Part shown: positions 1-24,000 of the stretch, one piece after another
How positions within the stretch are numbered: position 1 is the stretch's first letter
Layout: each line of letters starts with the position of its first letter
NCBI GenBank assembly: GCA_946186575.1
Contig: CAMHNO010000002.1
Coordinates: forward strand, 126,664-150,663
Length of the DNA stretch: 24,000 bases
Reading direction: 5' to 3'
From: an uncultured Prevotellaceae bacterium
GTDB taxonomy: Bacteria > Bacteroidota > Bacteroidia > Bacteroidales > Muribaculaceae
The notes under the pieces: model-generated
Told to the model about the DNA's origin: nothing
Database searches by the model: none
The model's input: the letters and a program-made list of their open reading frames with translations, nothing else
Translations under genes and position numbers: made by a program

Positions 1-805
1 ATGCCTTGAGGTTGGGCTTCATCTCAACAACTTTAGCTACCTCGCCACCATTGTAATAAGTTACTGTGCCTGCAAACTGGCACGCTGCCTGCGCGCCTAT
101 GGTCACCACTATAGGCTTGGTGGGATTGGAGCGGAAGAAGATGTTCTTGTAGTTGAACCAGTGATGAACGGTGATGAAGCTGTTGTAGTAGTTGTAATGG
201 TTCTTGAGCCACGGCGTGTTGTTAAAGCGGTAGTAGCCATACTCGCCACGTATCTGAAGCCAGCCGCGAGTGAAAGGCACATTCTGGTAATTGACAAAAC
301 CTGCGCGAGCCCCAAATGGGGCACGGGCATTGCCGCTCATCACCAGGTCGCCACTACTCAAGGCGCGATTCACAAAGCCCGGATCAATGTCTTTCTGGCC
401 AACCATCAGAAACACTCCGCGATGCTTACCCTCAAGCCACAGCTGCTGCAGCCACACGCGCGACGGGTGCTGAGCGTTGTCGTGCCACCCACCACTTGCG
501 GCGTCGTAGCGCTGATAGCACACACTCGACGTGTAGCCAGCCCAAGCCTCAATGCCCGCACCCCACGATAGCCGTCGGGTGGTATCAAGCTCGTGACTTA
601 ACGCCGCGCTAAGCAGCGCCGAGTGCTGCTGGCTCACGGTGCCGCCACGATTGCTGGCTATGTAGTAGGGAGCAAAGTCGCTGCCGCCAGTGTTGAGCGT
701 GAGGCCAACCCTGTAGGCAACAGCAATACTGTCCGACGCGCAAGCTATCACGCACCCAACTGTCATAGCCATGGCCAAACACAATATTTTTCGCATTCCC
801 GTCAT
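1..805 (-). CDS. Outer-membrane-type exported protein, N-terminal 268 codons (ORF runs off the left edge); possibly Wzi-like capsule-assembly family
   Basis: My own translation of the minus strand from the ATG at 805 gives MTGMRKILCLAMAMTVGCVIACASDS... and stays open to position 1. It is absent from the ORF track because it has no stop in the window. It has an N-terminal signal peptide and aromatic/Gly/Asn-rich beta-strand-like composition (GEYGYYRFNNTPW, NYYNSFITVHHWFNYKNIFF). The segment SSGDLVMSGNARAPF recalls Bacteroidales Wzi-family proteins, but I could not verify the family. An alternative start is at 796. Confidence 0.75.
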   Translation of the reverse strand, partial: MTGMRKILCLAMAMTVGCVIACASDSIAVAYRVGLTLNTGGSDFAPYYIASNRGGTVSQQHSALLSAALSHELDTTRRLSWGAGIEAWAGYTSSVCYQRYDAASGGWHDNAQHPSRVWLQQLWLEGKHRGVFLMVGQKDIDPGFVNRALSSGDLVMSGNARAPFGARAGFVNYQNVPFTRGWLQIRGEYGYYRFNNTPWLKNHYNYYNSFITVHHWFNYKNIFFRSNPTKPIVVTIGAQAACQFAGTVTYYNGGEVAKVVEMKPNLKA

Positions 806-944
806 CAATGACCATTGAGCTTTATTCAATAATTATAACGTGTGATTCCTCAGTTTTGTTGTTCAGGGTCTCTAAATATTTATTGACACCAAGTTGCTAT
901 CAAATGAGCTAAACCACAAGCCGCTCCATTGCAAAAATGCAACA

Positions 945-952
945 TATTTTTG
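945..952 (+). promoter_or_regulatory. Bacteroidetes-type -7 promoter box TATTTTTG
   Basis: Exact match to the TAnnTTTG consensus, 40 bp upstream of the ATG at 992. Confidence 0.45.
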
Positions 953-991
953 TATAGTTGCTTTTTTTTGCCGAAATTTGCACTGCACAAG

Positions 992-1891
992 ATGACAACC
1001 AGTTTTAATTCAATAAAATCTCACGCTGGCAAGGCTATTGACTGGTGGAGGCGCATGAGCGAGCTCAAAAAGCAGCCCGTGGCGGCTCCCACACCCGTGC
1101 ACGACTACCACACTTGCACACACTGCAACTATAACTACCACGGCCGCTGCTGTCCACAGTGCGGCATGCCAGCGGGGCAAGTGAGGTTCACACTCAAGCG
1201 CCTGTTAAGCAACTTCCTCGACATCTGGGGCATGGGCAACAGGCCCATGTTCCGAACCATCAGCCACCTGCTGTGGCGACCAGGCTACATGATTCGTGAC
1301 TACCTCAACGGCCATCACCTGAGCTACTTCCCGCCTTTCAAGATGCTGGCGGTGCTTAGCATCTTCATCGTGATTCTGAGCATGGCTTTCGACGCTCACT
1401 TCTCCGACACTATTACCGAAAAGGTGCTGGAGATGATCGACGACTTCAAGGAAGAAAAGCACAAGCACATGTCGATGCTCGCTCTCGAATACGTCAAGAT
1501 TGCCATCACCTATCTCAAAGACCATGACCTCTACTGGGACCTTTTCCAGACCATCTTCCTGGTGCTCTCGGCATGGATAGTGTTTTACCGAAAAGGCTAC
1601 AACCTCGTCGAAACGTTTTTTTCGCAAATCTACATCTTCTGCCAGTTCAACATTCTCACCATCGTGTGGATGCTATGCACCACATCTATCCCCCCATCAC
1701 AGATTCTGCCCTACACCATGCATCTTGCCATTTCGTTCCCAATTCTCATCTACGACTTCAAGCAGCTCTATGGCATAGGGGTGTTAACTTCGGTGTGGAA
1801 AACATTCCTCTTTATCCTACTCACAATTATCCTCTATTGTGTGGTTCTGGGGCTCATACTCGTCGCTGTGTTAGCACTCGACAACATATAA
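992..1891 (+). CDS. DUF3667-family membrane protein with N-terminal zinc ribbon
   Basis: Zinc ribbon CTHCNYNYHGRCCPQCG is followed by the conserved block WRPGYMIRDYLNGHHLSYFPPFKML and several TM helices. The track ORF starts at a TTG (929). The ATG at 992 (MTTSFNS) lies downstream of the promoter box and is preferred. Confidence 0.85.
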   Translation: MTTSFNSIKSHAGKAIDWWRRMSELKKQPVAAPTPVHDYHTCTHCNYNYHGRCCPQCGMPAGQVRFTLKRLLSNFLDIWGMGNRPMFRTISHLLWRPGYMIRDYLNGHHLSYFPPFKMLAVLSIFIVILSMAFDAHFSDTITEKVLEMIDDFKEEKHKHMSMLALEYVKIAITYLKDHDLYWDLFQTIFLVLSAWIVFYRKGYNLVETFFSQIYIFCQFNILTIVWMLCTTSIPPSQILPYTMHLAISFPILIYDFKQLYGIGVLTSVWKTFLFILLTIILYCVVLGLILVAVLALDNI

Positions 1892-1922
1892 CACCCCTCC
1901 CTACCCACTACAGAGCCATGCT

Positions 1923-2867
1923 CTATGAGCCGTGATCAGTCGAGTAGGTGTCGATGTGGCGGCTCTTCTTGGTGTCGGCAATCTCGTCTATTTTGATGAG
2001 GATGCCGCTCTCTTCCACGTCGCCAAACTCATGATTGATAGCCGTCCCAAGCATGCGCATCGTGGGCGAGAGGCTCATGTAGGCATTTACAAGAGGCGGA
2101 ATGTTGATGCCCTTGCCGCGAATGTAGCTGTTCAGGCGACGGTAGTCTTCCTTGAAGTCGTCGCCCTTGAAGAAGCTTGCCAGCTCGCGCAGGTCGTGAC
2201 TCGTGCTTAACGGATGGATGGGAGTGACTAAGTGGTCGCGGTCGGGGAAGTAAAGGTGCAGAAACGACAGCAGCAGGTCGCGGCAGTCCACTGGATAACT
2301 GGTGTACATCGTCATCTTGCCAAAGAGATACTCTATCTCGGGATGAATCACCGTGAGCGCTCCCAGGCCGTCCCACAGATTGTCGAGCGCGAAGATGCCT
2401 TTGGCTCCAACGCGGCTCGACTGATATTCAGGCCTGACAAACGACCGCCCCAGCTCAAGGGTGTTGGGCAGATAGTGGGCTATGAAGTCGGGAGAGAATC
2501 GGAACATGTGCGACATGGCAATGCGCGGAGCACCGCTCGAGTCGAGCTGCATGTTGCTGCCAGTGATGTAGCGATAGGCGCCTATTATCTCACGGCCCTC
2601 GGGATTCCACACCAGCAACTGCTGGCACGCAGGCTCCATGAGGTCAAACTCGTCTATGTCGCATGCCTTGCCAGTGCCGCCGCCGGCATGCCTGAAGGCT
2701 ATCTCGCGCAAGCGTCCTATCTCGCGCATGACATTGGGCGAGTTGTGAGCGTCAACCACATAAATCTCATTGCCAGCCTTGTTGGTGGCTCGCAAGAAAC
2801 GTTCCTGAGTGAGTTCTTGCTCTATTAGCTCGGTGTCGATTTTCTCAATTACCTTTTCCTGTTTCAT
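1923..2867 (-). CDS. glsB: GNAT-like N-acyltransferase, glycine-lipid synthesis type (GlsB/OlsB-like, hemolysin-like)
   Basis: 314 aa. I judged similarity to the Bacteroidales N-acyl amino acid synthase family from memory (NSPNVMREIGRLREIAFRHAGGGTGK, LELGRSFVRPEYQ). It lies immediately downstream of a PlsC-type acyltransferase with an 8-bp gap, matching the known glsA/glsB pairing. Confidence 0.75.
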   Translation of the reverse strand: MKQEKVIEKIDTELIEQELTQERFLRATNKAGNEIYVVDAHNSPNVMREIGRLREIAFRHAGGGTGKACDIDEFDLMEPACQQLLVWNPEGREIIGAYRYITGSNMQLDSSGAPRIAMSHMFRFSPDFIAHYLPNTLELGRSFVRPEYQSSRVGAKGIFALDNLWDGLGALTVIHPEIEYLFGKMTMYTSYPVDCRDLLLSFLHLYFPDRDHLVTPIHPLSTSHDLRELASFFKGDDFKEDYRRLNSYIRGKGINIPPLVNAYMSLSPTMRMLGTAINHEFGDVEESGILIKIDEIADTKKSRHIDTYSTDHGS

Positions 2868-2874
2868 AGCTCTA

Positions 2875-3714
2875 CTATCTATTTAGGGAAGACTGGGGTT
2901 TCAACTCATAAACTTGCTCACGCAGCCGGGCGGCCTCGGCTCGGGCATCCTTCACATCGAGCGACTGCCAGCTCACTGGGCGCCCAAAGTATACCTTGAA
3001 CGTGCTGCCACTCGACTTGAACATCTCGCCAGGAAGGAAAATCATCTCAACGTTGAACTTGATGCCGAGCCACTCGCGCAACCGCGCCACACGGTAGAAG
3101 AACTTGCTGTTGCAGGCATCAAAATAGATGGGCACTATGTCGCGGCGAGAGTTCACTGCATGGGTCACTACCATCTTCTGCCAGGTCAGGTCGGCTATCT
3201 GGCCACCCTTCAACTTGCGAGAGCACAACCCCGCGGGGAAGGTTATCATCTGACGGTCGCCCTGGTACTCGGCCTCAATCTCCTGAACCACACGACGCGA
3301 CTGCCTGCCATATTTGTTAACCGGCATGAACACGTTGTCAAAGGGTTTCACGGCCATCAAGAGGTCATTGACAAGGAACTTTATCTCGCCACCATAGCGG
3401 TGACCAATGAGCGAAATCAGAGCCATACCATCGAGACCTCCCAGCGGATGGTTGCTGGCAAAGATGAAACGGCCATGGCTGGGTATGTTCTCCTCGCCAC
3501 AAGCCTCGAGCTTGATATCAAGGTCGCGCAAAGCCACATCGGCAGCTTCCACGCCCTTGAGCTCGCCTATGTCGCTTAATATCTTGTTCAAACCGTCCTG
3601 GTGAATGATGCGTTCAAGCCACCTTATCACCCAACGCGGAATGAACTTGTAATGACGAGGCAGGCGCTGCCTCATCACACTATCAACGTCGATTCGTAAG
3701 GGCTCGGTTTCCAT
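2875..3714 (-). CDS. glsA: Lysophospholipid (PlsC-family) O-acyltransferase, GlsA-like
   Basis: Acyltransferase block FIFASNHPLGGLDG and later FPAGLCSR. The ATG at 3714 (METEPLRID) is preferred over the track start at 3771 because a TAnnTTTG box sits at 3740-3747, between the two. Confidence 0.75.
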   Translation of the reverse strand: METEPLRIDVDSVMRQRLPRHYKFIPRWVIRWLERIIHQDGLNKILSDIGELKGVEAADVALRDLDIKLEACGEENIPSHGRFIFASNHPLGGLDGMALISLIGHRYGGEIKFLVNDLLMAVKPFDNVFMPVNKYGRQSRRVVQEIEAEYQGDRQMITFPAGLCSRKLKGGQIADLTWQKMVVTHAVNSRRDIVPIYFDACNSKFFYRVARLREWLGIKFNVEMIFLPGEMFKSSGSTFKVYFGRPVSWQSLDVKDARAEAARLREQVYELKPQSSLNR

Positions 3715-3739
3715 GATGCGTAAATAAGTTTTTAAATCA

Positions 3740-3747
3740 CAAAGGTA
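3740..3747 (-). promoter_or_regulatory. -7 promoter box TACCTTTG (minus strand)
   Basis: Plus-strand CAAAGGTA is TACCTTTG on the minus strand, 26 bp upstream of the ATG at 3714. Confidence 0.45.
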
Positions 3748-3921
3748 GCAAATAATACTAAATTTATCCACTTTATTGCCACAAATCTTTCTTAAAAAGC
3801 TAAAATGAACTTCTTGCGCCCACAGTTATGTCTTAACTCATCATCATGTGCCAGCGCCGGTTGCCAGCAAAATTAATTGCATTTTATTGCCCATAATTGC
3901 GGTTATTAGGGAATAAAACGT

Positions 3922-3929
3922 TAATTTTG
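3922..3929 (+). promoter_or_regulatory. -7 promoter box TAATTTTG
   Basis: Exact TAnnTTTG match in the divergent intergenic region. It lies inside the 5' end of the track ORF (3897 TTG), which argues for a later start. Confidence 0.4.
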
Positions 3930-4037
3930 CACTATCATCAATCATTTGAGTCATTGCATAAGCCTGTGAGCAACTTAACCATCAAATCATCAACTCGGCG
4001 ACTGCCGCATCTGGTCAGCACAAGTGGCTGGCTACTC

Positions 4038-5495
4038 ATGCTGGGCGAGGTCATTGCACTGGGAATAATAGTGGCTTTTACCTCAAGCACATTTGCCCGG
4101 CACGATGCCATCGCCATCGTGCTCTCGATCATGGTTGCCTACGCAATGCCCAGGCTGGTCTACTCACAGGGACGCACTGCTTGCCGATGGGGGCAGTGGT
4201 GGTTATTGCTGGTGGCGCTGGCATTGGCCATCTACACAATCTTGAGCATCAAACTGTGGACCATCGATGCCGGATGCACCACACAGATGCCGCACCTGCA
4301 CAGCGACGACGGAAGCTATTACCGGTGGGCACTCAACCACTACGACGGTCGCTGCCCCGAGCCCAAAATCTCGTTCAAGGGACTGCCGCTCTTCGCCCTA
4401 TGGCTATGGAAGGTGCTGGGAGTGAGCATCGTGTGGCCACTGGCTCTGAACTACATGTTCACCTTGCTGGCAATAGTGATGACGGGCAAGGTGGCAGTGC
4501 GCCTGCTCGAGCACCGCGTCGAGCCCACAAGCCCAGCCACTATAGCAGCCGTGGCCATGCTAATGATCTCGCTCATGGGATTCTTTGTCTCGCAAGGTGT
4601 GAGACTGCAGAAGGAGGCCGCATGTGCTCTGGGAGTCACCCTGGTGGGATATGCGCTCGCAGGCATGTCGCGCGCCGGCAACAAGCCCAGCGTTGGACAG
4701 ATGCGACGCGACTGGGCCATCTTCTTGGCAGGATGCCTCATTTTGGCTCTGGTGCGCACCAATTTCACCTATTTTGCCATCATAGGCGCAGCCATGATGG
4801 CGCTCTCCAACCACTGCGCCCGATGGAAGCAAGGCGCGGCAATGGCAGCGGCGGCAGCGGCGATAACGGTGAGCTTCAGCATCCTCTTCTCCTACACCTT
4901 TGGGCAGCAGTATCGCACCGTCGACGGCGGCGATGCCATGGCGCTGGCTTTCAAGGTGGGTATCGTGCAGCAGCCCTATCTGGCCATGATAGGCGACTAC
5001 TTCCACTATCCAGAGTGGAAGCGACTGCTGCTCATGCCAGTGACCGCCGGCGTGCAATATATCATTCCATTCCCCTGGATTTATGAGGGAGCCGACTCGT
5101 CCATCTTCAGCGTGCTGCCACGAGTGAGGGTGATGTGGTACTTTGTGGGCGGAGTGTGCCTGCACTATTTTCTCTACATCACCATCATCCACTACAAGCA
5201 GTCCAACCTGGGCATGTGGGCTTGGTGGCCACTCGTCACCTTCTTTATCATTGCCTACATCACAGGAGGCTCGGTGAGCCGCTACATCTTGCCTATACAA
5301 CCGCTTTTTGTGGTAATAGCACTCTACGTACTGCTGCAGGCCAAGCACGGCAACTACCGCCGCTCGCTCACCATCTGGCTCATTATCTACACCTTTATTC
5401 TGGCTGCTGTGCTCGTCATGTGCTATCAAACTCAGGTCGACTACCTCAACAGCCTGGAACAATACTACCGCATGAAACTACAGCACAAACTATAA
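4038..5495 (+). CDS. Polytopic integral membrane protein of unknown function (about 12 predicted TM segments; GT-C-like topology is only a guess)
   Basis: Long ORF with many hydrophobic helices. The first sizeable loop carries HLHSDDGSYYRWALNHYDG. The first in-frame ATG is at 4038 and the track start at 3897 is a TTG. Start uncertain. Confidence 0.7.
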   Translation: MLGEVIALGIIVAFTSSTFARHDAIAIVLSIMVAYAMPRLVYSQGRTACRWGQWWLLLVALALAIYTILSIKLWTIDAGCTTQMPHLHSDDGSYYRWALNHYDGRCPEPKISFKGLPLFALWLWKVLGVSIVWPLALNYMFTLLAIVMTGKVAVRLLEHRVEPTSPATIAAVAMLMISLMGFFVSQGVRLQKEAACALGVTLVGYALAGMSRAGNKPSVGQMRRDWAIFLAGCLILALVRTNFTYFAIIGAAMMALSNHCARWKQGAAMAAAAAAITVSFSILFSYTFGQQYRTVDGGDAMALAFKVGIVQQPYLAMIGDYFHYPEWKRLLLMPVTAGVQYIIPFPWIYEGADSSIFSVLPRVRVMWYFVGGVCLHYFLYITIIHYKQSNLGMWAWWPLVTFFIIAYITGGSVSRYILPIQPLFVVIALYVLLQAKHGNYRRSLTIWLIIYTFILAAVLVMCYQTQVDYLNSLEQYYRMKLQHKL

Positions 5496-5539
5496 ACGAC
5501 AACATCATAATTTCACACACACAATAAAAAAAGATTTGC

Positions 5540-6949
5540 ATGAAAACATTAAAGATTCTCTCTCTTGCATTGTGCATAGCCGCCACTGGCAGCGCTATGG
5601 CACAAAGCAAGGCACAAGGCGGCATCGACGCCGCAATGATGCGACAAATCACACAACAGGCAGCAACAACAAGCAATGCCGCACTGAGCAATGCCATGGC
5701 ATCTAACTCAATCGACGACCTGGCACGCAACTACCGCAACAATAAAGTGACCGACACACACTTCAGCGTTGAGACACCAAAGCAGAGCATTCACAACCAG
5801 CGCTCGAGTGGACGATGCTGGATGTACTCCAGCTTCAACGTGATGCGAGCCAACTTCGCACGCCGCCACAACGACACGCTACAGGTGGAATACTCTCACG
5901 ACTATCTGTTCTTCTGGGACCAGCTCGAGAAGGCCAACCTCATGCTGCAGGGTGTGATTGATTGTGCCGACAAGCCACTCGACGACCAGCGAGTGCAGTT
6001 TTTCTTCCACCACCCAATCAACGACGGAGGCACATTTTGCGGCGCAGCCGACCTCGCCGAGAAATATGGCCTCGTGCCTGTCGAAGTGCAGCCCGAGACC
6101 TACAGCGCCGAGCGCACATCGCGCATGAGCCAGCTGCTCTCCTCCAAGCTGCGTGAGCAAGGACTGGAACTGCGCAAGATGGTTGCTGCAGGCAAGTCGG
6201 GCGCAGCCATCAAGCAACGCAAGACCGAGATGCTGGCCGAAATCTACCGCATGCTATCGCTGTCGCTTGGAGAGCCCATCAAGTCGTTCACCTACGCCTT
6301 CAAGAACAAAGATGGCAAGACCGTGACACCAGCTCGCACCTACACACCACAAGAATTCTATCGCGAAACTCAAGGCGGACCCATCAACGGAACCTTCATC
6401 ATGGCAATGAACGACCCCAGGCGAGAATACTACAAGACCTATGAGGTGGAATGGGACCGTCACACCTACGACGGCCACAACTGGTGCTACATCAACCTGC
6501 CCATGGAGGACATAGCACAGATGGCCATCGCTTCGCTCCAAGACTCTACCAAGCTCTACTCGAGCTACGATGTGGGCAAGCAGCTCAACCGCGACAACGG
6601 CTATCTCTCGCTCGACAACTTCGACTACGGCACACTCTTTGGCACCAAATTCGGCATGAACAAAGCCGACCGCATCGCAACCTTCGACAGTGGCTCAACT
6701 CACGCTATGACGCTCACCGCAGTCGACCTTGATGCCAACGGCAAGCCCATCAAGTGGAAAGTGGAGAACTCGTGGGGAGCCGACAGCGGACACAAGGGCT
6801 ACATCATCATGACCAACGATTGGTTCAACGAGTACGCCTTCCGCCTGGTGGTCGACAAGAAATACGTGCCCGAGCGCATCCTCAAGGCAAGCCAGCAAAA
6901 ACCCATCATGGTAATGCCCGAGGACCCACTCTTCCAGGAAGACTGGTAA
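5540..6949 (+). CDS. pepC: C1-family cysteine aminopeptidase (aminopeptidase C / bleomycin hydrolase-like), exported
   Basis: Catalytic-Cys motif QRSSGRCWMYSSFNVMR and C-terminal block KVENSWGADSGHKGYIIM. N-terminal signal peptide MKTLKILSLALCIAATGSAMAQ. Confidence 0.9.
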   Translation: MKTLKILSLALCIAATGSAMAQSKAQGGIDAAMMRQITQQAATTSNAALSNAMASNSIDDLARNYRNNKVTDTHFSVETPKQSIHNQRSSGRCWMYSSFNVMRANFARRHNDTLQVEYSHDYLFFWDQLEKANLMLQGVIDCADKPLDDQRVQFFFHHPINDGGTFCGAADLAEKYGLVPVEVQPETYSAERTSRMSQLLSSKLREQGLELRKMVAAGKSGAAIKQRKTEMLAEIYRMLSLSLGEPIKSFTYAFKNKDGKTVTPARTYTPQEFYRETQGGPINGTFIMAMNDPRREYYKTYEVEWDRHTYDGHNWCYINLPMEDIAQMAIASLQDSTKLYSSYDVGKQLNRDNGYLSLDNFDYGTLFGTKFGMNKADRIATFDSGSTHAMTLTAVDLDANGKPIKWKVENSWGADSGHKGYIIMTNDWFNEYAFRLVVDKKYVPERILKASQQKPIMVMPEDPLFQEDW

Positions 6950-6957
6950 CTGAGAGG

Positions 6958-6968
6958 CGAGTGTTCGA
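6958..6968. repeat. Solitary copy of the octamer-array motif (CGAGTGTTCGA), downstream of the four-helix-bundle gene
   Basis: Exact 11-bp match to 7832-7842 inside the octamer array. The context gCGAGTGT TCGATTta reads as about two array units. Confidence 0.7.
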
Positions 6969-6986
6969 TTTACTACAATTCGCGCG

Positions 6987-7736
6987 TTACAAGGCTTGGC
7001 GTGTACCTTGGCAATTGGGATAATCCGAGCAACCCCAAAATTGCTTGCCAACTTTAGTGCCACGTTTTATAGTGCGTTTAATCATAGGCTTGCCACATAG
7101 TGGACACTGTGGTGACCCTTGCTCAACAGATTGCAGGGTTTGCGCCGCCAGTCGTTCTTTGCTCAAGCCCTCAGTAAATCCACCATTGAGCTTAAAGTCA
7201 TCAAGCTGCCGCAACATCATCTTCTGCAACATGGTGATGTTGCGGTTTATTAGCTGCATGATTGAATTTACACACACAACCTGATTATCGCTTTCTACCC
7301 ATGGTGCAAAGCGCTTGCGTTGTGACTGCACATGCACCCATGCATCGTGCTCAATATCACGGCCATAATGAGGTTGTTCAAGTTGAATGCTTTGAAAAGC
7401 CCGGTAATTCTCGCTATCTCTTGTCCAAGGCTCTATATTGTAAGTGAGAGAAAAAGCCATGTAATCACTTAGCAATTCGCTCAAGGTTGCTCTTGCCACG
7501 TCAGTGAGCCGCATCTCAGTCTCTCGACTGGTCTGACGGCGCGAACTTCCCTCAGCAATATTGGCATGTGCACTTCGCGCGGCCATTACCATTTGGTCAT
7601 AAAGGCGCCCATGTGGGTCGTTGTCTTTGTTGAGATAACGATGGCAAAAACTAATGGTTGCCTGGTGGATTATGTGCGACATCACCCATGCATCAAGGTA
7701 ATAATAGCCCTTGATGGATTTAATATCAACAGCCAC
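6987..7736 (-). CDS. Four-helix-bundle protein (23S rRNA IVS protein / Avd-like family) with suffix domain and C-terminal topoisomerase-type C4 zinc ribbon
   Basis: Family signature DQMVMAARSAHANIAEGSSRRQTSRETEMRLTDVARATLSELLSDY. The middle region ends in NGGFTEGLSKERL (suffix-domain-like). The C-terminus CPLCGKPMIKRTIKRGTKVGKQFWGCSDYPNCQGT matches the Topo I C4 finger pattern. The start is a GTG at 7736. An ATG at 7682 is an alternative. Confidence 0.85.
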   Translation of the reverse strand: MAVDIKSIKGYYYLDAWVMSHIIHQATISFCHRYLNKDNDPHGRLYDQMVMAARSAHANIAEGSSRRQTSRETEMRLTDVARATLSELLSDYMAFSLTYNIEPWTRDSENYRAFQSIQLEQPHYGRDIEHDAWVHVQSQRKRFAPWVESDNQVVCVNSIMQLINRNITMLQKMMLRQLDDFKLNGGFTEGLSKERLAAQTLQSVEQGSPQCPLCGKPMIKRTIKRGTKVGKQFWGCSDYPNCQGTRQAL

Positions 7737-7782
7737 TATTTTTGTTACTATTTTATTGTTGTTTTTGTTATTTTTACGATAG

Positions 7783-7852
7783 TCGATTGTTCGATTATTC
7801 GATTGTTCGATTATTCGATTGTTCGATTATTCGAGTGTTCGAGCATTCGAGG
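7783..7852. repeat. Octamer tandem array: (TCGATTGT TCGATTAT)x3, then TCGAGTGT TCGAGCAT TCGAGG
   Basis: Read directly from the sequence. There are 8.75 units with a TCGA core every 8 bp. The array fills most of the space between the pyrH stop (7869) and the four-helix-bundle gene start (7736). Confidence 0.95.
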
Positions 7853-7868
7853 TTTTTGGGGAGGTTTG

Positions 7869-8582
7869 TTAAGGCGTCACCACGGTGCCTATGGGCTCGC
7901 CAGTGATCACCTTCTTGAGGTTGCCCACCACGTCCATGTTGAACACATGTATGGGCAGGTTGTTCTCCTTTGCCATCACAGTGGCAGTCATGTCCATCAC
8001 CTTGAGGCCGCGCGCAATAATCTCGTCGTAGGTGATGGTGTCGAACTTCGTAGCCGTGGGATCCTTCTCGGGGTCGGCAGTGTAGATGCCGTCCACACGA
8101 GTGCCCTTGAGCATGACATCGGCCTCAACCTCAATGCCGCGCAGGGTGCTGCCGGTGTCGGTGGTGAAGAAGGGGTTGCCAGTGCCGCACGACATGATGG
8201 CCACCTTGCCCTGGTTCATTGCGTCGATGGCGCGCCACTTGGTGTAATGCTCGCCCACTGGAGTCATGGCAATAGCGGTGAACACCTGTGCTGGCTGACC
8301 CTTGGCCTCGAGGGCCGACGAGAGAGCGAGCGAGTTGATAACTGTGGCAAGCATGCCCATTTGGTCGCCCTTCACGCGGTCGAAGCCACTGGCAGCTCCT
8401 GCCAGACCGCGAAAGATGTTGCCGCCGCCAATCACGATTGCCACCTGAACACCAGCTTCAACTATCTCCTTGATTTGAGTGGCATAGTCGTCGACGCGCT
8501 TTGGGTCGATGCCGTAGCCTTGTGCTCCCATCAGCGACTCGCCGCTGAGCTTGAGCAAAATGCGCTTGTATTTCGTTTCCAT
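7869..8582 (-). CDS. pyrH: UMP kinase
   Basis: METKYKRILLKLSGESLMG..., 237 aa, with a typical PyrH amino-acid kinase fold sequence throughout. Confidence 0.95.
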   Translation of the reverse strand: METKYKRILLKLSGESLMGAQGYGIDPKRVDDYATQIKEIVEAGVQVAIVIGGGNIFRGLAGAASGFDRVKGDQMGMLATVINSLALSSALEAKGQPAQVFTAIAMTPVGEHYTKWRAIDAMNQGKVAIMSCGTGNPFFTTDTGSTLRGIEVEADVMLKGTRVDGIYTADPEKDPTATKFDTITYDEIIARGLKVMDMTATVMAKENNLPIHVFNMDVVGNLKKVITGEPIGTVVTP

Positions 8583-8621
8583 AGTCGTGTGAGGAATTAA
8601 TGATTTTAATGTCGGTTTTTA

Positions 8622-8673
8622 CAAGAAAAAAAGAAAGAGTTGAACCAGGCAACATGGTGCTATGTTCAACTCT
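8622..8673 (-). terminator. Rho-independent terminator after the TPR gene
   Basis: Perfect 10-bp stem AGAGTTGAAC (8636-8645) / GTTCAACTCT (8664-8673) with an 18-nt loop. On the minus strand it is followed by TTCTTTTTTTCTTG. Confidence 0.7.
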
Positions 8674-8731
8674 TTAACGTTGTGTTATTTTGTGTCTTTA
8701 TTATCCACTATCGAGCTGTTAAACCAATTTA

Positions 8732-9406
8732 TCACTTACCTAACAGCGTCTCAAGCTTAGCGATGCGAGCATTGAGCTGGTCATCCATCGGGCCTTGATA
8801 TTTCTCCTGCATCTCCTTGTAGATTGCAAGAGCTTCTTTATATTTCTTTTGGAACTCAAGCACACGGGCTTTTTTCTCCATGAAGACGGGAAGGTAATCG
8901 CGGTTGTCGCCAGCCAGTTTAATGGCCTCGTCATAGCTCGACAATGCTTTGTCATACTGCTTTTTGTTGGCATAGCAGTCGCCAAGCAGCGATTGCGATG
9001 CGGGACCCACGATGCGGCCCTTGGGCGAATAATCCTCAAGATAGTTGAGAGCCTTATCGTTTTTGCCCTGAGCATAAAGGATGGTTGCGGCTTTGAGCTT
9101 GGCAAGATTGCCAGCAGCGTTGCTATAGTTCTTTGCCACTTTCTCATAGCCCTTCAAGGCTGCGGTCGAGTCGTTCTTCATCATCAACTCGATATCGGCC
9201 TTCGACAGCTCCTCATTTGCCTTCTCAAGGTTTGGACCATAGATAAACTTAAAGTAGGCCCAAACAAGAATTGCTATGATCAAAACTGAGAGTACAATCC
9301 AGTAAATAAGGTTCTTGTGCTGCTCAAACTTTTGTTCAAATCCCGACAGCGAATCATTGATTTCTTCAAGCTTGGTGCGGGTTTCCTGTGTTTTCTTCTT
9401 TGCCAT
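8732..9406 (-). CDS. Membrane-anchored tetratricopeptide-repeat protein
   Basis: Single N-terminal TM (LIYWIVLSVLIIAILVWAYF) followed by TPR-like helices (KALNYLEDY, GDCYANKKQYDKALSSYDEAIKL, YKEALAIYKEMQEKY). Confidence 0.8.
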   Translation of the reverse strand: MAKKKTQETRTKLEEINDSLSGFEQKFEQHKNLIYWIVLSVLIIAILVWAYFKFIYGPNLEKANEELSKADIELMMKNDSTAALKGYEKVAKNYSNAAGNLAKLKAATILYAQGKNDKALNYLEDYSPKGRIVGPASQSLLGDCYANKKQYDKALSSYDEAIKLAGDNRDYLPVFMEKKARVLEFQKKYKEALAIYKEMQEKYQGPMDDQLNARIAKLETLLGK

Positions 9407-9457
9407 AATATGATGTCTAAAATCGTGTTTTTAATTTCGCTTTTATTTTTTGCGGTG

Positions 9458-9465
9458 CAAAAGTA
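9458..9465 (-). promoter_or_regulatory. -7 promoter box TACTTTTG (minus strand)
   Basis: Plus-strand CAAAAGTA, about 52 bp upstream of the ATG at 9406. Confidence 0.4.
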
Positions 9466-9634
9466 ATAGATATTTACCTAATTTAAAAGCAAATCGCAAA
9501 ATTAATTTCAAAAAACTCAATATTTTGCCCTTTTGAATAACCCAAAATGGTCTTTTTATTACTCACAAGAAATCGATTCATTGATGTTTTTATGTTTTCT
9601 GTTGAAATTCATTGCTCAGTACTATTATTAATCG

Positions 9635-9642
9635 TAACTTTG
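9635..9642 (+). promoter_or_regulatory. -7 promoter box TAACTTTG
   Basis: Exact TAnnTTTG match, 51 bp upstream of the histidine kinase ATG at 9693. Confidence 0.45.
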
Positions 9643-9692
9643 TAAAATAATGAAAAAACACACACATCACACTTAAACTTTTTTTCTTCGAA

Positions 9693-10901
9693 ATGTCGAA
9701 TAGCAAATTCAATAGAATAGAGTACTTGATATATGCAATATTATTGCTCATCATACTGCTGGGACCAACGCTGAGTACCCTGTTTCACGGCCACGAGGTC
9801 GAAGATGTGACTTTTCTAAAAAACGACCTGTGGCGCACATTCAAGGCTATAATAGTCTATGTCATAGCTCTCGCAATTCACGATGTGTGGATCGCGCCGC
9901 TGCTGGTATACAAGCACAAGCCTTGGCATTACATACTGGGAGTGGTGGTGCTGGGAGCTGTGTTCATGGTATACAAGTTCAACACAAGGCCAGCCGACGC
10001 GCCACCACCAGCAATCGTATTACAAGACAAGAGTCATGACGCTGCGGCTAAGCCTGCAGGGCCACCGGCATTGCCGCCCATGCAAGCCAAAAATGGAAAA
10101 ATCGACCGCGACCCCATCACGCCACCACCATTCCGCCGACACGACATTGTGGCCATTATAATGTTTATCTTCGGCATTGGCACCAACATTGGCATCAAGT
10201 TCTATTTCTACGCCATTGGGGCCAGGCGGCAGATGGAAAATCTCGAGAAAGAGAACCTCAAGCAGAGCCTTGAGCAGCTGCGATACCAGCTGCACCCACA
10301 CTTCTTCATGAACACGCTCAACAACATACACGCGCTGGTCGACATCGACCCAAAGAAGGCTCAAGAGTGCATCATCGACCTGTCGAAACTCATGCGTTAT
10401 GTGCTCTACGACAGCAATCATGACTATGTGCAGGCCTCACGCGAAATGGAGTTCATGGCCAACTATGTGAGCCTCACGCGCATACGCTACAGCGACAAGC
10501 TCAAGTTCACCGTCAATACGCCCGACGACGGCACACATGTGTGGATTCCACCACTGCTCTTCATCTCGTTTGTGGAGAATGCCTTCAAGCACGGGGTGAG
10601 CTTCAGCCAGGAGTCTTACATCACCATTGGCGGCAAAATCTATAATGACGACAATGGCGAGCCACGCATGTACTGGACTTGCCTCAACAGCAAGCGCACC
10701 ACCGGAGGCAACACAGGCAAGAAGAAGGTGAGCGAGGCAAGCGGCATAGGTCTTGCCAACGTGCGCCAGCGCCTTGACCTGATGTTCGGCAAGAACTACA
10801 GCCTCACCATCACCGATGGCGACCAGGAATTCCTCGTTGAAATGGACATCCCTGTCAAGACAAGCGACCCCACACTGCCAAGTGATGACAATAAAAAATA
10901 G
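9693..10901 (+). CDS. Sensor histidine kinase, LytS/YehU type
   Basis: N-terminal TM helices and a Pro/Ala-rich linker, followed by the His_kinase signature LRYQLHPHFFMNTLNNIHALV and an ATPase region (FVENAFKHG, GIGLANVRQRL). Confidence 0.9.
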   Translation: MSNSKFNRIEYLIYAILLLIILLGPTLSTLFHGHEVEDVTFLKNDLWRTFKAIIVYVIALAIHDVWIAPLLVYKHKPWHYILGVVVLGAVFMVYKFNTRPADAPPPAIVLQDKSHDAAAKPAGPPALPPMQAKNGKIDRDPITPPPFRRHDIVAIIMFIFGIGTNIGIKFYFYAIGARRQMENLEKENLKQSLEQLRYQLHPHFFMNTLNNIHALVDIDPKKAQECIIDLSKLMRYVLYDSNHDYVQASREMEFMANYVSLTRIRYSDKLKFTVNTPDDGTHVWIPPLLFISFVENAFKHGVSFSQESYITIGGKIYNDDNGEPRMYWTCLNSKRTTGGNTGKKKVSEASGIGLANVRQRLDLMFGKNYSLTITDGDQEFLVEMDIPVKTSDPTLPSDDNKK

Positions 10902-10967
10902 TTCGTTAAATGATAAAATTATATTGTAACACACCTAAACATATTAACAGATTAACATTCCTATGAT

Positions 10968-11693
10968 ATGATACGATGCATGATTATCGACGATGAGCCA
11001 CTGGCTCTGCAGCAAATGGAAGGCTACGTCAAGAAAATTCCCTATCTCGAACTGGTGGCAGCTTGTCACACAGCCATCGAAGCACATGAAATATTAGAAA
11101 ACGACAAGATTGATGCCATATTTTGCGACATCAACTTGCCAGAGCTCAACGGACTCGACTTCGTGAAGTCGCTCGAAAACCCTCCAATGGTGGTCTTCAC
11201 AACGGCCTACAGCGAGTATGCAGTCGAGGGATTCCAACTCAATGCCATCGACTATCTGCTCAAGCCATTTGGATTCGACGACATGAAGCGAGCAAGCGAC
11301 AAAATCAAAGCACGCTTCGACGCCTTGCGCACCCTGCAAGAAGTGAGCCAAATCGACGAGGACGACGCCATCTTCTTAAAGACAGAGTACAAAATTGTGC
11401 GCATCAACATTGGCGATATCCACTATGTTGAAGCCATGAGCGAGTATCTGCGCATCTACCTCACTGGCAACCCCAAGCCTGTGATTGTGCTGCTGAGCAT
11501 GAAGAAGATGGAAGAGAGACTTCCAAGCCGTAGCTTCATGAGAGTGCATCGCTCCTACATCATCAACCTCAAGAAAATCAAGGAAGTGAGCAAGAGCCGC
11601 ATCATGCTTGTCGACGATGTGGAAATCCCCATTGGCGATAGCTATCGCGACCAGTTCAACGCCTACATCAACAGTAAGTTCCTCACCAAGTGA
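10968..11693 (+). CDS. LytTR-family response regulator
   Basis: Receiver domain (MIIDDEPLAL, DAIFCDINLPELNG, DYLLKPF) plus a LytTR DNA-binding domain (IHYVEAMSEYLRIYL, FMRVHRSYIINLKKI). It follows the kinase by 66 bp. Confidence 0.92.
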   Translation: MIRCMIIDDEPLALQQMEGYVKKIPYLELVAACHTAIEAHEILENDKIDAIFCDINLPELNGLDFVKSLENPPMVVFTTAYSEYAVEGFQLNAIDYLLKPFGFDDMKRASDKIKARFDALRTLQEVSQIDEDDAIFLKTEYKIVRINIGDIHYVEAMSEYLRIYLTGNPKPVIVLLSMKKMEERLPSRSFMRVHRSYIINLKKIKEVSKSRIMLVDDVEIPIGDSYRDQFNAYINSKFLTK

Positions 11694-11733
11694 GGCACAC
11701 TCTAACAGCACTTCAACGCAACACACAAAGCCA

Positions 11734-11790
11734 TAAAAAAAGGGTCTACAATACCACACGCGATATTGTAGACCCTCTTTACCGTTTTTA
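11734..11790. terminator. Bidirectional rho-independent terminator between convergent genes
   Basis: Perfect 13-bp stem AGGGTCTACAATA (11741-11753) / TATTGTAGACCCT (11764-11776) with a 10-nt loop. An A-run lies upstream and a T-rich tract downstream. Confidence 0.75.
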
Positions 11791-11804
11791 TGTGTTAGTA
11801 TATA

Positions 11805-12671
11805 TCAATTAATCTTGTAGGTGAGCGTGCCTGTGCGCTCCACGTTGGTGTTCTTAGGAACACGGAAGCGCGACTTGTGGGCAAGGTTCAAGCAGATGTT
11901 GCAGGCACGCTGGTTGGAGCGCAACGAACCTCCTGTCACGTTGGCGCGAATCACACTGCCGGTAGGACTCACCGTCACCCTTATCACTACTGTGCCAGGG
12001 CCTGGACAAGTCGAGGTGGGAAAATGCTCCAAGGTGTAGCCATCAAGGCCACTCACGCCAGGCCTGCCCACAGCCTTCTCGCCAGCTGTGCCGCTGGGCG
12101 AACCTTGGGCTCCCTGGCCGTTGCCGTTCTTCTTGCCAAAGGCGTTAGAAACCCTGCTGCTCGCTGCACTGGGCGATGGTGTGGATCGCGTGCTCGACGA
12201 GGCTTGCTCGCGTGCCGGTCCCTGTTTTTGAGGCTTGGTGGCGGGAGCATTAGTCTTTGCTTGAGCCTGAGGCTTCTTGGGAGGCTGCTGCTGCACTTGC
12301 ATGGGCGACTGACGCTGGGTGGTCACCTGCTGCTTGGGAGGCTCGTCGATAGTGCCCTGGTCGGTGAGGTCGTTCTGACCTGTGAGCTGCGGCTGGTCGT
12401 CGGCTGTGGCATCGCTCTGCTGCTGAGTCTGGTCGCCGTTGGGCGCAAGCTCGTCGCTGGCAATAGGCTCGAGCAAGTCGCCTAAGGCAATGTACTCCTC
12501 ACCGCCAAAGACGATGGAGTCTTGCAGCAGCTTGTCGGTGTCGTCGCTCTGCGACGCTTTCAGGTTATATCGCATGCTTGTGAACATGAGCAACTCCACG
12601 ATGCCCACACCCAGCAGCAATGTGATGATAGCCGCAAGCCATTTATAGTTTTTTTCTTTCTTCTCTGCCAT
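11805..12671 (-). CDS. TonB-like energy transducer
   Basis: N-terminal anchor WLAAIITLLLGVGIVELLMF, a long Q/P/K-rich low-complexity spacer, and a C-terminal TonB_C-like block GTVVIRVTVSPTGSVIRANV. Position after exbB-exbD supports the call. Confidence 0.75.
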   Translation of the reverse strand: MAEKKEKNYKWLAAIITLLLGVGIVELLMFTSMRYNLKASQSDDTDKLLQDSIVFGGEEYIALGDLLEPIASDELAPNGDQTQQQSDATADDQPQLTGQNDLTDQGTIDEPPKQQVTTQRQSPMQVQQQPPKKPQAQAKTNAPATKPQKQGPAREQASSSTRSTPSPSAASSRVSNAFGKKNGNGQGAQGSPSGTAGEKAVGRPGVSGLDGYTLEHFPTSTCPGPGTVVIRVTVSPTGSVIRANVTGGSLRSNQRACNICLNLAHKSRFRVPKNTNVERTGTLTYKIN

Positions 12672-12694
12672 CTAATCAAGGAATAAATGCTTCG

Positions 12695-13249
12695 TTAGTT
12701 GGTTGATGGTAACGCTTCTTGAGTGGGCTCCTGGATGTCGAGCTCCCCCGATGGTTGATCATTGTAATCCATGTCGCTGCCAGCCTGGTCATCATAGACG
12801 GGCTCGGGCTCGGGAGCGGCATATTCATCGTTGGCTGGTTTGGTGGCGAGCACAATCTTAATGCCCACCTTGGCGCCCTTGTCAAGGATGTCGACTATCT
12901 TGCCATAGGGCACGTCTTGGTCGGCATGAAGGGCGATGAACTGATTGGGGTCGCTGTTCTTCACAGCCTGCAGGAAGCCATAGAGCTGCTCATTGGGTAG
13001 GGGCTTGAGTTCGCCAGGGGTTATGGAGTCGCCCTGAGTGGCAAACATGTTCATATCCTTGTCGATGAAGATGCGTGTGGTGGGCTTGATAGCCGTCTGC
13101 TGACCGCTCTGTGGCAGGTTCACCTCCATTGCCGATGGAAAGACAAAGGTAGAAGTGACCATGAAGAAGATGAGCAGCAAGAATATAACGTCGGTCATCG
13201 AGGCCATGCTGAACATCGACAATGTCTTGTGTTGTCTCTTTAGTGCCAT
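12695..13249 (-). CDS. exbD: Biopolymer transport protein ExbD/TolR
   Basis: MASMTDVIFLLLIFFMVTSTF and the ExbD core, plus an acidic C-terminal tail. Confidence 0.9.
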   Translation of the reverse strand: MALKRQHKTLSMFSMASMTDVIFLLLIFFMVTSTFVFPSAMEVNLPQSGQQTAIKPTTRIFIDKDMNMFATQGDSITPGELKPLPNEQLYGFLQAVKNSDPNQFIALHADQDVPYGKIVDILDKGAKVGIKIVLATKPANDEYAAPEPEPVYDDQAGSDMDYNDQPSGELDIQEPTQEALPSTN

Positions 13250-13267
13250 AGTGTGATTGCTGGAATT

Positions 13268-14089
13268 TTACTTCTTCGACTTGGGAGTTGTCGATGCTGC
13301 ATTACTCGAGGCGGGTTTCACAAATACTGGACCAGGACTGTGGGCAGGCGCTGGCGCAGCTGCTGGTGCTGGTGTGAGAACAGGAGCTGGTGCAGGAGCA
13401 GGAGCTGGCTCGTTGAGCAGGTCCATAAACTCCATGGTGTTGCCCTCCAAGCGATTCATAATCTTGTTAACGCGCGAGGTGAGGTAGTTGTAGGCAAAGA
13501 GTGCCAAGATACCCACCACCAGACCTGCCACGGTGGTCATCAGGGCCTCGTAGATGCCGCTGGCAAGAATGCTGACGTTGCTGTTCTGACCAGCACTGGC
13601 AAGCGAGTAGAACGCCTGAACCATACCTGTCACGGTGCCCAGGAAGCCTATCATGGGGGCACCGGCAGCGGTGGTTGCCAGCCAGTTGAAGCCCTTCTCA
13701 AGGCGGGCAATCTCCATGTTGCCCACGTTCTCAATGGCCACGAGCACATCGTTCATGGGACGCCCTATGCGGCTCACACCTTTCTCTATCATGCGAGAGT
13801 AGGGGGTGTCGGTGTCCTTGCACAGCTGCTTGGCGTCTTCAATCTTGCCGGCCTGTATCAAGCTCCTGATTTGTTTTAGAAACTTTTTGTCGGTTCGGGT
13901 CACACGGCTGGTGGCAAAGAGTCGTTCAAAGAAGACATAGATGCTCACCAGCAGCAACAGTGCCAGCGGTATCATGAGCCAGCCACCCTTTAGGGTGAGG
14001 TCCCACACGGTTATCACGTTTTGCATAGCAGCGCTCTGAGCGCTTTGAGTAGCCGCCTGGGCCACTAATATCATGTTGAGTAATGCCAT
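13268..14089 (-). CDS. exbB: MotA/TolQ/ExbB proton-channel protein
   Basis: Typical ExbB TM core (APMIGFLGTVTGMVQAF, ALMTTVAGLVVGILA) and a C-terminal Pro-Ala repeat tail. Confidence 0.9.
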   Translation of the reverse strand: MALLNMILVAQAATQSAQSAAMQNVITVWDLTLKGGWLMIPLALLLLVSIYVFFERLFATSRVTRTDKKFLKQIRSLIQAGKIEDAKQLCKDTDTPYSRMIEKGVSRIGRPMNDVLVAIENVGNMEIARLEKGFNWLATTAAGAPMIGFLGTVTGMVQAFYSLASAGQNSNVSILASGIYEALMTTVAGLVVGILALFAYNYLTSRVNKIMNRLEGNTMEFMDLLNEPAPAPAPAPVLTPAPAAAPAPAHSPGPVFVKPASSNAASTTPKSKK

Positions 14090-14134
14090 GATGTTTCTTG
14101 TTTTTTTATTGTTTTGTGGTTATTAAATTCTTGA

Positions 14135-14854
14135 TTACTGGTTGCCGAGGCAATGCTGATAGGCGGCAATGGTCTTCTTAAGCCCCAAATAGAGAGCGTC
14201 GCTAATGAGTGCATGACCTATCGACACCTCGTCGAGATGTGGAATATTTTCCTTAAAATACCTGAGGTTGAGCAGGTTCAGGTCGTGACCCGCATTCAGC
14301 CCTAACCCTTCGCTGTGGGCCACCATCGCGGCCTTGTAGTAGGGCTCTATGGCCTTCTCGGGAGAGGTGCTATAGTTCTGGGCATAGGGGCCGGTGTAGA
14401 GTTCCACGCGGTCGGCGCCCACACTGGCGGCCTCGCGCACGCGCTCCTCTACAGCATCGACAAAGATGCTCACCCTGATGCCAGCCTCTTTGAGGCGCTC
14501 CACAATCTTGGTGAGAAACTCACGATTCTCGGCCACGGGCCACCCCTGCGACGAAGTGAGCACACCGGGAGCATCGGGCACGAGGGTAGCCTGGTGAGGC
14601 TTCACTTGGAGCACTATTTCCATGTAGCGCTCGTCGGGATAACCCTCGATGTTGAACTCTGTGTGAAGAGCTGGACGCAGCTCATAAACGTCGGCACGAG
14701 TGATGTGGCGCTCGTCGGGACGTGGATGAACGGTGATGCCATGAGCTCCAAACTTCTCACAATCGAGAGCCACTTGAAGCACATTGGGCAGATTGCCGCC
14801 ACGAGCATTACGCAACGTGGCAATTTTATTTATATTTACACTAAGGTTGGTCAT
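14135..14854 (-). CDS. pdxJ: Pyridoxine 5'-phosphate synthase
   Basis: [22 protein letters not shown]..., [13 protein letters not shown], and ELYTGPYA. Confidence 0.95.
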
Positions 14855-15089
14855 CTTTTTTTATTGCTTTGTCTATTTATAACGTGTTGTTTTCTCATAT
14901 TAGTGCCCCAATGTGAGCAAAAATTACTATATTTGCCCCCAATTAGGGGATTTACTACTCTAATATTAAAGCGCAAAAATAAAAGTTATTGGTGAGAAAT
15001 AAAAACAAAATAGCACTTTAAAAAGTTTTTTCAACGTTTTTCACACATTATTTTCCCAGGTTTCACTATCAACAAAACGTCTTCCCGCA

Positions 15090-15959
15090 ATGAAAATAGC
15101 ACTTTTTGGCAACAGCTATCAAGACAAGTACAAGGAGCAACTCAACGATTTCATTTCCTCAATCAGGCAGGACAACGACATCGTCATTGAGCAGAACTTC
15201 AACCGCTACCTCAGCAAGATTGGGGTCGACACTGGACGTGATGTGCACACATTCGACTCTGCCAGCTTCGGCGGCGCCGAGCTTGCCGTGAGCATTGGAG
15301 GCGACGGCACACTGCTGGCAATGGCGGCACTCATGGCGCGAACCGACACCCCCATCATGGGAATCAACACCGGCCACCTGGGATATCTTGCCGCATGCCG
15401 CCTGGGACAGGCACAAGATATGATACAGAGCGTGAAGGAGAAAAACTGCCGAATCGAGAAGCGAACCATGCTACAACTGGTGAGCATCGACGACAAGCCG
15501 TGCAACAACATTATCGCGCTCAACGAGATTGCCATCCTCAGGCAGGACACCACGTCGATGATTTCGATGCCCACTACCATCAACGGCACCATGCTCACAA
15601 CCTACAAGGGCGACGGCCTGGTCATCAGCACGCCCACCGGCTCCACCGCCTACAATATGAGCGCCGGTGGGCCCATCATCATGCCGCTCACCAGCTGCAT
15701 GGCACTCACTCCCATCTCGCCTCACTCGCTCACCATGAGGCCCATAGTGGTAGCCGACGACTCCGAAATTGTGGTCACCATCAACACCCGCGCCCAGTGG
15801 ATTCAGGTGAGTGTCGACGGCATGGCAATGACCTTGCCCAGCGGCAGCACAGTGAAAATTGCTCAGGCTCCCTACAAGCTGTCGGTCATCCAAAAACTTG
15901 ACCACAACTTTGCACAAACTCTGCGAGAAAAACTCCTGTGGGGCGCCGACCAGCGATAA
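15090..15959 (+). CDS. nadK: NAD kinase
   Basis: GGDGTLL motif, INTGHLGYL, GDGLVISTPTGSTAYNMSAGGPI. 289 aa. Confidence 0.95.
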   Translation: MKIALFGNSYQDKYKEQLNDFISSIRQDNDIVIEQNFNRYLSKIGVDTGRDVHTFDSASFGGAELAVSIGGDGTLLAMAALMARTDTPIMGINTGHLGYLAACRLGQAQDMIQSVKEKNCRIEKRTMLQLVSIDDKPCNNIIALNEIAILRQDTTSMISMPTTINGTMLTTYKGDGLVISTPTGSTAYNMSAGGPIIMPLTSCMALTPISPHSLTMRPIVVADDSEIVVTINTRAQWIQVSVDGMAMTLPSGSTVKIAQAPYKLSVIQKLDHNFAQTLREKLLWGADQR

Positions 15960-16040
15960 TCCAAAACAAAAAGTATCGCATAATCAAAATTCACTGCTTA
16001 GCACTTTTAAAAAATCTTAACACTAAGATAATGTAAGATA

Positions 16041-16955
16041 ATGATAGTTCCGCCTTTTCTTCAACCTGGCGACGGCGTAGCAATAATTTCGCCATCAGGT
16101 ACGGTACTGAGCGAGCGCGTGGATGGAGCCATTCAAGCCTTTGAGCAGTGGGGATTTGTGCCACTGCTGGGAAAACATGCACGAGACGAATATCACCTCT
16201 ATGAGGTCGTCACTCACAGCGCACCCTGGCAGCACCGCCTCGACGACCTGCGGTGGGCACTGCGCAATCCTCAGGTCAAGGCCATCTTGTGCAGCCGTGG
16301 CGGATTTGGTGCAGTGCACCTGCTCGAGCATCTCGACACAGACTACATCGCAAGCAACCCCAAGTGGATTGCTGGCTTCAGCGACATCTCGGCGCTGCAT
16401 GCCGCATGGCATCGCGCTGGTGTGGTGAGCATACATTCGTCAATGGCAAAGCACCTGTGGCTTAATGGCACCAGCGACCCACTCAGCCGCATCTGCTATG
16501 ACATCGTGACACGGGGCAAGCTGCCTCACTACCAGGTTCTCCCCCACCCTCACAACCGCTGTGGCACCGCCACGGCCACCATCACCGGAGGCAACCTGGC
16601 CGTGCTCATGGGGCTGCTGGCAACTCCATTCAACCTCATAAAGCCAGGCAACATCATCTTCATCGAGGACGTGGCCGAGCAAGTCTATCAAGTGCAACGG
16701 CAGCTATATCACCTGCGGCTGGCAGGCATCCTGCCGCAGCTCGCAGGACTCATCGTGGGTCAGTTCACCAAGCATCGTGGCGACGACACCACAGCCATGC
16801 ACGACATGATTGCCGACATGGTAGCACCCTACTCCTACCCCGTAGCGTTCAACTTCCCAATAGGCCACATCGTCCGCAACATCCCCATCGTGGAGGGCGC
16901 CATGGCAACATTAAACGTGAGCGACGCTGGAGCATCACTCACGTTCAATCTATAA
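16041..16955 (+). CDS. ldcA: LD-carboxypeptidase (peptidase S66, muramoyltetrapeptide carboxypeptidase-like)
   Basis: PGDGVAIISPSG, RGGFGAVHLL and GFSDISALH (nucleophile Ser context), with a C-terminal FPIGH block. Confidence 0.85.
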   Translation: MIVPPFLQPGDGVAIISPSGTVLSERVDGAIQAFEQWGFVPLLGKHARDEYHLYEVVTHSAPWQHRLDDLRWALRNPQVKAILCSRGGFGAVHLLEHLDTDYIASNPKWIAGFSDISALHAAWHRAGVVSIHSSMAKHLWLNGTSDPLSRICYDIVTRGKLPHYQVLPHPHNRCGTATATITGGNLAVLMGLLATPFNLIKPGNIIFIEDVAEQVYQVQRQLYHLRLAGILPQLAGLIVGQFTKHRGDDTTAMHDMIADMVAPYSYPVAFNFPIGHIVRNIPIVEGAMATLNVSDAGASLTFNL

Positions 16956-16997
16956 CCTTAACGGCCTGTTTATCATCAACCGTTATTTTTTATCACC

Positions 16998-17114
16998 TTA
17001 GAATTTATAGCTTGCTCCTACCGAGCCCAATGTCATAGCATTGATGTTCTTCTTGATTGTGAAGGCATTAAGTCCAACCTCGGCACTCACTGCCCAGTGA
17101 CGGGGTTTATAATC
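16998..17114 (-). pseudogene. Relic of the C-terminal strands of an outer-membrane beta-barrel gene
   Basis: Minus-strand translation DYKPRHWAVSAEVGLNAFTIKKNINAMTLGSVGASYKF* has the alternating pattern and terminal aromatic (YKF) of OMP C-termini. It is bounded upstream by an in-frame TGA and has no N-terminal part. Confidence 0.35.
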
Positions 17115-17232
17115 TCACAGGACTAACTAAAATTTTTTATGGTACAAAGGTATAAACAATTTGCTAATCCACAAATCATTAAAAATTATTAATTTTGATA
17201 GGGATGGAAAGAGGGTGCCAAACCATGCACTT

Positions 17233-17937
17233 TCACCGCACCACGGGCCACGCAAAGGTTTTGAGTTTCTTCTCAAGCTCTCGCTCGCGGCCCATCAGGT
17301 AGGTGTCGACGAGGGCATGAAACTGAGGCGAGTGGTTCATGTGAGTGAGATGGGCAAGCTCATGGCACACAATAAGTTCTATCAAGTCCGACGGCAAGAA
17401 CACTAGATTCTCCGAGAGCTGTATCACTCTGCCTGGAGTGCAGTGCCCCAACTTGCGCAACCCGCGCCCCATCTCAAAGCGTGTGGGAGCCACACCCACC
17501 CGCCGGGTGATGCTGCGGGCAAGCGGTAGCAGCACCTGAGCAGCACGGTCGTGAGCCACAACCTTTAGGGCCTTTGATATCCATTCCTTTGTTGCGAGAT
17601 TGTCGAGGTCGATGCCTCGGGGCACACTCACCACCACGTTGCTCTCGCCATGCGAGAAGATAATCTGGTTGGGCAAGCGGTCTTGCTCGGCAAGGCTGAT
17701 GGTAAAACCATAGCACTGAATCACTTGCCCCAATCTATAGGCGAGTGAGTCCTTGCCACGGGCTTTGCGCAGCTTGGGGCGCATGTCGTCAAGCACACGC
17801 TCAATGTCGGCACGCGACACACCCTCGGGCACCCTCATGCACAGGGTACCGCCCTTCCAGCGCATGGTCATGTTGCGCATGTTGCGCCGCACAGTGAGCA
17901 ACACCCTGCCAAATTCCTTATCTTCGATATAATACAC
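17233..17937 (-). CDS. M48/DUF45 (YgjP-like, SprT-like) metal-dependent hydrolase
   Basis: HEXXH in LIVCHELAHLTHMNHSPQFHALV. The N-terminus YIEDKEFGRVLLTVRRNMRNMTMRWKGG fits the family. The only possible full-length start is a GTG at 17937, because an in-frame TAA lies at 17941-17943. Confidence 0.85.
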   Translation of the reverse strand: MYYIEDKEFGRVLLTVRRNMRNMTMRWKGGTLCMRVPEGVSRADIERVLDDMRPKLRKARGKDSLAYRLGQVIQCYGFTISLAEQDRLPNQIIFSHGESNVVVSVPRGIDLDNLATKEWISKALKVVAHDRAAQVLLPLARSITRRVGVAPTRFEMGRGLRKLGHCTPGRVIQLSENLVFLPSDLIELIVCHELAHLTHMNHSPQFHALVDTYLMGRERELEKKLKTFAWPVVR

Positions 17938-17940
17938 TTT

Positions 17941-18150
17941 TTAAGTGTAAAGTGTTAAGTGTTAAGTAGTAAGTAGCAAGTAGCAAGTAGCAAGTAGTAA
18001 GGAGTAAGGAGCAAGTAGCAAGTAGCAAGTAGTAAGGAGTAAGGAGTAAGGAGTAAGGAGTAAGTAGCAAGTAGTAAGTAGCAAGTAGTAAGTAGTAAGT
18101 AGTAAGTAGTAAGTAGCAAGTAGTAAGGAGTAAGGAGTAAGGAGTAAGGA
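17941..18150. repeat. Heptamer tandem array, 30 units (4 head units TTAAGTG-like, then GTAAGTA / GCAAGTA / GTAAGGA)
   Basis: Parsed unit by unit from the sequence with no phase breaks over 210 bp. The plus strand carries TAA/TAG in all frames. The minus strand has no stop in any frame. Confidence 0.97.
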
Positions 18151-18180
18151 GAATTGGTCGCATGAAGACCGCTTGCGGCC

Positions 18181-18264
18181 TTACTTAACACTTACTTCAT
18201 ACTTCATACTTCTTCCTTCTTCCTTCTTACTTCTTACTTCTTACTTCATACTTCTTCCTTCTTA
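18181..18264. repeat. Heptamer tandem array, 12 units (CTTCTTA / CTTCATA / CTTCTTC), inverted relative to 17941-18150
   Basis: The reverse complements GTAAGAA / GTATGAA / GGAAGAA are 5-6 of 7 identical to the left-array units. An exact 13-bp inverted repeat TAAGTGTTAAGTA occurs at 17956-17968 and 18182-18194. The last unit contains the radical SAM stop codon. Confidence 0.95.
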
Positions 18265-19044
18265 GCCCGTCACTTGCACTGTAATGCCAGTTTCGCTCTC
18301 GATGTGGCGAGCTATGCGCTTGAGGTCCTCGACAGGCACTTTCACCAGCTTTTGCTCGGGAGTCTTGCGGTCGATGGTGTAGAGCATGATCTCACGGGGT
18401 TTGATGGCAAGATAGGCATTGATCAGGGCATCGATCTCGGCATCGGTGGTGTTGTCCACTATCTCACCGTCGTGCTCGCCGCGCACCATCATGGTCTGCA
18501 CTATGCACTTGCCGCCATAGGCTTTCAAGTCCTCGATAATGCCATCGGGAAGCACGTTGGGCGACACTGGTCGGTTTATCAGCCTCATCGTGCGAGCCAC
18601 TGCACTGTCGAGCTTGAGAATGTTATTGTCCACTTGCTTCAGAGCCGCCATCACGCTGGGCTTGCCTGCCATTGTGGCATTGCTCAGCACGCTCACTTTG
18701 GCCTCGGGATAGTACTGGTTGCGCAGGTTCACCACGTCGTGAACTATCTCCTTGAAATTGGGGTGCAACGTGGGCTCGCCGTTGCCCGAGAATGTGATCA
18801 CGTCGAGCGCCTGCCCTGCTTCCTTCATAGCCTGTAGTTTATTCTTGAGGGCTCGCCTCACCTCCTCGCGCTTCGACACGCCAGTGGTGCCAGGCCCCTG
18901 GGCATTATAGCCTGCCTCACAGTAGAGGCAATCGAAGGAGCAAATCTTGCCATCGTTAGGCATCAAGTTGACGCCCAACGAGGTTCCCAGCCTGCGGCTG
19001 TGGATGGGACCGAATATTGTACTTGTGAATAAAACTGTTTGCAT
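18262..19044 (-). CDS. Radical SAM protein (small, no SPASM-type extra Cys clusters)
   Basis: CSFDCLYC (CX3CX2C) near the N-terminus, preceded by FGPIHSRRLGTSLGVNL, and GNGEPTLHP. 260 aa. Confidence 0.88.
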   Translation of the reverse strand: MQTVLFTSTIFGPIHSRRLGTSLGVNLMPNDGKICSFDCLYCEAGYNAQGPGTTGVSKREEVRRALKNKLQAMKEAGQALDVITFSGNGEPTLHPNFKEIVHDVVNLRNQYYPEAKVSVLSNATMAGKPSVMAALKQVDNNILKLDSAVARTMRLINRPVSPNVLPDGIIEDLKAYGGKCIVQTMMVRGEHDGEIVDNTTDAEIDALINAYLAIKPREIMLYTIDRKTPEQKLVKVPVEDLKRIARHIESETGITVQVTG

Positions 19045-19071
19045 GATTATCTATTTTTATATTTTATACAT

Positions 19072-19902
19072 TTATCTAACAACTCGGGTGAATACAGGCA
19101 GTTTGCCGTTTGCCACTGTTACATAGATTTTTATTGTTATTCCTGAGAAGGAGTTTTTTTCTGGTCTTAAATCACTAACAGAAAGCATGTCTACGGCAGT
19201 ATACAAGTATTCTATGCCATAAGGAATGCTGCGTGTTGCCACTTCCACTGCCTTGGCTTTAATCATGGGATAATTGCCAACAGCTGCGTCAAAAATTTTC
19301 GCTTCAGCATCATTCACAGCATGTGGTTTTGAGAACTCTGGGAGCTTAACGTATGGTCCTTCAATAAACCCACTTTCTTTCAAAAACTGGTCAACCTCCT
19401 CAGGCATAGCATCCATGCGGGCAGCACGCACTCCATAGCCGTCAAGAATCTTTGTTTTAGGCTGAGCATGGGCAAGGTTGGCAGCACTCGACTCCAGGCC
19501 TCCGCTGCCAAAGGTGCAGAATGGAACAATAGTCTTGCCACTCAGGTCCACTTTGTTGAGCAGCGTGGCAATGGGTGGAGCATAGGTTCCATACCAAATG
19601 GGATAACCCAGAAATATAACGTCATACTTGGCAACATCAACCTTCAGAGGCTTGATTTCGGGCGTGATTCCTTGCTCACGCTCTTTCTTGCTGCGCTCAA
19701 TGGTTGCCTTGTAATCTCCGTCATAGGGGGTTACAAGCGCTATTTCCTCAATGTCGGCTCCAAGCTTGGTGGCAATTTCCTCGGCCACTGCCTTGGTATT
19801 CGACGTCTGCGAATAATAAAGCACAAGAGGCTTTTGTGCATTTACATTGATTCCACACATTAAAGCCATAGCTGTTACCATTATCCATTTAAAGAAATTC
19901 AT
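19072..19902 (-). CDS. Exported flavodoxin-like protein with an extra C-terminal domain of about 90 aa
   Basis: Signal peptide MNFFKWIMVTAMALMCGINVNAQ. Flavodoxin-like core LVLYYSQTSNTKAVAEEIA, YDVIFLGYPIWYG, IVPFCTFGSGG. The C-terminal third has no family I can name. Confidence 0.8.
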   Translation of the reverse strand: MNFFKWIMVTAMALMCGINVNAQKPLVLYYSQTSNTKAVAEEIATKLGADIEEIALVTPYDGDYKATIERSKKEREQGITPEIKPLKVDVAKYDVIFLGYPIWYGTYAPPIATLLNKVDLSGKTIVPFCTFGSGGLESSAANLAHAQPKTKILDGYGVRAARMDAMPEEVDQFLKESGFIEGPYVKLPEFSKPHAVNDAEAKIFDAAVGNYPMIKAKAVEVATRSIPYGIEYLYTAVDMLSVSDLRPEKNSFSGITIKIYVTVANGKLPVFTRVVR

Positions 19903-19908
19903 AATCTA

Positions 19909-21147
19909 TTATGATTTAAGTCGTTTGAATAGTTCAATATATTGCCCGGCAATCTTCGAGGCGGCAAACTTGCGCTCCACCTCATCGTGCAGGAATTGTC
20001 GCGAAACATTGGCGTCAATAGCCCACTCAATGCCTTGCGCCACGCTCGCAGCATCTTTATAATCAGCTATGTAGCCTGTCTTGAGATGGTCCACGATGTC
20101 GGCCTGACCACCCATCCCGAAGGTCACCGGCAAGCAACCACTCGCCTGCCCCTCGATGAGCGTGCCTGGCAGGTTCTCGTAAAGAGCTGTCGATAGCACG
20201 ATGTCGCTGTGCCGGTACAAGCGGCTCAGCTGCTGAGTCGAGGCTATGGTGCCAAGATAGGTGCAGGGCACTTTAATCTTTTTGAGCAACGACTTGTCGT
20301 GCAGGTCGCCGTAGAGCACCAAGTGGACTTTGCGGGCCAGATCGAGTTTGTTGCGGGCAATGTATTGTGTGGTCTCGATGAGCTCTTTAAAGCCTTTGAC
20401 CTCCACGTCGAGGCGGCGAGCTCCCATCACAATTATCTTCTTGTCGGCAGGAATTCCCTCAATGCCACCCGTGAGCCTCGTGCAGTCGAAGTCGTTGATG
20501 GGAAAGGCGTTGTAAATCACGCTAAGGTCGCAGTCTGCCATCGACGTGCTTTGCCTGCAGCACTCGGCGAGCCAGTGGCTCACGGCCACAAAATGGATGG
20601 GCGTTTGCTCATAGAGCTTGCGCTTTTTCTCTTGTATCGTGGTTGAGAGGTCGTCGCCACGGGTCTCTAGTAGCGGACAGCTGTGGCAACGCTCTTTGTA
20701 ACGCTCGCACTCAAATGAGTAGTGGCACACTCCAGTGCAGTTCCACATGTCGTGCATGGTCCACACTATGGGTTTGCCGCTTTGAGCCAGTTGTTTGATG
20801 CCTTTGAGCGACATTGTTCCCTGGTTCACCCAGTTCAGGCACACCACGTCGGCATCCTTCACCCAGGGGTGAGATGCGATGTTGATGCCATGCGAACCAG
20901 TGTCGATTTTAAACAGGGTGTCGCGTCTCATGCCGTTGCGCAGGAACACGCCTAGCCGTTCGGCCAGGAAGTTCCACTTGTTGAGCCACTTGCTGCCCAT
21001 CACCCCCACCAGAGCATCATCGCTCTGCTTGTCAATCACGAGCATACGGGCATCTACGCCTTTTTCCTGCAAGGCATGCGCGAGCCTGAGCGACACTATT
21101 GCCGCACCGCCCTGCATGTCGCTATGATTTATTATTACTACTTTCAT
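19909..21147 (-). CDS. Glycosyltransferase, GT4/GT-B type
   Basis: MKVVIINHSDMQGGAAIVSLRLAHAL N-terminus and a C-terminal EGQASGCLPV (E-x7-E-like region). It has a Cys-rich insert CTGVCHYSFECERYKERCHSCP. The ATG at 21147 is preferred over the GTG at 21168. Confidence 0.85.
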   Translation of the reverse strand: MKVVIINHSDMQGGAAIVSLRLAHALQEKGVDARMLVIDKQSDDALVGVMGSKWLNKWNFLAERLGVFLRNGMRRDTLFKIDTGSHGINIASHPWVKDADVVCLNWVNQGTMSLKGIKQLAQSGKPIVWTMHDMWNCTGVCHYSFECERYKERCHSCPLLETRGDDLSTTIQEKKRKLYEQTPIHFVAVSHWLAECCRQSTSMADCDLSVIYNAFPINDFDCTRLTGGIEGIPADKKIIVMGARRLDVEVKGFKELIETTQYIARNKLDLARKVHLVLYGDLHDKSLLKKIKVPCTYLGTIASTQQLSRLYRHSDIVLSTALYENLPGTLIEGQASGCLPVTFGMGGQADIVDHLKTGYIADYKDAASVAQGIEWAIDANVSRQFLHDEVERKFAASKIAGQYIELFKRLKS

Positions 21148-21160
21148 GTCATCGGTTTGT

Positions 21161-21727
21161 TCACACACTCTTCCCGTTTTGCTTTACGATGCGTGCCGGA
21201 TTGCCAGCCACGGTGCAGCCGTCGGGAACGTCAAAGTTCACTACAGCTCCAGCGCCTATGGTCACATTATTGCCAACTTTAATACCGCCAAACACCGTGG
21301 CTCCAGTGAAAATCTTCACGTTGTCGCCCACCACAGGACGCTTGCCATGCTTGTCGTTGCCAAGCGTCACAAGCTGCAAGCAGTAGAAATTCCTGCCTAT
21401 GCTCTCGGCATTGAGATAGGTGGCATAGTTGTGCTCGAAATGGCAACCCTCGCCTATGGTCGGGCACCAGATGTTGAGCGTGCGCTCTGGAGGCAGCAAC
21501 CACTTGATGAACACCGACTTGTATTCTCCCATGCGATAGTAGAACAAGTTGCGGAACACTCGCTGGCGGGTGCACACCTTTATAAACGTCACCACTCCCC
21601 CATCGCCCTCACCATACTGGCACAGGTCGCGGTCAATCTCCTTGCGGTGGCACAGATACAAGGCAATGTGCGGAAGCATCCTGAGCGACGATGCCGACAG
21701 CAGCGCAAATTGTGTGTAAGGATTCAT
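21161..21727 (-). CDS. Left-handed beta-helix (hexapeptide-repeat) acetyltransferase, serine acetyltransferase/WcaB-like
   Basis: C-terminal hexapeptide repeats VGDNVKIFTGATVFGGIKVGNNVTIGAGAVVNFDVPDGCTVAGNPARIV. Confidence 0.85.
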   Translation of the reverse strand: MNPYTQFALLSASSLRMLPHIALYLCHRKEIDRDLCQYGEGDGGVVTFIKVCTRQRVFRNLFYYRMGEYKSVFIKWLLPPERTLNIWCPTIGEGCHFEHNYATYLNAESIGRNFYCLQLVTLGNDKHGKRPVVGDNVKIFTGATVFGGIKVGNNVTIGAGAVVNFDVPDGCTVAGNPARIVKQNGKSV

Positions 21728-21755
21728 AATTCTGGTGCATCAAGTTTATAGAGTG

Positions 21756-21763
21756 CAAAAATA
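21756..21763 (-). promoter_or_regulatory. -7 promoter box TATTTTTG (minus strand)
   Basis: Plus-strand CAAAAATA, 29 bp upstream of the acetyltransferase ATG at 21727. Confidence 0.45.
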
Positions 21764-21798
21764 AATAAAATCTGCGACATCTCAAAACTCAAAAAAAA

Positions 21799-22455
21799 CT
21801 ATTTCCTCCCGAAGTCGGCCGGAATCTCGCCCCACTTGTCGGTCTGCCATTTGTAGATGGGGTTCTCTGTGTTGTGGGTCTGCAGCCAGTACTCGGCGCG
21901 AGCCACAATGTCGAGCAGTTGTGAGTTCTTCTGGGTGCGCTCAAGCTTGGTGCCGCACTTGCGCTTGCGCACCCATATCTGTGCCGTGCGGCTGTCGCTG
22001 TAGATGGCGGTGGTGCTGTCGCCACGATTGTAGAGCATCGCCAGCGCATGAACGATGGCAAGAAACTCGCCTATGTTGTTAGTGCCCTCGGCAAATGGTC
22101 CCTGATGAAAAATCTGAGCTCCGGTGTACACGTCCACGCCCCTGTATTCCATCACACCGGGATTCTTGCTGCAGGCAGCGTCCACAGCCCAGCTGCCAGG
22201 AATTATTTCGGGAATGAGTGTGTAGTCCACCTCGTCTTTACGGCGAGGGGCGCTGGCAATGGCACGAAGCACGTTGCGCGCCTCTTCATCATAGCCGTTG
22301 CGCCACGCCTCGATGGCATCTTGCTGGTTGTCGAAGCTCTTGTAGCGAGCGCCAGGGTAGCCCTTGGTGCGCAACTGGCACTCGACCCAAGTGTCGCACA
22401 CACCTGGCTCGGTGCCTACCCACACCACATACCACTTTCTCTTGTTACTCGACAT
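21799..22455 (-). CDS. Ribonuclease H1 with N-terminal hybrid-binding (caulimovirus VI / viroplasmin-like) domain
   Basis: N-terminal WYVVWVGTEPGVCDTWVECQLRTKGYPGARYKSF, then an RNase H core WAVDAACSKNPGVMEYRGV, NNIGEFLAIVHAL, IYSDSRTA. The true start is MSSNKRK at 22455. The 431-aa track ORF is an artefact that extends antisense through aroK. Confidence 0.88.
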   Translation of the reverse strand: MSSNKRKWYVVWVGTEPGVCDTWVECQLRTKGYPGARYKSFDNQQDAIEAWRNGYDEEARNVLRAIASAPRRKDEVDYTLIPEIIPGSWAVDAACSKNPGVMEYRGVDVYTGAQIFHQGPFAEGTNNIGEFLAIVHALAMLYNRGDSTTAIYSDSRTAQIWVRKRKCGTKLERTQKNSQLLDIVARAEYWLQTHNTENPIYKWQTDKWGEIPADFGRK

Positions 22456-22478
22456 ATTTTTCTCATTTTTTTCTTTTG

Positions 22479-22486
22479 CAAAGGTA
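22479..22486 (-). promoter_or_regulatory. -7 promoter box TACCTTTG (minus strand)
   Basis: Plus-strand CAAAGGTA, 24 bp upstream of the ATG at 22455. It is the same octamer as the box at 3740-3747. Confidence 0.45.
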
Positions 22487-22572
22487 AAAAAACTGTGACA
22501 AATATGCAAAATCATTATTGATGACCTTAATTTTTGTTTGTTAAAACAATAAAAATCGCTAACTTCGTGGCG

Positions 22573-23115
22573 ATGAAACCAATTTTCTTGATAGGATACA
22601 TGGGATGCGGCAAGACCACACTGGGCAAACCGCTTGCCAACCTGCTGGGGTGGCGCTTTGTCGACCTCGACATCTACATCGAGCAGCAGTGCGGCATGAC
22701 CGCCAAGCAGGTTTTCACCACTCACGGCGAGGCCCACTTCCGCAAGCTGGAGCGGGAGGCGCTCGAACAAGTTGTAGCAATGGGAGGCAACACAATAGTG
22801 GCATGTGGCGGAGGCACTCCGCTGCAGCCTGGCAACATGGAGCTCATGAACCGAGTGGGCATCACCGTGTGGCTGCAGACCAGCGTCGAACGCATAGCAT
22901 CGCGCCTGGTGCTCCCCGACCAACGCAGCAAGCGCCCACTGCTTAGCCACATGAGCGACGAGCAGATAAAGCAATCGGTAATCGACGGCATAGAGGCGCG
23001 CTCGCCATTCTACGAGCAGGCTCAGCTGCGCTTCGACTCCACACACCTTGAGAGCGAGGATCAAATAGCTGCTACCGCCCGCCGGCTTGCCCAACTATTA
23101 ACTATTAACTATTAA
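22573..23115 (+). CDS. aroK: Shikimate kinase
   Basis: MKPIFLIGYMGCGKTTLGKPLA (P-loop), FRKLEREAL, VACGGG. The ATG at 22573 is preferred over the upstream track start. Confidence 0.92.
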   Translation: MKPIFLIGYMGCGKTTLGKPLANLLGWRFVDLDIYIEQQCGMTAKQVFTTHGEAHFRKLEREALEQVVAMGGNTIVACGGGTPLQPGNMELMNRVGITVWLQTSVERIASRLVLPDQRSKRPLLSHMSDEQIKQSVIDGIEARSPFYEQAQLRFDSTHLESEDQIAATARRLAQLLTINY

Positions 23116-23136
23116 CTCTTAACTCTTATCTAACAT
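23095..23136. repeat. Heptamer tandem array CTATTAA x3, CTCTTAA, CTCTTAT, then a degenerate CTAACAT
   Basis: Read directly from the sequence. The array begins inside the last codons of aroK and supplies its stop codon (TAA at 23113-23115). Confidence 0.9.
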
Positions 23137-23200
23137 CACCTCATCCTCTTTAGTGGCAGAGGGAGATGCAGACAGAGCATGCTCTACATTTTCATCAAAC

Positions 23201-24000
23201 TCACGTTACTCCCCCCAACGGGCTCACTTCTTTTCTTCTCGCGGCTTGCCTCTTGTTGATCAGGTGTGAAATCAGCAGTGCGAAAGCGATGAACAAGGCT
23301 TCCCACATCAAATCGGTGAGCAAGCGGTTAGTGATATAGTTCCAATTGCCCATGTCGGAGGCCACAATGTAGCCTATCACGAAGACGACAATCCCCGTCA
23401 TCTCATATCCTACCGCTATCACTGTCACAACGCGCCACATGGTGCCCCAAACGCTGTAGCCAAAAATTTGATAATAGGTTCGGTAAATCACTATCACTAT
23501 GATAATGTAGACGATGGTGTTAATCACAATGTCGGTGGTCTCCTGGCTGATTGATGAGGTGTCGGTGATTAGGTCAAGTACCCAGGTTAATATTTTGACA
23601 AGCATCAAGACGATGAGCACCTGCATGCTGTTAAACACCTGGATGAAGAAACCCTGTGGCAAGTTGTGGCGGGCACAACGGGGAGAGTAGCGAAACACAA
23701 CCCATGTGGGCACAATAAGAAATGAAGTGTACACAAGCAATGCCCAGTCGAAATGCCTTAAAGCCCAGTTATAGAACAAATTGAGGTTGTAGTTTATCAT
23801 CGACTCAACATCGCCTGGCTTGGCAGAAGCCACCGAGGTGCTATCACCAAAGTCAATCAGGTTGTAAATCAGCAGTGCCGCAACCGACAGTATCACCAGC
23901 ATCTTCACTGGAGGGAAACTAATCTGGCGGCGGCCGCTGATGTAGGCGGCAATCAGGTGCCCTGGCATGAGCATGAGCTGCCACAGCGTCAGCGGCAGCG
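23201..24000 (-). CDS. DUF3667-family membrane protein, C-terminal part (ORF continues past the right edge)
   Basis: The frame stays open upstream of the track Met (LPLTLWQL-MLMPGHLIAAYISGRRQISFPPVKML). This block aligns with WRPGYMIRDYLNGHHLSYFPPFKML of the 992-1891 paralogue. It has multiple TM helices. Confidence 0.85.
   Translation of the reverse strand, partial: LPLTLWQLMLMPGHLIAAYISGRRQISFPPVKMLVILSVAALLIYNLIDFGDSTSVASAKPGDVESMINYNLNLFYNWALRHFDWALLVYTSFLIVPTWVVFRYSPRCARHNLPQGFFIQVFNSMQVLIVLMLVKILTWVLDLITDTSSISQETTDIVINTIVYIIIVIVIYRTYYQIFGYSVWGTMWRVVTVIAVGYEMTGIVVFVIGYIVASDMGNWNYITNRLLTDLMWEALFIAFALLISHLINKRQAARRKEVSPLGGVT

Follow-up and report, generated by a model that had tools for sequence, protein, structure and literature searches.

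Among the closest described systems to the locus analysed here are the intervening sequences (IVS) of 23S rRNA genes in Coxiella burnetii and Leptospira, which encode proteins of the PF05635/TIGR02436 family. ORF-bearing 23S rRNA IVS are small and sporadic, have been proposed to be mobile, and carry no recombinase (PMC4990558). In the S23p IVS of Coxiella burnetii, three GACAGAT heptamers lie directly before the ORF and vary in number by strain, and the ORF has been reported as decaying (PMC4990558). Avd, a factor of diversity-generating retroelements (DGRs), is also related to PF05635 (PMC10053308). The role of PF05635 proteins, including Avd, outside retroelements has been a puzzle for about 30 years, and an equally old question is why the intergenic gaps of some bacteria are filled with tandem arrays whose units measure 7-10 bp. 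These arrays, described as long simple sequence repeats (LSSR; Mrazek, 2007, as summarised in PMC4679880), heptanucleotide STRR and TAACTGA arrays, are patchy in phylogenetic distribution and variable in length, and their authors proposed a regulator that binds the repeats (PMC4679880; PMC4692102). The texts of PMC4679880 and PMC4692102 contain no mention of S23, four helix or intervening sequence. Among the titles and abstracts of the papers naming PF05635/TIGR02436, the family or the suffix domain, none dealt with repeat arrays, and the only gene-plus-repeat-arm design found in print was that of the 23S rRNA IVS. In the present locus and 80 relatives, a single protein clade goes with a single repeat class, a TCGA every 8 bp (TCGA/8), and sister clades use other palindromic cores; an unexplained protein family is in this way tied, in a testable form, to unexplained bacterial short tandem repeats.

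We propose that the locus is a cassette of about 0.9 kb, made up of an array and the gene of a three-module protein, that the two are relocated together, and that the protein recognises the repeat, a combined reading that we consider moderately probable. In the window, the whole 24,000-nucleotide stretch of DNA that was analysed, the octamer array (7783-7852, minus strand) places TCGA every 8 bp between the pyrH stop and the start of the gene, as the sequence-only reading had described and as Tandem Repeats Finder and direct reading of the sequence confirmed. The upstream neighbour pyrH (UMP kinase; 7869-8582, minus strand; TIGR02075, 322 bits) ends with a stop codon at 7869-7871, 16 bp from the array, and the junction between them (7853-7868, no strand assigned) was placed by alignments with two relatives, G001 and L046. 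On the other side of the array, a leader that is A-rich as read on the gene strand (7737-7782, minus strand) spans the 46 bp to the GTG start at 7736 and contains a 9-bp two-copy repeat at 7756-7775, seen with Tandem Repeats Finder and in the sequence. The 249-aa four-helix-bundle gene (6987-7736, minus strand) is separated by a stop-to-stop gap of 37 bp from a convergent pepC-like C1 peptidase gene of the ORF list (5540-6949, plus strand; Peptidase_C1_2, 431.7 bits), and a two-unit mini-array (6957-6972, minus strand) lies beyond its stop. With a GC content of 46.8% and a GC3 of 46.8%, the gene is AT-richer than pepC (55.2/72.8) and pyrH (58.0/75.6), in agreement with the earlier estimate, and is modestly atypical for the genome, standing at the 10th percentile of GC and the 5th of GC3 among 1846 long ORFs (genome GC 49.9%).

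The 249-aa protein consists of a four-helix bundle (residues ~10-147; DNA 7296-7709), a long 'suffix' helix region (residues 152-205; DNA 7122-7283) and a C4 zinc ribbon of the topoisomerase I type (residues 209-247; DNA 6996-7112). It passed the cut-off of TIGR02436 (27.6 bits, cut-off 24) and scored under that of PF05635 (27.2 bits, cut-off 33.8), and is therefore a divergent member of the TIGR02436/PF05635 (23S_rRNA_IVP) family. The cut-off of the nucleic-acid-binding module Zn_ribbon_Top1 (PF01396) was also passed over residues 210-247 (36 bits, cut-off 32), while the match to the TIGR04258 suffix domain over residues 154-198 (27.9 bits) did not reach the cut-off of 40 and is a resemblance only. 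The AlphaFold model (pLDDT 86.4) has helices at residues 15-34, 44-63, 71-98 and 128-147, and its best Foldseek matches in the PDB were 2GSC (probability 1.00, TM 0.76 on target) and 2RLD (S23 ribosomal protein family), both of them PF05635 proteins. Across 44 homologues, the four cysteines C211, C214, C236 and C242 are invariant, and the invariant columns also include an ANIAEG stretch. A dN/dS of 0.066 against the L046 orthologue indicates that the gene is under strong purifying selection and that the protein is functional. The protein likely binds nucleic acid; profiles, AlphaFold and Foldseek found the four-helix bundle and the zinc ribbon as domains and recognised no catalytic domain.

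Avd forms basic pentamers and binds nucleic acid. It has a homologous four-helix-bundle fold (PDB 4DWL), but the cassette differs from a DGR in having no template/variable repeat pair. A reverse transcriptase was found neither in the 95%-complete assembly, searched with PF00078, nor among the window neighbours, and a DGR role was rejected on this evidence. PADLOC gave no match and PHROG gave only a weak one, confined to the zinc ribbon, and a defence or phage role was rejected on these grounds.

Tandem Repeats Finder reported the array at 7783-7850 with periods of 8 (8.5 copies) and 16 (4.2 copies, 94% matches). On the plus strand its units read TCGATTGT/TCGATTAT three times, then TCGAGTGT, TCGAGCAT and TCGAGG, that is, three perfect 16-bp double units (TCGATTGT TCGATTAT) followed by three diverged units, with the consensus nnTCGAAy in gene orientation. 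Like the described LSSR, the array is intergenic, tandem, longer than expected by chance and polymorphic in length. Variation in unit number, which the sequence-only reading had proposed to look for, was observed at the same pepC-pyrH site, with 10 units here and 7 in L046. In a sheep-gut strain, 5 of the 11 substitutions fall inside the 70-bp array (binomial p 1e-4), and one full-length assembler contig of run X2 from this strain has an 8-letter length difference near 7750-7790, its exact place not being fixed. The array evolves faster than its flanks. In three further metagenomes the contigs are interrupted within 7740-7830; such arrays break metagenome assemblies and may make the gene drop out of bins. 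The hypervariability of the array accords with another explanation, according to which the arrays are ordinary fast-slipping intergenic microsatellites, unrelated to the protein, and the genes merely land or survive by preference in repeat-rich spacers. We regard this as rather unlikely in view of the distribution of the arrays among relatives, given below.

The 11-mer CGAGTGTTCGA occurs exactly at 6958-6968 and at 7832-7842, the downstream copy being direct and not inverted relative to the upstream array, and its context on the plus strand amounts to about two units, gCGAGTGT TCGATTTA. Of 37-bp windows drawn at random from the genome, only 58 in 400,000 (1.45e-4) have an 11-mer in common with either strand of the array, so that the match is beyond chance, as had been claimed; the same test gave 7e-4 for 10-mers and 3.5e-3 for 9-mers. 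The 2.7-Mb assembly holds three copies of CGAGTGTTCGA, the third at C8:54653 in unrelated sequence. The sheep-gut strain differs by one base in the mini-array (6959 G>A). We interpret the 11-mer as a two-unit copy of the cassette repeat, probably a relic or the seed of a second arm. A second arm, in either orientation, is present in about half of the clade-A relatives (defined below), so that the possession of two arms varies from cassette to cassette and is no mark left by insertion.

The exact 11-mer on both sides of the gene had suggested a transposon-like insertion with a duplicated target, in which the array would be the slippage product of one copy and the 11-mer the other copy. The pepC-pyrH site in other genomes bears on this. 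In G001, a congener, pepC and pyrH are separated by about 96 bp that contain no gene, and a mini-array of TAGGAnnnnn x4 and a terminator hairpin stand in place of the cassette. An empty site had been expected to carry one copy of the motif; the gene-free junction exists, but it holds no copy of the octamer motif. The same filled site occurs in one other genome, L046, whose protein is 92% identical, and there the mini-array is absent, with about 215 bp from the gene to pepC free of any TCGA unit. Orthologues at unrelated sites have the same type of TCGA/8 array beside them, and no transposase was found in or beside the cassette and no recurring partner gene across 81 loci. Target-site duplication was rejected on the evidence of the G001 site, L046 and the orthologues elsewhere, and we consider it very improbable that the array grew from a duplicated target or that the 11-mer is half of a direct repeat left by insertion.

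What the comparison does support is a small sporadic cassette, as had been proposed. On the pyrH side, homology with G001 and L046 extends to a GGTTTTT run abutting the last array unit and ends there, which sets the cassette boundary on this side, and L046 shares this boundary. No terminator belonging to pyrH was found between pyrH and the cassette in the source genome. A hairpin lies directly after pyrH in G014, G015 and G010, and a pyrH-type terminator hairpin follows the four-helix-bundle gene in L046; the cassette extends from the pyrH stop to the place where relatives have the pyrH terminator. On the other side, the 37-bp spacer after pepC has only about 56% identity with the G001 spacer past the stop codon. 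The spacers after the pepC stop hold different mini-arrays in three species, a point in favour of ordinary microsatellites. G001 is nearer to the source species than L046 by amino-acid identity, and L046 is the closest by dS. Every pair of species compared has a saturated dS (0.86-1.6), which leaves the direction of change at the pepC-pyrH junction, gain or loss, unpolarised.

Family-wide, the upstream contexts of 81 loci number 68 and the downstream ones 62, and within the genus all seven of seven orthologues differ in their flanks on both sides, close orthologues in five other species being in unrelated contexts. By contrast, the upstream flank of pyrH is common to 25 of 28 of these genomes. 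An array lies within 150 bp at 65 of 77 loci, compared with 2.6% of random windows. The relatives with at least 58% identity (clade A) all have TCGA/8 arrays (19/19), which in 17 of 19 loci end 11-83 nt before the start codon and in 11 of 19 are present upstream only. In clade B the array lies mostly just after the stop codon, and this difference in position argues against a single simple operator model. The repeat classes were TCGA/8, GATTAATC-like/10, TCGAG/9 and CATGA/10, and those other than TCGA/8, which accompany more distant relatives, have the palindromic cores GATTAATC, TCATGA and CTCGAG at periods 9-10. Only 7 changes of class are needed on the protein tree, compared with a mean of 32.6 and a minimum of 26 after shuffling, and the repeat class therefore follows the protein tree. 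These comparisons show that gene and array type have been inherited and relocated together, and the array, on the same grounds, belongs to the gene as the cognate repeat of the cassette. The association of the protein with the repeat is a correlation, among loci whose kinship makes them non-independent. Residues at two alignment columns, 177 (Q/R/I-L) and 228 (K/M/Q), vary in step with the repeat class. A tree constrained to unite the two TCGAG/9 groups in a single clade scored 59 log-likelihood units better (p-AU 0.95), and residues and repeat type were accordingly not found to have converged independently.

This agreement of class and period with protein clade, in more than 60 unrelated contexts, weighs against microsatellites unrelated to the protein. 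It also bears on the idea that the TCGA lattice is a methylation or restriction feature with no relation to the neighbouring gene; a methylation lattice had been suggested with the first description of the array. TCGA sites are common targets of methyltransferases, and the single observation in favour of this idea is the recurrence of the palindromic core every 8 bp. The arrays of related proteins have other cores and periods of 9-10, a diversity not accounted for by one methyltransferase specificity, and with 15,678 TCGA sites in the genome the array adds little. We consider this explanation extremely improbable, and favour the TCGA array as a putative protein-binding lattice.

All six PF05635-like genes in the source genome adjoin arrays of 7-10 bp period, a further point against chance association with microsatellites, and the array classes of this genome roughly match its paralogues. 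It had been asked whether other such arrays in the genome flank four-helix-bundle genes; the four other TCGA/8 sites in the source genome are solo. TCGA in 8-bp register occurs at 5 places in this genome, compared with 0-1 at periods 5-7 and 9-11. Strong arrays of period 6-11 number 115, most of them without a four-helix-bundle gene, which again is what ordinary microsatellites would give. In G020, 17 arrays of at least 5 units were found, two flanking its single gene and the other 15 lying solo between housekeeping genes. In the genus sample, TCGA/8 arrays were present in 9 of 10 genomes with the long-form gene and in 5 of 31 without it (Fisher 5e-5), and in the family sample in all 4 of those with a clade-A-like gene, compared with 5 of 147 (Fisher 6e-6). 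The nine genomes of the family sample with clade-B genes only, G043 excepted, had no TCGA/8 arrays. This restriction to few genomes, with strong enrichment where the cognate gene is present, is not what unrelated microsatellites would give. Solo TCGA/8 arrays occupy other intergenic gaps, mostly in genomes with the gene or a remnant. Some genomes, however, have many TCGA/8 matches and no assembled long-form gene, as microsatellites would allow: G175 (75), G090 (64) and G057 (19), together with G153, which has 47 matches and only an 80-residue gene remnant, and G004 and G043, which have many arrays and clade-B-like genes only. Either such arrays outlive the gene, or another paralogue serves them, or the gene is missing from repeat-broken bins.

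A further alternative is an IVS-like RNA element, in which flanking repeats would pair in the transcript and RNase III would cut the stem, freeing the mRNA of the gene from the pyrH transcript. The protein family is encoded in rRNA IVS, in which a 28-bp stem encloses the ORF and tandem heptamers precede it (PMC4990558); in the source genome, inverted heptamer arrays bracket the two short-form genes, and some clade-A relatives have two arms. Yet no second arm exists at the source locus, where the 11-mer is direct and covers about two units only, the arms of L053 and L059 are direct and not inverted, and the 11 of 19 clade-A loci noted above have no arm other than the upstream array. The RNA of the array itself folds weakly (MFE -16.9 kcal/mol, z -3.1 from 4-bp TCGA stems), and its centroid is essentially unpaired. 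We hold this alternative to be decidedly unlikely.

The cassette shares with the 23S rRNA IVS a protein of the same family, short tandem repeats of variable number directly upstream of an S23p-family ORF, and the form of a small sporadic element without a recombinase. It differs in lying between pepC and pyrH instead of in an rRNA gene, in its octamer repeat with a palindromic TCGA core, and in having no terminal inverted-repeat stem. The protein is twice as long, with the suffix helix and zinc ribbon added; selection on its gene is strongly purifying, in contrast to the reported decay of the Coxiella ORF; and solo arrays of the cognate class are scattered over the genome.

In the model that we favour, the cassette with a repeat-recognising protein, the protein, probably as an oligomer, would recognise the repeat unit on DNA or on the transcript, the palindromic TCGA core once per 8 nt being the recognised feature. 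Because no terminator separates the array from pyrH, the transcript must carry the array. The array beside the gene would be the protein's own binding lattice, for autoregulation and/or co-mobilisation, and the solo arrays would be its further targets. TRAP is a ring protein that reads tandem RNA repeats. Iteron and centromere arrays, such as ParR/parC of plasmid R1 (PMC2241845), likewise place short tandem repeats beside the gene of a cooperative binder, as is supposed for the cassette; here the analogy is functional only, with no relation in sequence or fold and no partner ATPase.

In a wider and more tentative proposal, which we regard as possible although doubtful, four-helix-bundle (IVS-protein/Avd-like) proteins would be the missing trans partners of the 7-10-bp arrays (LSSR, STRR and TAACTGA-type). 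Each paralogue would recognise one repeat class, adjoin one array of that class, and seed, spread or maintain the others in intergenic gaps of the whole genome, in the manner of REP/RAYT but without a known enzyme, and TCGA/8 with the zinc-ribbon protein would be one such pair. The TCGA/8 arrays resemble LSSR, STRR and TAACTGA arrays in lying between genes, near start or stop codons, as tandem repeats with units of 5-11 nt, and differ in being tied to a specific gene family, no cognate protein having been named for the others. REP sequences together with the RAYT transposase form the layout known as the REPtron. The cassette has in common with it a single-copy gene flanked by a short repeat that is also dispersed intergenically, and the association of repeat type with gene variant. 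It differs in that its protein has no HUH/Y1 transposase fold, its repeats are tandemly arrayed units of 7-10 bp where REP sequences are palindromic hairpin doublets, and its mobilisation is putative. The cassette is accompanied by no recombinase, transposase or reverse transcriptase.

On the gene strand, reading of the sequence from the array to the start found no Bacteroidetes-type TAnnTTTG box, and a sigma-70-type promoter scan is uninformative for Bacteroidota, the host phylum. In a relative, L051, TAnnTTTG boxes lie upstream of its array. Cultured relatives encode proteins with 63% (Prevotella sp. DNF00663) and 46% (Palleniella intestinalis) identity, which makes binding assays, ChIP/DAP-seq and deletions feasible.

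The cassette gene is a 249-aa ORF with a GTG start on the minus strand (6987–7736). Profile searches placed a pepC-like peptidase gene (5540–6949, plus strand), convergent to it, on one side and pyrH (7869–8582, minus strand) on the other, and resolved its product into three modules, a four-helix bundle, a suffix-like long helix and a C4 zinc ribbon. The bundle scored 27.6 bits against TIGR02436 (cut-off 24), making it a divergent member of the 23S rRNA intervening-sequence protein family, and PF05635 gave 27.2 bits, under its cut-off of 33.8. The long helix resembled TIGR04258, "four-helix-bundle suffix" (27.9 bits, under the cut-off of 40), and PF01396 (36 bits, cut-off 32) assigned the ribbon to the topoisomerase I type. 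An AlphaFold model computed from an alignment of 44 homologues had a mean pLDDT of 86.4, and its top PDB matches were the PF05635 structures 2GSC and 2RLD. With a dN/dS of 0.066 against the orthologue in L046, the single other genome with the same filled pepC–pyrH site, the gene is not decaying and is under purifying selection.

In the array (7783–7852), which has a period of 8, three perfect 16-bp double units give way to three diverged ones; a 16-bp junction separates it from pyrH, and a 46-nt leader, A-rich on the gene strand, from the cassette gene. Its 11-mer CGAGTGTTCGA is found again in the same orientation at 6958–6968, inside the 37-bp gap between the gene and pepC. The match is beyond chance: the 11-mer has three copies across the entire 2.7-Mb assembly, and a fraction of only 1.45e-4 of random 37-bp genome windows have an 11-mer in common with the array. 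The enclosed gene, with GC and GC3 both at 46.8% (10th and 5th percentiles among the long ORFs of the genome), is more AT-rich than its GC-rich neighbours pepC and pyrH. Recounting and genome-wide statistics thus bore out in every point what the sequence-only reading had observed of the array, the 11-mer and the AT-rich gene.

An empty site carrying one motif copy had been envisaged at this junction in related genomes. Such a gene-free site exists in the congener G001, where pepC and pyrH converge over ~96 bp, but it is motif-free and instead combines a hairpin terminator with a mini-array of TAGGAnnnnn x4. Homology on the pyrH side of G001, the window and L046 extends to a GGTTTTT run, which in the window adjoins the last array unit. 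L046, a rumen MAG, encodes a 92% identical protein at the same site with the same pyrH-side boundary, and its array has 7 units vs 10 in the window. Its gene lies ~215 bp from pepC, and this stretch includes a hairpin that stands directly after pyrH in three other genomes (G014, G015 and G010), so that the cassette sits between the pyrH stop codon and its terminator. The window is without this downstream stretch. With synonymous divergence at 0.86–1.6 in all pairs of this comparison, the data fit either loss of the cassette in G001 or its gain in the window and L046. The most fitting reading of the downstream 11-mer is a copy, two units long, of the repeat that the cassette itself carries, a relic or seed of a second arm; it is younger than the split between the window and L046. 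The spacer after the pepC stop differs between species in its mini-array, with TAGGAnnnnn x4 in G001 (L019:1402–1440), TGTTAAG-like heptamers in L046 (L046:3890–3950) and TCGA-type units in the window, and this spot seems array-prone regardless of class. At 7830–7851 (plus strand), the final array units and a GTTTTTGGGG run give a hairpin of 9 pairs that scores like a terminator, exactly at the position of the T-tail of the convergent terminator in G001; the array may therefore take over from the lost hairpin in ending pepC transcripts.

Elsewhere the gene occupies unrelated contexts. In five further congeneric species, orthologues 73–84% identical are on different contigs from pyrH. Flanks differed on both sides at 7/7 genus loci (six of clade A, the relatives at least 58% identical, and one 46% homologue), and the upstream flank of pyrH was common to 25 of 28 genomes of the same genus. 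Among 81 loci from Muribaculaceae and Bacteroidales MAGs, we counted 68 upstream and 62 downstream contexts and found no recurrent partner gene. Together with the gene-free G001 site and the filled site in L046, these contexts uphold the suggestion of a cassette-like gene, which we consider to be a movable insert. In clade B, the distant relatives with other repeat classes, one cassette begins just after the apparent 3' end of a tRNA gene (L087:1–60), with period-10 arrays on both sides.

TCGA/8 arrays, in which a TCGA core recurs every 8 bp, accompany the gene in 19 of 19 relatives at least 58% identical; in 17 of these, the array ends 11–83 nt upstream of the start codon, and about half have a second arm past the stop codon. 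The 4-nt spacers vary by locus, and units change orientation both inside one array and from one array to another; at two loci (L053 and L059) the arms are direct repeats. In relatives 42–49% identical, the arrays mostly begin at the stop codon and have either a period of 10 with GATTAATC-like or TCATGA cores or a period of 9 with CTCGAG cores. An array was present within 150 bp in 65 of 77 loci, vs 2.6% of random windows from the same loci, and the repeat classes required 7 changes on the protein tree, vs a shuffled mean of 32.6 (minimum 26). As nearly every context is different, the insertion sites cannot account for this concordance. On this comparative evidence, the array belongs to the gene and not to the insertion site, gene and repeat class having been co-inherited across relocations. 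Growth of the array from a duplicated target, which had also been proposed, is ruled out by the concordance, with the same array class at unrelated sites, by the motif-free G001 site and by the missing downstream copy in L046. The alignment columns of residues 177 (suffix helix; Q, R or I/L; DNA ~7206–7208) and 228 (zinc ribbon; K, M/G or Q; ~7053–7055) vary along with repeat class and are candidate specificity positions, each change being one single tree event. In a clade-B relative (L070:2880–2980), the upstream array itself consists of TTATGTCGC x3 and, in inverted orientation to it, GCGACATAA x3, making a hairpin wholly on one side of the gene.

Counting places with at least three TCGA sites in 8-bp register, the window's genome has 5, vs 0–1 for periods 5–7 and 9–11. 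The four besides the cassette are solo mini-arrays of 4–5 units in intergenic gaps (C9:24137, C12:29852, C26:34488 and C74:103), and a search of their surroundings turned up no four-helix-bundle gene. In G020, which is 99% complete and carries a single clade-A gene, arrays of at least 5 units number 17; 2 of them flank the gene, and the others lie between housekeeping genes, for example clpB, a sigma-70 gene and one encoding an isopropylmalate/isocitrate dehydrogenase. On its contig C12, two 8-unit TCGA/8 arrays (L132:1505–1564 and 2709–2768) bracket this dehydrogenase gene, which sits between clpB and the sigma-70 gene; arms can thus enclose housekeeping genes. The association of gene and array is strong but imperfect, and kin are not independent in these counts: TCGA/8 arrays occur in 9/10 genomes with the long-form gene vs 5/31 without it among 41 genomes of the genus (Fisher p 5e-5), and in 4/4 with a clade-A-like gene vs 5/147 without it among 151 genomes of the family (p 6e-6). 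Nine of ten genomes with only clade-B genes have none. Three genomes (G175, G090 and G057) have many TCGA/8 arrays without an assembled gene, and bins may miss a gene that has dispersed repeats on its flanks; two more (G004 and G043) have the arrays, but their four-helix-bundle genes are only clade-B-like. G153 retains only an N-terminal piece of 80 residues (82% identity to the window protein; L136, C21:41831–42067) but still has 47 TCGA/8 lattice matches in its genome; arrays seem to outlive the gene. Cognate arrays are dispersed and co-occur with the gene.

The array is also hypervariable, and variation between strains was seen in assembled contigs. A sheep-gut metagenome contig covers the whole stretch with 11 substitutions, of which 1 falls inside the 11-mer and 5 inside the 70-bp array (binomial p 1e-4); 3 of these 5 are T>G at unit position 5. 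The contig is 8 letters shorter near 7750–7790. In three other metagenome runs, the contig ends between 7740 and 7830. At ~99% identity, window positions 6700–8100 also turned up in gut metagenomes of several studies, those of sheep among them, and a related strain in run X6 has ~200 letters from pepC to the gene, vs 43, resembling L046.

We propose that the protein would bind the repeat, one unit per subunit, with palindromic cores suggesting recognition independent of strand and orientation. The topoisomerase I-type ribbon and the Avd relationship of the family (PMC10053308) suggest that the protein binds nucleic acid. With no terminator in between, pyrH and the array must share a transcript, and RNA-level binding is thus as possible as DNA-level binding. 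An array that lies upstream in clade A but downstream in clade B speaks against a simple operator; what seems to matter is that the gene is physically linked to one of its arrays. A DGR role is unsupported, as a search of the assembly found no reverse transcriptase. Among the papers that full-text searches retrieved under the family names, none dealt with repeats, and no protein of this family is named in two papers (PMC4679880, PMC4692102) that treat heptamer arrays of bacteria. The closest published counterpart is the ORF-bearing 23S rRNA intervening sequence, of which that of Coxiella, with proposed mobility, has three tandem GACAGAT heptamers of strain-variable number ahead of the S23p ORF within a 28-bp stem (PMC4990558). 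An RNase III stem of this type is unlikely at the window's locus, where the 11-mer is in direct orientation and the array RNA folds weakly. Unlike its counterpart, the locus is outside any rRNA gene and has another repeat type and no stem. The window protein is also twice as long and carries a zinc ribbon, its gene is under purifying selection, and the genome has dispersed cognate arrays.

In the window's genome, 6/6 PF05635-like genes adjoin arrays of 7–10 bp period, vs ~3% of the genome expected for a gene edge equally close to one of 115 strong arrays. Inverted TAAGTAG-class heptamer arrays bracket the two short-form PF05635 genes (C13:6343–6636 and C56:3049–3342), and two other classes, of decamers (17 members) and of CTAGA nonamers (4), each include arrays beside one further paralogue. 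The heptamer class has 54 members genome-wide, including the window arrays TAAGTAG x26.6 (17963–18148) facing CTTACTT x10.6 (18191–18264), and AACTATT x5.7 (23093–23132); the inverted pair looks like the bracket of a short-form gene without the gene.

Follow-up and report, generated by a model that had tools for sequence, protein, structure and literature searches.

Repeat-driven variation is regarded as a speciality of pathogens, and invertases are thought to be dominant in gut Bacteroidales. Among the long simple sequence repeats of bacteria, heptamers have been named as the commonest class (Mrazek et al. 2007, as cited in PMC4679880). Intergenic heptamer arrays have been described in Bacteroidetes, cyanobacteria and Beggiatoaceae (MacGregor 2015, PMC4679880); those of Bacteroidetes include long arrays without counterpart in close relatives, and a single indirect repeat was reported among 170 sets. 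The unit TAACTGA recurs at many loci, in most cases a short way ahead of a start codon, and a protein-binding role has been proposed for it (PMC4679880). In Haemophilus influenzae, the 5′-UTR of hmw1A and hmw2A carries an (ATCTTTC)n repeat whose RNA forms a hairpin that RNase III cleaves; repeat length sets expression, which is inversely related to repeat number (PMC12721329). In Vibrio cholerae, the TTTTGAT heptads of the ctxAB promoter have a strain-dependent copy number and bind transcriptional regulators (bioRxiv 10.1101/2021.05.14.444153). A literature search for tandem repeats in Muribaculaceae returned no report.

The locus described here lies in a 24-kb stretch of DNA (the window, to which all positions refer) from a gut Muribaculaceae bacterium, placed in this family by the source names of its rSAM homologues. 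It is the 324-base spacer between a radical SAM (rSAM) gene and a YgjP-like gene, and it is filled by two oppositely oriented heptamer microsatellites with a small hairpin between them. The rSAM gene (260 aa; ORF and PF04055, E=3e-12) occupies 18262..19044 of the minus strand, and the gene for a YgjP-like (DUF45, WLM-like) metallohydrolase (PF01863, E=2e-23) occupies 17233..17937 of the same strand. The GTG start of the latter (17935-17937) is backed by the N-terminus MYYIEDxEFG, which is conserved in relatives. An NCBIfam search on the two flanking genes returned no specific family. By their arrangement the two genes, both on the minus strand, are judged to form an operon, because in most of the sister lineages examined they are separated by a mere 20-40 nt; the missing promoter or leader, presented as a puzzle in the earlier note on this DNA, finds its explanation here.

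The layout of the arrays was read from the window sequence, with Tandem Repeats Finder and a unit-by-unit parse. On the gene strand, the order is the rSAM stop, 12 purine-rich heptamers, a 30-nt core, 30 pyrimidine-rich heptamers, AAA and the GTG start. The first heptamer opens with the stop codon TAA (18262-18264), and the GTG start is 3 nt from the nearest unit. Tandem Repeats Finder reported two period-7 arrays, one with a score of 246 (26.6 copies, 91% match) and one with a score of 106 (10.6 copies). On the plus strand, 17941-18150 comprises 30 in-phase heptamers, namely GTAAGGA (C, ten copies), GCAAGTA (B, nine copies), GTAAGTA (A, seven copies) and four TTAAGTG-like units (TTAAGTG twice, TAAAGTG and TTAAGTA), while 18181-18264 comprises 12, namely TTACTTA, ACACTTA and then CTTCATA, CTTCTTC or CTTCTTA. 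Right-arm units, once reverse-complemented, are identical to left-arm units at 5-6 of 7 positions. Every detail of this layout that was checked against the earlier note (the 30 and 12 heptamers, core, block order, stop and start positions and 13-bp repeat) proved correct.

Read along the gene strand (minus), the 5′ arm consists of ten purine-rich heptamers, TAAGAAG, GAAGAAG or TATGAAG (18195..18264), as given by the sequence, Tandem Repeats Finder and the unit parse. It is followed by two boundary units, TAAGTGT and TAAGTAA (18181..18194), which hold the left copy of a 13-bp inverted repeat (18182-18194) and are invariant between strains. The unique 30-nt core, GGCCGCAAGCGGTCTTCATGCGACCAATTC (GAATTGGTCGCATGAAGACCGCTTGCGGCC on the plus strand), spans 18151..18180, and its first 14 nt on the gene strand (18167-18180) are predicted to fold into a tetraloop hairpin that is rich in GC (-6.4 kcal/mol). 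The main 3′ arm (17969..18150) has 26 pyrimidine-rich, G-poor heptamers in homogeneous blocks (TCCTTAC ten times, TACTTGC nine times, TACTTAC seven times), and such blocks (CCCC, BBB, AAAA) are typical of slippage. Four terminal units, TACTTAA, CACTTAA, CACTTTA and CACTTAA (17941..17968), hold the right copy of the 13-bp repeat (17956-17968). The two copies match exactly and lie 213 nt apart; from the unit order on the gene strand it follows that they enclose the core together with the main 3′ array. In minimum-energy structures only, a 7-bp hairpin (ACACUUU/AAAGUGU, 17934..17955, minus strand) is predicted which would take in the GTG start of the YgjP-like gene.

The strands differ strongly in stop codons, as had been noticed before: each plus-strand frame contains 13-14 stops, and the minus strand has none in any frame over the array of about 210 nt. 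An ORF that begins at an ATG in the core crosses the whole stop-free array and ends 20 nt inside the YgjP-like gene in the window; in L001, a contig with one unit more, it ends 17 nt upstream of the YgjP start. A coding reading of the stop-free minus strand was rejected, given that strains differ in 7-nt steps and that the frame and end of this ORF shift between the window and L001.

The same element was fetched from the assemblies of other samples through exact-protein look-ups, and an array with the same boundaries and core was found in independent assemblies (L001/L004, L002, L003, L005 and L006). The rSAM or YgjP proteins of all contigs with the element are identical to those of the window, and among these contigs the number and order of units vary in both arms, in 7-nt steps; exact unit counts are uncertain, all assemblies being apparently short-read. 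In L001/L004, a 61.9-kb contig, the 5′ arm is the same as in the window and the 3′ arm has 31 units against 30, a BA pair having been gained and one C unit lost (CCCCBAAAABABABACCCBBB... in L001, CCCCBAAAABABACCCCBBB... in the window). L002 and L003 are 1-kb contigs that end within the array; their 5′ arm has 11 units in a different order, with the new unit TAAGAGG, their 3′ arms contain the new unit TCCTTGC, and the two contigs are unlike each other. The L005 and L006 contigs start within the array. The four terminal units (17941..17968) are identical in L001, L005 and L006, the core is identical in L001-L003, and both 13-mers are likewise invariant among the contigs compared.

Because five independent metagenome contigs reproduce the array, an assembly artefact, which the earlier note had allowed for, is ruled out; the distinct unit variants of L002 and L003 cannot be artefacts of this kind, though their counts may be off. 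Identical flanking proteins beside different arrays mean that the array evolves much faster than its flanks, and does so in whole-unit steps. Two proposals made from the window sequence, a variable array length and an origin at the level of DNA rather than of coding sequence, were thus borne out.

In these respects the locus resembles the repeats described by Mrazek and MacGregor: tens of copies of intergenic tandem 7-nt units reach the stop and start codons, strains differ by 7-nt-step indels, the closest relatives have short array-free spacers, and assemblies break in the arrays. As in long simple sequence repeats, its length is beyond chance, whole units are polymorphic between strains (in apparently short-read assemblies) and the sequence is non-coding. 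The element is a real and extreme case of a known kind of bacterial repeat, and no evidence points to a dedicated switch. It differs from the MacGregor arrays in that its unit is not TAACTGA, in that two inverted arrays of complementary composition surround a hairpin core, and in its host, a gut member of the Muribaculaceae.

Orthologous spacers were retrieved via homologues of the rSAM protein. In sister lineages, whose rSAM proteins are 85-91% identical, the spacers are different and measure 20-116 nt or more, and all except those of L149 and L151 (rSAM 86% and 88%), from which repeats are absent, contain short repeats that begin at the rSAM stop codon. In L007, L008, L011, L144 and L018 (rSAM 85-91%) there are 20-40 nt with one to five TAGTTCA-type heptamers followed by TTTTTTGGGG(A/G)TG, and L007 and L011 have the same rSAM protein and a different number of these units. 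L014 and L145 (rSAM 86-87%) have seven xxAGTTx units. In L150 (rSAM 90%), which is without long arrays, TAAGTTT TAAGTGT TAAGTAG stands directly after the stop and includes the left 13-mer of the window; a GC hairpin, GCGCCTGCGGCGC, and other 8-mer and 7-mer repeats follow. In L245 and L246 (rSAM 89%), (TAAGTGT/TAAGTTT)x10, a 12-nt core and (YTTCCAC)x5 lead to a gene for an S66 peptidase instead of YgjP, and the boundary-unit family of the window (TAAGTGT) is thus expanded in L245. As the spacers differ by lineage, the site downstream of rSAM is a repeat hot spot that has been filled in different ways. The boundary units TAAGTGT and CACTTAA, common to the window and its sisters, suggest an ancestral stem-loop; a hypothetical one, in which two complementary 13-mers flank the GC hairpin, folds at -19.9 kcal/mol.

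On this basis we favour, with some confidence, the reading that the spacer is a lineage-specific, fast-evolving compound pair of heptanucleotide microsatellites that grew by slippage from a 3′-end stem-loop, and that any regulatory effect is at most graded and incidental. The ancestral rSAM 3′ spacer would have contained a small stem-loop, with TAAGTGTTAAGTA before a GC-rich hairpin and TACTTAACACTTA after it. Slippage during replication, in steps of 7 nt, would then have expanded one array out of each stem arm, with (KAWGAAG)n arising in the gap from the stop codon to the left arm and (TMCTTRC)n in that from the core to the right arm, and the stop and start codons would be the only array boundaries policed by selection. 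Growth from both stem arms would make the arrays mutually inverted, only 6/7 complementary and ending exactly at the stop and start codons, and would give this inverted relationship without selection for pairing. The spacer would be transcribed within the rSAM-YgjP operon mRNA, where the 84-nt purine arm may base-pair with a stretch of the 210-nt pyrimidine arm in a duplex capped by the core hairpin, leaving about 18 units as an unstructured, G-poor leader before the YgjP start. Expression might be affected through an extended leader, through double-stranded RNA that serves as a substrate or through a stem-loop at the 3′ end of the rSAM cistron, and any such effect would be a graded by-product of array length and not an on/off switch. 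From its lack of conservation alone we infer that the array may be neutral.

The folding results agree with the earlier suggestion that the two arms can form a long imperfect hairpin, and with the expectation that the plus strand folds better. The natural spacer is predicted to fold at -83.0 kcal/mol (z = -4.4) as gene-strand RNA, at -100.6 kcal/mol (z = -4.9) as plus-strand RNA and at -39.3 kcal/mol (z = -4.1) with the gene strand as single-stranded DNA. Each arm alone is unstructured (0.0 kcal/mol for the 5′ arm, -3.7 kcal/mol for the 3′ arm), and the fold is abolished (-23.6 kcal/mol) when the 5′ arm is swapped for its own reverse complement. Against shuffled-unit controls, which the earlier note had named as the comparison to make, the natural order does not stand out: permuting the units within each arm gave -78.6 +/- 3.0 kcal/mol, with 9 of 150 permutations as good as the natural fold. 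Scrambling the 5′-arm units internally gave -69.1 +/- 13.8 kcal/mol, with 26 of 150 as good. Selection for pairing was rejected on these grounds, since neither permutation singles out the natural arrangement. Every unit pair keeps one fixed mismatch, and the variant units TATGAAG and TACTTGC are without a complementary partner. The predicted hairpin potential is real; its source is the opposition of a purine-rich and a pyrimidine-rich arm rather than any tuning of the arrangement. A DNA cruciform, the other structure proposed for the arms, is unlikely because of the fixed mismatch per unit, the unpartnered variants and the lack of any sign of pairing selection.

The main rival to the slippage reading is an RNA rheostat of the hmw type, in which RNase III would cleave the long imperfect hairpin and array length would tune YgjP relative to rSAM. 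It is modelled on the Haemophilus hmw repeat, the best-studied functional analogue of the element, and we consider it rather unlikely. Both loci have a pyrimidine-rich heptamer repeat before a start codon (PMC12721329), a purine-rich partner, a predicted long imperfect hairpin and natural variation in length, and here the arm-arm duplex reaches -67 kcal/mol across about 80 nt in silico, so that a repeat would pair with a complementary region into a long hairpin as in hmw. The small heptamer hairpins of related, inverted design that adjoin stop codons in many phyla also speak for it. In hmw, however, the repeat pairs with an invariant G-rich sequence, the gene has its own promoter upstream and encodes a surface adhesin, whereas here both arms are repeats, the element sits within an operon before a putative hydrolase gene, and the hairpin is a predicted one. 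The rheostat is further weakened by the lack of any sign of pairing selection and the fixed mismatch in each unit, by close sister lineages that are without the element, and by a downstream YgjP-like hydrolase for which variable expression offers no evident benefit. If the arm-arm hairpin were processed or modulated downstream translation, it would extend the hmw mechanism, a recent discovery, to commensals, and tuning by stem length would give a gut commensal of the Bacteroidales a repeat-driven rheostat.

Inverted heptamer pairs of smaller size occur widely outside this phylum and are enriched between convergent genes. A metagenome scan with the pattern of two units, 10-40 nt and two inverted units found 93 inverted-pair loci, with a median arm of 4 units and a median core of 18 nt, and their arms frequently overlap stop codons. 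By crude ORF calls, 29 of the 61 classifiable loci lie between convergent genes, compared with a baseline of 19% in the same loci (p about 1e-6), and only 5 of the 61 between divergent genes. This enrichment at 3′ ends and between convergent genes could mean function rather than tolerance. A broader proposal is that inverted heptamer-array hairpins form a widespread, self-expanding class of 3′-end stem-loops, tuned by slippage or by an RNA- and RNase III-dependent process of the hmw kind, in which the window would have an extreme member whose stem length sets the rSAM:YgjP expression ratio, and which would include cassettes where such inverted arrays flank 23S-rRNA-IVS-protein genes; we consider this unlikely. 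The unit itself is not diagnostic, because (GYAAGKA)x4 is found in at least 120 loci of many phyla, where arrays of four or more units reach up to 33 units. An inverted partner lies at most 500 nt away in 10 of 121 such arrays, and a truly separate direct partner in only about three.

The enrichment between convergent genes, together with the GC-rich core hairpin just past the stop region and the analogous hairpin of L150, is what speaks for a terminator or insulator that would end or attenuate transcription past rSAM and uncouple YgjP, an explanation raised in the earlier note and one that we consider less likely than the rheostat. An intrinsic terminator scan of 17000-19300 returned 0 terminator-like sites, since none of the stems has a U-tract behind it; downstream of the core hairpin comes UUCAUGCG, so that the combination of a GC-rich stem and a U-tract is absent there. 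In an Rfam scan of 17000-19200 (E<=1), the only matches were to miRNA precursors or similar families, at 16-26 bits against gathering thresholds of 39-86 bits. Efficient termination would also leave YgjP unexpressed. The sole sigma-70-like match near the gene (17958-17929) overlaps its start codon, so that no usable promoter was found by the scan, whose sigma-70 consensus does not cover promoters of the Bacteroidota type. The 20-40 nt between rSAM and YgjP in most of the sister lineages examined point in the same direction. With REP-like elements and intrinsic terminators the spacer shares a position directly after a stop codon, hairpin potential and, for the small heptamer pairs, the enrichment between convergent genes; it differs from them in its AT-rich stem of tandem units without a U-tract, and neither a transposase associated with it nor a dispersed family with a common sequence was seen. 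In the window, a search with 25 nt of the core (<=3 mismatches) matched the core itself only, and a 24-nt part, GCCGCAAGCGGTCTTCATGCGACC, had 0 matches in JGI metagenomes; because the core is single-copy in the one and its 24-nt part absent from the other, a dispersed element was rejected.

That the heptamers are tandem sites to which a protein such as S1, a Csp-like or a nucleoid protein binds, on RNA or DNA, is distinctly improbable. In its favour, the arrays directly precede start codons, as described in PMC4679880, and the same unit families recur across loci and genomes of the clade: NAGTTNN units occur at 23091-23125 in the window and in the rSAM spacers of relatives, and TCGAWYNN units at 7779-7850 in the window and in L150. 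Such recurrence hints that some sequence-specific force beyond random slippage may be at work. Yet the unit of the orthologous spacer is not conserved (TAGTTCA, TAAGTGT and TMCTTRC in different lineages), the GYAAGKA family is found at this locus only within the window, and no candidate binding protein was identified. The element also departs from the TAACTGA network: the units here are TMCTTRC and KAWGAAG, and only the position next to a start codon is common to both. The ctxAB heptads are likewise tandem heptamers upstream of a gene whose copy number differs between strains; unlike here, where no promoter or binding protein was identified, those repeats are regulator sites in a promoter.

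Two further spacers between co-directional genes of the window are filled with repeats, one with 8-mers (7779-7850) and one with heptamers (23091-23132). With these two, and with heptamer arrays known from Bacteroidetes (PMC4679880), the view that repeat-filled spacers are unusual for Bacteroidales did not hold. In this Muribaculaceae lineage, hypervariable 7-8-nt repeats occupy operon spacers, with three such spacers in a stretch of 24 kb. Arrays like that of the rSAM-YgjP spacer break short-read assemblies and could serve as strain markers.

A classical contingency locus, where the number of units would shift promoter spacing or the frame of the core-ATG ORF and so switch YgjP on or off, is very improbable. 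The core ATG does open an ORF across the array, with an end point that differs between the window and L001. This ATG sits in the GC hairpin, however, and the peptide is a low-complexity repeat artefact; the array lies outside both ORFs, the sole sigma-70-like match overlaps the YgjP start, no promoter was identified, a YgjP-like hydrolase belongs to a gene class atypical for phase variation, and it is hard to see how 7 nt more or less in a 324-nt spacer would act in a binary way. The weakest alternative, with a negligible probability, is a MITE-like element bounded by 13-bp terminal inverted repeats, or else an assembly artefact: the exact repeat with copies 213 nt apart would fit the former, but no target-site duplication or flanking direct repeat surrounds the element, its core has the single-copy distribution given above and the left 13-mer already stands at the homologous site in the element-free L150, and the latter is contradicted by five independent assemblies that agree on boundaries and core. 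Taken as a whole, the reading in the earlier note keeps its DNA-level origin, hairpin potential and length variation, and its terminator, switch and cruciform come out weakened.

The interest of the locus lies mainly in strain-level hypervariability in a gut commensal and in the recurrent architecture of inverted pairs. An IVS-like cassette was also considered for the window and rejected, since its core is 30 nt long without an ORF and a tblastn search of the window with two IVP proteins found nothing. Elsewhere, heptamer arrays adjoin a 23S_rRNA_IVP gene in 4 of 120 foreign loci, and inverted arrays flank the gene in three of these four.

The gene for the YgjP-like (DUF45) metallohydrolase was absent from a lineage with 89% radical SAM identity to the window (sister loci L245 and L246). 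In these loci a 116-nt repeat spacer (L245 849-964; L246 901-1016), composed of (TAAGTGT)x10, a core and (YTTCCAC)x5, runs directly into an S66 LD-carboxypeptidase gene; in the window this gene is encoded at 16041-16955, past YgjP and in the opposite orientation. The sister loci L007, L014 and L018 also differ from one another in the genes downstream of YgjP. This variation in downstream genes, together with the absence of YgjP from L245 and L246, indicates that the repeat hot spot coincides with a synteny breakpoint.

In the sister lineages a homopolymer G tract of variable length between contigs was observed immediately 5′ of the YgjP GTG start (about 3305-3318 in L007). It consists of five G in L007 versus seven at the same site in L008, L009, L010 and L012, the radical SAM protein being identical among these five loci. 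With this G tract, the YgjP start codon has a further type of slippage-prone sequence beside it.

Repeats also occur in other spacers of the window. The spacer at 7737-7868, between the co-directional minus-strand ORFs 8582..7869 and 7736..6987, harbors an 8-nt tandem array (7779-7850) that reads TCGAATGC TCGAACAC TCGAATAA TCGAACAA... on the gene strand, with approximately 8.5 copies and a super-period of 16 nt. Its TCGAWYNN unit family is also present downstream of the radical SAM gene in a sister lineage (L150 1039-1070). A heptamer array at 23091-23132 (TAAGAGT x2 and TAATAGT x3 on the gene strand) is located between the minus-strand ORFs 23974..23201 and 23094..21799, directly upstream of the latter. 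This array belongs to the NAGTTNN unit family, which also fills the radical SAM-YgjP spacer in sister lineages (L007 3281-3315, L014 3290-3331 and further sister loci), so that members of one unit family turn up at different loci and in different genomes. Finally, a small 8-nt repeat, AACAGATT, occurs in 2.5 copies at 10938-10957. The spacer that contains it is 66 nt long and separates two co-directional ORFs of the plus strand, 9693..10901 and 10968..11693.

GTAAGGA blocks are found in the window (17997-18010, 18032-18059 and 18123-18150) as well as in the foreign loci L071, L082 and L090. In another phase, (GTAAGGA)n reads as (TAAGGAG)n, which we take to be the Shine-Dalgarno sequence in its canonical consensus form. 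The complementary CTCCTTA presumably resembles the 3′ tail of 16S rRNA. In the window the mRNA strand carries the anti-Shine-Dalgarno-like version of these blocks. As Shine-Dalgarno pairing is largely unused by Bacteroidota, the relevance of this likeness here is doubtful.

Tight inverted pairs, in which a short core separates (GTAAGKA)n from (TMCTTAC)n, are widespread: a scan of JGI metagenomes, which took inverted pairs only, found 93 loci (L152-L244), and further pairs were present in the foreign loci L082 (1621-1731) and L133 (6963-7083). The median arm has four units and the median core 18 nt, and the arms often overlap stop codons. Based on crude ORF calls, 61 pairs could be classified by their neighboring genes: 29 are located between convergent genes, compared to a baseline of 19%, and only five between divergent genes.

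At four foreign loci (L028 6277-6723; L083 6436-6909; L090 2948-3408; L071 3095-3498), whose hosts (Elusimicrobiota, Daejeonella, Planctomycetota) belong to unrelated phyla, a 23S_rRNA_IVP/four-helix-bundle gene of about 120 aa is flanked by heptamer arrays of the GTAAGKA type. Two of these genes, those of L090 and L028, were scanned and matched PF05635 with E=1e-35 to 2e-39. A literature search on heptamer arrays flanking 23S_rRNA_IVP genes found no paper. The flanking arrays form an inverted pair in three of the four loci, an arrangement reminiscent of rRNA intervening sequences, in that the flanks would make up the stem and the ORF would lie in the loop.
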